From positions 864,001-928,000 of the forward strand of contig JAWLHY010000003.1 of the NCBI GenBank assembly GCA_041690135.1: a DNA stretch of 64,000 nt, given 5' to 3'. Below are positions 1 through 64,000 of the stretch, piece by piece. This stretch comes from Armatimonadota bacterium (GTDB lineage: Bacteria > Armatimonadota > SYMT01). Position 1 is the first letter of the stretch; every line of letters starts with the position of its first letter. The position numbers and the translations under genes were made by a program. The notes under the pieces were generated by a model. That model was not told the DNA's origin and ran no database searches. It worked only from the letters and a program-made list of their open reading frames with translations.

Positions 1-1812
1 GAACACGGCCGCCAGGTTGCGATATCCGACCACCCAGAGCAGGGCGACGAGGATCGAAAAGTAGATGAGCGGCTTATACAGCGCGGAGGCGACGCGCAGG
101 AAGCGCTGGTAGGCCGGGTTCTCGTAGGTCGGTAGAAGAGAGAGCACCAGCTGCTTGCGCAGCAGGATGGAAGCCGCCATCAACACCAGGACCAGATGCC
201 CCGCGGCCACCCAGAGGGCCACCACGTCCGGCCGGTAAGCCAGGAACTCCATGGTCATCCAGCCGGCGGCCCAGTAGGCGGTGAACAGCAGCATCCGGTG
301 GAAGGGGCGCTGCAGCCGCTCGGCATTCTCTGCGGCTTCCGCTGTCGCTTCCGTACTTGCGGTAGAGCCGTTGGCCCCGGCGGCTTCCGTCGTTTCCTCG
401 GTTGCGCCTTCTGCCGTTTCTCCCGCGGCAGCTCCTGCATCGGGCGCGACGACAGGCTTTAACTCCAGGTGTGCGGGCAGCAGCCGGTCCAGGAGCCGAT
501 AGGCAATCCAGATGGCGAGCAGGCCCTGTACCAGGATAAAGCCGGGGGAGGTGGTCCCGGCGAACAGTCCCCCCAACGACCACACGATCAGGATCAACAG
601 CGGGACCGCGACGTAGTGGCCGAGCCGGACCAACCAGGGACCCATGGGTAGCCGTTCGGAGCGGAGCTCCGCGTGCTTCCAGAATGCCCTCCAGCGCTCG
701 GGTTGGGCTCGTTCGAGAATCGCCCCACCCACGAGCAGCAGTCCCAGCGCCAGTAATCCCAGCCAGAGCCCCCAGCCCGCCCCGGTCACCCCGTCCAGGG
801 CCGCGTGGGGCTGGCGCGAAAACTGGCGAAGCTGGGTGGTAGCGTCCTGGTAGGCCTGTCCGGGAGTGGTCTGGTCGAAACCGAGCGGGCTGCGCTCGAA
901 CAAGTTTCTCCAGGTCGCCAGCACGGCCCGGGCCGTCAAGGGTGCGGGCGCGGGGCTGCGCTCGGCGGCCCCGCCGCCAGATTGCGAGCCGCTTTTCGGC
1001 GCGGCTGCGGCGGTGTTGCGACCGGACCCACCGGCACGAGGAGTCGCGGAACCGGTGGGAGCCGTGGTTCTGGCACCCGATGCGGAGCCTTCGGTGCGAT
1101 TGGATCCGGCCGGTGAGCCGGCTTCCGCACCCACCGCGCCCGCGGTGGCCGTTTCCCCCGCATCTCGCCCGTTTCCGGTCGGGCTGTTTCCGGCCGGAAG
1201 CGCGCCGGCTTCTTCGGCTGCGACTCCCGCGGACCCGGCTGCCCCCGCCGCTCCCGCACCCTCGGACGTCCCCGGCGCTTCGCCCGGTGCTCCGGGAGTA
1301 TTCTCGGAGGCGGCCGGCGGCTGGTTCTCGCCAGGAGAGCCCGCACCCGGGTTGGGCACGCCCGCAGCGGACCCCGCGGGGGCAGCCGGGGCACCGTTCT
1401 GTGGATCGGCGGGAGGGCGCGAGCCCGGGGTACCGGGTTCGGAAGGGCCGGGACCGGCGGCCGCCTTCTGAAGGGAAGGGGACCCGGATTTGCCGGTCGC
1501 CGGTGCCTCCGATTTCGCGCGCGTGTCGTCCGGCGCGGTTGTCTCCCGCTGGCCGCTCCCCTCTGCCCGGTTTCGGGGACCGGCACCTTCCCCCCGGCTC
1601 CGGGGACCGGCACCTTCTCCCCGACCCCGGCGACCCTCGCGGTTGCCCGTGCGCTTCGGGGTCTCCGCGGGGGCGCCGACCTCTGATCCGGCGGGAGCCG
1701 TTCCGGTGACCGCTGGCGCGGGCGCCTGGGCGAACGCGGCCGGAAAAGTGGCGGAGAGCGGGCCGGCCAGGAAGGCCGCGCAGAGAATTAACAGGCGGAG
1801 GGACGAGCGCAT
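1..1812 (-). CDS. Large membrane protein, running off the window's left edge (C-terminus not seen): signal peptide, long Ala/Gly/Pro-rich linker, multiple TM helices; possibly MscS-family channel
   Basis: Manual translation of a frame absent from the ORF track: MRSSLRLLILCAAFLAGPLSATFPAAFAQ...GWGLWLGLLALGLLLVGG...LWVVGYRNLAAVF, open to the window edge. MscS is inferred from architecture only. Confidence 0.7.
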   Translation of the reverse strand, partial: MRSSLRLLILCAAFLAGPLSATFPAAFAQAPAPAVTGTAPAGSEVGAPAETPKRTGNREGRRGRGEGAGPRSRGEGAGPRNRAEGSGQRETTAPDDTRAKSEAPATGKSGSPSLQKAAAGPGPSEPGTPGSRPPADPQNGAPAAPAGSAAGVPNPGAGSPGENQPPAASENTPGAPGEAPGTSEGAGAAGAAGSAGVAAEEAGALPAGNSPTGNGRDAGETATAGAVGAEAGSPAGSNRTEGSASGARTTAPTGSATPRAGGSGRNTAAAAPKSGSQSGGGAAERSPAPAPLTARAVLATWRNLFERSPLGFDQTTPGQAYQDATTQLRQFSRQPHAALDGVTGAGWGLWLGLLALGLLLVGGAILERAQPERWRAFWKHAELRSERLPMGPWLVRLGHYVAVPLLILIVWSLGGLFAGTTSPGFILVQGLLAIWIAYRLLDRLLPAHLELKPVVAPDAGAAAGETAEGATEETTEAAGANGSTASTEATAEAAENAERLQRPFHRMLLFTAYWAAGWMTMEFLAYRPDVVALWVAAGHLVLVLMAASILLRKQLVLSLLPTYENPAYQRFLRVASALYKPLIYFSILVALLWVVGYRNLAAVF

Positions 1813-2222
1813 AGGTTTTCGTATGTAAGGAGCGCGCTACAGGGAGTGTGGAAGAAACTGAGTAGGTACGATGAACCCAAAGGGAGGCCGACACCCCACC
1901 CACTGCGTGGGTACCCGGCGCCGTCACTCCGGCAAGCCTCGCTGACCTGCGTGAAGAAACAGGTTCCCGCCGAGCAGTCAAGAACTGTTCAGATCCTTCC
2001 CCCAATCCCCTAGGCGGATACATGGGCAGAGACGGTGCGACTCCGAGCCCTCTCCGGAGCTCTCACTGCCTGGGTAGAGTCTACACCGTCTCTGGAACGA
2101 TTCGGATCTGGAACCGTCCGCATCCGCTAAGGTTTCGGAAAGCGGGTTCGGAGTGGACGCGGCCTTTTCGGGCAAAGCAAGATTGCCTGCGGCAACGCCC
2201 CCTGGTAAACGATACGAATCTT

Positions 2223-2633
2223 CTACTCTTTTTTGCGCCGGCCGAAGGCGGCGGGGGATTTCCGGCCGAAACGCGCCTTTTTGCGGAGTTGCTCCATCCG
2301 CTGGACGTCCTTGTCGGTTCCGTCCTGCCGGATGACTTCGATCGCGGCGGCATTGCTGGAGTCGAGCGCAATGAGACCCCAGGCACTGGCCATGCGCTCT
2401 TCGTGATCGTCCGACTCCAGGTGTTCGGCCCAGTACCTCCGGCACATCCGGTTGTAGGCCTCCACGGCTTCAGAGAAGGAGTCGCTCCGCAACTCGACTT
2501 CCCCATCCTTCAACAAGTAGAAGTGGCCATCGTCCGGCACGGCCTCGGTGTTGGCTTCCAACGAGAAGTCGGCGCCTTCAATCTGGCGCCGGTAGCGGGT
2601 TTGGGGCGCCAGTTCGGACGTGGTCGTTTGCAT
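2223..2633 (-). CDS. Hypothetical protein
   Basis: ORF with globular composition; GGAGGT Shine-Dalgarno 9 nt upstream of the ATG at 2633. Confidence 0.75.
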   Translation of the reverse strand: MQTTTSELAPQTRYRRQIEGADFSLEANTEAVPDDGHFYLLKDGEVELRSDSFSEAVEAYNRMCRRYWAEHLESDDHEERMASAWGLIALDSSNAAAIEVIRQDGTDKDVQRMEQLRKKARFGRKSPAAFGRRKKE

Positions 2634-2829
2634 CGTATCCATACCTCCCAGGGGCATCTTACCGGTCGAGGCGACCGATGTCGGGCGCCGGGTGTGACCC
2701 GGCTCACACGCCGGCCGGCCGGTGGCGCCCTAGCGGGAAAGGGAATCCAAAAAGAACCCCGCCCCCGGTAGTGGGGAACGGGGCAGGAAGGGACCTCAGG
2801 AGGGTCAGGAGGTCAGGAGGATCCGAACG

Positions 2830-3228
2830 TCAGGAAGGGCGCACCTGTCCGGCACGCGCTTCCTCCAGGCTGGCGTAGGCCCGCAGGCATTGCCCCAGCC
2901 GCAGCAAGTTGAAAATTCGTTCTACCGGACTGCCTGGTTGCAGCACCAGCCGCAGTTCCCGGTTGGCAGTCTGCAATTCGCGTGACAACCGGAGGAGAGC
3001 CCGTACCCCGTCGCTATCCAGAAACTCGGCGGCACTCAGGTCCAGCACGACACAGCGGCAATTCAGGCTCAGGCGCTGGATACGCTCCGCGAGTTGCTCC
3101 GCTCCGTTAAGGTCGAGAGGCTCGGTGACACAGAGGAGCCCCAGGTGCCCCGATCCGGTGGGGCAGAGGGCATTGGCCACGGGCGCCGCGCTGTTGGAAG
3201 CGGCGGCATCGAGAGTTGTAAAAGACAT
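2830..3228 (-). CDS. STAS-domain anti-sigma factor antagonist
   Basis: VVLDLSAAEFLDSDGVRALL...VERIFNLLRL STAS motif with the conserved DS phosphoacceptor. Confidence 0.9.
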   Translation of the reverse strand: MSFTTLDAAASNSAAPVANALCPTGSGHLGLLCVTEPLDLNGAEQLAERIQRLSLNCRCVVLDLSAAEFLDSDGVRALLRLSRELQTANRELRLVLQPGSPVERIFNLLRLGQCLRAYASLEEARAGQVRPS

Positions 3229-3269
3229 CAACATCTCCCTGCAAAAGACAAGAGCCCGGGACGGCCTGC

Positions 3270-3298
3270 AACAATAAAAGCCACGCAGTTGCGTGGCT
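3270..3298 (-). terminator. Intrinsic terminator, likely the riboswitch expression platform
   Basis: Minus strand AGCCACGCA-AC-TGCGTGGCT followed by TTTATTGTT, between the riboswitch and the STAS gene. Confidence 0.8.
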
Positions 3299-3367
3299 CT
3301 CCGGGTCACAGGAACGACGGCCGCCTTCCTCGGCAGCCTTGCGGGATCCTGCGTACTCTTCGCGCCA

Positions 3368-3479
3368 CGCCGACGAGGTTAGCTGACGGGCTCGGGCCGG
3401 AAGAGTCTGGCCCGTTCCAGGCAAGCCTGGAATTCGCCCCAACGACTTGGGTCCCCCGTTCCCCCAGTGGGATTAGGCG
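3368..3479 (-). ncRNA. Cyclic di-AMP riboswitch (ydaO/yuaA class)
   Basis: Minus strand CGCCTAATCCC...GGAACGGGGGACCCA...TTGGGGCGAAT...CCCGAGCCCGTCAGCTAACCTCGTCGGCG matches the conserved blocks of the ydaO aptamer. Confidence 0.85.
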
Positions 3480-3595
3480 TTCTGTTATGGGGTCTCCGGG
3501 CGTTTTCACTTCATGCGACGCCCGGCTTGTCCCTACGTTATAAGTCTACCCTCCCCGGTTGTACACCGGTTCCCCCTTCGTGACTCCCGTCACAA

Positions 3596-3991
3596 CTAGG
3601 ACGCATTCGGCACGCGAGCCGGGCGGGCAGAAAGGACTTTTTCCACGTGCCGCAGCACATCGGCCGTGGCGTACGGTTTGGTGAAGAAGCCGGCCAGATT
3701 GAACTGGCGAGCCTGATCGAAGTCCTCGCGAGCGCTTTTGGCGGTAAAGATTACGATCGGGATGCCGCGCAGGTCGGGATTCTCGGCCATGAAGCGGCAC
3801 ACGGCCCAACCATCCGCCCTCGGCATCATGATATCCAGCAGGAGCAAATCCGGCGATTCTTGCTGGATCGCCTCGATGGCCTCTTGCCCGTCGAACGCCT
3901 GCCGCACGCGATAACCGGCACGCGTGAGGTTGTACTGGAGAATTTCGTTCAACTCCTCATCATCTTCCACGACCATGATGGTAGCGGGCAT
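3596..3991 (-). CDS. Single-domain response regulator (receiver only)
   Basis: IMVVEDD, LLLLDIMMP, FTAK and FTKPY receiver motifs. Confidence 0.95.
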   Translation of the reverse strand: MPATIMVVEDDEELNEILQYNLTRAGYRVRQAFDGQEAIEAIQQESPDLLLLDIMMPRADGWAVCRFMAENPDLRGIPIVIFTAKSAREDFDQARQFNLAGFFTKPYATADVLRHVEKVLSARPARVPNAS

Positions 3992-4119
3992 GGCTTACTC
4001 CCTGTCATTCCGTTGTCTGCTTGAAGGTGATACGTTCTGCCGGTTGGGGAAGGTTTGCCCTGGATTTCCCCGAGGTGAAACCCGAACTTTCCAGCCCACT
4101 CTTCCCGGTAGGTAGCTCC

Positions 4120-5637
4120 TTATGCGAGAGTTTTCGAGAGCTTCTTCTCTTCTTCGCGAGACGGCTCCGGGCTTGCTCCCGGTGGCATGGCTCCCGTTGT
4201 TGATTGTTTCAGAGGCAACCGCAGGACGAACCGGGTACCGCGATCGATCTCGCTCTCCACGTGAATCGTCCCCTGGTGGGCTTTAATAATTTGCTCCACG
4301 ATGGAAAGCCCCAGTCCGGTTCCCCCGCCGCTGCGAGAACGCGACGCATCCACCCGGTAGAAGCGCTCGAAGAGGTGGGGTAGGTGGTCGGCGGGGATCC
4401 CTTCGCCGGTATCTTCCACCACGGCTTCCAGGCCCTGGGCGACTCCGTGGATCGATGCGGACACGGATCCCCCGCGGGGAGTGTGGCGCACGGCGTTATC
4501 GATCAGGTTGATGAACACTTGCTCCAGGCGGTCCCGATCTCCCTCCAACAGGGGCAGGCCCGGTTCCACCCGGACCACGAGGTCCACGCCCCGTTCGGCA
4601 GCCCCATTCGCGCAGGTCTGCGTGACTTCCGAAAGCACGGCTCCCAGATCCACCGGGGCAAACCGGCTGACGAGGTTACCGCTCTCGATCTGCGCGAGGT
4701 CGAGCAATTGGGTCGCCAGGCGCGCCAGTCGTTCCGTCTGGGAGATGATCCGCGGCAGGTAGCGGCGGCGCAGCTCCGGGTCCGCTTCCCCGTGCTGCTG
4801 GATGGTTTCGGCCATGCCCCGGATGGCGGCCAGGGGCGTGCGAAGCTCGTGCGAGACGTTGGAGACGTATTGGCGGCGGAGGCCTTCCAGCATCTGCAGG
4901 CGCTCGGCCATCCGATTCAGGGTGTTCCCCAGGTGGGTGATCTCGTCCGTGCCCTGCACTTTCACCCGGTGGGAGAGGTTCCCCGCCGCCAGTTCCTGGG
5001 CGCTCTCGTCGAGTTGCTCCACCGGGCTCACGATGGTGCCGGCCAGCCAGACCGTTATCAGAACAATCAGAACCGCGTAACCGAGGACGCTGAGCATGAA
5101 CGTGAGCCGGATCCGTCCCACGTTCTGCTGGATCTGGGCCAGGCTGTACGCCACCCGCACGACGCCGAGTACGGGGCCGTCCTCGGTATCCCGCACCGGG
5201 TAATTGACGTACATCGTGTCTTCGTAGCCGAAGTTCGGGCTCTTCCAGGTGGTGGAGTTCATCTGGCCGAGGAGAGCCTCCCGCATGCCGGGGCGCTTTT
5301 CGTCGTCCACGGTTTCGTTCACCTGGTCCGTGAAGGTGGCGGCCCGGATGCGGCCGGTACCGTCCGCGACGGTGACGCGCATATCGGAGTACTGCCGCCA
5401 GCCATCCACAATGCGGCGAAGGGCCGCCGGATCATCGGGGGTGGTGGGGGAAAGGGTCGGGGCCACGGCGTGGGCCACGACCTTCGCCTTTGACTCCAGC
5501 TCCTTACGAAGTTCCTCGGTGTAAAACCCCCACAACCGGGAAGCGAGGACCGAGGCAAACAGGATGAGGGGGATACCGACGGCCACCAGACTGCCGACGA
5601 TCAATCTCCAGCGGATAGTGTGCAGCACAGCGCGCAA
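4120..5637 (-). CDS. Membrane sensor histidine kinase (HAMP-HisKA-HATPase)
   Basis: Two TM helices, HAMP, SHELRTPL H-box, NLIDNA, DTGEGI and GGTGLGL boxes. Confidence 0.95.
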   Translation of the reverse strand: MRAVLHTIRWRLIVGSLVAVGIPLILFASVLASRLWGFYTEELRKELESKAKVVAHAVAPTLSPTTPDDPAALRRIVDGWRQYSDMRVTVADGTGRIRAATFTDQVNETVDDEKRPGMREALLGQMNSTTWKSPNFGYEDTMYVNYPVRDTEDGPVLGVVRVAYSLAQIQQNVGRIRLTFMLSVLGYAVLIVLITVWLAGTIVSPVEQLDESAQELAAGNLSHRVKVQGTDEITHLGNTLNRMAERLQMLEGLRRQYVSNVSHELRTPLAAIRGMAETIQQHGEADPELRRRYLPRIISQTERLARLATQLLDLAQIESGNLVSRFAPVDLGAVLSEVTQTCANGAAERGVDLVVRVEPGLPLLEGDRDRLEQVFINLIDNAVRHTPRGGSVSASIHGVAQGLEAVVEDTGEGIPADHLPHLFERFYRVDASRSRSGGGTGLGLSIVEQIIKAHQGTIHVESEIDRGTRFVLRLPLKQSTTGAMPPGASPEPSREEEKKLSKTLA

Positions 5638-5769
5638 GGTTTAGCTCGATAAGTATGTGGAGCGACCGGCAATGGTGAACCGGACGGTGGGAGCGCGGCG
5701 CCCGGCCGACGCGCATGCCGGGGCCTACAGGGTTTTCCTACGGTACAAGCGTACATAAACGTGAAAAAA

Positions 5770-7161
5770 CTAGACGCCAGGCTTGAGGAATGAATGTGGC
5801 GGAACGGCCGACCGCTTCGTTGCCCGAAATGTCGTTCCGGTGCGAGTTGCCTGTTGAGGAAGTTCCGTCAGCAGTTGCTGGATCTTCCGGCGCGCCTCGG
5901 CCAGTTCCATGGGATGCTGTATGCGCTCTTCCACGCTGTGCTGGAGCCAGATGACCTGCTGCCGGAGCACCGCACGCCGGGATGGAGCCGAAACTCCCGC
6001 GGCTACCGCGGAGAGACAGTCGAGCATGGCGAGGACCACCGTTACGTCTCCGGCTCCGTAGTGGCGGATCGGCTGGAGCGCCAGGGCGACCATCTGCTCG
6101 AAGTCCGTTCCGCGGGCGACGATCCGGAGTTGTCCGGCGTCATCGACGCGGTAGCGCGTGGGGATCTCCCGGGAGCCGATCTGCCGCAGGATGCCGCGCA
6201 GGAAGTCCACGCAGGTAATGGCGGTGCGGGGGTCATTGACGCCCGGAGAGAGCGCTTTCACGGCGATGTCGACGATCTGAATCACGCCGAATTCCGGGTC
6301 CTGATCGATCGTGCGGCTCCGGTCGAGCGCGAAGCAATCGCGGAGGCTCTTGCATACCTCTTCGGTGACCCGATCCGCGGGCCAGATCCGCGCCAGGGGC
6401 GTGCCGCAGGCGGCGAACCCGCCCACGCCGCACTCCATCCGCAGCAAGAGATCGTGCTCCTCGCACAGGCGCATCATCCTCTCGGTATCGACCGACCGGA
6501 GGTAGCCGTCGCGGAGGGCAGGCAGCGGGCGGGCGGTCTCGGTGGGGGGAAGATCGGCTTCGCGAAGGTGCGACGGCTCGTCGTGCCCCAGGGGCCGTGG
6601 GAAGAGGCGGTCGATGGCCGCACGGGTCTCCCCCACCAACTCCGCCACCACGCAACCGACCTGAATGGAGACGGTGATGTGGTGGATGAAGTAGATCAAC
6701 ATCCCGAGACTCACCACCGCCAGGAACACACCGCCGGTGACGCCGTAGTGTGGGACGAACATGTCGTAGCCGTCTCCCTGGACCGTCCGCAGCACCAGCA
6801 GGCAATAGGTGAAGGTGGCCAGGAAGGTGCCGAGAACCACGTGGTTGCCGCGGTCGGCCGCGAACTGACGGAGGATGCGGGGAGTGAACTGCTGGGAGGC
6901 GAGCGTGAGCGCGACGACGGTGACCGAGAAGACTACGCCGGCTACGGTCACCATCGACGTGGCGATGGCGGAGAGAACGCCGCGGGCGCCGTCCGGCCCG
7001 CCACCGAACACAAGCCATTCCCACCCCGCGCTGGGCTGGAACTGCTGGTCCAGCCATACTACTCCCAGCGCCGCGGCTGCGGCCGCCAGCGTGCACAGCG
7101 TGGGCACGAACCAGAAGCTGCTGGTCACGTTCTGCCAGAGGAGTGCTGCCCGTCGTATCAT
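5770..7161 (-). CDS. DUF2254 family membrane protein
   Basis: SFWFVP, LASQQFTPR, QDPEFG and IAVKALSPGVNDPRTA motifs. Confidence 0.9.
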   Translation of the reverse strand: MIRRAALLWQNVTSSFWFVPTLCTLAAAAAALGVVWLDQQFQPSAGWEWLVFGGGPDGARGVLSAIATSMVTVAGVVFSVTVVALTLASQQFTPRILRQFAADRGNHVVLGTFLATFTYCLLVLRTVQGDGYDMFVPHYGVTGGVFLAVVSLGMLIYFIHHITVSIQVGCVVAELVGETRAAIDRLFPRPLGHDEPSHLREADLPPTETARPLPALRDGYLRSVDTERMMRLCEEHDLLLRMECGVGGFAACGTPLARIWPADRVTEEVCKSLRDCFALDRSRTIDQDPEFGVIQIVDIAVKALSPGVNDPRTAITCVDFLRGILRQIGSREIPTRYRVDDAGQLRIVARGTDFEQMVALALQPIRHYGAGDVTVVLAMLDCLSAVAAGVSAPSRRAVLRQQVIWLQHSVEERIQHPMELAEARRKIQQLLTELPQQATRTGTTFRATKRSAVPPHSFLKPGV

Positions 7162-7191
7162 CGTGCGGGTAATACCCCGCAGACGCCCGCG

Positions 7192-8823
7192 CTAACTGCC
7201 GGGGGAGCGCAGACGGCGCGTATGTCCCGTAGCCGTGGTGTCCGTGCCCAGGAGGGAGCGAACCACGAGATCGATGCGGGGGTGGACGTACTTCCGGAGT
7301 GTCTCCTGAAGGATCTCCACCTGCCGCGGCTGGAGTTGGCTGGGAGTGCGGGCGGTGGCCAGCACGAAGAGGCGGTTCCCCCGCTCTTCCAACTGAAGCT
7401 CCGCGAGGTAAGCGCCGTCCACCTGGAGGCGAAGCTGGTTATCCAGCGCGGCCTCCAGCCGTTTCCTCCGCCGCAGTTCTCGGTCCGAGAGGCGGGGCGC
7501 TTCTTTCACCGGCTCGTACAGATAGCGGTCGGCATCCGCGTCACGAGTGAGGATGGAGCGGATCACCAGCCGGATGCGCAGCCCCGTCTCGCGCCGGAGC
7601 GCCTCCTGAATACGCGCCACGTCGGCCGGACTGATGGCCGTGGGGGTGCGGACCAGGGCTGTCATTCCCTCTTCGGCGCCGCCATCCGAGGGGGGATCCC
7701 GGCGCAGGTCCGCGAGTTGCGCGCCCGGGAGACCCCGGAGCTCGTCCTGGATCGTGCGCGTGGCCTGGGTGAGGAACGCCGTCTGGGCCTGGGCTTCCTC
7801 CCGCCGGCGCCGTTCCGAGTCGGTGATGAAGACCGGTCCGGTGCGGTCCGCGTCCCGCGAGATGAGCGAGCGCACCACGAGGTGGATCCGGGGATCGACC
7901 CGGTCGCGCAGGTTCTCTTCCATCTGCAGGACCTGCTCCGGCTCGAAGGCTTGCGGGGTGAGCACGGCGGCGATCACATCCAGGCCGGTCGCCCCCCGGA
8001 GCATGCGTACCTCGGAAAGGTGTGCTCCCGCGATCGCCTGCACCTGTTGGTCGAGATTGCGCTCGATGGCCGCCGTCACTCGCCGGTTGGAGATGATGCG
8101 GACCAGCGACTCGGTCATGAACCCGGAAACCACGACCAGTAGCAGCAGACTGAGCCGGAAACGCTGGAATACCCACGCGTAAAGGGAGATGCCCGGTTGG
8201 GGGACCTCCGCCAGGCCCGCCAGGGTGAAGACCAGCGCCGCGGCGATTTCGATGGCCAGGAAGTTGGCGAAGAAGAGCAGGAAGGCCCCCCAGGCCATCT
8301 GCCACTCCCCGGCCGAGAGGCAGAGGCCGCTGGTAGCGAGCGGCGGTACCAGGGCCGTGGCAATGGCGACGCCGGGCATGGCGGGGCTGATCTTCCGGTT
8401 GGTGAGCGCGTACGCGCCCGCCAGGCCGGACAGGATGGCGATCAGTACGTCGTAGATGGTGGGCTGGGTGCGGCCCAGGATCTCGGAGCCGAACTCGGGG
8501 CGCAGCGGCAGCCGGCCGATCAGGAATCCGAGGCCGAGGGCCAGCAGCACTCCCAGGACCTCCGCCATGCCGGCCCGGCCGAGCAGGCGACGCTCCCCTG
8601 TGCAGAGGGCGAGGGCGATGCCGAAGATGGGCCCCATCAGCGGGGCGATGAGCATGGCGCCGATGACCACCGCCGTGCTGTTGGCCAGCAGACCGAAGGC
8701 GGCGATGGAGGTGGAGAGGAGCACCAGCAGATAGAAGGAGCGGTTGGGGCTCGCCAGGTCCACAAGACCCTGGTAGACCTGCTCCCGTTCTTCTCCCTCC
8801 AGCCTGAAAGAAACCGCCTTCAT
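7192..8823 (-). CDS. DUF389 / TIGR00341 family hydrophobic protein with repeated C-terminal domains
   Basis: NSTAVVIGAMLIAPLMGPI, EILGRTQPT, PGVAIATALVPPL. Confidence 0.9.
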   Translation of the reverse strand: MKAVSFRLEGEEREQVYQGLVDLASPNRSFYLLVLLSTSIAAFGLLANSTAVVIGAMLIAPLMGPIFGIALALCTGERRLLGRAGMAEVLGVLLALGLGFLIGRLPLRPEFGSEILGRTQPTIYDVLIAILSGLAGAYALTNRKISPAMPGVAIATALVPPLATSGLCLSAGEWQMAWGAFLLFFANFLAIEIAAALVFTLAGLAEVPQPGISLYAWVFQRFRLSLLLLVVVSGFMTESLVRIISNRRVTAAIERNLDQQVQAIAGAHLSEVRMLRGATGLDVIAAVLTPQAFEPEQVLQMEENLRDRVDPRIHLVVRSLISRDADRTGPVFITDSERRRREEAQAQTAFLTQATRTIQDELRGLPGAQLADLRRDPPSDGGAEEGMTALVRTPTAISPADVARIQEALRRETGLRIRLVIRSILTRDADADRYLYEPVKEAPRLSDRELRRRKRLEAALDNQLRLQVDGAYLAELQLEERGNRLFVLATARTPSQLQPRQVEILQETLRKYVHPRIDLVVRSLLGTDTTATGHTRRLRSPGS

Positions 8824-8897
8824 TCCCTATCCTCTGGTGCGATGGTGCGAGAGTTCCCGACCCTGAACGGTCGGGCTTTAGTAAAGCACGCTGCCAC

Positions 8898-8916
8898 ACC
8901 CCCTCGGGGCGCAAGC
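8898..8916. repeat. 19-nt palindromic micro-insertion (CCCCTCGGGG core), dispersed copy
   Basis: ACCCCCTCGGGGCGCAAGC; 17/19 identical to the copy at 17189-17207. Confidence 0.65.
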
Positions 8917-9258
8917 CTCCGTGGGCGCCCGGTCCGCGTACAAAGCGCCGACAGAATCACAGGACGAAGCGTGCGGGCAATAGGCGCGGAAGTATACGCG
9001 CCTAGCCGAAAATGGGGAGCCCCAAAGTGTACTCTGGAAGCAGTCCTGTCGCATCCCAGGCAACACAGCACGCGAGCCACTCCTTTTAGAGATCGGCATT
9101 AACGCACCTTCGGTTTGTACTTTGCGGGCGGGTCTCCCTCCCCGGACTGTTGGAACCGGGCGGATCTGGGTAACCGGCGACTGGGCTGAGGACCACTGCG
9201 AGGCGAGGGTTCACGGTCGAAGGAGAGCAAGTTGATGGAAGAACGAAGAGAGCGAGAG

Positions 9259-9849
9259 ATGATCGACCGGGATGAATACGGTACCGTGGAGGATGCGGGG
9301 CGCAAGGGTGGGGCGGTAGCGGCGGGAACAGCGCCCGCCCATCCGCGGGCGCTGCCGGAGGTGTGGCCTTACGCCCTGAACTGGAAGAGCGCCTTTGCCG
9401 CGGGCTTCCTCGCCACGGCAGCGCTCACCCTGATCCTCTACTTCCTGCCACCCCTGTTCGGTTACCCGCCGATGAACGTGGCGCAGCAGTTGGGCTCCTT
9501 CATCGCGTTGGAGACCCGCAATATCTTCTGGGCCGGGATGCTGTGGCACCTCGCCAACGGCATTTTCTTCACGGTCGTTTACGCCTGGGTCCTGTTAAAG
9601 GCCCGCACGCAGAGTGACGCGAAGACGGGCGCTGTGTTCGGGGCGGTGGTCTGGCTTCTGGCGATGATCCTGATGCCGGTCATGATGGCGTTCCATCCGC
9701 AGGTGCGAGCCGGCGTGATGGCGAACCCCGGCTTCTTCCTGCGCGGTCTCGATCCCGGGCTCGGCCTGGCGATGCTGGACCTGTTCGCTCACCTGGTGTT
9801 CGGCATTCTCGCCGGTGTGATCTACAAGCACCGCGAAGCCTGTGAGTGA
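9259..9849 (+). CDS. Hypothetical multi-pass membrane protein
   Basis: About 4 hydrophobic helices; GMLWHLANG and HLVFG His motifs. Confidence 0.8.
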   Translation: MIDRDEYGTVEDAGRKGGAVAAGTAPAHPRALPEVWPYALNWKSAFAAGFLATAALTLILYFLPPLFGYPPMNVAQQLGSFIALETRNIFWAGMLWHLANGIFFTVVYAWVLLKARTQSDAKTGAVFGAVVWLLAMILMPVMMAFHPQVRAGVMANPGFFLRGLDPGLGLAMLDLFAHLVFGILAGVIYKHREACE

Positions 9850-10097
9850 AGACAGGAACGGATAAGGACCGAGGGGGCAAAGGTAAGAATTTTTACAATT
9901 AGGGGCGGGATGAAGACCGAGGGATGAGGAGGGATAGAGACAAAGCTGGTCCGACTTGGGTGCGGTTGAGAGTCGGATTAGAGACAGAGCATCACCATGC
10001 AATCGCATCCTGATTGAGGGTTGTGCGTTGAGAAAGGGAGATCCGGGGCCGGGCATGTTACCATGACCCGGTTCAGCCCTTCCAACGGAGCCCTGTG

Positions 10098-11099
10098 ATG
10101 CCTGTCTGGTTGATCTTCCTTCTCAGTGCCGCCGCCGTGATCCTCGCGGGCTCCCGTCTCAGCCGGGATGGGGACGTGCTGGCGGAGGTGACCGGTCTCG
10201 GCGGGGCCTGGGTCGGCGCGATCCTGGTGGCGGGTATCACCTCGCTGCCGGAGCTGGCTACCGATATCTACGCGGTCAACGACGGCGAGCACGGCCTGGC
10301 GGTGGGCGATCTCTTCGGGTCCTGCATGGCCAACTTGCTGATCCTCGCGGTGGCCGACCTTTCCACGCGCCAGGTCCGCGTGTTGACCCGGGTCGCCATC
10401 AACCAGGTCCTGGTGGGCCTGCTGGGCGTGGCGCTCCTGGCCCTGGCCGCGGCGGGGATTTTGGCGCACTTCGACTTTGCCGTGTTCGGCCTGGGATGGG
10501 CGACCCTGGCGATCGGCATTGCCTATGTGTTGGGAATGCGCCTGCTTCACGTGAACCGCGGCGAAGCGGCACCTTTCGAAGGTCACGCCGAGACGGCGGA
10601 TGGCCCAGACGCGGGGCGCCGGAACGCCTTACGCGGGGCGGCGATCGGCTTTGTGTTGGCGGCGCTCGTCATCCTGTTTGCGGCCCGCTACCTGGCCAGC
10701 TCCGCCGCCACGATCGCCCAGCAGTTGGGAATCTCCAGCGGCTTCGTGGGGATGGTGCTGCTGGCGGTGACCACCTCGCTGCCGGAAGTGACCGTCTCCA
10801 TCGCCGCCGTGCGGTCGGGCTCCTACGACCTGGCCGTGGGTAACCTGCTCGGCAGCAACTGCTTTAATATGGCCATCCTCTTCGTGCTGGACCTGGTGGA
10901 CGGTCCCGGACCGCTCCTCGCGCATGTGGGGCCAGGGCTGACCATCGGCGCGCTGTTCGCGATCCTGCTTTCGGTGCAGGCCCTGATGGGGGTGCTGAAC
11001 AAGTCGGAGAAGCGGATCTGGTTCCTGGAGCCGGACGCCGTATTCCTCGTGCTGACCTATGCCGCGGGCCTTTACCTGGTGTACCGCGTCGGACACTGA
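10098..11099 (+). CDS. Sodium:calcium antiporter (CaCA family)
   Basis: Two alpha repeats, ITSLPEL...GDLFGSCMAN and TTSLPEV...GNLLGSNCFN. Confidence 0.92.
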   Translation: MPVWLIFLLSAAAVILAGSRLSRDGDVLAEVTGLGGAWVGAILVAGITSLPELATDIYAVNDGEHGLAVGDLFGSCMANLLILAVADLSTRQVRVLTRVAINQVLVGLLGVALLALAAAGILAHFDFAVFGLGWATLAIGIAYVLGMRLLHVNRGEAAPFEGHAETADGPDAGRRNALRGAAIGFVLAALVILFAARYLASSAATIAQQLGISSGFVGMVLLAVTTSLPEVTVSIAAVRSGSYDLAVGNLLGSNCFNMAILFVLDLVDGPGPLLAHVGPGLTIGALFAILLSVQALMGVLNKSEKRIWFLEPDAVFLVLTYAAGLYLVYRVGH

Positions 11100-11216
11100 A
11101 CGTCTAAACGTTTACAGGAGTGGGGTGGTGGACCACGACAGCGTATTCAGAGGGAACACCTCGCCTTGGCTGCGGACTATTTGAGCTAACGTCGAAGGCT
11201 GCGAGAGGGTAGCGAC

Positions 11217-12425
11217 ATGAAACGAGTCTCGATCCTCGCATGGGGGCTGGTAGTGGGAGCCATTGGCTGCGCACCCCAGCCGGAGACGGTGGGGGAGCTG
11301 GTGCTGGCGGTGGAAGCGCCGCCGTCCGATCCCGCGCAGGCCGCCGTGGTGCTGGAAGGCGCTGGAGTCACGGCGGTGCGAAAGCACCTCGGTAAGGAGC
11401 CTTCCCGCGAGGAGGTGGACCGGGTCTTCTACCTGGCGGTGCGGCCCGCGGGATCGGCCTCTGCGGAGGCTACTCCTCCGGTGCCGGTGATGGCCCGGCT
11501 GGAGTGGAGCGAGGCGCGGGTGCGGCTCGTTCCCCAGGCCTCTCTCACGCCTGGCCTGCGCTATGAGGCCGTGTTCGACGGCCCGCGCCTTTCCCCCGCG
11601 TTGCCCCGCCTGGCGGAGTCCTACATCGTACCGGAAGAGACACGGCGCTCGGAAGGGAAGATTACGGTGCTCCACCCCAACCGCCGGGAGTTACCGGCGA
11701 ACCAGTTGAAGTTCTACGTCCACTTCAGCCGGCCCATGGCGGAGGGTCATGCATTTCGGCACGCGCGCCTCCTGGATGCCCGCGGAGAGCCGATCGACCA
11801 GGCGTTCCGGGAAGTGGAGCTGTGGGAGGACAACCACCAGCGGCTGACCCTCTGGATCAACCCCGGTCGCACCAAGCGGGCCCTGGGACTGAGTGAATCA
11901 CTGGGTCCGGTGCTGGAAGCCGGCCGCGAGTACACGCTGGAGATCCGGCCCGGCTTCCCGGACAGCCGGGGCCGGAAGCTTTCGGAGGGGCTGCGGCACT
12001 CCTTCCGGACGACCGCGCACGACCGCACACAGCCGCAGACCTCCTCCTGGCGCATCGCCGCGCCTTCCCACGGCACCCGCGATCCATTGGAGGTTACTTT
12101 CGGCGAGCCCATGGACCACGCTCTGGCCGAGCGGGGCATCCGTGTTCTGGGGCCGGGGGATGTGGAAGTGCCGGGTACGCCGTACGTCTCTGAGGATGGC
12201 CTGCGCTGGACATTCGAGCCTGCCGGAGACTGGGCCGAGGGGGAGCACGTCCTCGTGGCTGCGGGGGAGATCGAGGACCTCGCCGGTAACAGCCTCTACC
12301 GGCCGTTCGAGACGGTGGCGGGAAAGGGCCCCCGACCGACTCCCACCCCGCCGGAGTTCCGATTGCCGTTCACTATCAGTGGAACGAAGGGGTCTTCACC
12401 ACGGAGTCACAGAGACCCGGAGTAG
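11217..12425 (+). CDS. Lipoprotein with Ig-like domains
   Basis: Lipobox AIGC; LPANQLKFYVHFSRPM, PLEVTFGEPMDHAL, EDLAGNSL. Confidence 0.8.
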   Translation: MKRVSILAWGLVVGAIGCAPQPETVGELVLAVEAPPSDPAQAAVVLEGAGVTAVRKHLGKEPSREEVDRVFYLAVRPAGSASAEATPPVPVMARLEWSEARVRLVPQASLTPGLRYEAVFDGPRLSPALPRLAESYIVPEETRRSEGKITVLHPNRRELPANQLKFYVHFSRPMAEGHAFRHARLLDARGEPIDQAFREVELWEDNHQRLTLWINPGRTKRALGLSESLGPVLEAGREYTLEIRPGFPDSRGRKLSEGLRHSFRTTAHDRTQPQTSSWRIAAPSHGTRDPLEVTFGEPMDHALAERGIRVLGPGDVEVPGTPYVSEDGLRWTFEPAGDWAEGEHVLVAAGEIEDLAGNSLYRPFETVAGKGPRPTPTPPEFRLPFTISGTKGSSPRSHRDPE

Positions 12426-12706
12426 ACCACGGGGGAGGGCGATAAGGATCAAGATCAGGATAAGGATAAAGAATCCGGCTTCAGGACGGGTGCCCTGACC
12501 AGGGGGCGAGTGGATTAGGACTCGGAAGAGGATTAGGAGTTCCGCCGCAGGACGAGTTCCCTGACCAGGGGGCGGGATGGATTAGGACTACGATTAGGAA
12601 AAAGAGTCCCGGGTAAGGACGATTTCCCTGACCAGGGGGCGAGTGGATTAGGACCAGGATAAGGATTTGGGTAAGGTCGACTTCCCCGACCAGGGGGATG
12701 GCCACG
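12396..12706. repeat. Composite intergenic repeat: CACCACGGAG motif, GATAAG/GATTAG hexamers and four CCCTGACCAGGGGG units
   Basis: CCCTGACCAGGGGGCGAGTGGATTAGGAC-like units at 12493, 12559, 12626 and a partial one at 12685; related motifs occur inverted at 62.65-63.0 kb. Confidence 0.8.
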
Positions 12707-12814
12707 TCGCTTACCGGTTCTGGTACGCGTGGCTGGCCGCTTCGACGCCATACTCATCCGCTTCGGGGAAGTTGCTGCGGATCTATCGCTCCTCGCCATG
12801 ACGATCATGGTCAC

Positions 12815-12860
12815 TGCCTGAATGCCTGACCGCCTGAATGCCTAATGCCCAATGCCCACC
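12815..12860. repeat. Short tandem repeats (TGCCTGAA / TGCCCAA type)
   Basis: tgcctgaatgcctgaccgcctgaatgcctaatgcccaatgccc. Confidence 0.7.
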
Positions 12861-13296
12861 GCCCAACTCCCCTGGGAACCTGCCAGCCTGCTCCTGGGTC
12901 TAAGCAGGTAAGGGATTTCCCAGGGAGAGACGGTCGCACCCCCGAGCCTCCTAGCAAGCTTGCGGGTAAATGGGGGGTTTGATGTCGGTAGCCCTTTAGG
13001 AAATACCAAACGACAACCGATAACAGAATCAAGAGGAAAGAGGGAGGAGATTGCTCCTTTACTCACCTTGGTGATAAGGTCCGGGGTTGGTCTTCCGCCG
13101 CGCGCGAGGCCGGCGGGAATTTTCGGAGAACTGTTCGTTGTCATCACGGCGGAGCGGCGCCGGTGGCGGAGTCTCCCCACCGGTCCGCGCTTCCACCGGA
13201 TAAGGACATCTACAACACGGTCCACTACAACGGCTCTCCAGCCTGCCCCGGAGACCGGAGTGGGGAGCGTCGCTCCCCTAGAGAGGGCCTTGTACG

Positions 13297-13851
13297 ATGC
13301 CGGCACGGATATCCAACGACCACCCGATCCGCGAGTTGTTCAGTAGCCTGGTCCAGCGGACCTTCTACCGCCAGGTCGGCCTTTCCGAGCCTGCGCTCAC
13401 CCGCTATGTCGCGGACATGCTGGTCGATTTCACGCACCAGGACCAGGTGTACCGCATCCGGGATTCCCGTGGCCGCCGCCTGGAAGAGGTTGCGGAGATG
13501 ATGCTGGAGGGCGACGTCGCGTTGAACGCCACGTCCTTCGACCGGGAGCGGGAGGTCCATAAGCACATCGGGGACTTTACCCTGTTCTGGACGGGGGTGT
13601 ACCCGGAGATGCTGCGCCACTTCCGCGCCGCGACCCGTTCCGACCACCTGATCGACTACGTTTCCCAGGGCCGCAAGTCGTACCAGATCGCCTCGACCTT
13701 CGAGTACGGGCAGTACGCGGAAGAGGCGCCGGTGCTGCGGCGCCTCTCCGACCAGTTCGAGGTCTGCATGTATGGCCTGCACCTGGTCCGGAAGGAGTTG
13801 GAGACCTACGGAAGCCCGGAGATGCAGACGGTACGCCGGTTGCTCGATTAA
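13297..13851 (+). CDS. Conserved hypothetical protein
   Basis: YVADMLVDF, REREVHKHIGDFTLFWTGVYPE, GRKSYQIAS; coding-like GC3 bias. Confidence 0.85.
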   Translation: MPARISNDHPIRELFSSLVQRTFYRQVGLSEPALTRYVADMLVDFTHQDQVYRIRDSRGRRLEEVAEMMLEGDVALNATSFDREREVHKHIGDFTLFWTGVYPEMLRHFRAATRSDHLIDYVSQGRKSYQIASTFEYGQYAEEAPVLRRLSDQFEVCMYGLHLVRKELETYGSPEMQTVRRLLD

Positions 13852-14615
13852 TTGACGCCGATCTGCTTCTCCCGGTACTTTTCGTCCGGCCGGGTGAAGA
13901 TGCGGTCCACGTTGGCCTGCGTGAGGAAGTTCGGCCCGCCCAGCATCACGGTGCCCATCAGGATGCGGGCCGTCTTCACGTACATCGCGGTGGCGGTTTC
14001 GACTTCGGTTGAGCTCTTGCCGAGGGCGATGAGGCCGTGGTTCTGCATCAGGATAATGCGCGGGACGAGGTTGTGCTCCTGCATGTAGGCTTCCACGCGC
14101 GCCTTGATCTCCCGGGCCAGCGGCTGACCGGGATCGACGTAAGGCACGAAGACCGGCGCCGGGCCGCAGCAAACGATCTCGTCCGGAAAGAGGCGGCCGG
14201 AGACAGCCTCCTCCGCCATCCGCGAGCAGAGGACGGCGTTCACGGCGGTGGGGTGCGTGTGTCCGACCACGTTGATGCCGGGCAGGCTGAGCAGGTAGGC
14301 GTGGAACAGCGTCTCCACGGACGGACGCGTGGGCTGGAGCGGGTTGACACGGGCCTTCATCAACCCGTCCTTGATTTCGTCGTCGGTGAGCGACTCGCGG
14401 TCCAGCATCTCCAGGCAGGGAGCGCGGCGCACGCGGACGAAGCCGGTTTCGGTGATGTCCAGCAGGGAGAGGCCGGAGGCCTTTACGTAGAAGGTGGCGC
14501 CATCGACCCCGGTGCTGGTGTTCCCTTCACCCAGGATGACGTAGTCGTTGGCCGGGTCGGCCAGCCGGCGGCTCATGGCGACCACTTCGCGGAGGATCTC
14601 GTGAACGGTAGGCAT
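13848..14615 (-). CDS. Class II aldolase/adducin family protein
   Basis: GEGNTS, VKASG, RPSVETLFHA, HTHP and MQNHGL metal-binding motifs. Confidence 0.92.
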   Translation of the reverse strand: MPTVHEILREVVAMSRRLADPANDYVILGEGNTSTGVDGATFYVKASGLSLLDITETGFVRVRRAPCLEMLDRESLTDDEIKDGLMKARVNPLQPTRPSVETLFHAYLLSLPGINVVGHTHPTAVNAVLCSRMAEEAVSGRLFPDEIVCCGPAPVFVPYVDPGQPLAREIKARVEAYMQEHNLVPRIILMQNHGLIALGKSSTEVETATAMYVKTARILMGTVMLGGPNFLTQANVDRIFTRPDEKYREKQIGVN

Positions 14616-14722
14616 GGTGGACCTGATTGGTAGGGCAGGGCGGAAAGCCGTGACCGGAAAGCGGTATCGCGGAAGCGATAAAAGGAAGAGCGGGCAATAT
14701 CGAGTCTATCATAGGGGATACG

Positions 14723-15049
14723 ATGCCGTTCTTCGACCTGTCACAGCAACCGACCCGGGAGCTTTTCCCCGGCGTGACGCTCACCACCGCCTGGGGTGAC
14801 CGCATTATGATGTCGTTCGTCCACTTCCAGCACGCCGGCGCGGAAGTACCCACCCATCAACACCCCCACGAGCAGATGGGGATGGGCCTGGAAGGCGAGT
14901 TCGAGTTGATCATCGACGGCGAGAGCCGGATCATCCGCAAGGGGGATAGCTACTGCATTCCCGGCGGCACCCCGCACAGCGCCCGGAGCGTGAACGGTCC
15001 CGCCCGCGCCCTCGATATCTTCAGTCCCCCGCGCGAAGATTACATGTAA
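14723..15049 (+). CDS. Cupin domain protein
   Basis: HQHPHEQ...IPGGTPHS...DIFSPPREDY. Confidence 0.92.
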   Translation: MPFFDLSQQPTRELFPGVTLTTAWGDRIMMSFVHFQHAGAEVPTHQHPHEQMGMGLEGEFELIIDGESRIIRKGDSYCIPGGTPHSARSVNGPARALDIFSPPREDYM

Positions 15050-15272
15050 AGGTCAGGGCTCGCCGGCGGGGCCGGATGTCGTAGCCGTCGATGCCGGCCG
15101 TGCCGGAGGTGGGGTCCAGCAGGGTGGCGAGCATCCGCATCAGCGTCGTCTTGCCCGCCCCGTTTGGCCCCAGCAGTCCCAGCAGCCCGGAGTCGAGTTG
15201 CAGCGTCACCCCATCGACCGCCACGGCCTTGCCTTCGTAGATCTTGGTCAGCCCCTCGATGCGAACGCCCAT
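15021..15272 (-). pseudogene. Truncated ABC transporter ATP-binding gene (N-terminus only)
   Basis: Walker A GPNGAGKTT present; similarity ends after GIDGYDIR, with no signature motif or Walker B. Confidence 0.8.
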
Positions 15273-15647
15273 GGTTTCCTGTCCCTCCGCACGGTCCGTA
15301 TCGGAGTAACAGTCGTTCGGGAGCGGGAAGGGGTTACGCGTCTTCAGAGAGTGCCCTGATAGCGGTCCGAAAGCATTGCCTCGGTCCGGCTGCCGGCCTC
15401 CCTCCCCGACGACCGGCGAGCCCGCACCCGAGTCGAGGTGCTCCCGACTCCGTAGGGCTATCGTCGTTCGCAGCAGGCGCGATCCCGGGCAGGACGGGTG
15501 GTTACCTCGCTGGCGGTGGAGCCCTTACGGACGCCGGCCGCCGGACGTGTTCGCGCGGGCTCGGGTTAACGTGACCTTTCGGCCCGGGAACCGTTGAAAA
15601 CCCGGACGGCGTTCCGTGTCGCCATCCGGATTTCAGTGGGGAATGGG

Positions 15648-15986
15648 ATGGAAGACACGCTTCTGATCTTCCTGTTCGGGGTCGCGGTGGTGATCTGGTG
15701 GGCCTTGGGTCCCGAGGGAAAGGTGCACTGGCTGTACGGCGCCGTACTGGGGCTAACCGGGCTGCAAGTCGTCTTTCGGGGTTGGACCAGCGAATACGGG
15801 GAGGACTTCCCACCCCACCCGTTCGGGTGGATCATCGTAGCTCTGGGTATCATCATGGCCTTCTGGGGCGAGCACGCGGCACAGCAGGATCGGGAACGCA
15901 CCATCCTGATGGACGGCGCCGCTCCCGCTCCTCCGCCGCGTCCCCGCCGTCCCCGGCGAGCACCCCGGTCCCGCCGGCGTAAGTAG
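15648..15986 (+). CDS. Small membrane protein
   Basis: Three hydrophobic segments and a basic tail. Confidence 0.65.
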   Translation: MEDTLLIFLFGVAVVIWWALGPEGKVHWLYGAVLGLTGLQVVFRGWTSEYGEDFPPHPFGWIIVALGIIMAFWGEHAAQQDRERTILMDGAAPAPPPRPRRPRRAPRSRRRK

Positions 15987-16080
15987 AGCCACTGAACCCT
16001 ACCCCTTTTCGATTGTCAGGTCCTGTTATACTCGGGGTAGTGGAATACCAGGCAGTATCTTCCGGATGAGGAGAGAAGTG

Positions 16081-16632
16081 ATGCTCACCCGGTCCAAAGC
16101 AACGATTGAAGATCTCTGCAACCTTCCCGACAACCGGAAGGCCGAACTGGTCAACGGAAAGCTCGTTTTCATCTTGCCGACGGGGGACGCACCCGGCTAT
16201 GCCGCCGATGAGATCTTCGTCTCGCTGCGGGATTATGCGAAGCGGACCGGGAGAGGGCGTGCGGTGGCGGACAACAAGGGGTTCCGCGTGCATCTGCCGC
16301 ACCGGGAGTCCTTCAGTCCGGATGCAGCTTACTACCTGGGCCCCCGGACCGGCATGCGGTTCTTCGAAGGGGCTCCCATCTTCGCGGTCGAGGCGCGCAG
16401 CGAAAACGACTACGGCCCCCAGGCCGAGTACGACCTGGCCCAGAAGCGAGCGGACTACTTCGCAGCGGGGACGCAGGTGGTCTGGGACGTTGATCTTCTG
16501 AGCGAGGACGTAGTCCGGGTTTATCGGGCAAGTGACCCCACCCGAGCGGTCATCTATCGGCGGGGTGACCTGGCGGAAGCGGAACCTGCCGTTCCCGGGT
16601 GGACCATGCCGGTAGATGATCTATTTGAATGA
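16081..16632 (+). CDS. Uma2 family (PD-(D/E)XK) endonuclease
   Basis: AELVNGKL, FSPDAAY, FAVEARSEND, KRADYFAAGTQVVWDVD, PAVPGW. Confidence 0.92.
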   Translation: MLTRSKATIEDLCNLPDNRKAELVNGKLVFILPTGDAPGYAADEIFVSLRDYAKRTGRGRAVADNKGFRVHLPHRESFSPDAAYYLGPRTGMRFFEGAPIFAVEARSENDYGPQAEYDLAQKRADYFAAGTQVVWDVDLLSEDVVRVYRASDPTRAVIYRRGDLAEAEPAVPGWTMPVDDLFE

Positions 16633-16664
16633 CCCACGTAGAGTGGTCCAGGACGATTGGTGGG

Positions 16665-17123
16665 ATGAGCGCTACCCGAATTCAGTGCTTACTCGACGCG
16701 CCCCGTGACAAGGTCTACAACGCTTTGATCGACGCGAATGCCATCCCGCGGTGGAGGGTGCCGGAGGGGATGCGCTGCCACGTCCACACGTTCGAGGCGT
16801 GGGAAGGGGGCGCCTTCCGGGTCTCCCTGACCTATGACGCACCGACCGGTACGGGCAAAACGACCGCGCACACCGACACGTACCACGGCCGCTTCGTGGA
16901 GTTGGTGCCGAACGAACGGGTGGTGGAAGTGGTGGAGTTCGAGACGGACGATCCGGCGCTTCAGGGCGAAATGACCATTACCACCACGCTTGCGGATGCG
17001 GACGGCGGCACCGACCTAACCGCCGTGCATGAGGGACTGCCGCCCGGCGTGTCACCCGCGGACAACGAGTTGGGCTGGAAAATGTCGCTCGCGAAGCTGG
17101 CGGTGCTCGTAGAGGAAGGCTAA
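16665..17123 (+). CDS. SRPBCC (AHSA1-like) domain protein
   Basis: APRDKVYNAL, GRFVELVPNERVV, GWKMSLAKL. Confidence 0.9.
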   Translation: MSATRIQCLLDAPRDKVYNALIDANAIPRWRVPEGMRCHVHTFEAWEGGAFRVSLTYDAPTGTGKTTAHTDTYHGRFVELVPNERVVEVVEFETDDPALQGEMTITTTLADADGGTDLTAVHEGLPPGVSPADNELGWKMSLAKLAVLVEEG

Positions 17124-17181
17124 AGGATTGCCGAAATGACCGTTGCGGCTGGGCGAGTGAACTCGCGCCTACAAAGGGCGA

Positions 17182-17218
17182 AGCCGACACCCCCTCGGGG
17201 CGTAAACCTCCGTCGGCT
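17182..17218. repeat. REP-like hairpin interrupted by a 19-nt palindromic micro-insertion
   Basis: AGCCGAC[ACCCCCTCGGGGCGTAAAC]CTCCGTCGGCT; removing the bracketed 19 nt gives a perfect 7-bp hairpin. Confidence 0.75.
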
Positions 17219-17346
17219 AGACACACTCGAGCGGTTATTCGTTGACAGATCCTAAGGGGCAGCCACGCACACACCAATTGTTTTGCGTCGCACACCCGGT
17301 AGGATCGTGCTACCCTTGGGAAGGCAGGCACCCGTTGGAGGGCGAT

Positions 17347-17526
17347 GTGCGTTTGATCATTGAGATCGATCAAGAAGAAGACGGGCGCTTCATTGCCGAG
17401 GTGGTCGACTTACCTGGCGTAGTTGCTTATGGCGAAACCAACGACGAAGCTCTCGCTCTCGTCCAGGCTCTCGCCCTCCGCGTGCTGGCAGAGCGGGTGG
17501 AAAACGGCGAGCCGCTTCCCCTCTGA
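17347..17526 (+). CDS. hicB: HicB-like antitoxin (short form)
   Basis: IEIDQEEDGRFIAEVVDLPGVVAYGETNDEAL; GGAGG upstream of the GTG start. Confidence 0.85.
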   Translation: MRLIIEIDQEEDGRFIAEVVDLPGVVAYGETNDEALALVQALALRVLAERVENGEPLPL

Positions 17527-17647
17527 CACCCGACGACCTCTGATTCCTCGTGAGACCTGGTAATCGCAACCCCTGACGCCACGACCGCCGACTACCATAT
17601 TGCTCCCGCAGATCGTCCGGGTCTGGCGAGCTACTGGGAGTTGGGAC

Positions 17648-18148
17648 ATGGAGGATTTCTTGCTTCCCGAAAGACGTGCGGAATTGTTGGCACGGCGCGC
17701 CGAACTGCAGGAACGGTTATGTCAGGAGGAGGCGGCTGCGAGCCTTCGGCGGAGTACTGCGCCGTTGGACGAAGCAGGTGTCGAATACGCGCTGACGGAC
17801 GAGGCGTCTGCCATATCCTGGATCCGTCACCACATCCCCATTACCACCTGGAACTGCGTCGACTGGGCAAAGGTTGATGGACATCAGTACGTTCGGGAGG
17901 ATGAAGTCCCGTCGGCAGCCGCGTGGTTGGAATCCATTGCCCACGAGATCGGGATAGAGGACCCGGAGATCATCGTCGTGTATGCGGCTGCCCACCGCCC
18001 GTGCCTGCGGATGCGGTTCGGCGAACTCGTCAGGCACGTGGAGCAAGTGATCGATTGGTCCTGGGACAACTGGATCTTCGACGAGAACGGCGACTGGCTC
18101 ATTGAGTACTTTCATCACGGAAGGTGGTGCTGGGGACGGGGCCGATGA
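17648..18148 (+). CDS. Hypothetical protein, CDI immunity-like
   Basis: WNCVDWAKV...DNWIFDENGDWLIEYFHHG resembles CdiI-type immunity proteins (recalled similarity). Confidence 0.6.
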   Translation: MEDFLLPERRAELLARRAELQERLCQEEAAASLRRSTAPLDEAGVEYALTDEASAISWIRHHIPITTWNCVDWAKVDGHQYVREDEVPSAAAWLESIAHEIGIEDPEIIVVYAAAHRPCLRMRFGELVRHVEQVIDWSWDNWIFDENGDWLIEYFHHGRWCWGRGR

Positions 18149-18705
18149 CCGCGCGCGACTACCAGGACTTGCTGGAGTTCAGTGACTGCTGGCTGCGGCT
18201 GGGGGTGTTGACCGAGGAGCAACTGTTCTCTCTCGGCCGCGAGTTCACCCGGAGTGAACCTCAGCCCACGGAGCATTTCCGGTACTACGTCTTCCGCGAG
18301 TATCTGGCGTCCCACCGGCCACTGCGTTCCGCGATGGCCGAGGCACTCTACGAGCTATGGAAGCAGGACCCGGATGGGTCCATGGGGCGAGCGATGATGT
18401 ACGATATCGTCGAATTGCCGTAATGCCCGGAGACGGTGCGCGAGTGGGCCGCAGGCTCCGGCGAGAAGCCCCTGGTTCGGTTGGTGTGGCGCAAGCGACT
18501 TTTAGGGCAGGTGGAAGTGGACCTGACTGCAGAAGTGTTTGAAGCATGTCTTGCCAGCGAGGATACAGCCGTGCAGCGGGAGTTGTTGGCACGAGCGGAG
18601 CTTTCCCGTGAACAGTTGGAGCAACTGGCGCGGGTGGGGATTACCCGCGCCGTGCGCAATCTCGCAGCGGCACGTATTCGAGCATACCGCTACTCCGCCG
18701 GATAG
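18145..18705 (+). pseudogene. Hypothetical helical protein interrupted by an in-frame TAA (18421-18423)
   Basis: ORFs 18124-18423 and 18436-18705 share one frame with a single stop between them; the start overlaps the upstream stop (ATGA). Confidence 0.7.
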
Positions 18706-18714
18706 TTTCGGGTC

Positions 18715-19173
18715 GTGTGGATGAAGAAGATGAGCCTTAAGAAATTGCTGCCGGTCCTGGCGCTGACTGTACTGGTACCCCCTATCATCGCCCATTCCCC
18801 TCGCCCGGTCCTGGCGGCGCCGGCAGCGACGGAATCCCGGAGCGATGCGATCCTGGGCCGCGCCTTCAAGGAGCGGATCAGCAACTTCCAGGTGGAGGGC
18901 AGCGGCGAGGTGACGAAACTCCTTCCGGACGACCAGAAGGGCAGCCGACACCAGCGCTTTATCCTCCGCCTGCGCTCCGGTCAGACGCTCCTGATTGCGC
19001 ACAACATCGACATTGCCCCACGCGTGGCGCCGCTGAAGGAGCGGGACCAGGTTCAGTTCTTTGGGGAATACGAGTGGAACGACAAGGGTGGCGTGATCCA
19101 CTGGACCCACCGGGACCCGGCCGGCCGCCATGTCGCCGGTTGGCTGAAACACAAGGGCCGAACCTACCAGTAG
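18715..19173 (+). CDS. DUF3465 domain protein, secreted
   Basis: LLPDDQKGSRHQRFIL...AHNIDIAPRV...GEYEWNDKGGVIHWTHRDP; signal peptide. Confidence 0.92.
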   Translation: MWMKKMSLKKLLPVLALTVLVPPIIAHSPRPVLAAPAATESRSDAILGRAFKERISNFQVEGSGEVTKLLPDDQKGSRHQRFILRLRSGQTLLIAHNIDIAPRVAPLKERDQVQFFGEYEWNDKGGVIHWTHRDPAGRHVAGWLKHKGRTYQ

Positions 19174-19303
19174 CGGTGTAACGGGTTCCGGCTATCGGGT
19201 GCCGGGCAGCGCACCCGGTACCGAGCCGGCGAGCCCGCCTGGGGCTCCGGAAAACGTAACTTGGGCTCCAGTACCGCCGTCAAAAGAGGTGGAGGCCCAT
19301 CTC

Positions 19304-20128
19304 ATGCCGCGCTGGAACCTGTTCGTCCTGGTGGTTGCCGCATCCCTCGCAAGTGGAACACCCCTGTTTGCGCAGACGCCGGACTCGCTCGACGAGCTTC
19401 GCAAACAGATCCAGGTCCTGCGAATCCAGAAGGACTTCACCCGTCAGGAGTTGGTGAAACTGCTGGCGACCACTCCGCAGAGCCCCTATTACTGCCCGAC
19501 CGGCGAACTCTGGCCCGCCTTCGAGGCCGGAGCGCAGCACCCGGAGCGGACTGTCCGGGTCCTGCTGGACCTCTACCGGGCTCAGAAGGACCGCTGGAAA
19601 CGGTACCATCTGTTGACGGCGCTAAGCCGCGAGCGGCATCCGGCCCTCCGTGAGTTCTGGCTCAAGCTCCTGGCCGACCCCAACTTGCCCGCGGATTACC
19701 GGTGGCCGGTGGTGAGCGGCGTAGGGAGGTGCGGCACTGATCGGGACGTGACGGATCTCGCGCGCCGCCTCGGAACACACAGCCAGTGGGATAACGCCAT
19801 CCTGTTCGTGCTAAGTGAGCGTCCGCAGCCGGGCGCCCGACCCGCCCTCCTGGCGCGCTTTCGGGATCGGAAGGCCACCGACGGTGTTCGCACGGGCGCC
19901 CTGCGGGTGCTGGTGCGGTTAGGGGGAGCGGAGGTGGCCGGATACCTCCGTGAGGCTGCCCGCGATGAGAGCGAGGCGGTGCGGAAGGCGGGTGTCACTC
20001 TCAAGAAACAACTCCGAAGCTTACAACAGCGTGTTGGCGATTTCCACTGTGCCGAACTTCGATCCAACCATCGCCATCGCCTCTTGGCCGGGTGTGCCGG
20101 TTCGGTTGTCCTGAAGACCAAAGCTTGA
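19304..20128 (+). CDS. Secreted HEAT-repeat protein
   Basis: Signal peptide; DGVRTGALRVL and DESEAVRKAG HEAT-like units; GGAGG Shine-Dalgarno. Confidence 0.7.
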   Translation: MPRWNLFVLVVAASLASGTPLFAQTPDSLDELRKQIQVLRIQKDFTRQELVKLLATTPQSPYYCPTGELWPAFEAGAQHPERTVRVLLDLYRAQKDRWKRYHLLTALSRERHPALREFWLKLLADPNLPADYRWPVVSGVGRCGTDRDVTDLARRLGTHSQWDNAILFVLSERPQPGARPALLARFRDRKATDGVRTGALRVLVRLGGAEVAGYLREAARDESEAVRKAGVTLKKQLRSLQQRVGDFHCAELRSNHRHRLLAGCAGSVVLKTKA

Positions 20129-20171
20129 TACACGAGGTAGGTCATCGTTTCTGCGGGTTGAGGTCGCGGCT

Positions 20172-20966
20172 ATGAATCGATTTGCAGGGGTTCGGGCCTC
20201 CCAGGGTCCTGGCAGGTTCCGACGGTGGTGGGGAGCCGGTCTTGCCGCCGCAACTGCCGCGGTGTGGATCGGGGTGGCCGGAATGCATCAGAGGCAGCGC
20301 AATGACCGCCTCGTCTGGGCCGTTCACCGCGACAACGCCGCAGAAGTATCGGACCTCCTCCGAAGCGGGGCGAGAGCGAATGCGAAATATCGGTTCGCCT
20401 TCGACCTGTCCCGCGGCAATCGATACAAGCCTACTGGTGAGAGTCGTGTGGTGCACTGGCGACCGCTGCTTGTCTTGGCCGCATGGCGAGGTCGGCCCGC
20501 TATCGTAGAAGCTCTTCTGGCACACGGAGCGGACCCCAATGCCGCAGATGAAGCAGGACGGTCCGCCCTGATGTATGCACTGATCTACGAGCACGCGGAG
20601 GTAGTCAAGCTACTACTTGACAGCGGTGCCGCGGTGAACGCGGCCGACATCGCAGGGAATACAGCAGTGACCTATGCCGCTATGGAAGACAATACCGACG
20701 CGCTTCGCCAGCTAGGTGCCCGTGGAGCGGAATTGGACGCCCGGGTGGAAAGTGGGCAAACGCCATTGATGCTGGCCGCCAGAGAGGGCAAGAGTGCAGC
20801 GGTACGAACCCTGATCGACTTGGGGGCCAACGTCGCGCTGAGTGATGGGTACGGTCGTACGGCCGGGGAACTGGCCCACCAAAAGGGACACTCGGACATT
20901 GCCGCAGTACTCAAACGCGCCGAAGCAAGGCGCCGCGTCCCGGTTTCTACCGATCCAGCGAGTTAA
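20172..20966 (+). CDS. Ankyrin repeat protein with N-terminal TM/signal segment
   Basis: GADPNAADEAGRSALMYA, GNTAVTYAA, GQTPLMLAA repeats. Confidence 0.92.
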   Translation: MNRFAGVRASQGPGRFRRWWGAGLAAATAAVWIGVAGMHQRQRNDRLVWAVHRDNAAEVSDLLRSGARANAKYRFAFDLSRGNRYKPTGESRVVHWRPLLVLAAWRGRPAIVEALLAHGADPNAADEAGRSALMYALIYEHAEVVKLLLDSGAAVNAADIAGNTAVTYAAMEDNTDALRQLGARGAELDARVESGQTPLMLAAREGKSAAVRTLIDLGANVALSDGYGRTAGELAHQKGHSDIAAVLKRAEARRRVPVSTDPAS

Positions 20967-21088
20967 GCATGCCTCGTATCGCTCGCTATCGGGATCCAAG
21001 CCGAACCGTGGCAGTTCTGGCGCTGAATGGGACGCCTGAGTGTTAACGGATAGCTCCGAAGAATACCGGATGGGTATGGAGGTGAACG

Positions 21089-21424
21089 GTGGGTTCTGAT
21101 GGAGAGTGCCAGATTCTCGCATTCGTGGAAGTCGTGTGCCGGCGCCCCGCGATGTACACGCTCACTGGCACCTTTGGGGAAGCGGTCAGCTTCCTGGAAG
21201 GCTGGTACGGCGCCACTGCCCGGTATGGCAGCCATGCAGGTGCGGAACTTGCGGATCGGGAGTGGACCGGGTTTGGTTGCTGGCTCTCGGGAAAAATCGG
21301 GTCCACGGAGGACACCCGTGGAGCCATGCAAGCTCTGCGCCTCATGTGTCCCAACGATGACGCAGCATTCAGCAGAGCCCAGAGTCTGTACGAGGAATAC
21401 TTCAAGAGCCTCGAGAGGGACTGA
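21089..21424 (+). CDS. Hypothetical protein
   Basis: RRPAMYT...EAVSFLEGW; GGAGGT upstream. Confidence 0.65.
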   Translation: MGSDGECQILAFVEVVCRRPAMYTLTGTFGEAVSFLEGWYGATARYGSHAGAELADREWTGFGCWLSGKIGSTEDTRGAMQALRLMCPNDDAAFSRAQSLYEEYFKSLERD

Positions 21425-21497
21425 CGGGCTCAATGGAGACTGGTTGGGTACGATTGACCGGTGATTCTGTTGGCAAGCTAAGGGCCTGGATTTACGG

Positions 21498-22358
21498 ATG
21501 CCTACCTTCCTCCTATCGACCTTGAGACTGCCGGCGGCGGAGGCCCTCGCCGGTGCTGCCCGCCGGCGAGGTTGGCGGGCCATCGCTCTCGACCGGGTGC
21601 CGGATCCCCAGGTAGAGGACTACGCCGTCTTCTACGGTGGGACGGACGTGGCCGACGCCGTGGCTGCCCGGTTCGACCTGGCGCTGGTGGAGCCGCCCTT
21701 TGACCTGCTCGTCCGGACACCCTATGCGCTCCGTCTCCGGGCCGTGGAGTACGCCCGCTACGATGAACTGGAGCCGTTCAACACGCCCACCTTTGTGAAA
21801 CCGGCGGACCCGCGCCGGAAAGCCTTCGACGCCGGCATCTACCGGGACGTTCGTGAGGCTCGCCTGGAGAGCGCGCTCGATCCGCGGATGCCGGTTCTGG
21901 TTGCGGAGCCGGTGGAGTGGTTGGAAGAGCACCGGTGCTTCATCCTGGACGGGGGAGTGGTCGCCTTCTCGCCCTACCTGCGGTTCGGGCGGCCCGTGTG
22001 GCGACCCTTCGACCGAGAAAGTGGACCGGTCCCGCTCCCCCCGCAGGTTCACGAGTTTTGCCGGAGACTGCTGTCGAGCCCGGAGCTTTCCCTGCCTCCC
22101 GCATTCGTGGTGGACATCGGCTACGTGGACGGGCGCGGTTGGGCGGTGGTGGAGTACAACCCCGCCTGGTGTTCCAGCCTCCTTGGGGCCGACCCGGCGG
22201 GAGCGCTTTCCGCTATCGCGCGGGCGAGTTGCAGTCGTGAGCGGCGCAGTGCCGGAGACCGGGGGTGGGTCGCCGCGCACCCTCCGGATCCGGGACGGGC
22301 AAAATGGCGGAGACAGGATCCTGTCTGGACCGGCGCCCATGCCGGCGCCATGACGTGA
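21498..22358 (+). CDS. ATP-grasp domain protein (DUF4343/R2K-like)
   Basis: FVKPAD, EHRCFILDG, FVVDIG...WAVVEYNPAW. Confidence 0.85.
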   Translation: MPTFLLSTLRLPAAEALAGAARRRGWRAIALDRVPDPQVEDYAVFYGGTDVADAVAARFDLALVEPPFDLLVRTPYALRLRAVEYARYDELEPFNTPTFVKPADPRRKAFDAGIYRDVREARLESALDPRMPVLVAEPVEWLEEHRCFILDGGVVAFSPYLRFGRPVWRPFDRESGPVPLPPQVHEFCRRLLSSPELSLPPAFVVDIGYVDGRGWAVVEYNPAWCSSLLGADPAGALSAIARASCSRERRSAGDRGWVAAHPPDPGRAKWRRQDPVWTGAHAGAMT

Positions 22359-22625
22359 GGCGGGAGATTCCATCGGCAATCGCCGTCTTCGAGTACGACT
22401 CTCTGGAAGACCGCGAGGCCGATATCGCGCGCATCCTTCGCCTGCGGGAAGAAGAGGGTGGGACCGGCGAGGGGATCCTGCTGAACTGGATCTTCATGCC
22501 GCCGGGGAGCGTGCGCTGTTGAAGATGGGAGGGGTTATCACAGCTAGCACCGTTTGCCAGGGTTCAGGCAACATAATCTGGGAAGCATTCAACGCCGCAC
22601 TGGCGCTCCACAAGACCGAGGCACC

Positions 22626-22847
22626 ATGTCCGAACAAGCGACACAGATCCTGGAGCGTGCGCTCCGACTACCCCCTACCGACCGAGCAGAGGTCGTCGAG
22701 AAACTGCTTTGCAGCCTGGACCGTCCCGATGCGCACCTCGACGAGACCTGGGCGGAGGAGGTAGAGGCTAGAATTTCTGCCTATGAAGCGGGTCAGATCC
22801 AGGCGTTTGAAGCGGATGATGTTTTCGCGGAGCTAGACCACCAGTGA
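22626..22847 (+). CDS. Addiction module antitoxin (TIGR02574-like)
   Basis: ALRLPPTDRAEVVEKLLCSLD...WAEEVEARISAY; overlaps the start of the toxin gene. Confidence 0.88.
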   Translation: MSEQATQILERALRLPPTDRAEVVEKLLCSLDRPDAHLDETWAEEVEARISAYEAGQIQAFEADDVFAELDHQ

Positions 22848-23138
22848 GAATTCGCTTCCTCGCCCCGGCTCGCGAGGAGTTGCGGCAGGGCATTCTCTAC
22901 TACAACGGCCAGCGTGCCGGCCTCGGCCGGGAGTTTCGGGACGCAGTTCGTGCCGGTGTCCAGCGCATCCGCGAACACCCGCTTGCCTGGCATCCCCTGA
23001 GCGAGCACTCGGCGGCATTTGCTGCATCGCTTTCCTTACGGCATCATCTACCAGATCCGCGAGGATGAAATCCTGATTGTTGCGGTTGCGCATCTTCACC
23101 GTGAGCCAGAGTATTGGCAAGAACGGACCCAAGAGTAG
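22844..23138 (+). pseudogene. RelE/ParE family toxin, frameshifted near 23008
   Basis: MRIRFLAPAREEL...GLGREF continues in another frame as TRRHLLHRFPYGIIYQIREDEILIVAVAHLHREPEYW to TAG at 23138. Confidence 0.85.
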
Positions 23139-23843
23139 CTAGGAGCCGGCAGTTGGAACCGTTCCGGTGCCGTAGATGAAGAACCGCTCGGTGGTGCGGA
23201 CTTCCATTTGCAGACCATAGGTGGCCAGGCGGGACTGTAGCTCCTCGGGGTCGTAGTAAATCTTTACGATCCGGAATTCGCGGCCGTCGTTGAGGCGGCG
23301 GGTCGCCAGTAGCTCCTCCTCTTCGGGAAGAGGCTGGTCGAGCGGAGTACCCAGGGGCTCCCGGCGCGAATCAGCGAAGAAGAGCTTCCCACCCGGGCGC
23401 ACGGCACGCCGCAGCTTCGCCAGGAAGGGATCGAGCTGTTCCGGAGGCACGTGGGAGAGCCAGAAGCAGAAGACGGCTCCATCGTAAACCTCCTCCGGCT
23501 CCCAGTCGAAGAGATCGGCCTGGAGATACCGTACCCGCGGACTGTTGACGCGGTGCCGGTTGAGGGCCAGCATCTCCTCACTACCGTCGACCGCCGTCAC
23601 CCGGTCGGCCATCCGGCTCAGGGGCAGGGTCCAGTTTCCGGTCCCGCAGGCGATCTCCAGGACATGACCCGAGGGGCGCAGCCGTTCCAGGGCGTCATAC
23701 AGCTCCTGCCGCTCGTGGAACCACCGGGCATCCGACTCCGCGCCGCGTGCATAGCGTCCCCGCCGCTCCCACCACTCGTTGTATTCGGCGGCCCGGGCGT
23801 TGTAGTAGGCCTGCTGTTCCTGGAGATGCGTCTCGTCGATCAT
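23139..23843 (-). CDS. Class I SAM-dependent methyltransferase
   Basis: VLEIACGTGNW, AVDGSEEML, FWLSHVP. Confidence 0.92.
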   Translation of the reverse strand: MIDETHLQEQQAYYNARAAEYNEWWERRGRYARGAESDARWFHERQELYDALERLRPSGHVLEIACGTGNWTLPLSRMADRVTAVDGSEEMLALNRHRVNSPRVRYLQADLFDWEPEEVYDGAVFCFWLSHVPPEQLDPFLAKLRRAVRPGGKLFFADSRREPLGTPLDQPLPEEEELLATRRLNDGREFRIVKIYYDPEELQSRLATYGLQMEVRTTERFFIYGTGTVPTAGS

Positions 23844-23996
23844 AGAGAAATCCGATAGGACTTTAGCGCGATGGGTCCTTTCAACGATACCTCATCCGAG
23901 ACGTTGTGCCCCGACTCCGTATACCGCTTGCGTAGGGGTCACGAACGGGCGCAGAACACGGAAAACGGATCGGGCGCGAGAGAGCGCGGTGCAAGG

Positions 23997-24491
23997 ATGC
24001 CCTGGAAAGTCATCGAGCGGCGCATTGGCAAGGCGGGTCCCCTCCACCGCCGCCAGGCCCGGCAGCGGGAGTGGGACCGCCAGTACGGCGAGGGCAACTG
24101 GGAGATTGGCTATGTCCTGGACGGGGAGTTCGTGACGCAGGAGACGGCCCTGGAGTCGGTCTACTACGCCAGTTACGAGCGGCACTTCCAGGACCACCCC
24201 GCGGACCTGGAGGAGTTGATCGGGTTAGCCCGGGTACTTCACAACCCCCACGCCGAAGCCACGACGGGAGTGGATCTCCAGGTCCCGGCGATCACGGACT
24301 ACCTAGACCGCCACGGCCTCACGCTCCTGGGCCGCGAGGTGGTGGACATCGGCTCCTGGCATGGCCAGGCATCGCACCCCGTCAGCATCCGCCTGAGCCC
24401 GCTGCAGATCCGGTGCGTGGTGGACCCAAAGTTGACCCTGGAGCAGTTCTGGCAGGAGCGGAAGTGCCTGGCCGTCTGGCAGGATGAATGA
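23997..24491 (+). CDS. Hypothetical protein
   Basis: Coding-like GC3 bias; LHNPHAEATTGVDLQVPAI. Confidence 0.8.
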   Translation: MPWKVIERRIGKAGPLHRRQARQREWDRQYGEGNWEIGYVLDGEFVTQETALESVYYASYERHFQDHPADLEELIGLARVLHNPHAEATTGVDLQVPAITDYLDRHGLTLLGREVVDIGSWHGQASHPVSIRLSPLQIRCVVDPKLTLEQFWQERKCLAVWQDE

Positions 24492-24500
24492 GAAGGAATC

Positions 24501-24530
24501 AAAAAGCGCTCCGGACCGAGTCCGGAGCGC
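24501..24530 (-). terminator. Intrinsic terminator after tRNA copy 3
   Basis: GCGCTCCGGAC-TCG-GTCCGGAGCGC perfect 11-bp stem plus TTTTT. Confidence 0.85.
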
Positions 24531-24532
24531 GA

Positions 24533-24633
24533 TGCGGAAGGGGGGACTTGAACCCCCATGGATTTCTCCACACGCCCCTCAAACGCTTGCCCCCCCTCGG
24601 GGGGTAAACGTCTGCCAATTCCGCCACTTCCGC
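24533..24633 (-). pseudogene. tRNA-Leu(GAG) copy disrupted by a palindromic insertion
   Basis: Identical to 25441-25522 except TGCG is replaced by CTTGCCCCCCCTCGGGGGGTAAA (24586-24608), net +19 nt. Confidence 0.85.
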
Positions 24634-24923
24634 TATTCTGGAAACTCGGTGCACCGGGTCCCGTGCTCCCGCATGTAGGCTTCCTTCTCGGCGCGGGTGT
24701 GGTGTTTGAACCAGCTCTCCAGCCGGCGCGCGGCCGGGGCATCGGGCTGGACCTCATACCAGAGGAGCGTCACCGGCAGGTGCATCCGGGTGATCGTCGG
24801 GCCACGCCCCGCCTGGTGCTCCCGAACCCGTTCTTCCAGCCGCTGCGTGATGCCGGTGTAGTAACGCCCGTCCGCCAGCAACAGCACGTAGACGTACCAC
24901 ACGGGGGAGGGGGCTTCGCTCAT
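24633..24923 (-). CDS. Stand-alone GIY-YIG nuclease (96 aa), copy 2
   Basis: WYVYVLLLADGRYYTGITQRLEERVREHQAGRG...ARRLESWFK: both GIY-YIG tyrosine motifs plus conserved Arg, His and Glu. Confidence 0.92.
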   Translation of the reverse strand: MSEAPSPVWYVYVLLLADGRYYTGITQRLEERVREHQAGRGPTITRMHLPVTLLWYEVQPDAPAARRLESWFKHHTRAEKEAYMREHGTRCTEFPE

Positions 24924-24954
24924 CGGAACTCGAGATGAAGGGGTCGGTGGAATC

Positions 24955-24984
24955 AAAAAGCGCTCCGGACCGAGTCCGGAGCGC
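24955..24984 (-). terminator. Intrinsic terminator after tRNA copy 2
   Basis: Same 11-bp stem plus T-tract. Confidence 0.85.
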
Positions 24985-24986
24985 GA

Positions 24987-25087
24987 TGCGGAAGGGGGGA
25001 CTTGAACCCCCATGGATTTCTCCACACGCCCCTCAAACGCTTGCCCCCCCTCGGGGGGTAAACGTCTGCCAATTCCGCCACTTCCGC
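24987..25087 (-). pseudogene. tRNA-Leu(GAG) copy disrupted by a palindromic insertion
   Basis: Same sequence as 24533-24633. Confidence 0.85.
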
Positions 25088-25377
25088 TATTCTGGAAACT
25101 CGGTGCACCGGGTCCCGTGCTCCCGCATGTAGGCTTCCTTCTCGGCGCGGGTGTGGTGTTTGAACCAGCTCTCCAGCCGGCGCGCGGCCGGGGCATCGGG
25201 CTGGACCTCATACCAGAGGAGCGTCACCGGCAGGTGCATCCGGGTGATCGTCGGGCCACGCCCCGCCTGGTGCTCCCGAACCCGTTCTTCCAGCCGCTGC
25301 GTGATGCCGGTGTAGTAACGCCCGTCCGCCAGCAACAGCACGTAGACGTACCACACGGGGGAGGGGGCTTCGCTCAT
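25087..25377 (-). CDS. Stand-alone GIY-YIG nuclease (96 aa), copy 1
   Basis: Same protein as 24633-24923; its TAG stop shares the G with nucleotide 1 of the tRNA copy. Confidence 0.92.
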   Translation of the reverse strand: MSEAPSPVWYVYVLLLADGRYYTGITQRLEERVREHQAGRGPTITRMHLPVTLLWYEVQPDAPAARRLESWFKHHTRAEKEAYMREHGTRCTEFPE

Positions 25378-25408
25378 CGGAACTCGAGATGAAGGGGTCG
25401 GTGGAATC

Positions 25409-25438
25409 AAAAAGCGCTCCGGACCGAGTCCGGAGCGC
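25409..25438 (-). terminator. Intrinsic terminator of tRNA-Leu
   Basis: 11-bp stem plus TTTTT, 2 nt after the tRNA discriminator base. Confidence 0.85.
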
Positions 25439-25440
25439 GA

Positions 25441-25522
25441 TGCGGAAGGGGGGACTTGAACCCCCATGGATTTCTCCACACGCCCCTCAAACGTGCGCGT
25501 CTGCCAATTCCGCCACTTCCGC
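25441..25522 (-). tRNA. tRNA-Leu(GAG), intact, CCA not encoded
   Basis: GCGGAAG acceptor stem, D-arm GCGGAATTGGCAGACGC, anticodon arm CACGT-TTGAGGG-GCGTG, long variable arm, GGGGGTTCAAGTCCCCC T-arm. Confidence 0.97.
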
Positions 25523-25539
25523 AGGGGGTTGGTGAAGTG

Positions 25540-25568
25540 ATTGTAGCAGGCCGCCCTGCCCTCGTCAA
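25540..25568 (-). promoter_or_regulatory. Sigma70-type promoter of tRNA-Leu
   Basis: TTGACG-17 nt-TACAAT with TG extension on the minus strand. Confidence 0.8.
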
Positions 25569-25619
25569 TAGGGTTTCGCAAGCTCTTCCGCGGCCGTCCA
25601 GCGGCGCGGACTCCCCGCC

Positions 25620-26006
25620 TTATTCCACCTTCGTGGCGATCCACCAGGTGGTGCCGCCCGCGTCCTTCACGCCGCCGCGTTTGTCCGCGTCCGCCTTCTT
25701 CACAGGTTCCTGGACCGAGGTCGCGCCCGCTTCCAGAGCGCGTTGGTAGGTGGTGTCCACTTCGGGGACGTAGATGTGGACGTGTGCCGGTAGCGCGGGC
25801 CAGCCTTCGGCGCTGTCGGCGATCATCACCACCGTGTCGTCGAGGCGGACCTCCGCGTGCATGATCCTTCCGGCATCGTCGGGAAAGCGGCGGATCTCGA
25901 CCGCGTCGAACACGCGGATCAGAAAGTCGATCGTGGCCGCGGCATCCTTCACGATCAGGTACGGGGACACGGTGTTGTAGGTGTCGGGTTTGTAAGGGGG
26001 TTTCAT
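25620..26006 (-). CDS. VOC/glyoxalase (PhnB-like) protein
   Basis: VSPYLIVKDAAATIDFL, IMHAEV, GGVKDAGGTTWWIAT. Confidence 0.92.
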   Translation of the reverse strand: MKPPYKPDTYNTVSPYLIVKDAAATIDFLIRVFDAVEIRRFPDDAGRIMHAEVRLDDTVVMIADSAEGWPALPAHVHIYVPEVDTTYQRALEAGATSVQEPVKKADADKRGGVKDAGGTTWWIATKVE

Positions 26007-26135
26007 TAGCCCATCCAACGCAAGGCAAAGCACGACGTTAGCCGGTCGCTACAGATTTTCGGCAATCCAGGCGGGAATGCCCGCATCCGGATCTTGAAGC
26101 ACCCCTTCCGGGCGGGGATAACTGGCTTCCTCGTC

Positions 26136-27290
26136 TTAGCTTGGATCGTTCTCCGCCGATACCACGCGTTCTCCCACGAAGAGGGTAGCGGGTTCGAGAC
26201 CCGGCTCACGGATCATGAGATCGATGCCGGGATAGAGTGCAAACGGCGTGACGGGCTGTGCCGGGTCCGGCGCCTCGATGAGTTCGCGGTCGACATCTTC
26301 GACCTCCGGTATGCTCGGTGCTAACCCTGCCCGCCGAGCCGTCCGTATTACGGCGATCGCGGGGATATTTAGAAACGGAAGTTGACACCCAACCCATACG
26401 GCGAGATCGGTGCGAGGCCAGGTTTCCAAGAGACCGACGACCCCTTGATCGATCAGGCGGACATCGCCGCGCGCGATCCCGAGGAACGCGTTGCGCACCG
26501 CGGCATCGAATTTCGTCCGAGGAGCATAACCCAACTCACTGGCCGGAATTTCAGATCCGAGAATCCAGGAGCGGAGAGTATTCCATGAACTGCGCGTGGA
26601 AGGAGGGAGCCCATGCCCCGTGAACTCCATCCGAGCCCAGAGCGCCAGGTGTCTTTTGTTGCCGACGAGCAAGCCGGTGAAGACGTGGTCGAAGTACCCG
26701 TAGTGGTCGGAAAGGCGGATCAACTCGGCCTCGAGGCAACTTGAGGCCAGTAGAGAGCTCAGCAGATCCTCCGCGGATGCGCCGAAGAGCCTGCCCAGAA
26801 TGGGCAGTACTTGAAGGGAGGTACTCTGCCCGCGATACACGGCGTTCAGGAAGTAAGCCTTTGGCGTGTACCTCATATAGGGTGAGGACGGGTGCAGATC
26901 TCTCGACCAGTGAGAACCCTCCGGGAAGACACCCAGACAGGGTCCGGATAGCTTCAATAGACGCTCTGCCTCGTTCGCCAGCGTGACGGTAGACGATTGG
27001 ACGGCCTGTCGCAGCTTGATCCGCCGGGATGGGGAATACCTGGGCCAACTCGCCGCGCGAATGTTCCGAAGTGGCGGCAACGGCACTCCGAATTCTAACT
27101 CGCTGCAAAGTTTGCTGAGTCGATGGAGACCGTCGTCCGTCTCCGGAAGCGAGAGGATGCCGACACCCCTCTGCTTACTCTCATCCGCATACTGAAGCAA
27201 CCGAGCGATCCGCAGTGCAAGCCGCTGGCGGAATTGCGGAACAAGCGAGCCGTCCAGAATGCGGTGCTCAACCGGGTTCGGAGTTGTCAT
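26136..27290 (-). CDS. Hypothetical protein, C-terminus possibly Imm49-like
   Basis: Long ORF coupled to the upstream ankyrin gene (ATGA overlap), lower GC; GIARGD...FLNIPAIAVIRTARRAGL. Confidence 0.6.
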   Translation of the reverse strand: MTTPNPVEHRILDGSLVPQFRQRLALRIARLLQYADESKQRGVGILSLPETDDGLHRLSKLCSELEFGVPLPPLRNIRAASWPRYSPSRRIKLRQAVQSSTVTLANEAERLLKLSGPCLGVFPEGSHWSRDLHPSSPYMRYTPKAYFLNAVYRGQSTSLQVLPILGRLFGASAEDLLSSLLASSCLEAELIRLSDHYGYFDHVFTGLLVGNKRHLALWARMEFTGHGLPPSTRSSWNTLRSWILGSEIPASELGYAPRTKFDAAVRNAFLGIARGDVRLIDQGVVGLLETWPRTDLAVWVGCQLPFLNIPAIAVIRTARRAGLAPSIPEVEDVDRELIEAPDPAQPVTPFALYPGIDLMIREPGLEPATLFVGERVVSAENDPS

Positions 27291-27793
27291 CGGATGCCCC
27301 CGTGTTTATCCAGGATGTCCACCACCGCAGCTCGCTGCTCTGGGTCCTCCGGCAAGGCGTCGAGCACGGTTTCTCCCAGGTCCGTCACGTAGTCGGCGCG
27401 GGAGCCTGCGGTCAGCAAGAGGTCTACCAGACGTGCATTCCCGGATCGGATCGCACAGTGGAGAACGTTATCCTGGGTGACCGAGGTGGCATTCGGATCG
27501 GCGCCGAGAGCGAGCAGAGCTTCGGCCATGCGGTCGTCTCCCAGTGTTGCTACGTCGATCAAAGGAGAGCCGCCGAACTTATTGGGAGCATTCCCATCGA
27601 AGCCGTTGAGCCCGAGAAAGCGCACGGCCTCGGTGTAGCCTTCCACGGCGAGGAAGTGCACCAGGGTTTCCTGGTGCATCCACCGTGCTTCCCGCAATTC
27701 CGGATGCTCGCGCAGGAGTGCCAGGGCGGCCGGCTGGTCTTCAACCGCCGCGTCGAGGAATGCGCCTACGACCTCACGCCACGGCTGTTCCAT
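27287..27793 (-). CDS. Ankyrin repeat protein
   Basis: ETLVHFLAVEG, GGSPLIDVA, NVLHCAIRSGN. Confidence 0.88.
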   Translation of the reverse strand: MEQPWREVVGAFLDAAVEDQPAALALLREHPELREARWMHQETLVHFLAVEGYTEAVRFLGLNGFDGNAPNKFGGSPLIDVATLGDDRMAEALLALGADPNATSVTQDNVLHCAIRSGNARLVDLLLTAGSRADYVTDLGETVLDALPEDPEQRAAVVDILDKHGGIR

Positions 27794-27831
27794 AAGAGAG
27801 TAACTCTACGGGTGATCGTCATAGCATTCCT

Positions 27832-28545
27832 TTACTCACCGCCCGCGTTCAGTTGCCGAGCCAGCTCTGCTTCCAGGCGCGGCGCGTCTTCCTCCCGGAA
27901 GCCGAAGGTGGCGTAGGTGATCCGGCCGTCGCGTCCGATGACGTAGGTCCGGGGGATCAACTCCTCGGCGAAGAGGGAGTAAACCACGCGCTCCGGGTCG
28001 GGAGCCACGGGAAAGGTGTACCCGTGCTCCGTCACGTAGTCCTGCACGGTCTGCCGGGTCTCTTCCCGGCCGATCACGAGCAAGGCAAAGTCGTCCCGGG
28101 AGCCGTACTGTTTCCACAGCTTTTCGATGTGCGGGAGTTCGAGGCGGCATGGTCCGCACCAGGTGGCGAAGAAGTTTAGCAGGACGACCTTGCCGCGCAG
28201 CTCTTCCAGGGCAAACGTCTCGCCACGGTCTGTCTTGACGCGGAACGCCGGTGCCGGATCGCCCACCTTGACCCGAGATCCGGTCTCGCTCTCCTTCCGC
28301 CGCGCTTCGGCGGCCTGCTTCGATTGGCGGGCCAGGGCCGGCAGTTGCACCAGGAAGATAACCGCGTAGTTAGCGGCCCCCAGGGCCAGGAAGCCCGCGA
28401 GACAGGTGGCGGCCCGGAGCAGGGGCTGCTTGCGGTTCCCCCGGGCACGGCGCAGCGCCGCGACCGTGTAGTAGCCGGCGGCTAGCAAAGCGCCGAAGGA
28501 CGTCAGCAATAGTAGGTTGTTCAGCCACATATACGGTACGGTCAT
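27832..28545 (-). CDS. Membrane-anchored TlpA-like thiol-disulfide oxidoreductase
   Basis: VLLNFFATWCGPCRLELP; IPRTYVIGRDG; two N-terminal TM helices. Confidence 0.92.
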   Translation of the reverse strand: MTVPYMWLNNLLLLTSFGALLAAGYYTVAALRRARGNRKQPLLRAATCLAGFLALGAANYAVIFLVQLPALARQSKQAAEARRKESETGSRVKVGDPAPAFRVKTDRGETFALEELRGKVVLLNFFATWCGPCRLELPHIEKLWKQYGSRDDFALLVIGREETRQTVQDYVTEHGYTFPVAPDPERVVYSLFAEELIPRTYVIGRDGRITYATFGFREEDAPRLEAELARQLNAGGE

Positions 28546-28667
28546 CCGGCACCTCCGCCTGTCGCGATCTACGCAGGTTCATCGCACAGGCGTTGTTCGA
28601 GGTAGCGTTCCAGGGACCCTGCGTACCACTCGCGGTAGCTCTCGGTTCCCCCGAACGCCAGGTTCGC

Positions 28668-28886
28668 TCAAGCTATCTCGGCCGCGGACCAGACCAGCCC
28701 GCTGCCGTACCGGTCCCGGATGCCGTTGCTTTCGCGGAGCAGTTCCTGGAGTTCCGTGGGAAGCGCGAGCCGAAGGCATCGCTCGACGTGCGCCAACTGA
28801 TCGTCAACCGCCGGAGCAGTTCGTGTGTGGGGAGCGCCCCATACGTCAATCAGGCCCAACCAGGATGAAGCATTAAACGGCGGCAT
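28668..28886 (-). pseudogene. Truncated SMI1/KNR4 (SUKH) immunity-family gene
   Basis: QLAHVERCLRLALPTELQELLRESNG is the SUKH N-terminal motif; the ORF ends at 72 aa. Confidence 0.65.
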
Positions 28887-29049
28887 GGCTCTTCCTCATT
28901 GCGCGGGAGCCCCTCCGCGGTGAGGAGTTGCGTATTCCGTGAACGGTGGCTTCCCGCGTCCACGAGGACGCCCACGGCCAGCGAGGCGACTTCCAGTCCC
29001 TCGCGCGAAACGCCAGGCTTCCCGAAGTGAAGAATGGTCCTCACGCTCC

Positions 29050-29982
29050 TCACTTTCGGCCGGAATACACCAGAATCGCCGTCGGGACGGTAACTCCCGT
29101 GGCGAAATCGGAGCGTAGCGCCCCGCCCTCTTTCCACACCGCCTGGGTGCTGGCGCCGCCGTCGAGGGCCATGGCTTCGGCACAGGCGACCCGGTGATAC
29201 TTGCGGAAGTAGTCGGCCAGGAAGCGGGCGCAGTCCTCGAACTCCATCCCATCCGTGGTGCAGAGGACGAGGCGACCGGGCCGGTTGCCCTTGCCGGCGC
29301 TGTAGCCCAGAAAGGTGCGGGGGAGGGAGCCCGGGCTGGCCAGGCGCTCGCGCCTGGTCGCAATCTCGATCTTGCCGTTGTGGATGAGGCGGGGACCGCA
29401 CGCCAGGGCCTGGCGGACGTCCCACGGCTGGCTGCCGTCCTTGAACTGGGGCTCGGGGTGGGCGCGGAGCGTCTGCGGAGATCCGGGGCGGCTGGTGACC
29501 CACGCCATGCGGGGCCGTCCATTTGCGGTGAGGCCGAAGGCGGAGCGGGCGTAGGCGTGGCGCTCGGGTCGGGAGCGGTAGACGGGACCGGCGACCCGCA
29601 CGCGTCCGTCCAGCTTGAGCAGTCCCACGATCTCCTTATGCTCGGGGCCGACCGTCTTGCCGAAGAAACCGCCGTTGATTCCGGCCACGGCACCCCGGCT
29701 TTGCACCCACTCCTCCACGCTCAGCGACTTCCCGGTGATCAGGCGGTTACGGAAGGCAATGTCGTCGGCGGCCACTTCCACGCGGACTCCGGGATGGGCC
29801 AGGTCGACGTCGATGACGCGGACGGTGGCGAGCCCCTGCTGGAGTTGGCGCGTCGTGACGCCCGGCGCCACCGCTGTGGGGCGCACCGCGGTGGCCCGCA
29901 CGCTCTGCGCCACATAGAGCGGGCCGCCGACCGCGGCGGCCAGCCCCGTCAGCGCCAGCAGCCGGATGAACCCGCGCCGCAT
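29050..29982 (-). CDS. Phosphodiester glycosidase (NAGPA/DUF2233) family protein
   Basis: AGINGGFF, ARSAFG, ACGPRL, PRTFLG, AMALDGGAST. Confidence 0.9.
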   Translation of the reverse strand: MRRGFIRLLALTGLAAAVGGPLYVAQSVRATAVRPTAVAPGVTTRQLQQGLATVRVIDVDLAHPGVRVEVAADDIAFRNRLITGKSLSVEEWVQSRGAVAGINGGFFGKTVGPEHKEIVGLLKLDGRVRVAGPVYRSRPERHAYARSAFGLTANGRPRMAWVTSRPGSPQTLRAHPEPQFKDGSQPWDVRQALACGPRLIHNGKIEIATRRERLASPGSLPRTFLGYSAGKGNRPGRLVLCTTDGMEFEDCARFLADYFRKYHRVACAEAMALDGGASTQAVWKEGGALRSDFATGVTVPTAILVYSGRK

Positions 29983-30268
29983 CAAACTCGTTGTCCGCTG
30001 CCTGTGCACCCCTTCTCTCCCTGCTCCCCACTTATACGATTCCGATTGTCAGTTCGGCCCGCGCCGAACCACAGGTCTTTGGTTTTGACGGTCATACCCA
30101 CCTTCCCTGGGACGTAGTGGTCCGCTGGTCCCGGGGAATTCGGTCGGGCGTTCCCACGGTTCCGGTCGAAGGTCCCGGTTCGCTCGCCGGATGGAGAGGT
30201 ACACTGCAGGCAGGTGTACCTTTGGGCTGCCCCAAGGCGGTCCCGCTTCCGCACGGAAGGGACTCCCC

Positions 30269-32995
30269 ATGAACGACCTCATCGGGCTGGTTCTCGTGGT
30301 TCTGGTTGGGTTCGTTTTGCACTTCCGCTCCCGGCTGGGCGAAATGTCCGACCGTTTGGAGCGGTTGGAACAGCTGGAGCCGCTCATCGAGGCGCTCCGG
30401 ACGCGTCTCTCGCGACTGGAAGCCGGTCTCGCGCCACAGGCGGCCGCCGGGGCTGGCACCGCAGCGGCTCCGGTCGCTCCCGTGGCAGCCCGGCCTGTGT
30501 CTCCGGTACCGACGCCCTCTGTGGCAAGTAACCCGCCGGTTGCACCCAGCCTTGGGGAGTTCGTCCTTCCGGGTCAGGCGCGGTCCTGTCCCGAACCCAC
30601 GCCTGCTGCCGCGGCCCTCAATAGGGTTTCGATACCGCCAGCCGCCACTGCGTCCGGCATCCCGCCATCCGGTGCTCGGACGGAGAGCCCACGCGCGGCG
30701 ACCTCGGCGCCCGAACCCGCCCCGAACTGGGAGGAGCGGATTGGCGCGCAATGGCTTACCTGGCTGGGAGCGGTGACAGCGGCTATCGCCGTGGGATTGG
30801 GGCTCAAGCTGGCCTTCGACCTGGGTTACCTCGCCTGGGTCGTGCGGATGCCGCCCATCGCCTACCTCATCCTGGGTTGGCTCGCCGGCGCCGTGCTGGT
30901 CGGTTTCAGCGTCCGGGTCCGCACCTCCATGCCGTTCTACGCGCAGGGCCTGGCGGGCGGGGGTGTCGCCATCCTCTATCTCACTACTTACGCAGGTTAT
31001 GCGCTCTACGGTGTCCTCGCGGCCGGGACCGCCACCATGGGCCTCGCGCTGACCGGTGCCGCCGCGATTGGCCTGGCGCTGCTGCACCAGTCGGTCGTCA
31101 TCGGGTGGATCGGGGTGGTCCTGGCCTATGCCAGCCCCGTGTTGCTGGGTGGCGACGGCCGGTCTCCCGCGCCGCTGTTCCTCTATCTCACGGCCCTCAA
31201 CGCGGCGGTGCTTGGCATCAGCCTGCGGGAGCAGTGGCCCGCCTTCCGGTTGGGGAGCTTCCTCGCCACGGCCGGGCTCTACGGGGCGTGGCACCTGAAC
31301 CGGTACGACGTGCTGCTGATGCCGCCCGCGCTGACCTTCGTGGTCGTCAACTCCCTGATCTTCCTGGCGGCCTTGACTCTCTATCCCCTCGTGTGGGGTG
31401 AGCGGAGCCGGGAGTCGGACCTCGCGGTGGCGGTTCTGAACCCGCTGCTGACCGGCCTGGCCTGCTACTCCATCCTGTACTCACACTACCCCGGCTGGCT
31501 GGGTTGGACGACCCTCGCGTTTGCGGCGATCTACTGGCTGACCTCGCGGGCGCTCCGCTTGCGGCTGGCGACGGCGGAGGACGATCCGGATTACCTGGAA
31601 GAGCTCTTCTTCGCGACGGCGGTGGTCCTGGCGCTGCTGGCGGTGCCGCTGCACCTACAGGGACGGGTTATGACCGCAGCCTGGGCGCTGATGGGCACGG
31701 GACTCACCTGGGTGGGCTACCGAACCCAACCCGCACCGGTCCCGTGGAGCCGGACCCGTGCCTGGGGTGCCGTGGCACTGGCTCTATCTGTGGGCCGACT
31801 GCTGGGCGTGGACGTCAGGCGGGCGCCGCACGGCGCTCTGGCTTTCCTCAATGAGCGCGGTTTTTCTTTTGCCGTCGTACTGGCGGCGCTGGCGGTGGCT
31901 GGGGCCGTGGCTGCTCGGGAGGTGCGCGAGGCGGAGAGGACCGACAGGACCGCGGACCTGCCGCACGGGGTGCTCGCTCTGCTCGGTCTCGTCATCTGCG
32001 GGTTGCTTGACCTGTGGATGGCTCTTGATCTGTCCGAGGCCTGGACCCCGGTCGGATGGGCAGCCGTGGCGGGCCTGGCCCTGGGTTATGGATGGCACCT
32101 GCGGAACGCCGGGATGCGTCGGGTGGGGGACGGCGCTGCCTCGCTTCCGCTGCTGGCGCTGGCTTTTGAACCCGTGACCTATGCGCTATTGGAAACTGCC
32201 GCGGGGGCTCCGGTCAGCCCCTGGCCGGGCTGGTTGGCGGCCTTCTCCCTGGCCGTGGGGGCGGGGGTGGCCTACCATCGTCTCGGCGACGACGAAGCAG
32301 AAACGGCGGTTCCGGTCTATGCGGTGACGGCGGCCCTGCTGGGGATGGTGCGGGCGGTCCTGGCGCTAGGTCCGGGGTGGGTGCCCCTTCTCTGGCTCCT
32401 GGTGACGCTGGCCCTCCTGGGGTGCGGTGTCGCGGCGGCTCGTCCCTCCTTGCGTGGGCTTGCCCTCGTTGCGGGGATCGCCCTGACGGCGCGCATCCTC
32501 CTGTATGAATGGACTCCGGTTCCGGCCGACCGCTGGCTCCTCCACAGCCGTTCGGTGGCGGCACTGGCCGGGGTCGCGACGTGGGCGCTCTGCGCCCTCG
32601 CCTTCCGTCGCTACGGAAACGAGACGGAGCGGCAGCAGGTGCCGGTGTTTGTGGTAACGGCGAACCTGCTGGCCCTGGCGTGGCTCTGCACGGAGGCGAT
32701 GGAGGCGGCGGTCCGGTTCGGGCCTCCGGGTTGGGCTCGGGAGGGGGCCCAGTTCGCCCTTTCCGCCACCTGTGCGCTCTACGCCGCCGCGTTGATCGTG
32801 GTGGGTCTGCGGCGCGAGATTCCGGCGGCTCGGTGGGGCGGCATCGTGCTTCTCCTGCTGGCTGTGCTCAAGGTCTACCTGTTCGACCTCGGTTTCCTGG
32901 CGCTGGGTTACCGGGTAATGGCATTCCTCGTGATGGCAGTGGTGTTGCTGGGGATCAGCTATCTCTACCAGCGGCGGCTGCCTCGTTCTGGATAA
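30269..32995 (+). CDS. DUF2339 family multi-pass membrane protein
   Basis: NWEERIGAQWLTWLG N-terminal motif; KVYLFDLGFLALGYRVMAF...ISYLYQR C-terminal motif. Confidence 0.92.
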   Translation: MNDLIGLVLVVLVGFVLHFRSRLGEMSDRLERLEQLEPLIEALRTRLSRLEAGLAPQAAAGAGTAAAPVAPVAARPVSPVPTPSVASNPPVAPSLGEFVLPGQARSCPEPTPAAAALNRVSIPPAATASGIPPSGARTESPRAATSAPEPAPNWEERIGAQWLTWLGAVTAAIAVGLGLKLAFDLGYLAWVVRMPPIAYLILGWLAGAVLVGFSVRVRTSMPFYAQGLAGGGVAILYLTTYAGYALYGVLAAGTATMGLALTGAAAIGLALLHQSVVIGWIGVVLAYASPVLLGGDGRSPAPLFLYLTALNAAVLGISLREQWPAFRLGSFLATAGLYGAWHLNRYDVLLMPPALTFVVVNSLIFLAALTLYPLVWGERSRESDLAVAVLNPLLTGLACYSILYSHYPGWLGWTTLAFAAIYWLTSRALRLRLATAEDDPDYLEELFFATAVVLALLAVPLHLQGRVMTAAWALMGTGLTWVGYRTQPAPVPWSRTRAWGAVALALSVGRLLGVDVRRAPHGALAFLNERGFSFAVVLAALAVAGAVAAREVREAERTDRTADLPHGVLALLGLVICGLLDLWMALDLSEAWTPVGWAAVAGLALGYGWHLRNAGMRRVGDGAASLPLLALAFEPVTYALLETAAGAPVSPWPGWLAAFSLAVGAGVAYHRLGDDEAETAVPVYAVTAALLGMVRAVLALGPGWVPLLWLLVTLALLGCGVAAARPSLRGLALVAGIALTARILLYEWTPVPADRWLLHSRSVAALAGVATWALCALAFRRYGNETERQQVPVFVVTANLLALAWLCTEAMEAAVRFGPPGWAREGAQFALSATCALYAAALIVVGLRREIPAARWGGIVLLLLAVLKVYLFDLGFLALGYRVMAFLVMAVVLLGISYLYQRRLPRSG

Positions 32996-33521
32996 GGCGG
33001 GTCGCCTCCCGCAGATCGTTGGCCTGGAAATCCGCGTCGGTCGCACCCGGGCCGATGCGGACCGTCCGGCAGCCGGCCGCCTGCCCCGCGCGGACATCGC
33101 TCTCCTTGTCGCCGACCATCCAGCACTCCGGGAGGTCGAAGCCGAGCGTCTCCGCCGCCGAGTGCAGCATTCCGGGAGCGGGCTTCCGGTGGTCGCAGGC
33201 CGTCCGGAACCGGGGCTCGCTCCCCTCGGGGTGGTGCGGGCAGTAGTAGAGCGCGTCCAGCCGGATCCCTTCGTCCGCGAGTTGCGCAATGAGGCGGTCG
33301 TGTATCGCCTCCAGCGTCTCCAGGGAGAACTTGCCCCGCGCAATTCCGGATTGGTTCGTTACCACCACCAGCCGCCAGCCTTCGCTCTGGAGCAGCCGCA
33401 AGCCTTCCGCCACGCCGGGCAGCAACGCGATACGGTCCGGGTCGTCGGGGTAACCGGTGTCTTCGATCAGCACCCCGTCCCGGTCCAGGAATATGGCCCG
33501 TCGACCGTCGCGCTCCAGCAT
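32955..33521 (-). CDS. gmhB: HAD-IIIA phosphatase, D-glycero-D-manno-heptose-1,7-bisphosphate 7-phosphatase-like
   Basis: FLDRDGVL, VTNQSGIARG, YCPHHP, RKPAPGM, MVGDKESDV. Confidence 0.88.
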   Translation of the reverse strand: MLERDGRRAIFLDRDGVLIEDTGYPDDPDRIALLPGVAEGLRLLQSEGWRLVVVTNQSGIARGKFSLETLEAIHDRLIAQLADEGIRLDALYYCPHHPEGSEPRFRTACDHRKPAPGMLHSAAETLGFDLPECWMVGDKESDVRAGQAAGCRTVRIGPGATDADFQANDLREATRLIQNEAAAAGRDS

Positions 33522-33568
33522 CGGCCCGTGCCGGGCCGGACAGGGGGTGTGGGGTACAGAGCCTTCCA

Positions 33569-34315
33569 TTATGCCTGGATGAGCCGCCATGGTCGCCGCT
33601 TTCGCTCCAGGCGCTTGCGTACGTAGCCGGCCAGGGGAGCCGCCAGCAGGCATACCGGTAACCAGAAAAAGGTCAGTACGAGGGACATCGCCGTGAGCGA
33701 GTGGGTCGATCCATTGAGGAAGGCGGACATGAGACCGGAGATGGCCGCCATCGTTGCCACCCCGGCACAGCCGGCCAGTAAATGCCAGCGCCGGGTCAGT
33801 CCGCCGATGGCCGCGCCGACCACCAGGGGGAACAGCCCGCCGGCCACCCAGATCACCTGCGGGGTGGGGGCGACGCTTTCCCCGACCAGCGCGTGCAGGA
33901 CCAGCCAGACACACAGGGCAGGGGGAGCAGCGCAGACGATGCCGGTCCGGACGGCCTGGGCCATGCTCTCCTGCGGCTCGTGGCCCACATGCCACTCCTG
34001 GAGCCACTGCCGGGCCAGGACCGCCGGATTGCCGAATTGGGACAGGGCATAGCTGACGGCATCGTACTCACTGCCGTCCAACTCTCGCCGGGCCTCGGCG
34101 ATCGCCTCCACGTGCGCCCGGAGCTCAGCGCGCAGCTCGCGGCGCCGCTGATATGGCACGTGACCGACCAGCGGGGCACAGACGTGGTCGAGGTAATCCT
34201 CGATCCGGGGATCGGCTCCCGTCGGATGGACCGCTTCAGGCTGCGGGCTCGGCTCCAGGGAAGCCGGGGAGTAGCCTTCCGCGCTCCGGCACGTTGTCAG
34301 GTTCTGATTCGTCAT
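33569..34315 (-). CDS. Permease-prefix/HAAS domain membrane protein (PadR partner)
   Basis: IEDYLD...ELRAELRAHV...ALSQFGNP followed by 4 TM helices; downstream of padR. Confidence 0.8.
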   Translation of the reverse strand: MTNQNLTTCRSAEGYSPASLEPSPQPEAVHPTGADPRIEDYLDHVCAPLVGHVPYQRRRELRAELRAHVEAIAEARRELDGSEYDAVSYALSQFGNPAVLARQWLQEWHVGHEPQESMAQAVRTGIVCAAPPALCVWLVLHALVGESVAPTPQVIWVAGGLFPLVVGAAIGGLTRRWHLLAGCAGVATMAAISGLMSAFLNGSTHSLTAMSLVLTFFWLPVCLLAAPLAGYVRKRLERKRRPWRLIQA

Positions 34316-34646
34316 CTCCGTCTCCCGCGATCACGCGATGCACCGCGGAGCTGAACCGCTCCCAGGCGCGGGTCCGTTCTTCCAGGGCTCCATGGCCCGC
34401 CGGGGTGAGCAGGTAGACCCGTCGCTCGCGTCCCTGGTCGGTGCGGCGCCACTCGCCGGCAATCAGCCCCTGCTGCTCCAGCGCGTGGAGCGCCGGATAG
34501 AGAGTGCCTTCCTTGAACTTGAGCGTGTGGCCGCTTCGCCGCTCGATCTCGCGCGCGATGCCGTAGCCGTGGAGCGGACCGTCTCGCAAAACGGCCAGCA
34601 CCAGCGTGGGGGTATTCCCTTTCAGTAGCTCGCGATCGGTATCCAT
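34236..34646 (-). CDS. PadR family transcriptional regulator
   Basis: LLKGN..LVLAVL...HGYGI...EGTLYPALHALE...RRVYLLTPAG. Confidence 0.93.
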   Translation of the reverse strand: MDTDRELLKGNTPTLVLAVLRDGPLHGYGIAREIERRSGHTLKFKEGTLYPALHALEQQGLIAGEWRRTDQGRERRVYLLTPAGHGALEERTRAWERFSSAVHRVIAGDGDDESEPDNVPERGRLLPGFPGAEPAA

Positions 34647-34741
34647 GCGCCGGTCTGGTCTCCATCCCTCGGCTATTAATATATATCGGAATCCGAGGTA
34701 GCGTCCACCAGCCGGATTTTCCAACCGAGCCCCTCAGCAGT

Positions 34742-35911
34742 ATGATGGAAGAGAGACCGGAGAACCTGAAAGGCAGCATGTATTTCGATAACGCCGCAAC
34801 CAGCTTTCCGAAGCCGGAGACCGTCTACACGGAGGTAGACCGTTTCCTGCGCACTTCCGCGGCCAACCCGGGGAGGTCCGGCCATGGCATGGCGGTGGAA
34901 GCCGAGCGGGTGGTGGTCCGTACGCGCGCCCGCCTCGCCCGCCTGATCGGCGCGCCGCGACCGGACAACGTGGTCTTTACCCTTAACGCCACTCACGCCC
35001 TGAACCAGGCTTTGAAGGGCTGGCTGCGGCCGGGCGATACCGTTGTGACCACGGCCCTGGAACATAACTCCGTGGCCCGCCCGCTGCGGTCGCTGGAGCG
35101 CGCGGGCGTACGCCTGATCCGGGTACCCTGTCCCCAGGGGAAGTTCGATCTCGAAACCTTTCTGGAGGCCATTAGACCCGGAGTGCGGCTGGTCGCGATG
35201 ACGCACGCAAGCAACGTCACCGGGGAGATCCTGCCGGTGGAGGCGGTGGGCGCCTCCTGCCGGGAGCGCGGCGTGCGGCTTCTGGTCGACGCCGCCCAGA
35301 CCGCCGGGGCGCACCCGCTCCACGTGCGGGAGATGGGAATCGACCTGCTGGCGCTGCCGGGGCATAAGGGGCTTTTTGGGCCACCGGGTACCGGCGCTCT
35401 GTACGTGGCGGAAGGATTGGAGTTGGCCCCGTTGTGGGAAGGGGGAACGGGCAGCCGCTCGGAGTCCGATGCGCAGCCTGAAACAACACCGGACCGCTTC
35501 GAGAGCGGCACACAGAATACGGCAGGGCTTGCGGGCCTGGGGGCGGGTCTCGCGTGGATCGAGGAGACGGGGCTGGCGGCGATCCGCCAACGGGAAGAAA
35601 ACCGGGTTGCGCACCTGTGGGAGGGGCTCTCGCAATTGACCGCGGTGCGCCTGCTGGGGCCGCCTCCCGGCGCGGAGCGGGCGGCGGTGGTGAGCTTCAC
35701 CCTGGAAGGCTGGGAGCCGACGGACGTAGCGGCGGTGCTGGACCAGAGCTTCGAGATCCAGTGCCGGCCGGGTCTGCATTGCTCGCCCTGGGCGCATGAG
35801 AGCCTGGGAACGCTTCCGGGCGGAACCATTCGGCTCAGCCCGGGTTACTTTAATACGGAAGACGAAGTGGAAGCGGTGATCCGCGCGGTCGAAGCGCTTG
35901 GCGCTTCATAG
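34742..35911 (+). CDS. Aminotransferase class V / cysteine desulfurase family protein
   Basis: YFDNAATSFPKP, DAAQTAG, PGHKGL (PLP Lys), RPGLHC. Confidence 0.93.
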   Translation: MMEERPENLKGSMYFDNAATSFPKPETVYTEVDRFLRTSAANPGRSGHGMAVEAERVVVRTRARLARLIGAPRPDNVVFTLNATHALNQALKGWLRPGDTVVTTALEHNSVARPLRSLERAGVRLIRVPCPQGKFDLETFLEAIRPGVRLVAMTHASNVTGEILPVEAVGASCRERGVRLLVDAAQTAGAHPLHVREMGIDLLALPGHKGLFGPPGTGALYVAEGLELAPLWEGGTGSRSESDAQPETTPDRFESGTQNTAGLAGLGAGLAWIEETGLAAIRQREENRVAHLWEGLSQLTAVRLLGPPPGAERAAVVSFTLEGWEPTDVAAVLDQSFEIQCRPGLHCSPWAHESLGTLPGGTIRLSPGYFNTEDEVEAVIRAVEALGAS

Positions 35912-35920
35912 GGACAAACG

Positions 35921-37252
35921 ATGTGGAGAGAATTGCTGGGTCTGGAGAAGAAGCCGCAGAACCTGATGGAGTTGGTCACGCCGCGCCACTCCTTCGCGGA
36001 CGTGGTGCTGCCGGAAGAGACGCGGCAACAGCTCTACGAAGCGCTGACCCAGATCGATAAGCACCGGTTGATTTTCGGGCATTGGGGTCTGGGCGAGAAG
36101 CACCCGACGGCGCTGGGGCTCGCCTTCAACTTTGCCGGCCCCCCGGGCACGGGCAAAACCATTTGTGCCGAGGCGGTGGCTTTCGCGCTGGGGCGGAAAC
36201 TGCTGCGCGTGCGGTACTCGGAACTGGAGAGCTGCTGGGCGGGCGAGACCAGCAAGAACCTGCGCGCTGTCTTTCGCGACGCGCGCGCCCAGGGCGCCGT
36301 GCTGTTCTTCGACGAGGCGGACAGCGTGGCGACCCGTCGCTTCAGCAACGTCCAGAGTGGTTACGAGCGCGAGGCGAACCAGGCGGTGAACGTGCTCTTG
36401 ATGGAGCTGGAAGAGCATGACGGAGTGGTGATCTTCGCCACCAACATGGCCTCCAACTTCGATCCCGCGTTCGAGCGTCGCGTTCGGACGCACATCCTGT
36501 TCCGCGCTCCGAACGCGGACGAGCGGGAGCGAATCTGGAAGCTCCAGGTGCATCCGGAGAAAACGCCGCTCGGCTCGGACGTCAGCTTCCGGGAGCTGGC
36601 GGAGCGGTTCGAGGTGACCGGCGGCGACATCCGAAACGCCATCCTGAAGGCGGCCCAGATGGCCGCGGCCGAAGAAGGTCCGGACGAGACGAAGCGGATT
36701 CTGCAGAAGCACTTCGTCGCCGGCATCGAGCAGGTGCTCCGCGGCAAGCAGGTGATGCAGCAGAACGTCGCCGAGGGCGCCGCGGAAGAGCAGCTCTGGC
36801 GGCAGATGATCGAGTCCGCGGAGAAGCGCCTCGGCGCGCTCGACGGGGACCTTCAGGCCTGTCGCACCGAGCTGGCCCTGGTGGCGGAAGATCAGGAAGC
36901 GGCGACCCGCCGCGGCCTGGCGCTCGAAACGGAAGTCCGGACCATGTCCGAGGGGCTGGCGGCGCTTCGCGGCGACGTCGCGATCCAGGCCGAAAGTCTC
37001 CGGGGCGACGTAGCGGCTCTCCGCGAGAAGCTGGACCAGCAGGCCGTTAACCAGACCACCGCCCTGCAGCAGTGGCAAGGGGAGCGGGATACCGCGCTGC
37101 AGCGCCTTGAAGAGCGGTTGAAGGGCCAGGAAGAACAGCTCCGGAGCGCGACCCTGATCCCCTGGTCGCGCCCGGTGACCGTAACCGCACTCTCGCTGTT
37201 CGGCCTGCTGATGCTGGTCCTGGGTCTGCTGGGAGGCCGGCTGCTGGGTTAG
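35921..37252 (+). CDS. AAA ATPase with C-terminal coiled coil and TM anchor
   Basis: GPPGTGKT, LFFDEAD, FATN...DPAFERR; heptad-rich tail and terminal hydrophobic helix. Confidence 0.92.
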   Translation: MWRELLGLEKKPQNLMELVTPRHSFADVVLPEETRQQLYEALTQIDKHRLIFGHWGLGEKHPTALGLAFNFAGPPGTGKTICAEAVAFALGRKLLRVRYSELESCWAGETSKNLRAVFRDARAQGAVLFFDEADSVATRRFSNVQSGYEREANQAVNVLLMELEEHDGVVIFATNMASNFDPAFERRVRTHILFRAPNADERERIWKLQVHPEKTPLGSDVSFRELAERFEVTGGDIRNAILKAAQMAAAEEGPDETKRILQKHFVAGIEQVLRGKQVMQQNVAEGAAEEQLWRQMIESAEKRLGALDGDLQACRTELALVAEDQEAATRRGLALETEVRTMSEGLAALRGDVAIQAESLRGDVAALREKLDQQAVNQTTALQQWQGERDTALQRLEERLKGQEEQLRSATLIPWSRPVTVTALSLFGLLMLVLGLLGGRLLG

Positions 37253-37264
37253 AAAACCCGCTCT

Positions 37265-37546
37265 CTATTCGGCGCCGGTAAGCTGCGGCGCCGACACGGC
37301 ACCCAATCCGCGCGCGGTGAGCGCGTCTTCCAGGTGCGTCGTGGCGGCGCGCAGCAGGCTCAGGATCTCATCCGCCTGCAATGGGCCGCTGCGCTTCAGT
37401 CGCTTCTCGGATGCCGCCAGACAGAACAGCGCTTCCCGGATCGGATCCTCTTCACCCCGCGGTTTCCCGTGCCCGGAATGGGACCGGGTACCGGGAAGCG
37501 GGCGCTCCTGGGTCGAGGGGATGCTGGTGGTGATAGTTTCTGCCAT
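37265..37546 (-). CDS. Hypothetical protein
   Basis: Plausible short ORF filling the gap, helical C-terminal half. Confidence 0.55.
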   Translation of the reverse strand: MAETITTSIPSTQERPLPGTRSHSGHGKPRGEEDPIREALFCLAASEKRLKRSGPLQADEILSLLRAATTHLEDALTARGLGAVSAPQLTGAE

Positions 37547-37843
37547 AGGTGCGTGGGATACTCAAGGGGACGAACTGCGCGCCCCGTTACCGCCCGGTTG
37601 AAAGCGTACCGCCGGATAGTATATCACTGGTAGGGGCCGGTGTAGATGTCACCTTGAGGTAGCTCTTTCGGTGGATCAGCACTGCCCTTCTGCATGAGTT
37701 GTCGGTCCCGAGCCCATCAAAGACAAACGTGATTGGCCGCTGTTTTCCTCTCCCTGCGCATCACGCCGGTTACCGGCATCTACCGCAGGATCCATGAGAC
37801 AGTAGAAACAGCGGTCGGAGAAGGCAAGGGAGAGGGGAAGGGA

Positions 37844-38500
37844 ATGAAGAACGCGAGGGTCTGCCCACCGTGGCGCTGGTCTGGCTATCCGGCCGCTTTC
37901 GCACTCCTCGCGTTCGGCATGGGGAGAACGGAAGCCCAGACCCGTCCCGCCCCGAAACCGGCACCCAAACCCGCACCCAAAGCCGCCCCGAAGACGCCCA
38001 CCCGGAGCACCCCCACTCCCTCCAAGGCACGTCCCGCCACTCCCGGCAAGGCGGCGCCGAAAGGAGCTGCCACCGGGAAGCCGGCTCCTGCTCCACCCGC
38101 GGTCGTGACCGCCGGGAACCTCCCGGCCACGCTCAAGACCCTCGGCTATCCGTCGAAGGCGGTGGGTCCTTACCAGCGCATCGAGGTGGTGGAAGAGAAA
38201 TACGGCTACCTGATCGACCTCAGCTTCACGAAGACCGGGGAGTGGCTGGTGTGCATGGCCCACCTGGCGCCCATCGCCGACCTCACCCAGGTCCGGGCCG
38301 CCTCCCTGCTGAACCTGCTCTCCCAGAACGACTCCCTGCTCGGGATGTACTTCAGCTACAACCGCGAGAACGCGCAGTTGATGCTGAATGCTTCCCTCCC
38401 CAGTCGCGGCCTCACCCCCACCGATCTGCAGAAGACGATCGAGGGGGTCAAGCTGACTGTTCGCCGCACCGAAGGCCTTTGGGACCTCGGAAACCCGTAA
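37844..38500 (+). CDS. Secreted protein with Pro/Lys-rich linker and YbjN/chaperone-like domain
   Basis: Signal peptide, PAPK repeats, LLNLLSQN...FSYN...LTPTDLQKTIE. Confidence 0.75.
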   Translation: MKNARVCPPWRWSGYPAAFALLAFGMGRTEAQTRPAPKPAPKPAPKAAPKTPTRSTPTPSKARPATPGKAAPKGAATGKPAPAPPAVVTAGNLPATLKTLGYPSKAVGPYQRIEVVEEKYGYLIDLSFTKTGEWLVCMAHLAPIADLTQVRAASLLNLLSQNDSLLGMYFSYNRENAQLMLNASLPSRGLTPTDLQKTIEGVKLTVRRTEGLWDLGNP

Positions 38501-38683
38501 ACGCTCAAGAGCGCGTGAACCTCCTCGGAGACCTCTGCGGCTATCCGCGTGATTGGTGGTTACGAAACGGTTCGGGCGCGCGTCTAAACGGAAGCTGCCG
38601 CAACAGGACCGCGCTTGGGTGATCCTGTTCGGGCAGGGCGCCGCTTCCGGTACGTTGGAAGCCGGGCCGTGTGAGGTGTCCGT

Positions 38684-40003
38684 ATGCGACATCGTACGGG
38701 TTACCGAGCCGTTTGGCTCATCCTCTTTTTCATTGCGTCGCCGTCAACTGGGGAGACTTCCGAGGCGAACCCGCGTCAGGCACGAAATTCGGGCAGCGTA
38801 AGCACGGCCGTACTCGAACCGGAACAGCGACAGGCATTGGAAGAAGCTCTCAGAGACGGACATGTTATGACGCCGATCGCGGCCGTCCAGAGAGTGCGGA
38901 AGTTTCTGGGGCGTCCACAAGCACCGGTACGGCTTATCCATTATGCTGATGATAGCGATTACCGCGGCGGTCGAAGTTACTCCTTCAAAGTTGCGGGATC
39001 GGCCATCAGCGGATGCCCGCATGAATGGGACATGTGGGTCTCCGCGACGCACGGGCACGTGTTCATGCTGGAATGTGAAACCTGCCGGAACCAGGATTCT
39101 TGTGCTCCACCGGTGGCTGACGAAGCGGACGCGGCGCTTATCGCCGAACGATTCCTCCGAGGGCACTGGGCGGATTTCGCCAAGAGGAAATGGACGCGAG
39201 AACACCCTTGGGGCAGATCCGATGACGGCCCATCCCATACGTTCTACTGGACGCAATTGCTCAACGGAGCTGGCACTCGGGCGGCCGATCGGGTCTCGGT
39301 GGAAATAAGGAAGAGTACCGGGCGGGTGGTGTCCTGCTGGTATCCGGAGTTACGCATCTACTGCGGAACCGTCCCCAGAGTAACGTTGGAACAGGCGCGT
39401 GTGCTCGCCGCGCCGCAAGCTCAATGGAATCCGGAAGAGGTTCCCTTCACCCGCTGCTATCCGGAGCTCTTCGAGTACGACTACGGCCTGATGGCCCTGG
39501 TGTGGCAACTGTACCAGGAGCGGATGGACCCCGTCACCGGAAAAGTCGACCGGCTCTGCGTGACAGTAGACGCCTTGCGGGGCAAATGCCATCCGCCATT
39601 TGCCGGCGTCCCCAGGGAGTGGCTTTCGGAGGCGTGGCGTCGACCGCTCCGAGAGCAAGCCGAAAAACTGCAGCGACAGCTATCTCAGGGCCAGGATTCG
39701 GAAGTGGAATTAGAGGTGCACGAGGGAATCGTGCGGTGGTGGGGCTGTTCACCCGTGATGCGGAACGGGGAAGTGTGGCTCCGCCTGGAGATCCTGCGGA
39801 GTTGGGGAGTGCGCGTCTACGAACACGCCGGCAGAATGTACCTGCAATACGGCGGCCGAAAACACCTTGTCGAGGCGGTGGGTGGGGAACTTCGGGAACA
39901 GAGTTGGTGGGTTCCTCTACGGCGTGTGGCGAAGGTGCTTGGCTGGCGAGTCGCCCGCAGCCGTTTCAGCGGCGCCTATCAGATTCTGACGCCGGAGGAC
40001 TGA
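38684..40003 (+). CDS. Hypothetical secreted protein
   Basis: Signal-like N-terminus; C-terminal WVPLRRVAKVLGW resembles the copper amine oxidase N-terminal (stalk) domain. Confidence 0.7.
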   Translation: MRHRTGYRAVWLILFFIASPSTGETSEANPRQARNSGSVSTAVLEPEQRQALEEALRDGHVMTPIAAVQRVRKFLGRPQAPVRLIHYADDSDYRGGRSYSFKVAGSAISGCPHEWDMWVSATHGHVFMLECETCRNQDSCAPPVADEADAALIAERFLRGHWADFAKRKWTREHPWGRSDDGPSHTFYWTQLLNGAGTRAADRVSVEIRKSTGRVVSCWYPELRIYCGTVPRVTLEQARVLAAPQAQWNPEEVPFTRCYPELFEYDYGLMALVWQLYQERMDPVTGKVDRLCVTVDALRGKCHPPFAGVPREWLSEAWRRPLREQAEKLQRQLSQGQDSEVELEVHEGIVRWWGCSPVMRNGEVWLRLEILRSWGVRVYEHAGRMYLQYGGRKHLVEAVGGELREQSWWVPLRRVAKVLGWRVARSRFSGAYQILTPED

Positions 40004-40150
40004 CCCCATACGCTCTTGGTTTGCCCCGTTCAGAGGATCACCGGAGGAAAATCCGAAACATCATCGCGTGTAAAGCGACCCAACTGGCAGGCGCTGGTTT
40101 CGACTCACACCGTGCCCCGTTTGTCACGCGAGAGGAAGCGGGAGTTCCCC

Positions 40151-42949
40151 ATGCGGAAGATGTTGCTGACCGCCTTGATGGCGACGTGGATCCCTGGAGG
40201 CGTCGTGCTGGCGGCAGCGGGAACCCGCAATGATGGCGCGAAACCGACCTTCGAGCGTGATGTCCGGCCGATCCTGAAGACGCACTGCTTCCAGTGCCAT
40301 GGTGAAGGCGGCAATCGCCAGGGTAACCTCGACCTTCGCCTGCGGCGCTTCATGCTCGCCGGGGGCGACTCCGGCCCGGCGATCCAGCCCGGCAAACCCA
40401 AAACCAGCCTGTTGTTGGCCCGGATCCACAGCGGCGAGATGCCGCCCGGCAACAAGAGCCACATGTCCAAAGCGGAGGTTGCGGCGATCGAGCGGTGGAT
40501 CACGGCCGGAGCGCCGACCGCCCGTCCCGAGCCGGAGACGCTGGGGCCCGCGCTGCAGATCACCCCGGAAGAGCGCGCGTTCTGGTCGTTCCAGCCGATT
40601 CGCCGCCCCACGCCCCCGGCGGTGAAAGCCTCCGGACGCGTGCGCACGCCGATCGACGCCTTTTTGCTGGCGCGCCTCGAAAAGGAGGGGCTGACCTTCT
40701 CTCCGGAGGCGGACCGCGCAACCCTGATCCGGCGGGCCACCTTCGACCTGCTGGGGCTGCCACCCTCGCCCGCGGAGGTGGATGCATTTGTCGCCGACCG
40801 CCGGCCCGATGCCTACGAGCGGCTCATCGACACGCTGCTCGCGTCGCCGCGCTACGGGGAGCGTTGGGGGCGCCACTGGCTCGACGTGGCGGGATATGCT
40901 GACTCCGAAGGCTACAACGAGGCCGACACCCCCCGCGCCGATGCCTACCCGTACCGCGACTACGTGATCCGCTCGTTCAACGCCGACAAGCCATTCGATC
41001 AGTTCATCCGCGAGCAACTGGCCGGCGATGAAATGGTGACGCCTCCCTACCGGAATCTGACTCCAGACGCCGTGGAGAAGCTCACCGCCACCGGGTTTCT
41101 GCGGATGGCCCCGGACGGGACCGGCAGCCGCAACGATGACCCGGAGTTGGCCCGGAACGCAGTGGTGACCGAGACCGTGAAGATCGTCTCCAGCTCGCTG
41201 TTGGGCCTGACGGTCGGCTGCGCGGAGTGCCACGACCACCGGTACGATCCGATCCTGCAGAAAGACTTCTACCGGATGCGCGCGCTGTTCGAGCCCGCCC
41301 TGGACTGGAAGCAGTGGCGCGAGCCCCGCAAGCGCCAGATTCTGCTGCTGACCGATGCACAGCAGGCTGAAGCGAAGCGCCTGGAGGCGGAAGCGGTGCG
41401 GGTGGAGGCAGAGCTGAAGCCCCAGTTCGAAGAGTTCCGGAAGTGGGTGTTCGAGCGCGAGGTGGAGCAGATTCCGGAGACGATCCGCGAGACGGCGCGC
41501 GCGGCGGGGCTCGCCTGGCAGGCGGACCGGAAGAAGGTGACGCCCGAGCAGACGAAACTACTGGATCAGTATCCGGGGCTCAAGGTGACCGCCTCTCCCC
41601 AGATTCTCAATCTGTTCCTGGCCAAGTATGACCGCGCGGAAGACCTTCAGAAGGTGATCCAGGCGAATAAGCAGAAAGCCGATGCCATTCGTGCCCGCAA
41701 GCCCCGGGAAGAGTTCATCCGGGCGCTCACCGAGATCCCCGGCCACATTCCGACCACCTACCTTTTCCAGCGGGGGGATCGGAACACCCCGGGGGAAGCG
41801 GTCGGGCCGGGCGATCTGAACGTCCTGGCCGACCCGCCGCTCGATTTCCCCGCGGATGATCCCGCGGTGCCCACGACCGGTCGCCGGCTGGCGTTCGCCC
41901 GGCGCTTGACGGATGGATCGCACCCACTGCTGGCCCGGGTCTTGGTGAACCGCTTCTGGATGCATCACTTCGGGCGCGGCATCGTCACCACCCCCGGCGA
42001 CTTCGGTACCCAGGGGAGCCGGCCCACGCACCCGGAACTCCTCGACTGGCTCGCTAGCTCCTTCGTCGCAGGGGCCGGGGATAAGGGGCCGGGGGCTGGT
42101 AAGACGGGACAATTGGCAATTGACAGTGGTCAATTGTCAATTGTCAATTCCGGACTCCCGTCCGGTTCCGGGCCCCAACCCCCGACCTCCGGTTCCGCCG
42201 AAGGCCTGGGCTGGAGCCTCAAGAAGCTTCACCGCCTGATCATGACCTCCACGGTCTACCGGCAAGTCTCCACCCAGAATGAGCGGGGCAACCGCGTGGA
42301 TGCGGACAACACCCTGTACTGGCGCATGCCCGTGCGGCGTTTGGAGGCGGAAGCGATCCGTGATGCGGCGCTGGCCGTGAGCGGCAAGTTGAACCTGACG
42401 ATGTTCGGGCCGCCGGTGCCGGTCGTCCTTGATGACACCAGCCAGGCGGTCGTGGGTGGCGCCGCGCCCTCCAAAGACGGAGCCGAGTTCCGGCGGAGCG
42501 TCTATGTGCAGGTGCGGCGGACGCAGCCGGCCTACTTGCTGGAGGTGTTCGACGCGCCGCAACTCGAGCCGAACTGCGAGGCGCGGACTGTGTCGACGGT
42601 CCCGCAGCAGTCGCTGGTGATGCTGAACAATGCGTTCCTGCTCCAGCAGGCGGAGCACTTCGCGCGGCGCGTCCGGCAGGAGGCCGGTCCGGACCGCGCG
42701 GCGCAGGTCCGTCACGCGTGGCGCCTGGCCTTCTCCAAAGGACCGGCGGAAGCCCAGGTAACCCAGCTTACTGATTACCTCCAGGCTCAAACGCAGCTCC
42801 AGGCGGCGCGCATCGGCTCGGCGGCAAAGGAACGCAGCCAGGATAAAGCGGGCCAGGAACAGAAGGAAGCGGGCGATCCGGAGCTATCGGCGCTGGCAAG
42901 TCTCTGCCAGGTGCTGCTGAGCGCCAACCCCTTCCTATACGTGGATTGA
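40151..42949 (+). CDS. Planctomycete cytochrome c / DUF1549 / DUF1553 (PSD1) protein
   Basis: CFQCH and CAECHDH heme motifs, YGERWGRHWLDVAGYADS, GSRPTHPELLDWLA, RRLEAEAIRD. Confidence 0.95.
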   Translation: MRKMLLTALMATWIPGGVVLAAAGTRNDGAKPTFERDVRPILKTHCFQCHGEGGNRQGNLDLRLRRFMLAGGDSGPAIQPGKPKTSLLLARIHSGEMPPGNKSHMSKAEVAAIERWITAGAPTARPEPETLGPALQITPEERAFWSFQPIRRPTPPAVKASGRVRTPIDAFLLARLEKEGLTFSPEADRATLIRRATFDLLGLPPSPAEVDAFVADRRPDAYERLIDTLLASPRYGERWGRHWLDVAGYADSEGYNEADTPRADAYPYRDYVIRSFNADKPFDQFIREQLAGDEMVTPPYRNLTPDAVEKLTATGFLRMAPDGTGSRNDDPELARNAVVTETVKIVSSSLLGLTVGCAECHDHRYDPILQKDFYRMRALFEPALDWKQWREPRKRQILLLTDAQQAEAKRLEAEAVRVEAELKPQFEEFRKWVFEREVEQIPETIRETARAAGLAWQADRKKVTPEQTKLLDQYPGLKVTASPQILNLFLAKYDRAEDLQKVIQANKQKADAIRARKPREEFIRALTEIPGHIPTTYLFQRGDRNTPGEAVGPGDLNVLADPPLDFPADDPAVPTTGRRLAFARRLTDGSHPLLARVLVNRFWMHHFGRGIVTTPGDFGTQGSRPTHPELLDWLASSFVAGAGDKGPGAGKTGQLAIDSGQLSIVNSGLPSGSGPQPPTSGSAEGLGWSLKKLHRLIMTSTVYRQVSTQNERGNRVDADNTLYWRMPVRRLEAEAIRDAALAVSGKLNLTMFGPPVPVVLDDTSQAVVGGAAPSKDGAEFRRSVYVQVRRTQPAYLLEVFDAPQLEPNCEARTVSTVPQQSLVMLNNAFLLQQAEHFARRVRQEAGPDRAAQVRHAWRLAFSKGPAEAQVTQLTDYLQAQTQLQAARIGSAAKERSQDKAGQEQKEAGDPELSALASLCQVLLSANPFLYVD
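42071..42196. repeat. Nested inverted heptamer repeats inserted in frame in the DUF1553 domain
   Basis: GGGGCCGGGG x2 ... AATTGGCAATTGACAGTGG / CAATTGTCAATTGTCAATT ... GGCCCCAACCCCCGACCTCC. Confidence 0.75.
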
Positions 42950-43015
42950 GCCGGACGGGGTTGTGCCGGGTTCCCCTAAATCCCCCTTTGAAGTAACACA
43001 GCGAAGGTCTCTCTA

Positions 43016-44485
43016 ATGGCAAGTCATCCCAAACACTCCGGTTGCTCCGGATCGCCGGTCTGCGCGAGCCGCCGCCACTTCCTGGGGTCCGGCCTGATGG
43101 GCCTGGGTTCGGTCGCACTGGCGACGCTGTTGCAGCAAGACGGCCTCCTGGCCGCCCCCGAAAAGCCGCCGCTGGAGCCGGTGACCTACGACCTCAAGCC
43201 GAAGCCTGCCCATCACCCGGCACGGGCCAACGCTGTGATCTCACTCTTCATGGGGGGCGGTCCCAGCCACCTGGACCTGTTCGATCCGAAGCCGCTGCTG
43301 GACAAGTACGACGGGCAGATCTTCCCCGGCGGGGAGATCAAATTCGACAATGCCGGTGGCGCCTCGAAAGCGGTGATGCGCAGCCCGTTCCGGTTCCAGA
43401 AGCATGGACAGTCCGGTATCGAACTCTCGGAACTATTGCCCCACACGGCCCAGATCGTCGATGACATCACCCTGGTCCGTTCGATGAACCTGGGCGGCAT
43501 CCGCAACCATGTGGCCGGGATGCAGGCGATGACGTTCGGCCGAAACGACCCGACCCGGCCCTCGCTCGGAAGCTGGATCACCTATGGGCTCGGCAGCGAA
43601 ACCCAGGACTTGCCCTCTTACGTGGCGCTGGTGGTGGACAAGCCGCCGGGGAGCCCTTACTGGTCGAGCGGGTTCCTTCCGTCGATCTTCCAGGGAACGC
43701 AGGTTCGCCAGCAGGAGCCGCGGATGGTGAACCTGGCTCCGCCGCCGCACCTGAAGGGGCAGCCGCAGTCGCTGCAGCTCTCACTCCTGCAGCAGATCAA
43801 CCGGCAGCACCTGGAGCAGCACCCGGGCGAGCACGACCTGGCGGCGCGGATCGCCAGCTACGCGCTGGCGGCGCGGATGCAGACCGGCGCCCTGGATGCA
43901 CTCGACATCTCGAAGGAGTCCGAGGCCACGCGCAGGCTGTACGGGCTGGATAACGAGACCACCCGCCCGTTCGGTGAGGCCTGCCTGATCGCACGCCGCC
44001 TCGTGGAGCGTGGTGTTCGCTTCGTGCAGCTCTGGTATTACGAATGGGACATGCACGAGCAGATCAACAAGCTACTCGTGACAAAGTGCGCTCGGACCGA
44101 CCAGCCCTCCGCCGCCCTGGTGAAGGACCTGAAACAGCGCGGCATGCTGGACACCACCCTGGTGCACTGGGGGGGAGAAATGGGCCGGTTGCCCGTGGTG
44201 CAGCGCCGTGGCACGGACGTCTCCAACGCCGGCCGCGACCACAACACGGACGGCTTCAGCATGTGGCTGGCGGGCGGTGGCGTAAAGAGCGGCCACATCC
44301 ACGGCGCCACGGACGAGTTCGGCCTGCACGCAGTCGAGGGGATCGTTCACCACTACGATTACCTCGCTACGGTGATGCACCTGCTGGGCCTGGACTGCAA
44401 CCGTTTGACGTACAAACGCAACGGGTTGGAGGAGAACATTCTCGACGGTCAGCCCGGGAAGGTCGTCGACGGCATACTGGCGTAG
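43016..44485 (+). CDS. DUF1501 domain protein (Tat-like signal)
   Basis: SRRHFL, FMGGGPSHLDLFDPKP, ARRLVERGVRFVQ, GRDHN. Confidence 0.95.
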   Translation: MASHPKHSGCSGSPVCASRRHFLGSGLMGLGSVALATLLQQDGLLAAPEKPPLEPVTYDLKPKPAHHPARANAVISLFMGGGPSHLDLFDPKPLLDKYDGQIFPGGEIKFDNAGGASKAVMRSPFRFQKHGQSGIELSELLPHTAQIVDDITLVRSMNLGGIRNHVAGMQAMTFGRNDPTRPSLGSWITYGLGSETQDLPSYVALVVDKPPGSPYWSSGFLPSIFQGTQVRQQEPRMVNLAPPPHLKGQPQSLQLSLLQQINRQHLEQHPGEHDLAARIASYALAARMQTGALDALDISKESEATRRLYGLDNETTRPFGEACLIARRLVERGVRFVQLWYYEWDMHEQINKLLVTKCARTDQPSAALVKDLKQRGMLDTTLVHWGGEMGRLPVVQRRGTDVSNAGRDHNTDGFSMWLAGGGVKSGHIHGATDEFGLHAVEGIVHHYDYLATVMHLLGLDCNRLTYKRNGLEENILDGQPGKVVDGILA

Positions 44486-44570
44486 TTGGGGCCGGCGTAC
44501 GCGGCTTTACGAGGGGACATTCTTATCCGCGGCGAACCTCCTCCCAGGTGACTCTTCGAGGAGGTGCGAG

Positions 44571-46826
44571 ATGCGAACGCCACTGAGTGCTGCCGTCCTG
44601 GCCCTGGGTGTGGGTTGTTTTGCCGCTGGAGAACGCCTGCGCGCCGCGGAAGTGGAGTTCCAGCCGTTGGCGGCGCAGGCGGTTCGACTCGTCGAGACGC
44701 TGGACTTCCTGGGGGCGCCGCTCGCGCCCACCGACCGGCAGGCAGTGCTGGAGGCGGCGAAGGGAGCGGACCCGGCGAAAGGTACGGCGGTCATCGAACG
44801 GGTGCTGGACCGCTACGCCCTCTTCGAAGTCCAGATCAACCCGGAGAGCCGGGTCAAGGTAGCGGTGGGCCAGGCGAAACCGGAACTGGTGGAGCAGGGC
44901 TGGCGCACCTTCCTGGTCAAGGTGAACAACGAAGCGGGCGTGACGGCGCCGCTGCAGGTAGTCAGCCCCAACGCCGGTAGTCTCCACAACTCCCCGAAGG
45001 AAGACCTGCCGCACCGCTGGCTCGACCTCTTGCAGTACACGTCCCAGCCGATGCGCGCGCCGCTCTCCGGGCTGGAGTTGGAGTACCGGGTCCTCTCTCT
45101 CTACAGCCGCGACGCCGGCAAGCGCGAGGCCAAGGTCGCCTTCAACGTGGGGCAGGGGACGCAGGATATTGGGTTCCGCAACGACGCCGACGTCCTGTTC
45201 ACCGTGCGCCCCTCCACCCCCGTCACCCTGCGCGTGCGGGACGTGGACGGCAAACCCACCACCGCCGGCTTCGTGATCCGCGACGGCGCGGGCCGGGTCT
45301 ATCCTTCGCAGACCAAGCGTCTCGCACCGGACTTCGCCTTTCACCCACAGGTTTACCGGGCCGACGGGGAGACCGTGAAACTGCCGCCGGGCAACTACCA
45401 GGTCGAGTGCACGCGAGGCCCGGAGTACCGGGTGCTCCGGCGGGAGATCCGGGTGCCAGCAGCCACCGCACACGAGGAACGGTTCCAGCTCACCCGGTGG
45501 ATCGATCCCGCGAAGGGCGGCTGGTATTCCGGCGATCATCACATCCACGCGGCCGGATGCGCGCACTACACCAGCCCCACGGAAGGAGTCCACGCTCCCG
45601 ACATGATGCGGCATTGCCTGGGTGAGGATCTGAAGGTTGGCTGTAACCTGACGTGGGGCCCATGCTTCGACTACCAGAAGCAGTTCTTTACGGGGAAGGT
45701 GGATCCGGTCTCGCAGTACCCGTACCTGCTGCGGTACGACGTGGAGGTCTCCGGCTTCGGCTCCCATCAGAGCGGCCACCTCTGCCTGCTCCGGCTCAAG
45801 AACCAGATCTATCCCGGCGGAGAGTCCAAAGACCACTGGCCGACTCTTTGTCTCAATACCCTCCGCTGGGCCAAGCGGCAGGGCGCGGTGTGTGGTCCCG
45901 CTCACTCCGGCTGGGGGCTGGAAGTGAAGACCGACCAGCTTCCGAACTATGAGATCCCGCCCTTCAACGGCATCGGGGCCAACGAGTACATCGTGGACGT
46001 GACCCACGACGTGGAAGGCCCGGACGGGAAGCCGGTACCTGCCGTCGATTTCGTTTCCACGGTCGATACGCCTTACGTCTGGGAGTTGAACATCTGGTAT
46101 CACACCCTCAACTGCGGCTATCGCACGCGGATCAGCGGGGAGACGGACTTTCCCTGCATCTACGGGGAGCGCGTGGGGCTCGGCCGGTCCTACGTGAAGC
46201 TGGATGGCAAACTCGACTTCGACCGGTGGGTTGAAGGGATCCGCAAGGGGCGCAATTACGTTTCCGATGGTCTCAGCCACCTGATGGATTTCCGGGTGGA
46301 GCAGACCCCGGTGGGGGAGAAGGAGAGCGAAGTTCGCCTGAAACGGGCCCGCCCGGTGCGGATCTCCGCGAAGGTGGCCGCCCTCCTGCCGGAACAGCCG
46401 GACCCTGGCCTGAAGAACCGTCCCTATCAGCAAAAGCCGTACTGGCATCTGGAGCGGGCGCGGATCGGCACCGGGCGGGAAGTCCCGGTGGAGGTGATCG
46501 TCAACGGCTACCCCGTGGCCCGGAAGACGGTTCCCGCCGACGGGACGACTCGCAGCGTGACTTTCGAGGTACCGATCAGCCGCAGCAGTTGGGTCGCGCT
46601 CCGGGTCCTGCCCTCGTCGCACACGAACCCGGTCTTCGTGCTGGTGGGCGATCAACCGATCCGTGCCTCCCGCCGCAGCGCGGAGTGGTGCCTGAAGAGC
46701 GTAGACCAGTGCTGGTCGCAGAAGCAGCGGTTCATCAAGCCGCAGGAGATGGACCAGGCCCGCGCCGCCTACGACCACGCCCGCCAGGCGTACCGGAGGA
46801 TCCTGGACGAGAGTGGAGCGGAGTAA
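44571..46826 (+). CDS. CehA/McbA family secreted metallohydrolase
   Basis: GWYSGDHHIHAAGC, WYHTLNCG, SGETDFPC, SHTNPVFV. Confidence 0.88.
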   Translation: MRTPLSAAVLALGVGCFAAGERLRAAEVEFQPLAAQAVRLVETLDFLGAPLAPTDRQAVLEAAKGADPAKGTAVIERVLDRYALFEVQINPESRVKVAVGQAKPELVEQGWRTFLVKVNNEAGVTAPLQVVSPNAGSLHNSPKEDLPHRWLDLLQYTSQPMRAPLSGLELEYRVLSLYSRDAGKREAKVAFNVGQGTQDIGFRNDADVLFTVRPSTPVTLRVRDVDGKPTTAGFVIRDGAGRVYPSQTKRLAPDFAFHPQVYRADGETVKLPPGNYQVECTRGPEYRVLRREIRVPAATAHEERFQLTRWIDPAKGGWYSGDHHIHAAGCAHYTSPTEGVHAPDMMRHCLGEDLKVGCNLTWGPCFDYQKQFFTGKVDPVSQYPYLLRYDVEVSGFGSHQSGHLCLLRLKNQIYPGGESKDHWPTLCLNTLRWAKRQGAVCGPAHSGWGLEVKTDQLPNYEIPPFNGIGANEYIVDVTHDVEGPDGKPVPAVDFVSTVDTPYVWELNIWYHTLNCGYRTRISGETDFPCIYGERVGLGRSYVKLDGKLDFDRWVEGIRKGRNYVSDGLSHLMDFRVEQTPVGEKESEVRLKRARPVRISAKVAALLPEQPDPGLKNRPYQQKPYWHLERARIGTGREVPVEVIVNGYPVARKTVPADGTTRSVTFEVPISRSSWVALRVLPSSHTNPVFVLVGDQPIRASRRSAEWCLKSVDQCWSQKQRFIKPQEMDQARAAYDHARQAYRRILDESGAE

Positions 46827-46853
46827 GGCTTCCAGACACTAGCGACCTCTACT

Positions 46854-47900
46854 ATGGCGAGAAGACCCCGGCAACCGGCTGACGACTACGACAATCCCTG
46901 GAAGGAGGTCATCGAGCGCTTCTTTCCGGCGTTCGTAGAGTTCTTCTTTCCGCACGTCCACGCGGATATCGACTGGTCACGCAGTTACGAGTTCCTCGAC
47001 AAGGAGCTCATGAAGGTCATCCGGGACGCCCGGAGCCGCAAGCGTCACGTCGATAAGCTGGTCAAGGTGTGGCGCAAATCCGGAGCAGATGCCTGGGTGC
47101 TCACCCACCTCGAGGTGCAGGGCCAGGGCGAAGACGAGTTCCCGGAGCGGATGTACATCTACAACTACCGCCTCTACGACCGGTACCGCCGACCGATTGC
47201 CAGCTTCGCCGTGCTTGCGGACCCCAATCCGGAGTGGCGGCCGGATCGTTTCAGCTACGATTTGTGGGGGTGTAAGCCTGGGCTGGTCTTCCCGGTGGTT
47301 AAGCTGACCGACTTCGTTTCCAGGTGGGCAGAGCTGGAAAGCAGCCGGAATCCGTTCGCCTCCGTAGTGATGGCGCACCTGAAGACACAGGAGACCCAAA
47401 GGGCTCCCGAAGAGAGGCTGACCTGGAAGTTGCGCATCGTGCGGAGGCTATACGACCGCGGCTACTCCCGACAGGATGTCCTCGAACTATTCCGTATCAT
47501 CGATTGGATGATGCAGCTTCCGGAAGGCCTTGACCAAGCCTTTCATCATTCGCTACAACAGTACGAAGAGGAGAAGGCCATGCCGTACGTCACCAGCATT
47601 GAGCGAATTGGGATCGAAAAGGGGTTACAGGAAGGGATTGAGATTGGGCGCGAGGAAGGGCGCGAGGAAGGGCGCGAGGAAGGGCGCGAGGAAGGCTTGG
47701 AGGAGGGCGAAGTTCTCGGACTGCGCAAAGCAGTCAGTGGTGCGCTCCTGGTCAAGTTCAATCGGGTCCCCGAGGACGTTCAGGCTGCTCTGGAGGCGAT
47801 CTCCGAAGCCGGCGTGCTCGTTCGCCTGGTCTCCGCCGTCATTCAGTCCGAGACGCTCGATGAGTTTCAGCAGCATCTTCCGCGCCAAGGGAACTCTTAG
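46854..47900 (+). CDS. Rpn-like (recombination-promoting nuclease / transposase_31) PD-(D/E)XK protein
   Basis: DYDNPWKE, FLDKEL, VDKLVKV, HLEVQ, ERMYIYNYR, IDWMMQLP, MPYVTSIER, GREE repeats. Confidence 0.88.
   Translation: MARRPRQPADDYDNPWKEVIERFFPAFVEFFFPHVHADIDWSRSYEFLDKELMKVIRDARSRKRHVDKLVKVWRKSGADAWVLTHLEVQGQGEDEFPERMYIYNYRLYDRYRRPIASFAVLADPNPEWRPDRFSYDLWGCKPGLVFPVVKLTDFVSRWAELESSRNPFASVVMAHLKTQETQRAPEERLTWKLRIVRRLYDRGYSRQDVLELFRIIDWMMQLPEGLDQAFHHSLQQYEEEKAMPYVTSIERIGIEKGLQEGIEIGREEGREEGREEGREEGLEEGEVLGLRKAVSGALLVKFNRVPEDVQAALEAISEAGVLVRLVSAVIQSETLDEFQQHLPRQGNS
47646..47693 (+). repeat. 12-bp tandem repeat x4 (GGGCGCGAGGAA, encodes GREE)
   Basis: Seen directly within the Rpn C-terminal region. 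Confidence 0.9.
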
Positions 47901-47922
47901 GATCGGCCGGTAGTCGAACAGT

Positions 47923-47951
47923 TTGACACCCCCTCCGGCCCGGAATATAGT
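47923..47951 (+). promoter_or_regulatory. Sigma70-type promoter
   Basis: TTGACA-17 nt-TATAGT upstream of the 48059 gene. Confidence 0.75.
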
Positions 47952-48058
47952 TAAGCTGAGTAGGCAGCCCTCTTCATTTCCCAGGTCGGAAGGGTGGCTT
48001 CAGCCCGATCCTCCGAAAGCGGATGCGCGCGGGCAACCAACCAAGGGAGAGCACCCCG

Positions 48059-49312
48059 ATGCGATGCCCGAACTGCGGGACCACACTCCCGGCCGCTAGC
48101 CGCTTCTGCAACGGCTGCGGTGCGGCCATGGGCGCCCCCGGCGCTCCCGGTCCGTCCACGCCCCAGCGCACCCAGATGCCTACGGCGCAGCAGTCGCGGG
48201 CAGGTTCTCCACCACCCGGTTCTCCCCTGCCCACCGGCCGACCCATGGGAAGCCCGAATCCTTTCGCCGCCCCGCCGCCCCCAGCTAGTGCCGCCGTGCC
48301 TGCTCGCAAGCCCGTGGGGCTGTTGATCGGGGTGGTGGTGCTCCTGGTGGCGGCTATCGCGATCGGTGGGGTCGTGGTGGTGCAGGGCCGGATGCGATCC
48401 GGCGCCTCTGTTACGGCAGCGCAGGCGCCGGAGTTACCACAGGGCCCAGGCGTCCAGCAGGCGTCCTCGCCCGAAGCTCCCAACGGGCCGGGGGTGATGG
48501 CCGGGCGCGTGCCACCGCCTCCCAAGGGACCTTCCGTCGTGGCGCAGGCGGAGAAGCCGAACGACATGGCACCCTCCGTGCTGCTCGGTACCGGCACCGA
48601 GCCGCCCAAAGCCCCATCCGTCGTCAGCGGCCATGCCACGCCCCAGGTGCCCGAGGGTCCGAGTCCCCTGGTCAGCCAGCCGGTTCCGTCCCCCAAGGCG
48701 CCCAGCCCTCTTCAGCAGCAGCCACGGCAAGCGCCGACCAAACCGGCACAGCCGGCTCCGCAGCCGCAGCAGCCGCCGGACCACCGGGACCTGGAGCGCT
48801 ACCTGGAGTGGCTGCGCTATGTGGAGAACGAACGGGTAACACTCCGGGCGCAGGCCCAGGGACCGCTCCTCAACGAGATGATGGCGCCACTTCAGAATGC
48901 GCTGGCGCTGACGGACCCGGACGTGAACGAGAACGTGTTGATGGCGCAGGACCAGCAGCGCAAAGGCTTGCTCTTCCGCAACATCCAGCGGGCGATGCAC
49001 GTGTTTCACGCCAACGTTCGCCGCACCAAGCCGCCGGTGCCTCAAGATTGCCGGGTGGTGGATTTGCACTTCATGGGCGCGATGCAGCTCGAGAGCGAAC
49101 TCGAAATGGCCGTGATCGATGCCTTCCTGAAGAACGATCTCGGGCGTCTGATGGTGCTGAAGCAGACCGGCGTGAAGGGTATCGACAACCGCCTGCGACA
49201 GGCCAACTTCGCGCTCCGGCAGGTATTCCGCGGCCGGAATCTTCCAGAGAGCTTTGAGATCACCTCGGGCAGCGGTGCCGGGATCGGCGGCCCGTTCCAG
49301 GGTCTTTTCTAG
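48059..49312 (+). CDS. Zinc-ribbon membrane-anchored protein with Pro-rich linker
   Basis: CPNCG...FCNGCG, one TM helix, helical C-terminal domain. Confidence 0.85.
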   Translation: MRCPNCGTTLPAASRFCNGCGAAMGAPGAPGPSTPQRTQMPTAQQSRAGSPPPGSPLPTGRPMGSPNPFAAPPPPASAAVPARKPVGLLIGVVVLLVAAIAIGGVVVVQGRMRSGASVTAAQAPELPQGPGVQQASSPEAPNGPGVMAGRVPPPPKGPSVVAQAEKPNDMAPSVLLGTGTEPPKAPSVVSGHATPQVPEGPSPLVSQPVPSPKAPSPLQQQPRQAPTKPAQPAPQPQQPPDHRDLERYLEWLRYVENERVTLRAQAQGPLLNEMMAPLQNALALTDPDVNENVLMAQDQQRKGLLFRNIQRAMHVFHANVRRTKPPVPQDCRVVDLHFMGAMQLESELEMAVIDAFLKNDLGRLMVLKQTGVKGIDNRLRQANFALRQVFRGRNLPESFEITSGSGAGIGGPFQGLF

Positions 49313-49485
49313 CGCTGTGCAATAGATCACAGGGGCTGCGGGGAACCTGTTTCCGTTGGAGACCGTCAAAGGAAGTGTGCACAGGGAACCGGCCCACAGG
49401 GGCATCCTGTAACTACCCATAGAGTTTCCGCCAACCGCCTTGCACGCGTGACCTGACGGAAGCGGCTGGAAGGATCGAGGACCTG

Positions 49486-50349
49486 ATGAACTGTCCCTAC
49501 TGCGACGAGAGCACCCATCCCCTGGCCAAGTTCTGCTCCAAGTGCGGTCTTCCGCTAAAGGAAGACTCGACCGTGATGGGTGCCTACGCCACCGACGACA
49601 CGGGCCCGAGCCCCTGGGTCGTGGGCGGCGGGGCCGTGGCGATCGTGGCCATCGCGCTGACCCTCGGCTGGCTGGGCTCCCGCAAGAACGACGCCCGGCC
49701 CACGGAGACGGTCCGGCGGGACAGTATCGGCGGCTTTCCGGCGCCTCCCGCGCCGGCGGCTACTTCGCTTCCGGGTTACACGGGCTTCAGTGCGGCAGCA
49801 ACGGCTCCGGCACGGCGAACCGGCCCTTCCGCCACCTACAATCCCACCGTGCGCTATGCCTGGACCCCCCCGCCGCAGCCGCAGACGCCGCCGCGCGTGA
49901 ACTGGGCGCCCGAGCCGGCACCGCCGCCGATTATGCTGGCCTCGATCAATCCGATCATCTACCGGCGCCCGGCGGTGGTCGAGCCGCCGCGCCTGGAGAG
50001 CCCGGCCGTTCCGCCGCTACCGCCGGATGTCGCCGCGGCCGCCGCGCAGGCGGGCCTTCCTGCCGGAAACCCGCCGGCCGGCTTCGACGATGGTTCGGGT
50101 TTCGGTGGGCCACAGGTCCCCGCCGGCTTCAATTATGTGGTTGCGCCGAACGGCGAGGTCGGCGTGCTGAATGGGAACGGGGTATTCGAATCACTGCGCG
50201 ACCGGCAGCCGCTCTCCGGGGCGGACAGCGACCAGGCCTTCTGGGTTTGGGATCCCGTGCACGAACGGTGGGCCGTGCAGACGAACCGCAAGCGGAGCAG
50301 CGCCCGGCGCGTGGGCGGCGCCGCCGTTTCGGCCAATTCGGGCGGTTAA
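49486..50349 (+). CDS. Zinc-ribbon membrane-anchored Pro-rich protein
   Basis: CPYC...FCSKCG, one TM helix; GAGG Shine-Dalgarno. Confidence 0.85.
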
Positions 50350-50415
50350 GGCCGGAGGGCCGATCTGATACCGGAGCCTAGTGAGGCCTCTCTTTCACAG
50401 CCTTCTGGGGCGGAT

Positions 50416-50643
50416 GTGGGCGACATCTCCCCGGAGGGCTGTGCCGCGTCTCCAGGTTCTTCGCCACTCGTTCCCGGCCGGATCGTGGAACTGCGGAAAC
50501 CACATGCGTGTGGTGGTCGGCAGTGGACGATCACCCGCGCCGGCGCCGACGTGGGCCTGGAGTGCGCCACCTGCCGGCGCCGGGTGCTGCTGGCTCGCGA
50601 AGAGTTCACCCGCCGCTGTGCCCGGATCGTGGGAGACGGATGA
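50416..50643 (+). CDS. DUF951 family protein
   Basis: [36 protein letters not shown]. Confidence 0.88.
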
Positions 50644-51125
50644 GATTCATGGCGCTTTTCGACCTTCCTGTCTTAAACGACGTCTACGCCTACGCCGCGA
50701 GAATCGACCAGTCCCCCTGCAACGGGTGCGACGAGTGTGGAGCCCGGTGCGTGGAGGGCGTGCCGATCCAGGAAGCCGAGTTCCTTGCGCTTCGGGCCTT
50801 TGTCGCCGGTCCCGAGGGAGCGGACGCCCGGCGGGTGGAACAAGAGAACAAGGTGCTTCCGTATCCCGGCACGGAAGAGAGTGACGGCGTCTTCTACACG
50901 GCCTGCCGCTTCCGCGATGTGGAGCGTGGCCGCTGCTCGGTCTATCCCGTGCGTCCCCTCGTCTGCCGTCTCTTTGGTCACGTGGAATGGCTCCCCTGTC
51001 CCATCCAGAAGATTCCCGGCCCGGCGCCGGGCGGTCCGGAGACGATGCGCCGGTACGGCGAAGCTCCGCTGCGCACTTACGAAGAGTGGCTCACCGAGCC
51101 CTCCGCTTCCGGCCAGTTGCGCTGA
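50640..51125 (+). CDS. YkgJ family cysteine cluster protein
   Basis: [11 protein letters not shown]...CRF...[15 protein letters not shown]. Confidence 0.88.
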
Positions 51126-53245
51126 ATCCCGCCGGCGAGCGCTCCCTCCGCCTCGCTGTCCCCTCGCTCCTGGTGGCCTCCGCTCTGGTACTGGCCGGCG
51201 CGGGTGGCTGTCGCCCGGCGGAGGAGAGCCCGGATACCGCCGCTCCCGCCGCCTCCAGCGCCGGACTCCGGCGCGGTCCCGTCCCCATCCACCTCTCGCC
51301 CGATCCCTGGGTGCTCTCGACCGACGCCTGGGACGCGGAGCACCGGGGCGCCTATCTGGGGAACGGCTATATCGGCCAGAGCCTTACCCCGGCCGGCGGG
51401 CTGCTGGTCGATCCGGCCAAACAGCAGTCTTTCCTGGCCGGCTACTACGAGAGTGAGGCCCTGGAAGCGCTTCCCTGCCTGACGCCGCTCCGGATCGCAA
51501 GCGGGGCGCAGGTCCTCGGCGGAAAACCGGAGGAGGTGAAGCAGTACCACCAGGAGTTGCGCCTCCGCAAGGGGGTCCTGGCCACCCGCGGCACCTGGAA
51601 CACTCCAGGCGGCGATGTGGCACTCGAGCTGGAGACGGCGTTCCTGCGACATCGGCCGGACACGGCGCTCCTCCGCGTGACGGTGGATAACCGTGGCTCC
51701 GCGCCCATGACGCTGGGGGTGCCGGAGGAGGGAACGGGAGATCCGGCCGCGAGCGGGGGCGAGTTGCTCCCTAATCAATATCGCTACCGCTGGCGCCAGG
51801 TGGAGGGGCTGGTCCGCCTGGAAGCCCTCGACCGCTCCGACCTTTCTCCCGCCGCTGCCGCCGGCTACCGGTTCGCCTTCACCCTGCCGGCCCATCAGAA
51901 GGCGACCTTTGTTCTGAGCAACACCGTGAGCCATCCGAAGCTCCGTCCGGAGTCGAAGGGTCCGGAACCGCTCCGTGAGTTGACTTCGCAGGTCATCGAC
52001 GCGGAGTTGCGGAGCCACACCGCCGCCTGGGAGAAGCTCTGGCAGTCCGACCTGGAGATCGAGGGAGACCCGGAAGCCCAGCAGGTGGTCCGCGCCTGCC
52101 TGTTCTACCTGCTCGCCAGTGTGCGGCCGGACCACGCCGGGGGGATGCCCCCGATGGGCCTGAGCACCAAGGCATTCAATGGGCACGTGTTCTGGGATAT
52201 GGATAGCTGGATGCTCCCCGCCCTGCTGCCGCAGCACCCGGATCTCGCCCGCGCTATGACGGAGTACCGGTTCGACACCCTTTCCGGCGCGAAGGCCAAT
52301 GCGCGGGCGGAAAAGCTGCCCGGCGCCAGCTACGCCTGGGAGAGCGGAGGCTCCGGTAAGGAGACCCTGAAGGCAGAGGTCTTCCGTCACGGCCGGCACG
52401 TGACCGGCGACGTCGCCCTGGCCCTGAAGCAGTACTATGCCGCGACCGGCGACGACGCCTGGCTGCGCTCCCGTGCCTGGCCGATCCTGAAGGAGACCGC
52501 CGAGAACTGGGTCGCCCGTGCCCAGCCGGACGGCAAGGGCGGGTACGTGGTGAAGCAGGTGACCACACCGGACGAAAACGCCGGCCAGGTGGACCACAGC
52601 GCCTGGACCCACCACGTGGCGCGGGTGAACCTGGAGTTCGCCGCCGAGACCGCCCGGAAACTGGGTCAGCCGGCGAACCCGAAGTGGACCACCGTGGCGC
52701 AGGGCCTCGGGTTCCTGCGCGACCCGGATGGCCTCATCCTTTCCCACTCGGCCTTTACCGAGCGGAGCAAGTCGAAGCAGGCCGACGCGCTGCTTCTTAT
52801 CCACCCCGGCGAGGCGAACCTCCAGAAGGCGGAGGGGGAGCGCCTGTACGACTTCTACGCCCCGCGCGTGATCGAGACCGGGCCGGCGATGACCGATGCC
52901 ATCCACGCGGTGGTTGCGGCCCGCCTGGGGCGCGGGGAAGAGGCCCTGGAGCAGTTCCGCAAGAGCTATCGTCCCTTCGTCCGGCCCCCGTTCCACATCT
53001 TCAGCGAGAAGCGGACCCGCGACAACCTCTGCTTCCTTACCGGTGCCGCCGGTGTGGTGGAAGCGGTCCTCTACGGCTTCGCGGGCCTGGAGCTAGAGCC
53101 GGGGGAAGTCGCCGGTCGGCCCCACCTCAGGCCGCAGTTCCCGCCCGGCTGGCAGGCCCTGCGCGTCAAGGGCCTCCAGTGGCGCGGCAAGAGCTGGGAC
53201 GTGGAGCTCAAGCCCGGAGCGGAGCCTGTCTGGACCGCGAAGTAG
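51122..53245 (+). CDS. Glycoside hydrolase family 65 protein, probable lipoprotein (start uncertain)
   Basis: FNGHVFWDMDSW, YAWESG, TTPDE, KQADALL, GPAMT, FLTGAAG; AGGC lipobox. Confidence 0.9.
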   Translation: MNPAGERSLRLAVPSLLVASALVLAGAGGCRPAEESPDTAAPAASSAGLRRGPVPIHLSPDPWVLSTDAWDAEHRGAYLGNGYIGQSLTPAGGLLVDPAKQQSFLAGYYESEALEALPCLTPLRIASGAQVLGGKPEEVKQYHQELRLRKGVLATRGTWNTPGGDVALELETAFLRHRPDTALLRVTVDNRGSAPMTLGVPEEGTGDPAASGGELLPNQYRYRWRQVEGLVRLEALDRSDLSPAAAAGYRFAFTLPAHQKATFVLSNTVSHPKLRPESKGPEPLRELTSQVIDAELRSHTAAWEKLWQSDLEIEGDPEAQQVVRACLFYLLASVRPDHAGGMPPMGLSTKAFNGHVFWDMDSWMLPALLPQHPDLARAMTEYRFDTLSGAKANARAEKLPGASYAWESGGSGKETLKAEVFRHGRHVTGDVALALKQYYAATGDDAWLRSRAWPILKETAENWVARAQPDGKGGYVVKQVTTPDENAGQVDHSAWTHHVARVNLEFAAETARKLGQPANPKWTTVAQGLGFLRDPDGLILSHSAFTERSKSKQADALLLIHPGEANLQKAEGERLYDFYAPRVIETGPAMTDAIHAVVAARLGRGEEALEQFRKSYRPFVRPPFHIFSEKRTRDNLCFLTGAAGVVEAVLYGFAGLELEPGEVAGRPHLRPQFPPGWQALRVKGLQWRGKSWDVELKPGAEPVWTAK

Positions 53246-53268
53246 GCCTGCGTGATCGTCCTTACTGA

Positions 53269-53302
53269 TATCTGGGGCACCTACCATCCGGTGCCCCAGA
53301 TA
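53269..53302. repeat. Perfect 13-bp inverted repeat, terminator-like
   Basis: TATCTGGGGCACC...GGTGCCCCAGATA downstream of the GH65 gene; no T-tract. Confidence 0.6.
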
Positions 53303-53447
53303 CGAGCGGTGTCGCTGCAGATCACGGTGAGACTGTGCGAAGCGCCGTATTCGCGCCGCCGTTTCGAAGGCGTTATGTTGGGTAACCTTCCTTCGTGCCG
53401 CCCAGGCGTTCCGGGCGGCAGCGCGTCAAACCAGGAAGGAAACTCCG

Positions 53448-54335
53448 ATGACAGTGCCCGCTTTGCCGATTATCGACATGCACCTGCACGCGCACGAGCC
53501 TGGCGCGTCGATCGTGCTACCGGGAGCGCCGGCACTGTGTCGCCCTCACCCGTGCCGCGGCAGCGGGAAGGCGACCGCCACCAGCGCGGAGACGCTTGGG
53601 AAGACCCTGGAGTGGATGGACCGCTGCAACATTGTCAAGGGCTTCCTGAGCGGCGAATTGGAGACCGTCCGGGAATGGGCAGCGGCGGCTCCCGATCGTT
53701 TCATCGCGGCGCCTTTCATCCTGGAGCCTGGCCGGCCTGACGCGGAGACGCTTCGGCGAGAGTATGCCGCGGGGCATCTTGCCGGCATGGGGGAGATCGC
53801 GGCGCAACTCACCGGCGTGGCTCCGAACGATCCCGCACTCGAGCCGTATTTTTCCCTCGCCGAAGAGCTTGACTTGCCGGTTCTGATTCATACGGCGGGG
53901 ATCGGTCCGTACCTGCCCGGCTTCCGTTCAGCCAAAGGTAACCCGCTGCTTCTGGAAGAGGTGTTGGTCCGGCACCCGAACTTGCGGCTCTGGGTGGAGA
54001 ATGCCGGCTTCCCCTTCCTCCACGAGATGATGGCGATGATGTACCAATATCCGCAGCTTCATGCGGATCTGTCCACTATTACCTGGGTTATCCCACGCGC
54101 TGCGTTCTACGACTATTTGCAGGCACTCGTCCGCGCGGGCCTGGGGAAGCGCCTGATGTTCGGCTCGGACCAAATGCGCTGGCCTGAAGTGATCGGAAGC
54201 GCCGTGGAAGCAATCCATGCAGCCGACTTTCTCACCGAGGAGCAGAAGCGGGACCTACTCTACAACAATGCAGCGCGCCTGCTTCGTCTTGAGCAGGTAG
54301 CATCGGATTCCGAGGCGCCACGAGCGGCTGCATGA
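53448..54335 (+). CDS. Amidohydrolase family protein
   Basis: IDMHLH, MGEI, PVLIHT, LMFGSD, LLYNNAARLL. Confidence 0.92.
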   Translation: MTVPALPIIDMHLHAHEPGASIVLPGAPALCRPHPCRGSGKATATSAETLGKTLEWMDRCNIVKGFLSGELETVREWAAAAPDRFIAAPFILEPGRPDAETLRREYAAGHLAGMGEIAAQLTGVAPNDPALEPYFSLAEELDLPVLIHTAGIGPYLPGFRSAKGNPLLLEEVLVRHPNLRLWVENAGFPFLHEMMAMMYQYPQLHADLSTITWVIPRAAFYDYLQALVRAGLGKRLMFGSDQMRWPEVIGSAVEAIHAADFLTEEQKRDLLYNNAARLLRLEQVASDSEAPRAAA

Positions 54336-54450
54336 CTCTTTGCCGCCGCTTCCGCCCGGCGTTCCTAACGGGTCGTTGTATCTGCCTCCCATCTATTTTC
54401 CAGAGCCGGTAGGCCCTCAGGTCCCTTCCGTGTCCCTCTATGTTGAGCGA

Positions 54451-55329
54451 CTATCCCGGACGGATTACCGGGACGGCGCCGGGCAACACGCTGATCTCCA
54501 CCGGGGTCCGGCCGAAGTAGTCGCCGTCGAGCTGCACGGCGGCGGCCGGCTTGCACTCGATCCGGACCCACCGCGTGCGGTAGTAGTTGAAATGGGGGTC
54601 CTTGAGTTGGCGACCCAACAGCACGTTGAAGATCTGGCCCAGGAAGCCCAGCTTGCTCCGTTCCCGGAAGAGGCAAAGGTCCAGGTAACCATCGTCGAGG
54701 CTGGCGAGCGGCGCGATGTGCACGGGACCACCATAACTGGCGGCATTGGCGACCACCAGCAGCATGCCGCGGGCCACGATCCGCTCTTCGGAAAGCAGCA
54801 GGCGGTAGCGGAGAGGGCGGGGGATCTGCGCGAGAGTTCGCAGCCCACTCAGCACGTACGCGGGGGCGCCGATCAGGTCCTTCACGTTGGGCGGCACCTC
54901 GCGGACCACCTCCGCGTCGAAGCCGATGCCGGCCATCAGGGCGAAACGACGCCCGTTGCACAGGCCCAAGTCGATGGGGTGGGGTCGGCCGTGCCGGAGC
55001 ACTTCGCACGCGGCGGGGAGGTCGTTGACCGGAATCTTCAGCTCCCGTGCCAGGACGTTGGCGGTCCCCAGCGGGATCAGGCCCAGGGGCAGGCCTGGAG
55101 GGATGCCGTTCAGCACCTCGTTGATCGTGCCGTCGCCACCCACCGCCACGACGCAGTCGAACGCCTCCGGACGAAGGCCGCGCGCGTACCGTTCGGCGTC
55201 CCCACGCGTACGCGTTTCCAGGACCTCCACCGTGGGGCACCACGCGGAGAGGCACTCCCGGATCCGCGGCAGCGCACTTCCCGGCCGCGCCTGCCCCGCT
55301 ACCGGATTTACGATCAAACAGATCCTCAC
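54451..55329 (-). CDS. Diacylglycerol/lipid kinase family protein
   Basis: IVNPVAG, GGDGTINEV, PLGTANVLA, GIGFDA, QLDGD. Confidence 0.95.
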   Translation of the reverse strand: MRICLIVNPVAGQARPGSALPRIRECLSAWCPTVEVLETRTRGDAERYARGLRPEAFDCVVAVGGDGTINEVLNGIPPGLPLGLIPLGTANVLARELKIPVNDLPAACEVLRHGRPHPIDLGLCNGRRFALMAGIGFDAEVVREVPPNVKDLIGAPAYVLSGLRTLAQIPRPLRYRLLLSEERIVARGMLLVVANAASYGGPVHIAPLASLDDGYLDLCLFRERSKLGFLGQIFNVLLGRQLKDPHFNYYRTRWVRIECKPAAAVQLDGDYFGRTPVEISVLPGAVPVIRPG

Positions 55330-55483
55330 CCGATCGTCCTATTCCCGCGAGCGTTCACCATCCCGGACGCTCGAACGCCTGAATGATGTTGGGAAATTCG
55401 ATCGCGGGCAGTCCAACTGCAGCCGATCCTGCAGCAAACCATCACCACGATCAATGGTCCCGTACTTCCACCGTCCCAGTTCA

Positions 55484-55610
55484 TCTCGTCTCGTCCCGTC
55501 CCAGACCTCACGTTTCACGTTTCACGTCTTACACGCCTGCCCGAGGTAAATCCCGTGCCCTCGCAGTCATCTCGCACGTAAGCCTCACGTTTCACGCATC
55601 ACGCATCACG
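55484..55610. repeat. Intergenic heptamer tandem repeats (TCACGTT / TCACGCA)
   Basis: cctcacgtttcacgtttcacgtct and cctcacgtttcacgcatcacgcatcacg. Confidence 0.75.
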
Positions 55611-55622
55611 GCGCCCCTAAGA

Positions 55623-55651
55623 TTGACAGGTCCAGACGATCCGGGTACGCT
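55623..55651 (+). promoter_or_regulatory. Sigma70-type promoter of the ppa operon
   Basis: TTGACA-17 nt-TACGCT. Confidence 0.6.
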
Positions 55652-55732
55652 ACAGGCGTCAGGTTCATAACCGTATCCGTCACCCCGGTTTCCCGTCGAT
55701 AGAGGCCCGGACCCCGGAGAGAATTTCGCTTC

Positions 55733-56287
55733 ATGTCCTTACTGTCCTATCCCATCGGTCGCCATGCTCCCACGGAGGTGTTCGGCATCGTCGAGATCCC
55801 GAAGGGGAGCTCCAACAAGTACGAGTTCGACCTCCACCATGAGGTGTTCGTGCTCGACCGGGTCCTCTACTCCCCCCTCTTTTATCCCTGCGATTACGGC
55901 TGGGTGGCCGGCACGCTCTCCGAAGACGGCGACCCGCTCGACATCCTGATCCTCGGCAGCGAGCCGACCTTTCCCGGCTGCGTGGTGGCGACCCGCCCGC
56001 TGGGAGCGCTGGCGATGTCGGACGAGCACGGCACCGACTACAAGGTGTTGGCCGTCTCCTGCCGCGATCCCCGCTACGAGGAAACGCTCACCCTGGAACA
56101 TGTTTCCCGGCATCGCCTGCGCGAGATCGAGCATTTCTTCCGGGTGTACAAGGACCTGGAAGAGAAGGAAGTGGAAGTCAAAGGCTGGATTGACCAGGAG
56201 CAAACGTACCGGATCATCGCGGACTGTCACAAGCGCCTGACCGGCACCGTCCTCAACATACCCCCACCGGGAGGAGGCCTGCGGTGA
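55733..56287 (+). CDS. ppa: Inorganic pyrophosphatase (family I)
   Basis: EIPKGSSNKYE, LDRVLYS, YPCDYG, EDGDPLD, EHFFRVYKDLE. Confidence 0.96.
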   Translation: MSLLSYPIGRHAPTEVFGIVEIPKGSSNKYEFDLHHEVFVLDRVLYSPLFYPCDYGWVAGTLSEDGDPLDILILGSEPTFPGCVVATRPLGALAMSDEHGTDYKVLAVSCRDPRYEETLTLEHVSRHRLREIEHFFRVYKDLEEKEVEVKGWIDQEQTYRIIADCHKRLTGTVLNIPPPGGGLR

Positions 56288-56841
56288 GTGCCGCTCGTGA
56301 AATGCCCCCGCTGCCCCTAACGGCGGAAGAGGCCCTTCAGTTCCACAGCGACCGCTCCTGGGAGTTGGTCGACGGGGAGATTCGGGAGATGTCGCTGGCC
56401 GGCGCGGAACATGGCGAGTGTGGAGGGAACCTTCTGACGGAGTTGGCCGTGCACGTGAAGGCTCACGGCCTGGGGAAGCTCTACCTGGCGGAAACCGGTT
56501 TCCTGATCGCTCGCGACCCGGATGCGGTGCGCGGCCCGGATATCGCCTTCATCCGGAAGGATCGGGTTCCGCACCCTACTCCGCCGGGCTGGATGACCAC
56601 CATGCCGGATCTCGTGGTGGAGGTCATCTCCCCTCGGGAGGAGGTCGGCGCGGTTGCGGATAAAATCGGCGCCTGGCTGGATGCGGGAGTGTCTCTCGTG
56701 TGGGCCGTCTATCCCCGCTGGCGAGCCGTGCAGGTTCACCGGCTGGGCCATGAGATTCGCTTCCTCACCGAGTCCGCCACCCTGGATGGTGAAGACGTAC
56801 TGCCGGGCTTCTCGCTGCTGGTGAAGGAGATCTTCGTATGA
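56284..56841 (+). CDS. Uma2 family endonuclease
   Basis: ELVDGEI, RGPDIAF, PDLVVEVISP, WLDAGV, DVLPGF. Confidence 0.93.
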   Translation: MSAAREMPPLPLTAEEALQFHSDRSWELVDGEIREMSLAGAEHGECGGNLLTELAVHVKAHGLGKLYLAETGFLIARDPDAVRGPDIAFIRKDRVPHPTPPGWMTTMPDLVVEVISPREEVGAVADKIGAWLDAGVSLVWAVYPRWRAVQVHRLGHEIRFLTESATLDGEDVLPGFSLLVKEIFV

Positions 56842-58184
56842 GAGCGGTGCGTATTGCAGGGTTGCTGCTGCTCGGCGCCGCGGCCCCGGTGCTGGCGGCC
56901 TCCTTTTCCGAGCGGCTGACGGAAGAGAACCTGGCGGCAGTCCGGGCTTCCGCGCGCGAGTTGCGGCGGGAGGCGCGCTCGGAACCGGAGAATGCCGGTT
57001 ACCAGGATGTTCGGGTGGTTCTGCACGCGCATTCCGGTCTCTCCCATGACTCCCGGGGCACGGAAGAGCAGATCGTGGCGGCGGCGAAAAAGGCGAAGGT
57101 CCGTGCCGTTTTTATGAGTGAGCACCCCACCCCGGACCGCAAGTGGGCCACTGAAGGGCTCCGGGGAGAGAAAGAGGGCGTGCTGCTCGTTCCCGGCGCG
57201 GAGCTGAGCGACGGGCTGCTGATCTGGCGCTCCGAAGGCCAGGAGTGGACGCCGCAGATGAAGGCGTCGGAGGTTCTGGAAAAGCTCTCGGGCAGCCGCG
57301 CGGTGGCCTTTGTCGCGCATCCGGAGGAGCGGAAGGATGATGCGGCCTGGAACCTGCCTGCCTTCCACGGGATGGAGATCTACAACACCCACGCCGACGC
57401 GGAAGACAGCGGCTACGAGAAGTTGCTGGAGTCGTTCCGCAAAGAGAGCCCCTTCCGCCTCCTGGGGGTATTGAGCCTCTTGAAGAAGTACCCGCGGGAG
57501 GCTTTTGCCGCCGTCTTCGACGAGCAGGCGGAGATCCTGGGGCGCTGGGATCGCCTGAATGCCGCCTTCCTCTCCGGGGAGAAAGCTTCGAACCGGCGGG
57601 TGGTCGGTATCGCGGGGAACGATTCCCACCAGAACGTCGGCATCTCCGTGGAGACGGGCGACGGCGGCCTGGTGATCAAGGATGCCCTGGGCCGCGTGAT
57701 CAGCAATCCGGGCAAGAAGGGTGGGGGCTTGCAGCTCGGTGGGGGCGGGGGCGCACCACTCGTGTCGCACACTTTCGATACCTACGACGTGAGCTTCGGC
57801 TACGTCAGCACGCACCTGCTGCTGGACCCGGAAGCGAAGGTGACCGAGGATTCGCTCTTCGACACCCTCCTTCGCGGTCGCGCCTATGTCGCCTTCGACT
57901 GGATGGCCGATCCCACCGGGTTCCGCTTCACGGCGGAACACGCTGGCAAGAGCTCGCCGATGGGGAGCGATGTGCCGCTGGCGGAGACGCCCACGCTGGC
58001 CGCGCGGACGAACCTGCCCGCCACGCTGCGATTGCTGCGGAACGGAGAGGAGATCCGGCGCGTCGAAGGAACGGAGATCACGGCAGAGGTGCGGGCCCCG
58101 GGCGTCTACCGTGTCGAAGCCTGGTTGGAGGTCGCCGGCGAAAAGCGCCCCTGGATCTACAGCAATCCGATCTACGTGAAATAG
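56838..58184 (+). CDS. Secreted PHP-like (CehA/McbA-related) metallohydrolase
   Basis: LHAHSGLSHDS, VAHP, GMEIYN, AGNDSH, WIYSNPIYV. Confidence 0.85.
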   Translation: MRAVRIAGLLLLGAAAPVLAASFSERLTEENLAAVRASARELRREARSEPENAGYQDVRVVLHAHSGLSHDSRGTEEQIVAAAKKAKVRAVFMSEHPTPDRKWATEGLRGEKEGVLLVPGAELSDGLLIWRSEGQEWTPQMKASEVLEKLSGSRAVAFVAHPEERKDDAAWNLPAFHGMEIYNTHADAEDSGYEKLLESFRKESPFRLLGVLSLLKKYPREAFAAVFDEQAEILGRWDRLNAAFLSGEKASNRRVVGIAGNDSHQNVGISVETGDGGLVIKDALGRVISNPGKKGGGLQLGGGGGAPLVSHTFDTYDVSFGYVSTHLLLDPEAKVTEDSLFDTLLRGRAYVAFDWMADPTGFRFTAEHAGKSSPMGSDVPLAETPTLAARTNLPATLRLLRNGEEIRRVEGTEITAEVRAPGVYRVEAWLEVAGEKRPWIYSNPIYVK

Positions 58185-58194
58185 ACCCGTTCTC

Positions 58195-59427
58195 TTGTCC
58201 CCCTGCCTCCATCACCCCGAAGCCGTCGCCGCCGGAGACTGCGAGCTCTGCGCGCAGCCCCACTGCGCTGCCTGCCTGCAGCAGTTTCTGGGTCGCCGGT
58301 ACTGTCCCGCCTGCCTCGCTCGCGTCCAGGCAATCGCTAATCCCGGCCGGCCTTCGAACACTCCCGGGCCGCCGGCGTCCGTCGGATCGGCAACTTCCAT
58401 CGCCGGTCCTACCGGTCCTATCGGTCCTTCGGGCCAGGCTCCGCGGCTGCGGGGTTGGGCGAGTGCCCTCCTCTACCTGGTGGGCTTCCTGGTCTTTATC
58501 CAGATCCTCGCCGCCCCCGCCGCTTTGACGCCCTTGCTGCTGGCCAAGGCCTTCACCGGCCGCGCGAGTATGGCCGAACCGGACCTGCGGGAGTTGATCG
58601 ACCCCGGCGGGTTGGGTTACCCCCTGTGGACCGTCCTCTTCGGCCTCTTTACCTGGGGGACGTTCCTGGCCACCCTCCTCTACACCTTTGGGATGGGTCG
58701 CAGCATCGAACGCAAGACGCTGCCGGAACTGGGTCTCACCTGGCCACCGCGCTTCCGGCGCGACCTGCTGCTCGGGTTGGCACTGGCGGGTATCCTGTTC
58801 GTCTCGATCCTGGGGATCGGGGTCGCGCGCGAATGGTATATCGTCCGCAGCATCGCGCCCTTCGGTCAGTCCGTTGCCATCTTCGTCGTCGGGTTCGTGC
58901 TGCTGCTGCCGTATGCGGCCGTGGAGGAGTTGGCCATCCGCGGTTATCTGTTCCAGGCGGCTCGTCGTTCCTGGGGCACAGTCGGGGCAGTGGTCTTCAG
59001 CACCCTGGTCTTTGCTTTCCTGCACGGCGCCAATCCCAACTTCGCCGAGCACCCCCTCGCCCTGCTCGGCTTGATACTCGCCGGCCTCTATCTGGCCTCG
59101 GCGTACCTGGCCACCGGTAACCTCTGGTTGGCCATCTTCCTCCACACGGGCTGGAACCTGATGGAAGGACCCGTATTTGGCCTCCCGGTAAGCGGTATTA
59201 CCATGCCGACCAGCATCTTCCGCACCAGCGTCACCGGTCCGGATCTGTGGACGGGAGGGGCTTTCGGTCCGGAAGCCAGTCTCTTCCTCTGCATCCTGCT
59301 GGTCGTTCACACCGCGGCGCTCTGGGCCGTCCTCTCTCTGGTTCGCTCCCGCCGCCCGGAAGCTGCGCCACCTTCGAGCGATTCCGCCAACACCCTGTAT
59401 CGGGCCGCTCCACTTCCCGAGAATTAG
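58195..59427 (+). CDS. CPBP (Abi/CAAX) intramembrane protease with N-terminal B-box-like zinc finger
   Basis: CLHHPE...CELC..PHCAAC...CPAC; EELAIRGY, FAFLH, LHTGWN. Confidence 0.9.
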   Translation: MSPCLHHPEAVAAGDCELCAQPHCAACLQQFLGRRYCPACLARVQAIANPGRPSNTPGPPASVGSATSIAGPTGPIGPSGQAPRLRGWASALLYLVGFLVFIQILAAPAALTPLLLAKAFTGRASMAEPDLRELIDPGGLGYPLWTVLFGLFTWGTFLATLLYTFGMGRSIERKTLPELGLTWPPRFRRDLLLGLALAGILFVSILGIGVAREWYIVRSIAPFGQSVAIFVVGFVLLLPYAAVEELAIRGYLFQAARRSWGTVGAVVFSTLVFAFLHGANPNFAEHPLALLGLILAGLYLASAYLATGNLWLAIFLHTGWNLMEGPVFGLPVSGITMPTSIFRTSVTGPDLWTGGAFGPEASLFLCILLVVHTAALWAVLSLVRSRRPEAAPPSSDSANTLYRAAPLPEN

Positions 59428-59828
59428 AAGGGAAGGGCTCGCTGCGGCGGCAAACGGGCATCCGAAGGTCCGAAAGCGGCTTCGGGTTGCACAACAACCG
59501 ATCCAGCCTCACTTCTGTTAGGAGAGCTTTCGCGGACCTATGCGTCCGCCGCGAGCCGGCAGAGTACGAGAGCCTTCCTTCGCATCCCACGAGCGCCTTC
59601 CACGAACGCATTTCACGAGCCCACGCCGGCATGGCCGGATGGGGCGAAGTAAACGCATTTTTGTGGAGTTCGCTGCGGGTGGAGGGATGCGCGCGCCCGA
59701 TTTCTAACAGAGTAGCTGGTTGTATGGCCGCAGTGTCACGGCTCGGTAGGTTGGCTGTGGCGCCGCGTTCGTTCCGTCTGCGGCGCGGGTAGTCCGCGAC
59801 GGGATCGGAAGTAGGGAGCAAAGTCCGC

Positions 59829-62441
59829 ATGAGTCTGCAGAACCCTGGAGTTTTTTCATCACGCCGGGCCGGAGCCCTGCTGCTGGGTGTGCTGGGCACC
59901 GCCGGTGCTTGCGGAGCGACCCAGTCCGGCATTGCCCCTTCGGGCATCCCTTCCGGTCCCGCGTCCGCGCAACCCGGCATCGAAAGCCGGGAACGCGAGT
60001 ACAAAGCGACCTACGCGCAACTGCCCATGCGGTTCGAGCAGAACGCGGGGCAGACGGATGCGCGGGTCCGCTACATGGCTCGGGGCGCGGGCTATAGCCT
60101 CTATCTCACCGGGAACGAGGCCGTGCTCTCCCTGAAGAAGACCGGAGACGAGAACGGTAAGACGGCCGCGGAGGCGATCGTCCGCATGGGACTGGTCGGG
60201 TCGAATCCGGCGCCCAGGGTTACGGCGCTGGAGCGCCAGGCCGGCCGGAGCAACTACTTCCGGGGCAACGACCGCAGCCGGTGGCGCCGGGATGTGCCGA
60301 ACTACGGGAAGGTGCAGTACGAGGAAGTCTACCCCGGCGTTGACCTCGTCTTCTACGGCAGGCAGCGGGAGTTGGAGTACGACTTCGTGGTCGCGCCCGG
60401 GGCCGACCCGGACCGTATCCGGATGGAGTTCCGGGACCACCTCGCCCGCCATCGCCGTCCTTCCATCAATGACCGCGGGGAACTGATCCTTTCCACCAGC
60501 GGGGGCGAGGTCGTTCAGAAGAAGCCGTTCGCCTATCAGGTGGTGCAAGGGAAGCAGCGGCAGGTCGCGTGCGACTACACCCTGGCGGAGAACGGGCAGG
60601 TCGGCTTCCGGCTGGCGGCTCACGATCCGAAGTTGCCGGTGGTGATCGACCCGATCCTGACGTACGCCAGCTACCTCGGCGGTGTGGATGAGGACGAAGG
60701 CCTCGCCGTGTGCGCCGATGCGTTCGGCAACCTCTACGTAACCGGCCGCACCGACTCTCCGAACTTCCCCCTCGCCACCGCCTATCAGGACACGCGGTCC
60801 GGCGTGGATGACGACCTGTTCATCACCAAGTTCAACGCCGCCGGCTGCAGCCACATCTATTCCACCTACCTGGGTGGAGCCACCGCCCAGGGCGGTCTGA
60901 CCCGGGCGGACGACCGGGGCGCCGGGATCGCGGTCGACGCCAGCGGCAACGCGCACGTGGTGGGCGCCACCTCCTGCTCCGACTTCCCGACCACGGTGGG
61001 CGCGCTCCAGCCGGCGGTTACGGGCGGGGGTGGGGACGGCTTCGTCGCCAAGTTCAACGCTGCCGGCAACGACTTCATCTACTGCACCTACCTCGGCGGT
61101 GCGGCAGCGGGCCTGGATGAGGCCAACGGGGTCGCCATCGACTTCAAGGGCCGTGCCTACGTGGTCGGTACCACCAGCTCGCCGAGCTTCCCTACCACGC
61201 CGGGCGCCCTCCAGGAGACCTACGGCGGCGGTACCTCCGACGGGTTCATCACCAAGCTCGACCGGGACGGCGCCTCGGTCGTGTGGTCCACCTTCCTGGG
61301 CGGCGGCGAGACGATCAAAAGCGACGGCGCGGATTATATCAACGACATCGCCCTCGACCCTAACAACGTCCACGACAGCATCGTGTACGTGACGGGCAGC
61401 ACCGAGTCGTATGACTTCCCGTTGGTCCGGCCGTTCCAGATCGAAGTCCGCAAGTTTGAGGCCTTCGTCGCCAAGATCGATGAGGGCGGCGACCGTATCC
61501 TTTACTCCACCGTCCTCGGAGGTCTCCAGAACGACTCCGGAAACGGCATCGCAGTGGATGGCAATGGGAGCGTCTACGTAGCGGGTGCCACCGGTTCGAC
61601 GCAGTTCTCGAACATGCCGGACCCGGTATTCCCCTACGGCGGCGGGGATTCGGATGCCTGGTTCGCCAAGCTCCACCCCAAGGCCACCCATGCTCTCTAC
61701 TTCACCTACTTCGGTGGGAAGGGGACCGACTTCGCCAACGACATCGTGGTGGATGCCAGCGGCAGCGCGCACGTCGTCGGCGGCATGAACTTCCCGAACG
61801 CCGCCACGGTGGTGAACTCCGCCGGGCGCCCCCGAACTCGTGCCGGCGAAGGCGACGGCTTCAACGCGCCCCGTAAGGGAGATTGCTTCGTGCTCCACGT
61901 GGTGCCCACCGTCCCCCGGGTCGCCTCCCGCTTCTTCACCGTCACCACGCTCGGCGGTACCAAAGATGACCAGGGCAACGACATCTGCCTCGATCCGCAT
62001 GGCGACCTCTACCTGGTGGGAACGACCAACTCCATCAACTTCAGCCGCGGCCAGGTGAAGGGCATTGTCCAGGGCGATCTGGCGGGCGAGGAGATCGACG
62101 CCTTCGCCGCCAAGCTGTCCCTCACCCCCTACAGCCGGCTGGGAGTCACCCCCGGTGGCCTCAGCTTCCTCAGCCGGGCGGGGAGTTCGGTCGAGCGGAG
62201 CATCACCATCCGGAACTCCGGAAAGAAGTCGGTCGGTGTGACCATAGAGCCGCCCACCGGGCCGTTCGAAGTGACCTCCGGCGGCGGCCAGTTCGTCCTG
62301 CCCAAGGGTGCGCGTCGCACCGTGAAAGTCCGCTTCGATCCGGCCTCCGTGGGGCTGTTCAACGGGGAGTTGCGGGTGATCAGCACCGCCTCCGGCAAGA
62401 ACGCCTGCCGGACCCTGAAGCTCCGCGGCCGCGCCCGGTAA
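59829..62441 (+). CDS. SBBP-repeat (beta-propeller) secreted protein with C-terminal ASH/Ig-like domain
   Basis: LPMRFEQNAGQ, LEYDFVVAPGADP, VIDPILTYASYLGG, repeated IAVDASGN.YVxG.T.S..FP. Confidence 0.92.
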   Translation: MSLQNPGVFSSRRAGALLLGVLGTAGACGATQSGIAPSGIPSGPASAQPGIESREREYKATYAQLPMRFEQNAGQTDARVRYMARGAGYSLYLTGNEAVLSLKKTGDENGKTAAEAIVRMGLVGSNPAPRVTALERQAGRSNYFRGNDRSRWRRDVPNYGKVQYEEVYPGVDLVFYGRQRELEYDFVVAPGADPDRIRMEFRDHLARHRRPSINDRGELILSTSGGEVVQKKPFAYQVVQGKQRQVACDYTLAENGQVGFRLAAHDPKLPVVIDPILTYASYLGGVDEDEGLAVCADAFGNLYVTGRTDSPNFPLATAYQDTRSGVDDDLFITKFNAAGCSHIYSTYLGGATAQGGLTRADDRGAGIAVDASGNAHVVGATSCSDFPTTVGALQPAVTGGGGDGFVAKFNAAGNDFIYCTYLGGAAAGLDEANGVAIDFKGRAYVVGTTSSPSFPTTPGALQETYGGGTSDGFITKLDRDGASVVWSTFLGGGETIKSDGADYINDIALDPNNVHDSIVYVTGSTESYDFPLVRPFQIEVRKFEAFVAKIDEGGDRILYSTVLGGLQNDSGNGIAVDGNGSVYVAGATGSTQFSNMPDPVFPYGGGDSDAWFAKLHPKATHALYFTYFGGKGTDFANDIVVDASGSAHVVGGMNFPNAATVVNSAGRPRTRAGEGDGFNAPRKGDCFVLHVVPTVPRVASRFFTVTTLGGTKDDQGNDICLDPHGDLYLVGTTNSINFSRGQVKGIVQGDLAGEEIDAFAAKLSLTPYSRLGVTPGGLSFLSRAGSSVERSITIRNSGKKSVGVTIEPPTGPFEVTSGGGQFVLPKGARRTVKVRFDPASVGLFNGELRVISTASGKNACRTLKLRGRAR

Positions 62442-62468
62442 GCTCCACGTCCCGAGCCCAAACACACA

Positions 62469-62499
62469 ACGGCCCCGGTGGAGCACTCCACCGGGGCCG
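62469..62499. terminator. Hairpin between convergent genes (probable terminator)
   Basis: CGGCCCCGGTGGAG-CA-CTCCACCGGGGCCG perfect 14-bp inverted repeat. Confidence 0.65.
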
Positions 62500-62644
62500 C
62501 CTTCATCTGGGGGCGGAAACTCCAGCAATTTAGCAGGCCAAACGATCGTCGCTGCGAGGAGGGGTAAAACCCAGCCGACTTCACAGACCCACACCGCCGC
62601 AGTGCCGAAGTACAGGCGCTTTGCCAACGCACCCCGTGACCCGA

Positions 62645-63012
62645 CGTGGCAGGCCCCCTGGTCAGGGATCCTGTCTCGTACCCCACGGCGGTTCGGTTTT
62701 CCCACAGCGCACAGTTCTGCCGCCCCTCCGGGGCTCTCGTATGCCCTCTCCAGGTCCGGGGGTTCACACCCCCGGCTATTTCCTCTTCGCCCCTCCGGGG
62801 CTACGAACCGACTCTCATCGACAACTGAGCCGCCCTATCGCGTTCCCGAACTCCTTATCCTTGTCGTAATCGTAATCCTAATCCAACCCGGCCCCCTGGT
62901 CCGGTCACCTGCTCATACCCGGCTCCTGTTGTCGATATCGCAAAGGCAATTCTTGCCAAGCTCTCTTACCCTCTCCGTGGCCTACTCCGTGTCTCCGTGA
63001 CTCCGTGGTGAG
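62645..63012. repeat. Cluster of REP-like repeats, including inverted relatives of the 12.4-12.7 kb family
   Basis: GCCCCCTGGTC at 62653 and 62891; CGCCCCTCCGGGGCT at 62721 and 62788 flanking the hairpin CCGGGGGT-TCAC-ACCCCCGG; CTAATC/GTAATC hexamers; CTCCGTG repeats. Confidence 0.75.
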
Positions 63013-64000
63013 ATCGGGTCGACTCCGGCTGGAGGCTCGGCGTGCAGCACCACATTGAGGATGTCATCCCCATAGTTCTGGAGGCGGGCGGTGCCCATCC
63101 CGTGCACCTGGGATAGGTCCCGCAGGGTTACGGGGCGCGCGCGGGCGATGGCGTAGAGCGTGCGGTCGTGGAGCACGCAGTAGGCCGGCAAGCCGTCCTC
63201 TCGCGCCTTCTCCCGGCGCCACGCCCGGAGGCGCTCGAACAGCGCGCTTTCCTCATCAGAGATCGGCTCGGGGTCCGGGGCGGCAGGGTTCGCCTGGAGG
63301 GCGGGCGCCCGGGGGGAGCGGACCCGCAGCGAGCTACCCCGGCGGCAGTTGTCGCACACGCCGCACTCCTGGAGCGTCTCCGCGCCGAAGTAAGCGCCGA
63401 TCGCCGCCTGGCGACAGCGGGGGGTGTCCAGGTAGCGCGCCAGCTCCGCGAGACGTCGCTCATCCAGGCGCAGCATCTGCTGGACCGCCTCATTCACGGC
63501 CTGCGTCAGGTCCCGGCGGCCCGGCGGTACGGTCAGCCCCATTCCGCGCCCCCCCGTCCGGAAGCGCAGCCAGTTCGCCTCCTGCCATTCCGAAAGCAGC
63601 AGTTCCAGATGTTCCACGGGTACGCCGGCCGCGGCGGCGACCCGCGTGGCCGGAAGCGACACCGGGGTCCGCGAAGTTGCCCAGATGGCGGCAGCGAACT
63701 TCAGAAAGCGGGCCTCTTCGCCTCCCGCTGCGAATGCTTCGTCCCCACGCTCCTGGGGGCCGGATGGCAGACGGGCCAGCCACACGTTTCCCGGCAGGTC
63801 GTAGCCGCGCTCCAGTACCCCCACGCCTTCCAGGAGGCTGATGGCGACCCGCACCCGGAGCTCTTCCAGCGCCTGCTCCCGGCCGCGCCCGACCAGTTCT
63901 TCCATGGGCACGGCCCCGCCCTCGTGGCGAAGGCGGCGAGAGAGCGTCTGGTGGAGGCGCAAGATCTCGGCCGCGTCCAGGCGGTCCTGGTTCGTCAACC
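62982..64000 (-). CDS. RecQ-family helicase C-terminal part (zinc-binding and HRDC), 5' end outside window
   Basis: CRQAAIGAYFG...CGVCDNC zinc domain; LFERLRAWRREKAREDGLPAYCVLHDRTL HRDC domain. Confidence 0.88.
   Translation of the reverse strand, partial: LTNQDRLDAAEILRLHQTLSRRLRHEGGAVPMEELVGRGREQALEELRVRVAISLLEGVGVLERGYDLPGNVWLARLPSGPQERGDEAFAAGGEEARFLKFAAAIWATSRTPVSLPATRVAAAAGVPVEHLELLLSEWQEANWLRFRTGGRGMGLTVPPGRRDLTQAVNEAVQQMLRLDERRLAELARYLDTPRCRQAAIGAYFGAETLQECGVCDNCRRGSSLRVRSPRAPALQANPAAPDPEPISDEESALFERLRAWRREKAREDGLPAYCVLHDRTLYAIARARPVTLRDLSQVHGMGTARLQNYGDDILNVVLHAEPPAGVDPISPRSHGDTE

Follow-up and report, generated by a model that had tools for sequence, protein, structure and literature searches.

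The window analysed here, a stretch of 64,000 nucleotides, is part of a 9.10-Mb assembly of 25 contigs with a GC content of 65%. At positions 17182..17218 it contains a hairpin with the arms AGCCGAC (17182-17188) and GTCGGCT (17212-17218) and the loop CTCC (17208-17211). A 19-nt module is found between the 5' arm and the loop of this hairpin, at 17188..17206 on the minus strand. It reads CACCCC-CTC-GGGGCG-TAAA on the plus strand and TTTA-CGCCCC-GAG-GGGGTG on the minus strand. The boundary of the module is ambiguous by 1 to 2 nt, and an alternative frame, 17189-17207, was used in an earlier, sequence-only reading of the window. In this frame, ACCCCCTCGGGGCGTAAAC (17189-17207) is identical at 17 of 19 positions to CCCCCCTCGGGGGGTAAAC (24591-24609), a segment of an interrupted tRNA gene; direct reading of the two strings bears out the match claimed there.

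The module combines a 6-bp stem rich in GC with a loop of 3 nt and a YAAR tail of 4 nt, which is TAAA or, less often, CAAG (approximately 18 copies). The second pair of the stem is A.C on the plus strand and thus G.T on the other strand, an arrangement that weakly favours folding of the TTTA... strand; in variants of the module, this pair is A-T or C-G. Folding as single-stranded DNA predicts the nested hairpin on both strands, with energies of -7.9 and -9.9 kcal/mol and z scores of -1.5 and -2.8, values that are unremarkable by themselves. In Rfam 15, no family covers the element at the gathering threshold, and none is found at an E value of up to 10 in the region 17080-17300. Rfam matches to the c-di-AMP riboswitch and Acido-Lenti-1 give a hint of the lineage.

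The outer hairpin is itself repeated in the genome, as hairpin 2 of a dispersed repeat of approximately 110 nt that is referred to here as family A. In members of this family, a linker (GGCTACAAA..GCGAA) joins hairpin 1 (GCGAGTRAACTCGC) to hairpin 2, which is followed by a tail that ends with ...GGTTATTCCTTGACAGATCCTAAG. The copy at the locus spans 17146..17263 on the plus strand (ends approximate), with GCGAGTGAACTCGC as hairpin 1, GCCTACAAAGGGCGAA as the linker, and a tail ending in ...GGTTATTCGTTGACAGATCCTAAG. A regular expression for hairpin 1 retrieves 56 copies of family A, of which 12 contain the module and 44 lack it. The empty paralogues read gaagccgacctccgtcggct, and most module-free copies have either the form gaagccgac-ctcc-gtcggct or the same arrangement with gcctgc/gcaggc or gccggc/gccggc arms. 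Removal of the module thus leaves an intact hairpin, as had been proposed from the sequence alone.

A second copy in the window, at 8897..8915 on the minus strand, is a variant with the CAAG tail (CACCCCCTCGGGGCGCAAG). It is located at the arm/loop junction of a REP-like hairpin of another repeat, family B (8856..8932, plus strand, coordinates approximate), in which a linker separates hairpin 1 (cccgaccctgaacggtcggg) from hairpin 2 (gccac...gtgggc; loop, CTCC). Elsewhere in the genome, the module lies at this junction of the 5' arm with a CTNC loop in no fewer than four further repeat families (B, C, D, and D'), whose stems are unrelated. In family E, the module is followed by a ctctcccacgctgcgggagagggg hairpin. 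The module is also found within tandem octamer arrays (GTGTTCGG/GTGTTCAG and relatives) and between heptamer direct repeats, such as ctttgcg, cttcgtg, and cttggcg, so that a host hairpin is not a requirement. Filled and empty forms coexist in families A, B, C, D, and D', according to approximate, BLAST-based assignments. The corresponding counts (A, 22; B, 9; C, 5; D, 6; D', 23; E, 1) come from an insensitive search, in which the regular expression for the module missed degenerate copies.

Two further modules of the window interrupt tRNA genes. An intact tRNA-Leu(GAG) gene is found at 25441..25522 on the minus strand. Downstream of it, on the same strand, there are two tandem units that are identical at 454 of 454 positions, each comprising a terminator-like hairpin, a GIY-YIG gene, and a copy of the tRNA gene, tRNA*, that is interrupted after position ~25 in the D arm (copy 1, 24533..24633; copy 2, 24987..25087; both on the minus strand). 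The modules in these copies (24590..24608 and 25044..25062, minus strand) read CCCCCC-CTC-GGGGGG-TAAA and are identical to each other because both lie within the perfect 454-bp tandem unit. The tRNA* gene had been described as exactly 19 nt longer than the intact one. This net length is correct, but the insertion is not a clean one: relative to the uninterrupted counterpart, 23 nt (CTTG...TAAA) replace 4 nt (TGCG), and the sequences on both sides are identical. Through three further substitutions, tRNA* has CAAG in place of CGCA, which makes the palindrome longer; the alternative tail of the module has the sequence CAAG, too. ARAGORN makes no call for tRNA* as it stands, but recognizes a tRNA-Leu(GAG) after in silico deletion of the 19 nt; the module inactivates this tRNA-Leu gene copy. 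The adjacent GIY-YIG gene (24633-24923 in copy 1 and 25087..25377 in copy 2, minus strand) encodes a protein of 96 amino acids, which matches the Pfam GIY-YIG family with 48.1 bits and has no NCBIfam match.

The IUPAC motif given in the sequence-only reading has four matches in the window, compared with 0.35 expected, and none of 100 shuffled sequences reaches this number. Genome-wide, the 20-mer CACCCCCTCGGGGCGTAAAC is present in 39 exact copies, whereas base composition predicts 7.6e-5. Relaxing the search yields 103 copies at up to 3 mismatches and 159 at up to 4, compared with six in the reversed genome, all of them at 4 mismatches. The description of the palindrome as a dispersed 19-nt unit, along with the excess over expectation that this entails, is therefore well founded. 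A structural scan of the genome for a 6-bp stem, a 3-nt loop, and a TAAA tail resolves these copies into several subtypes: CACCCC-CTC-GGGGCG (39 copies), CCCCCC-TGT-GGGGGG and CACCCC-TGT-GGGGCG (18 copies each), CCACCC-CTC-GGGTGG (11 copies), CACCCC-CGC-GGGGCG (9 copies), and GCCCCC-CTC-GGGGGC (8 copies), with additional subtypes that are rarer than the last one. After filtering, 164 copies were used for the counts of targets and contexts. The same genome contains at least one other type of module, CACCCAC-NNN-GTGGGTR-CCCGG, in 36 copies.

Several multicopy variants carry compensated changes in the stem, namely, CCACCC/GGGTGG, GCCCCC/GGGGGC, CCCTCC/GGAGGG, and TACCCC/GGGGCA. Among 51 distinct variants, there are 6 compensatory double changes and 29 changes on a single side. 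Because the list of variants is limited to those with at most 4 mismatches, the argument for a preserved stem rests on the multicopy compensated subtypes; as the structural scan demanded Watson-Crick pairs by construction, these do not represent an independent test of covariation.

The phyletic distribution of the module is narrow. Its pattern has 75 matches in genome G000 and none in 400 other genomes sampled from the phylum, and the exact module type is absent, at up to 1 mismatch, from 40 relatives. This phylum-wide absence shows only that the exact sequence of the module is lineage-specific. A scan of 185,579 species genomes for the exact pattern returned two single matches, which apparently lie within a coding sequence (a PadR-like frame, '...ITPAGRKRL') and were taken as chance, as were five single matches in viral contigs that have no repeat context. 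Two single exact 20-mers were seen in metagenomes, in unrelated contigs. Among the sequencing runs searched, only three soil metagenomes show small shares (0.05 to 0.06). Neither these sequence strings nor a nested 19-nt element was found in the searchable part of the literature.

At filled sites, the net gain is always 19 nt, and no consistent target duplication is seen. The sequence-only reading had interpreted the AC on both sides of the module at 17182-17218 as a 2-nt duplication. This repeat is real at that locus, but it is a local coincidence and not a general feature: only 30 of 164 copies have an A immediately before the module, and no 2-nt repeat surrounds the copies within gcctgC... 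stems or octamer arrays. A more consistent definition comes from the other strand. On the TTTA... strand, the module lies immediately 3' of a short NNANR site, with A at position -3 in 153 of 164 copies (104 of 114 distinct contexts) and a purine at position -1 in 145 of 164; downstream positions are far less constrained. The pentamers found 5' of the module include GAACA (23 copies), GGAGG (22), GCAGG (13), GTAGG (11), CAACG (10), and GAATG (10), among others. In REP-like hosts, the NNANR site is made up of the GNAG loop together with the base that opens the 3' arm of hairpin 2. The interrupted tRNA gene contains, in its sense orientation, the site ...CAGACG^TTTA... on the 3' side of the D loop, and with A at -3 and G at -1 it fits the same rule. 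The last base of the strings TAAAC and TAAAT is supplied by the target, which is why the octamer arrays show TAAAT. Module orientation shows no clear bias relative to the local sign of GC skew (44/28 vs 48/44; a crude proxy, as the contigs are unordered), so that the strand asymmetry expected of insertion into the lagging strand is not seen.

Empty counterparts of filled sites are common. When the 19 nt are removed in silico and the joined flanks are compared with the genome by BLAST, an ungapped match spanning the junction by at least 10 nt on each side is found for 119 of 168 candidates, a set that includes approximately 6 probably non-family hairpins and a few tandem self-matches. For the locus at 17188..17206, an orthologous empty site is found in a soil metagenome. 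A contig of 187 nt (record 8 of run X2, depth 5.9) covers positions 17157-17362 of the 1-kb stretch searched and differs there by 4 substitutions and one gap, '17187 left out 19'; the uncovered parts of that stretch are uninformative. The segment 17225-17362 has no second copy in the genome, and the contig thus represents the same locus in a relative with approximately 98% identity, in which the hairpin is uninterrupted. Alignment of the flanks to uninterrupted paralogues and to an orthologous locus, a check proposed together with the original observation, therefore yields empty sites of both kinds.

The genome contains nine matches to the Pfam Y1_Tnp domain (PF01797). Three of them match the NCBIfam model of the IS200/IS605 transposase with 77, 57.8, and 74.6 bits (cutoff, 55), and three match that of the REP-associated tyrosine transposase with 104.2, 87.7, and 102.7 bits (cutoff, 80). 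One IS200-like gene (C11:209659-210000) has family C copies and inverted family B copies on both sides; the left-hand copies are empty, and on the right-hand side two filled copies come first, followed by an empty one. Another (C2:54557-54895) is surrounded on both sides by empty, inverted copies of family D'. Other Y1 genes have flanking repeats of their own, such as GGAGCGCGGACGTCCCGTCCGCC, which also adjoins octamer arrays. Further Y1 genes lie at C1:627841-628185, C1:749332-749616, C9:14121-14351, and C23:493-765. Families B, C, and D' are thus REP-like repeats flanking IS200-like Y1 genes, and the parallel to REP/RAYT systems that had been drawn from the sequence turns out to be literal. 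At the ends of the Y1 genes examined, no bare module is found; it occurs there only as a passenger of the host REPs, next to the gene on C11.

The module is accordingly a discrete unit that is precisely present or absent, produces no consistent duplication, has a preferred target at its left flank, and is far more uniform than its hosts; at one orthologous locus, it is missing from a close relative. Exact presence or absence of 19 nt, the lack of duplication, and a target on the 5' side can be regarded as hallmarks of single-strand transposition by Y1 (HUH) enzymes, a mechanism that has also been proposed for REPs. With somewhat more confidence than doubt, we interpret the 19-nt unit as a REP-like nonautonomous micro-element, with a Y1 transposase as its probable, inferred mobilizer. 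Under this interpretation, the module would spread as single-stranded DNA in a manner similar to that of IS200/IS605 elements and REPs. One of the Y1 (HUH) tyrosine transposases of this genome, which include three IS200-like and at least three RAYT-type proteins, would cut it out and paste it in, and its targets would be hairpin loops exposed in single-stranded DNA. What remains of the original proposal of a tiny mobile palindrome inserting into structured DNA is the mobile-like behaviour and the occupancy of hairpin loops and a tRNA gene, but not the 2-nt duplication or the link to the GIY-YIG gene.

An unlikely alternative is that the module represents a long-loop allele of REP families, which is copied along with amplifying filled master copies and transferred between families by gene conversion. 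REP families in which short and long, self-pairing loops coexist have been described by Di Nocera et al. (2013, PMC3733652). The subtype of the module correlates with the type of its host, an observation with which coamplification is also consistent, and a cognate of the module exists in a related genus. The host repeat of family A is found in two other genera of the same taxonomic family, represented by genomes G004 and G005. All four copies read in G004 are empty; among 11 copies matched in G005, 9 are empty, 1 runs into unrelated sequence at the same point, and 1 is filled with a different, cognate module, GCCCCC-NNNN-GGGGGC-TATA, exactly at the same arm/loop junction. This cognate has four copies in G005, in two host subfamilies, so that inserts of this kind occur in more than one genome. 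At the same time, the presence of family A in other genera that do not have this module indicates that the host is older and more widespread than this module sequence. Several observations are difficult to reconcile with an allele of the loop. The same 19-mer is found in no fewer than five host families whose stems are unrelated, as well as in octamer arrays, heptamer sites, and a tRNA gene, and the locus at 17188-17206 is empty in the soil relative. When the module is removed from family A, the nearest neighbour is an empty copy for 9 of the 12 filled ones, so that the filled copies do not form one sublineage, although sequences of 110 nt provide poor resolution. The module is also much more uniform than its hosts. 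Copies in REP loops (n = 55) have a pairwise identity of 0.91 within the module, compared with 0.43 and 0.55 in the adjoining 19 nt on the two sides; for family A (8 copies under the same classifier), the respective values are 0.99 versus 0.74 and 0.68.

It is improbable that the filled state is ancestral and that the empty sites result from precise deletion of an unstable hairpin by replication slippage. Hairpins are prone to deletion during replication, and most copies of the module are bordered by a 1-nt repeat (C...C), as the base before the loop is C in 114 of 164 copies; this is also the source of the one-base ambiguity in the boundaries of most copies. The sole orthologous comparison is not polarized, and a single soil contig from one run does not by itself distinguish insertion from precise deletion. 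Empty copies, however, constitute the majority of family A in this genome (44 of 56), as they do among the copies from G004 and G005. An exact deletion of 19 nt guided by a mere 1-nt repeat would have to recur many times, and old, decaying inserts would be expected to be less uniform than their hosts, whereas the module is more uniform.

A selected functional site, such as a protein-binding hairpin, an RNA stabilizer, or a terminator, that recurs because of its use and does not move is a highly improbable explanation. It would agree with the conservation of the hairpin and its tail and with the depletion of copies in long open frames: frames of at least 300 codons span 59 of 164 copies, compared with 494 of 600 random positions. 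This measure approximates an intergenic location only roughly, as it is based on open frames instead of gene calls and spurious frames are long at 65% GC. A functional site leaves unexplained, however, both the exact presence or absence of 19 nt at equivalent sites and the inactivated tRNA copy; in addition, there is no Rfam match, and no T-run follows the hairpin of the module.

Finally, mobilization of the palindrome by the neighbouring GIY-YIG nuclease, as suggested in the sequence-only reading, is scarcely credible. Two modules are located 94 nt from GIY-YIG genes in the window, but both pairs belong to the 454/454-identical tandem unit and count as a single event among approximately 164 copies, with some 160 modules elsewhere. 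The three other Pfam GIY-YIG matches of the genome (five in total, two of them being the identical tandem copies) have no canonical module within 48 kb. The one exception is a look-alike with 4 mismatches, 491 nt from a weak partial match. The proposed co-occurrence of the module with this type of nuclease is not seen in two related genomes either: homologues with 32 to 40% identity are found in G005 and in G006, neither a tRNA nor a module is present at the four loci examined, and G006 has no match to either module pattern.

If the module is indeed a REP-like micro-element moved by a Y1 enzyme, it has implications beyond this genome. To our knowledge, direct evidence of REP movement is rare, and the way in which REPs spread is a long-standing question. 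The module would provide an unusually clean case, with a length of only 19 nt, exact boundaries, many filled and empty sites, a target preference, and candidate Y1 enzymes, to which one locus that differs between nearly identical relatives can be added. The minimal substrate of a Y1/RAYT-type reaction would become testable with synthetic oligonucleotides. The case also shows that repeat hairpins can themselves be colonized and that insertions this small can disable a tRNA gene, events that annotation pipelines would otherwise overlook. A bolder version of the same idea, which we offer tentatively as a possibility that we lean against, is that such modules constitute loop-invading bacterial micro-transposons of 19 to 20 nt, the smallest mobile DNA known in bacteria. 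They might be parasites of REP-transposase systems that borrow the Y1 enzyme, target the single-stranded loops of REP hairpins, and are occasionally harmful, as with the tRNA-Leu copy.

Among known mobile DNA, the hairpin-forming elements of organelles offer a similar picture. GC clusters of yeast mitochondria and palindromes of Volvox are very small, GC-rich hairpins that insert into intergenic DNA and into one another, and the repetitive hairpin-forming elements of sponge mitochondria (PMC2800124) reportedly do the same. The module resembles these elements in its small size, high GC content, and nested invasion; unlike them, it is bacterial, and we know of no link between the organellar hairpins and Y1 transposases. 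Miniature inverted-repeat transposable elements (MITEs) share with the module a nonautonomous, dispersed, and short character. They differ from it in that the module is 3 to 15 times smaller, has no terminal inverted repeats beyond the hairpin, and generates no target-site duplication.

The likeness to IS200/IS605 elements is mechanistic. Single-strand transposition, as known for IS608 and ISDra2 (10.1101/279083), involves recognition of a hairpin and insertion 3' of a short target with no duplication. The module likewise has a hairpin, lies 3' of a short specific oligonucleotide without target duplication, and resides in a genome that encodes Y1 HUH proteins. In contrast to these elements, it is an order of magnitude smaller, has a single hairpin instead of two different ends, gives no clear strand bias against GC skew, and has no cognate transposase linked to it.

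REPs, as characterized by Di Nocera et al. (PMC3733652), are mostly extragenic, tagged palindromes of 20 to 40 bp with GTAG (or degenerate GYRG) or CGTC tags, and some families have alternative loops, including self-complementary ones. The module is similar to REPs in being short and present in high copy number and, by the rough open-frame proxy, perhaps also in being mostly extragenic. One of its ends bears an unpaired tag that is conserved, and its stem is kept by paired changes. In REP-RAYT systems, the repeat flanks a single-copy Y1 gene; in this genome, Y1 genes are present and are flanked by the host repeats. With 19 nt, the module falls just below the stated range of lengths, and its tag, TTTA(C)/CTTG on the strand where the tag comes before the hairpin, is neither of those given there; a GNAG is found instead in the host loop, beside the insertion point. 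In addition, the module itself flanks no Y1 gene, and its hosts are themselves REP-like, so that it is nested one level deeper, in addition to interrupting a tRNA gene. The module is therefore not a member of the described GTAG/CGTC REP families. The closest precedent is the GTAG-23 REP family of Thermomicrobium roseum, whose members are inserted within small palindromes that also exist in hundreds of empty copies. The module shares with GTAG-23 the location inside other small palindromes that have abundant empty copies, and to this precedent it adds an NNANR target, the interruption of a tRNA gene, and an orthologous empty site.

The interval 24503-25410 of the window is a perfect tandem duplication of two 454-bp units (454/454 identical positions), each of which contains a terminator-like hairpin, an interrupted copy of the tRNA-Leu gene, and a gene for a 96-aa GIY-YIG protein. 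The intact tRNA-Leu(GAG) gene lies directly upstream of this pair, and a third unit of the tandem matches over 83 nt only, reaching position 25493. In both interrupted copies (24586-24612 and 25040-25066), 4 nt of the tRNA gene are replaced by 23 nt, a replacement that includes three extra substitutions. Read in the tRNA sense, the hairpin of the 19-nt module has TTTA at one end and CAAG, an alternative tail carried by other copies of the module, at the other; the result is a longer near-palindrome (ACGTTTA...CAAGCGT).

In the interval 17230-17400, the family A repeat that hosts a copy of the module terminates in a TTGACA-containing tail. An open reading frame beginning MRLIIEIDQEEDGRFIAE, whose product may resemble a HicB-type antitoxin, is found about 100 nt downstream of this tail, and the repeat may serve as a promoter source. 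Rfam assigns two further RNAs to the window, a c-di-AMP riboswitch (3354-3489, minus strand; 94.4 bits) and an Acido-Lenti-1 RNA (62756-62802, plus strand; 40.2 bits).

Outside the source genome, the exact 20-mer search form of the module is found in two unrelated metagenome contigs, in a single copy each: L009 (1029-1048; 53% GC), where it is preceded by a GAATG site, as are some copies in the source genome, and L010 (411-430; 39% GC). These matches may reflect either chance or a wider distribution. A related genus has a family A-like copy (L058; G005:C88:1-300) in which the first bases of a module-like sequence (agcccccgta...) come after hairpin 2 and then give way to unrelated sequence; this might be another insertion at that site in the repeat.

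The source genome encodes another small nested module, CACCCAC-NNN-GTGGGTR-CCCGG, in 36 copies (e.g., C2:352709-352791 and C3:635000-635082), which sometimes shares a single family A or family D hairpin with the 19-nt module. It also contains long tandem octamer arrays of the GTGTTCGG/GTGTTCAG/GTGGTCAG types, as well as GGTTGAAG and AGTTCCG types (e.g., C13:71590-71740 and C3:574120-574250), which carry module subtypes of their own. These arrays are often adjoined by the hairpin repeat GGAGCGCGGACGTCCCGTCCGCC, which flanks a gene of the RAYT type at C14:178027-178233. The REP-like repeats of families B and C alternate in clusters (C3:530074-530709, C2:367678-367941, and C14:167438-170781), with several module-filled copies inside a few hundred bases, an arrangement similar to that of BIMEs.

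What the first reader, a model, noticed from the sequence alone, without database searches (positions are those of the whole stretch)
24495..25568. Integrase-free mini-element: tandem 454-bp GIY-YIG plus hairpin-disrupted tRNA units appended to tRNA-Leu(GAG)
Seen: on the minus strand the order is promoter > intact tRNA-Leu > terminator > GIY-YIG > tRNA* > terminator > GIY-YIG > tRNA* > terminator, with an exact 454-bp period. Each tRNA* is full length but carries a palindrome at the D-arm/anticodon-arm junction. The nuclease stop codon overlaps tRNA* nucleotide 1. No integrase or transposase is nearby. Known: tRNA-targeting islands usually duplicate only part of the tRNA and encode a tyrosine or serine recombinase; GIY-YIG domains act as homing and structure-specific nucleases. 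Inference: an intact first copy with the hairpin in every downstream copy is what repeated integration of a 454-bp circle would give if crossover occurred 3' of the hairpin. The nuclease may nick the tRNA gene or the hairpin to drive integration or amplification.
Basis: partly seen in the sequence, partly recalled or inferred. Interest (0 to 1): 0.92.

Follow-up and report, generated by a model that had tools for sequence, protein, structure and literature searches.

The report
Mini nuclease cassette nested behind tRNA-Leu
A tiny nuclease gene sits between a working tRNA-Leu gene and a broken copy of it that carries a DNA hairpin repeated across this genome, and the unit has recently doubled; it looks like a selfish mini-element of a kind known only in part.

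Summary
On the minus strand lie a promoter, an intact tRNA-Leu(GAG) and a terminator. Two 100% identical 454-bp units follow. Each unit holds a 96-aa GIY-YIG gene, a full-length tRNA copy (tRNA*) in which 4 nt are replaced by a 23-nt hairpin, and a terminator. No recombinase lies nearby.

New here:
- A diverged relative (L067; nuclease 49% identical) has the same layout, with a hairpin at the same tRNA position.
- Six family genomes have the bare tRNA.
- The hairpin belongs to a repeat with 43 copies in this genome, against one copy in 150 other phylum genomes sampled.
- Small GIY-YIG genes of this type often lie behind tRNA or tmRNA genes (10 of 41 loci), some with duplicated tRNA pieces.

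Closest known are the Ssn nucleases, which are single-domain GIY-YIG enzymes that cut single-stranded DNA beside their own hairpin repeats (PMC11893778). That paper does not mention tRNA. Membership in Ssn could not be tested, and its published repeat motif does not match here.

My reading is a tRNA-nested nuclease-plus-hairpin cassette whose flanking 25 + 91-bp repeats duplicated it by unequal recombination. Integration of a 454-bp circle remains untested.

This scan has noted similar tRNA-linked GIY-YIG cassettes on other DNA.

The parts
25540..25568 (-). sigma-70-like promoter of the tRNA-Leu transcription unit (TTGACG-17-TACAAT)
   Evidence: 10 of 12 matches; the only promoter-like site in 24200-25900
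25441..25522 (-). intact tRNA-Leu(GAG); the only 85-nt one called in the genome
   Evidence: (50.2 bits)
25414..25438 (-). intrinsic terminator 1 (11-bp stem, T tract, then GATTCC ending at 25403)
25087..25377 (-). GIY-YIG nuclease gene, copy 1 (96 aa; single domain; no promoter of its own)
   Evidence: PF01541, E 1.2e-12; UPF0213 structures 1ywl and 1zg2, E 6e-10 and 2e-9
24987..25087 (-). tRNA* copy 1: full-length defective tRNA-Leu copy; nucleotide 1 is the G of the nuclease stop codon
   Evidence: (33.6 bits, anticodon arm unaligned)
25040..25062 (-). 23-nt hairpin element replacing tRNA nt 26-29 (copy 1); member of the TTTA-hairpin repeat family
24960..24984 (-). terminator 2
24633..24923 (-). 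GIY-YIG nuclease gene, copy 2 (identical)
24533..24633 (-). tRNA* copy 2
24586..24608 (-). 23-nt hairpin element (copy 2)
24495..24530 (-). terminator 3 and the right edge of the repeat (…TTTTTGATTCC); unique DNA follows

Best explanation
The locus is a tRNA-nested nuclease cassette.

Anatomy. A 96-aa single-domain GIY-YIG nuclease gene of the minimal UPF0213 / Slx1-like type (the same size and build as the published Ssn nucleases) lies inside the tRNA-Leu(GAG) transcription unit. It sits between the working tRNA gene and a defective full-length copy of that gene, tRNA*.

Expression. The gene has no promoter of its own, so it is most likely expressed by read-through of the tRNA terminator.

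The hairpin. At the D-arm / anticodon-arm junction, tRNA* carries a 23-nt hairpin. That hairpin belongs to a repeat family with 43 copies in this genome. By analogy with Ssn nucleases, which bind their own hairpin repeat in single-stranded DNA and cut a few nucleotides upstream, I take the hairpin to be the nuclease's recognition site.

The doubling. The tRNA and tRNA* segments with their terminators form direct repeats of 25 + 91 bp around the gene. Unequal homologous recombination in the 91-bp block produced the exact 454-bp duplication. The same recombination can also delete the cassette without a scar. Nicks made at the hairpin during replication or transcription may stimulate it.

Shown: the anatomy, its conservation in a diverged relative, its absence from the family genomes held, and the genome-specific hairpin family.

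Inferred: nuclease-hairpin recognition, read-through expression, the recombination route, and any mobility.
For: 1. Anatomy is exact.

2. Same layout in a relative. L067 has a promoter, an intact tRNA-Leu(GAG), a terminator, a 91-aa GIY-YIG gene (49% identical), a tRNA* and a terminator.
- A hairpin sits at the same tRNA position. Its flanks are identical (TTTA…GGCAAGC), and its stem-loop differs at 4 of 15 positions yet is still a hairpin.
- The start codon lies 15 nt after the terminator stem, which leaves no room for a promoter.
- L067's neighbouring radical-SAM gene is 74% identical to this genome's copy, which lies on another contig. The context therefore differs.

3. Logan contigs of four soil and root metagenome runs.
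- One contig is an exact 151-nt match across the nuclease 3' end and the hairpin-bearing tRNA*.
- One 197-nt contig has 18 differences; all 14 listed lie in the nuclease part, and none was listed in tRNA* or the hairpin.
- One contig is about 90% identical across the tRNA end, terminator and nuclease start.

4. Bare site in relatives. All 6 family genomes have a single tRNA-Leu(GAG) (92-99% identical), with their own terminators and no cassette. The insert-bearing tRNA pattern occurs in 1 of 401 phylum genomes, which is this one.

5. Hairpin family.
- TTTACCMCCCNNNGGGKGG occurs 43 times here and 0 times for the reversed-pattern control.
- It occurs 0 times in the 6 family genomes.
- It occurs once in 150 other phylum genomes.
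- A 10-copy subfamily matches the tRNA* element at 20 of 22 positions; the 2 differences are compensatory.

6. The hairpin replaces the 4-nt loop of a small natural palindrome of the tRNA gene, CAGACG/CGTTTG.

7. Protein. The GIY-YIG motif residues Y, Y, G, R, H and E are invariant among 7 relatives. The best solved relatives are the minimal UPF0213 proteins.

8. A class exists. tRNA or tmRNA lies within 500 nt of 10 of 41 homologous loci. Direct repeats of 30 nt or more flank 15 of 41, against 0 of 199 random intervals.
- One genome has tRNA-Pro, then the GIY-YIG gene, then an uncalled tRNA-like copy, with a 300-bp period.
- Four loci of one family have tRNA-Thr, then the cassette, then a 20-22-nt copy of the tRNA 3' end.

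9. Literature.
- Ssn nucleases and their hairpin repeats: PMC11893778 (sections 6, 7, 8, 10 and 17 read).
- The phage GIY-YIG nuclease SegB cuts in tRNA genes and drives recombination-dependent tandem amplification of tRNA-plus-segB units: PMC13096335 (sections 9 and 10 read).
Against: - The published Ssn repeat motif (SRM) does not occur at the locus. It is not enriched in this genome (9 on contig C3 against 11-18 in simulations) and is found in only 3 of 53 related loci.
- Assignment to the Ssn domain family (cd10448), as opposed to UPF0213, could not be tested. NCBIfam gave nothing for this protein.
- The hairpin lies on only one side of the first gene copy.
- The link between nuclease and hairpin family rests on one genome plus a 1.2-kb contig.
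- In the tRNA-Pro case, the altered arm of the tRNA copy is not repeated in its genome.
- The genome also has 9 Y1-transposase hits that could spread hairpins, although 8 of the 9 have no such hairpin within 1.2 kb.
- A hydrolytic GIY-YIG nuclease cannot join DNA itself, so the way the cassette moves, if it moves, is unknown.
- The copy number of two is unverified. No public run holds the locus, and the four runs laid are short contigs.
- Most distant homologues (31 of 41 loci) are not near tRNA or tmRNA genes.
Confidence: 0.55

Rival explanations
1. A 454-bp circle, made of tRNA* with hairpin, terminator and nuclease gene, integrates repeatedly into the tRNA-Leu gene. Crossover falls 3' of the hairpin and is started by the nuclease cutting the tRNA gene or the hairpin.
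For: - The order intact tRNA, unit, unit is exactly what such integration would give.
- In the second unit the gene lies between two hairpins in direct orientation, 454 nt apart. A nuclease cutting upstream of each could therefore free a unit-length single strand (enzyme behaviour from PMC11893778, section 8).
- Cassettes at tRNA-Thr carry a 20-22-nt copy of the tRNA 3' end, as site-specific insertions do.
Against: - No circle or empty-to-filled transition was seen.
- Unequal recombination between the 91-bp repeats gives the same product without any circle.
- GIY-YIG enzymes hydrolyse DNA and do not transfer strands.
- A 454-bp circle has no means of replication or transfer between cells.
- One 186-nt metagenome contig shows a tRNA 3' part, 57 nt, then tRNA* with no nuclease gene between. 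tRNA* and the gene can therefore occur apart.
Confidence: 0.15
2. Nothing selfish. An old tandem duplication of the tRNA gene with its terminator left a decaying second copy. An unrelated dispersed palindrome landed in that copy. A housekeeping UPF0213-type repair gene happens to lie between the two copies. The exact doubling is a chance unequal crossover or an assembly artefact.
For: - In L067, tRNA* is clearly decaying: the 5' acceptor strand is lost and a second hairpin of the same kind sits in the T stem. Rfam no longer finds it.
- 31 of 41 distant homologues are not near tRNA or tmRNA genes.
- The copy number is unverified.
Against: - The gene fills the space between the terminator and tRNA* exactly, and its stop codon overlaps the tRNA copy here, in L067 and at tRNA-Pro.
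- The unit is present in some lineages of the family and not in 6 others.
- tRNA or tmRNA adjacency in 10 of 41 loci is far above the roughly 1% expected from my rough estimate of the share of a genome lying near tRNA genes.
- The hairpin position and flanks are conserved while the nuclease has diverged to 49% identity.
- The hairpin family is found only in the genome that carries this gene.
Confidence: 0.2
3. A classical free-standing homing endonuclease, like phage SegB. The nuclease makes a double-strand break in intact tRNA-Leu genes of cassette-free genomes and is copied in during repair. The hairpin in tRNA* destroys the target site and so gives immunity.
For: - SegB cuts inside tRNA genes, lies in a tRNA cluster and drives tandem amplification of tRNA-plus-segB units (PMC13096335, sections 9 and 10).
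- The presence/absence pattern among relatives fits homing.
Against: - The protein is the bare 96-aa catalytic domain with no DNA-binding domain.
- Its nearest solved relatives belong to the Slx1-like lineage, which Dunin-Horkawicz et al. separate from the homing-endonuclease / UvrC lineage (PMC1564403, passages read).
- The intact tRNA gene in the same cell would be an unprotected target.
- No relatives were found in viral contigs.
Confidence: 0.1

Closest known systems
Ssn nucleases with NTS/SRM hairpin repeats (SsnA of Neisseria meningitidis; Chenal et al. 2025, PMC11893778; sections 6, 7, 8, 10, 17 and term search read)
   Same: Both are single-domain GIY-YIG proteins of about 94-96 aa. 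In both, a short GC-rich hairpin repeat with a conserved 5' flank lies beside the gene and is scattered through the same genome. The published enzymes bind that hairpin only as single-stranded DNA and cut a few nucleotides upstream.
   Different: - The published repeat motif does not match here, and the hairpin is a different sequence family (TTTA-CCCCCC-NNN-GGGGGG).
- There are 43 copies here, not hundreds.
- The hairpin sits inside a duplicated tRNA gene, and the gene rides in a tRNA transcription unit. The word 'tRNA' does not occur in that paper.
- Domain-family assignment (cd10448) could not be tested.
SegB, the free-standing GIY-YIG homing endonuclease in the tRNA cluster of phages T4/T6 (PMC13096335, sections 9 and 10 read; PMC2330249, search listing only)
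   Same: Both are GIY-YIG nuclease genes next to tRNA genes. In both, tRNA-plus-nuclease units are amplified in tandem through homologous recombination.
   Different: - SegB is a phage protein. As far as I recall it is more than twice as long and has a DNA-binding part.
- It cuts double-stranded DNA.
- Here the gene is chromosomal, has the catalytic domain only, and the amplified tRNA copy is defective.
REP elements with their Y1 transposases (RAYT), and IS200/IS605; known to me from recall and from the discussion of PMC11893778
   Same: A small nuclease-type gene is associated with short hairpin repeats that it recognises as single strands, and the repeats are dispersed between genes.
   Different: The enzyme class differs (HUH tyrosine transposase against GIY-YIG hydrolase). 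The Y1 genes of this genome lie on other contigs, and 8 of the 9 have no such hairpin within 1.2 kb.
tRNA-targeting integrative islands and prophages (tyrosine or serine recombinase; partial 3' tRNA duplication); from general knowledge
   Same: The insert lies directly 3' of a tRNA gene. The tRNA stays intact, and tRNA sequence is duplicated at the far end.
   Different: - There is no recombinase.
- The unit is 454 bp, not kilobases.
- The whole tRNA and its terminator are duplicated, not only a 3' piece.
UPF0213 proteins EF2693 (1ywl) and BH0048 (1zg2), bacterial Slx1-like minimal GIY-YIG domains (PMC1564403, passages read)
   Same: They are the best sequence matches among solved structures (E 6e-10 and 2e-9 over about 78 residues). 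They have the same minimal single-domain build.
   Different: No function, repeat association or tRNA linkage is reported for them in what I read.

Membership tests
GIY-YIG nuclease superfamily | Match to the GIY-YIG catalytic domain model | tested here: met
   Pfam PF01541: E 1.2e-12, 48.3 bits against a cut-off of 22.6, residues 8-79
GIY-YIG nuclease superfamily | Conserved catalytic-core residues: the two Tyr of the GIY and YIG motifs, Arg and Glu | tested here: met
   Y11, Y21, G23, R31, H35 and E68 are invariant in 7 relatives and in the 3 closest. Their roles are inferred from the family, not assayed.
Ssn site-specific ssDNA nucleases (cd10448) | Single-domain protein of about 94 aa without a DNA-binding domain | tested here: met
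   96 aa; the only Pfam domain spans residues 8-79
Ssn site-specific ssDNA nucleases (cd10448) | Assignment to conserved-domain family cd10448, or clear homology to N. meningitidis SsnA | not testable with these tools
   No CDD search was available and no SsnA sequence was at hand. NCBIfam gave no hit for this protein. The best solved relatives are labelled UPF0213.
Ssn site-specific ssDNA nucleases (cd10448) | Published SRM repeat motif flanking the gene and enriched in the genome | tested here: not met
   The SRM pattern from PMC11893778 section 17 gave 0 matches in 23401-26600 and 9 on contig C3 against 11-18 in 5 simulations.
Ssn site-specific ssDNA nucleases (cd10448) | A hairpin repeat of its own kind beside the gene and dispersed in the same genome | tested here: met
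   There are 43 copies here, including the two in tRNA*; 0 in the 6 family genomes and 1 in 150 other phylum genomes.
Ssn site-specific ssDNA nucleases (cd10448) | Cuts single-stranded DNA only, next to the hairpin | not testable with these tools
   This needs purified protein and oligonucleotides.
Free-standing GIY-YIG homing endonucleases (Seg-type) | C-terminal DNA-binding domain that gives a long target site | tested here: not met
   The protein ends 16 residues after the catalytic domain.
Free-standing GIY-YIG homing endonucleases (Seg-type) | Double-strand cleavage of the cassette-free allele | not testable with these tools
   A biochemical assay is needed.
tRNA-integrating genomic islands | Tyrosine or serine recombinase encoded in the element | tested here: not met
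   none within about 12 kb, none on the contig (Phage_integrase), and none in the genome (Resolvase).
REP / RAYT or IS200/IS605 | Y1 (HUH) transposase gene flanked by the repeats | tested here: not met
   All 9 Y1_Tnp hits lie on other contigs. Eight have no TTTA-hairpin within 1.2 kb, and one has a related hairpin about 200 nt upstream.
Functional tRNA (for tRNA*) | Cloverleaf with an anticodon stem-loop | tested here: not met
   ARAGORN makes no call. In the Rfam match the anticodon arm is unaligned. The predicted fold keeps the acceptor, variable and T arms but replaces the D and anticodon arms by one long hairpin that takes up part of the anticodon loop.

The most novel reading that the evidence does not exclude
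The 454-nt unit is an autonomous single-strand mobile element and would be among the smallest known. Its GIY-YIG nuclease recognises the TTTA-hairpin in single-stranded DNA, cuts upstream of two direct hairpins and frees a unit-length strand. Host repair then re-inserts that strand into the loops of other extruded hairpins, such as the small natural palindrome in the tRNA-Leu gene. The same enzyme has seeded the 43 solo hairpins across this genome. The element carries a tRNA copy so that it lands in, and is transcribed from, a tRNA gene without killing it.
Probability: 0.18. Interest if true: 0.85.

Novelty: new variant of a known kind. Interest (0 to 1): 0.6.

Why it matters
Single-domain GIY-YIG nucleases paired with hairpin repeats were described only in 2025, as enzymes of unclear biological role.

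This locus ties such a pair to a tRNA gene in a precise way:
- The hairpin sits inside a duplicated tRNA.
- The nuclease gene borrows the tRNA promoter.
- The unit is caught just after a tandem doubling.

If the nuclease does act on this hairpin, the locus offers a simple natural system for three questions:
- How these enzymes spread their repeats.
- How they stimulate local amplification, as phage SegB does.
- Why they so often lie behind tRNA and tmRNA genes.

It also warns annotators that tRNA-like sequences of this kind are nuclease-linked pseudogenes and not extra tRNAs.

Tried and rejected
- Protein-based scan of metagenome contigs with the two closest proteins: 599 pattern matches, none confirmed.
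- Scan of viral contigs: none.
- Scan of genome contigs: 6 distant relatives (38-49% identical), none near a tRNA and none with flank repeats.
- Public reads: no run holds more than 0.12 of the sampled words. The copy number could not be tested and no RNA evidence was obtained. The four runs laid are short contigs that show presence only.
- REP/RAYT idea: Y1 transposases exist, but 8 of the 9 have no such hairpin within 1.2 kb.
- Rfam search on five loci with related hairpins gave only sub-threshold microRNA noise. Rfam at gathering score on 20 homologous loci gave nothing.
- NCBIfam: no family for this protein.
- The published SRM motif: no match at the locus.
- Test whether the altered arm of the tRNA-Pro-linked copy is a genome-wide repeat: it occurs once in its genome.
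- Synteny: the glyoxalase-tRNA neighbourhood is not shared with the 6 family genomes. The radical-SAM-tRNA neighbourhood is shared only by G004 and L067. Whether the tRNA moved with the cassette stays open.
- Literature searches for GIY-YIG with YhbQ (0 papers), UPF0213 (1 unrelated paper) and 'repetitive extragenic palindromic' (0 papers) found nothing. Searches for GIY-YIG with tRNA genes and with tmRNA turned up SegB and the GIY-YIG phylogenomics paper, but no description of a chromosomal tRNA-linked mini GIY-YIG cassette.
- Six of the seven metagenome pattern hits were irrelevant. Three are an intact tRNA preceded by a 16-nt tRNA fragment, three are chance matches, and none has a GIY-YIG gene.
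- I did not predict a structure or a complex. The sequence matches made the fold clear, and no binding claim depends on them.
Full report
**What is there**

Read on the minus strand, the region holds the following:
- a sigma-70-like promoter (25568-25540);
- an intact tRNA-Leu(GAG) (25522-25441 by Rfam, 50.2 bits);
- an 11-bp-stem terminator;
- two units that are identical to the base.

Tandem Repeats Finder reports a period of 454, 2.2 copies, 100% matches and no indels over 24495-25493. Each unit holds three parts:
- A 96-aa ORF whose only Pfam domain is GIY-YIG (residues 8-79, E 1.2e-12).
- A 101-nt tRNA-like copy (tRNA*) whose first base is the G of the ORF's TAG stop codon.
- The same terminator.

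A base-by-base comparison shows how tRNA* relates to the tRNA. It equals the tRNA for 25 nt at the 5' end. It also equals it for 91 nt from the anticodon stem through the terminator to GATTCC. In between, CGCA (tRNA nt 26-29) is replaced by 23 nt, TTTA-CCCCCC-GAG-GGGGGG-CAAG.

ARAGORN does not call tRNA*. Rfam matches it at 33.6 bits only by skipping the anticodon arm. The predicted RNA fold keeps the acceptor, variable and T arms, but merges the rest into one long hairpin that takes up part of the anticodon loop. So tRNA* is not a decoding tRNA.

No promoter-like site lies between the terminator and the nuclease start codon.

**Surroundings**

The window lies in a 9.1-Mb genome of 25 contigs with 65% G+C.
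- The two nuclease copies are the only ones of their kind in it.
- The 454-bp unit occurs nowhere else.
- This is the only 85-nt tRNA-Leu(GAG) that ARAGORN calls in the genome.
- Pfam scans of 30 ORFs within about 12 kb show ordinary and accessory genes, among them a methyltransferase, a glyoxalase, ankyrin-repeat proteins, an antitoxin and Uma2. No recombinase or transposase is among them.
- None of the 7 Phage_integrase hits and none of the 9 Y1_Tnp hits is on this contig. No Resolvase hit was found.

**Relatives of the unit**

All six genomes of the same family have a single tRNA-Leu(GAG), 92-99% identical. Each has its own terminator and no cassette behind it.

A pattern for a tRNA-Leu(GAG) with an 8-38-nt insert at this position matched 1 of 401 phylum genomes, which is this one. 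The same pattern in metagenome contigs gave 7 loci, of which one is relevant.

That locus is L067, a 1238-bp contig. It has a promoter, an intact tRNA-Leu(GAG), a terminator, a 91-aa GIY-YIG gene (49% identical), a tRNA* and a terminator ending TTTTTGATTC.
- Its tRNA* has a hairpin at the same position. The flanks are identical (TTTA…GGCAAGC), and the stem-loop differs at 4 of 15 positions but is still a hairpin.
- It has also lost its 5' acceptor strand.
- It carries a second hairpin of the same type, reversed, in the T stem. In that lineage the tRNA copy is decaying while the hairpin site is kept.
- The start codon lies 15 nt after the terminator stem, so the gene must be read through from the tRNA promoter.
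- The neighbouring gene is a radical-SAM gene, 74% identical to this genome's copy on another contig. The neighbourhood therefore differs.

Logan contigs of four soil and root metagenome runs add the following pieces:
- An exact 151-nt match across the nuclease 3' end and the hairpin-bearing tRNA*.
- A 197-nt contig with 18 differences. All 14 that the tool listed lie in the nuclease part, and none was listed in tRNA* or the hairpin.
- A contig about 90% identical across the tRNA end, terminator and nuclease start.
- One 186-nt contig in which a tRNA 3' part is followed after 57 nt by tRNA*, with no nuclease gene between.

These are short, low-depth contigs, and one run may be the source sample. 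They show presence, not frequency.

**The hairpin is a genome-wide repeat**

Searching the genome for the palindrome showed related copies. A scan for TTTA followed by a perfect stem of 6 or more bp found 91 sites, against 18-36 for the prefixes AAAT, ATTT and TAAA. Of the 91, 66 have stems of the CCCCCC, CCACCC or GCCCCC type.

The pattern TTTACCMCCCNNNGGGKGG gave these counts:
- 43 copies here, and 0 for the reversed control;
- 0 copies in the six family genomes;
- 1 copy in 150 other phylum genomes.

A ten-copy subfamily matches the tRNA* element at 20 of 22 positions, and the two differences are compensatory.

In the intact tRNA gene the replaced CGCA is the loop of a small natural palindrome, CAGACG/CGTTTG. 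The element therefore sits at the tip of a pre-existing hairpin and lengthens it. The predicted DNA fold energy falls from -2.5 to -10 kcal/mol.

The Y1 transposase genes of the genome are not bracketed by these hairpins. Eight of the 9 have none within 1.2 kb.

**The wider gene family**

The best solved relatives are the minimal UPF0213 proteins 1ywl and 1zg2 (E 6e-10 and 2e-9). Dunin-Horkawicz et al. place these in the bacterial Slx1-like lineage, apart from homing endonucleases and UvrC (PMC1564403, passages read).

A profile of seven relatives finds such genes in 75 of 251 phylum genomes. I examined 53 fetched loci. Twelve were duplicates, which left 41 (35 from this phylum and 6 from others).
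- tRNA or tmRNA lies within 500 nt in 10 of 41. Nine of these lie upstream on the same strand. Four of the ten are tRNA-Thr loci of one family and so count as a single event.
- Direct repeats of 30 nt or more join the two flanks in 15 of 41, against 0 of 199 random 300-bp intervals of this genome.

Two layouts resemble ours:
- One genome has tRNA-Pro followed by the nuclease gene, whose ATG overlaps the CCA end. The gene's stop codon lies in the D arm of an uncalled tRNA-like copy, and the period is 300 bp.
- The four tRNA-Thr loci have an intact tRNA, a terminator, a palindrome and the nuclease gene. A 20-22-nt copy of the tRNA 3' end lies at or just after the gene's end, as at an attachment site.

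Loci away from tRNAs lie in arrays of palindromic repeats.

**What is known**

A lead from this scan's earlier notes took me to Chenal et al. 2025 (PMC11893778; sections 6, 7, 8, 10 and 17 read). It reports the following:
- Ssn nucleases are 94-aa single-domain GIY-YIG proteins.
- They bind a hairpin repeat (NTS/SRM) only as single-stranded DNA and cut a few nucleotides upstream.
- The repeats flank the gene in most genomes and occur in hundreds of copies.
- The authors note the likeness to REP elements and their transposases.

The word tRNA does not occur in that paper. Its SRM search motif does not match our locus, is not enriched in this genome, and is present in only 3 of 53 related loci.

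I could not test assignment to its domain family (cd10448). Membership in Ssn therefore stays open, while the resemblance in design is strong.

A second analogue is phage SegB. It is a GIY-YIG homing endonuclease that cuts inside tRNA genes. It drives recombination-dependent tandem amplification of tRNA-plus-segB units (PMC13096335, sections 9 and 10 read).

My literature searches found no description of chromosomal mini GIY-YIG cassettes nested at tRNA genes. Supplements were not consulted.

**How it most likely works**

Shown:
- a promoterless minimal nuclease gene lies wedged between a working tRNA gene and a defective copy;
- a conserved hairpin site sits in that copy;
- the hairpin family is specific to this genome;
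- the unit is present in some relatives and absent in others;
- the doubling is perfect.

Inferred:
- The gene is expressed by terminator read-through.
- The hairpin is the nuclease's recognition site in single-stranded DNA.
- The 91-bp identical block, much longer than the 25-bp one, mediates unequal recombination. This gives the order intact tRNA, unit, unit, and it can also remove the cassette cleanly.
- Nicks at the hairpin may stimulate that recombination, as SegB does in phage.

Selection also keeps the promoter-proximal copy intact, because the cell has no other gene of this kind.

The neutral model does not explain four things:
- the exact fit of the gene between the repeats;
- the conserved hairpin site;
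- the excess of tRNA and tmRNA neighbours;
- the co-occurrence of the gene and the hairpin family.

The homing model is weakened by the lack of a DNA-binding domain and by the unprotected intact tRNA gene.

**Verdict**

The feature is real. It is a member of a recurrent but, as far as I could find, undescribed tRNA-linked form of the small GIY-YIG nuclease plus hairpin-repeat design. I rate it a new variant of a known kind with moderately high interest. The mechanism remains inferred, and the copy number is unverified.

Noticed in passing
own genome contig C4:52816-53509 (outside the window): ARAGORN calls a cluster of three unusually short (74-76 nt) 'tRNA-Leu' genes with anticodons gag, tag and taa. 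Normal bacterial tRNA-Leu genes have a long variable arm. This may be a mobile-element or phage tRNA array.
   Followed up: no
own genome, 23 sites, e.g. C3:530077, C14:167453, C11:210195: The conserved hairpin GGTTTACGCCCCGAGGGGGTGC is nested inside outer stems that differ in sequence but still pair, and further stem-loops follow. No Rfam family was found. One copy lies about 200 nt upstream of the best Y1 transposase hit. It may be an IS200/IS605-type end or a guide-RNA scaffold.
   Followed up: partly
own genome, many sites, e.g. C4:211720-211820, C1:1551432: Runs of the heptamer CCTTCAA (and GCCYGAA / GCCCAAT) are interspersed with GC hairpins of the form CCCCC-GAG-GGGGG. This looks like an intergenic repeat system of unknown origin.
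   Followed up: no
L066, L068, L072 (metagenome loci): An intact tRNA-Leu(GAG) is directly preceded by a 16-nt fragment identical to the D-arm region of another tRNA-Leu(GAG) type. No GIY-YIG gene is present.
   Followed up: partly
L083, L084, L086, L095 (four genomes of one family of the same phylum): A cassette of about 400 bp lies behind tRNA-Thr(TGT): terminator hairpin, the palindrome GTGACCCCGAGCGAAGTCGAGGGGCCA, then a small GIY-YIG gene. It ends with a 20-22-nt copy of the tRNA 3' end. The layout resembles an attachment site, but no recombinase is present.
   Followed up: partly
place list: Many small GIY-YIG homologues in draft genomes lie within a few hundred bases of a contig end, as expected if they are flanked by repeats that break assemblies.
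   Followed up: no
window 25494-25503: In the intact tRNA-Leu gene, the site replaced in tRNA* is the 4-nt loop of a small natural DNA palindrome (CAGACG / CGTTTG). The hairpin element therefore sits at the tip of an existing hairpin.
   Followed up: partly
window 16066-18148 and 22554-23068: Accessory genes lie near the locus: a Uma2-family putative restriction endonuclease, a CdiI-like immunity protein, and an antitoxin-like gene (Unstab_antitox) followed by a small overlapping ORF. This suggests a variable genome region.
   Followed up: no
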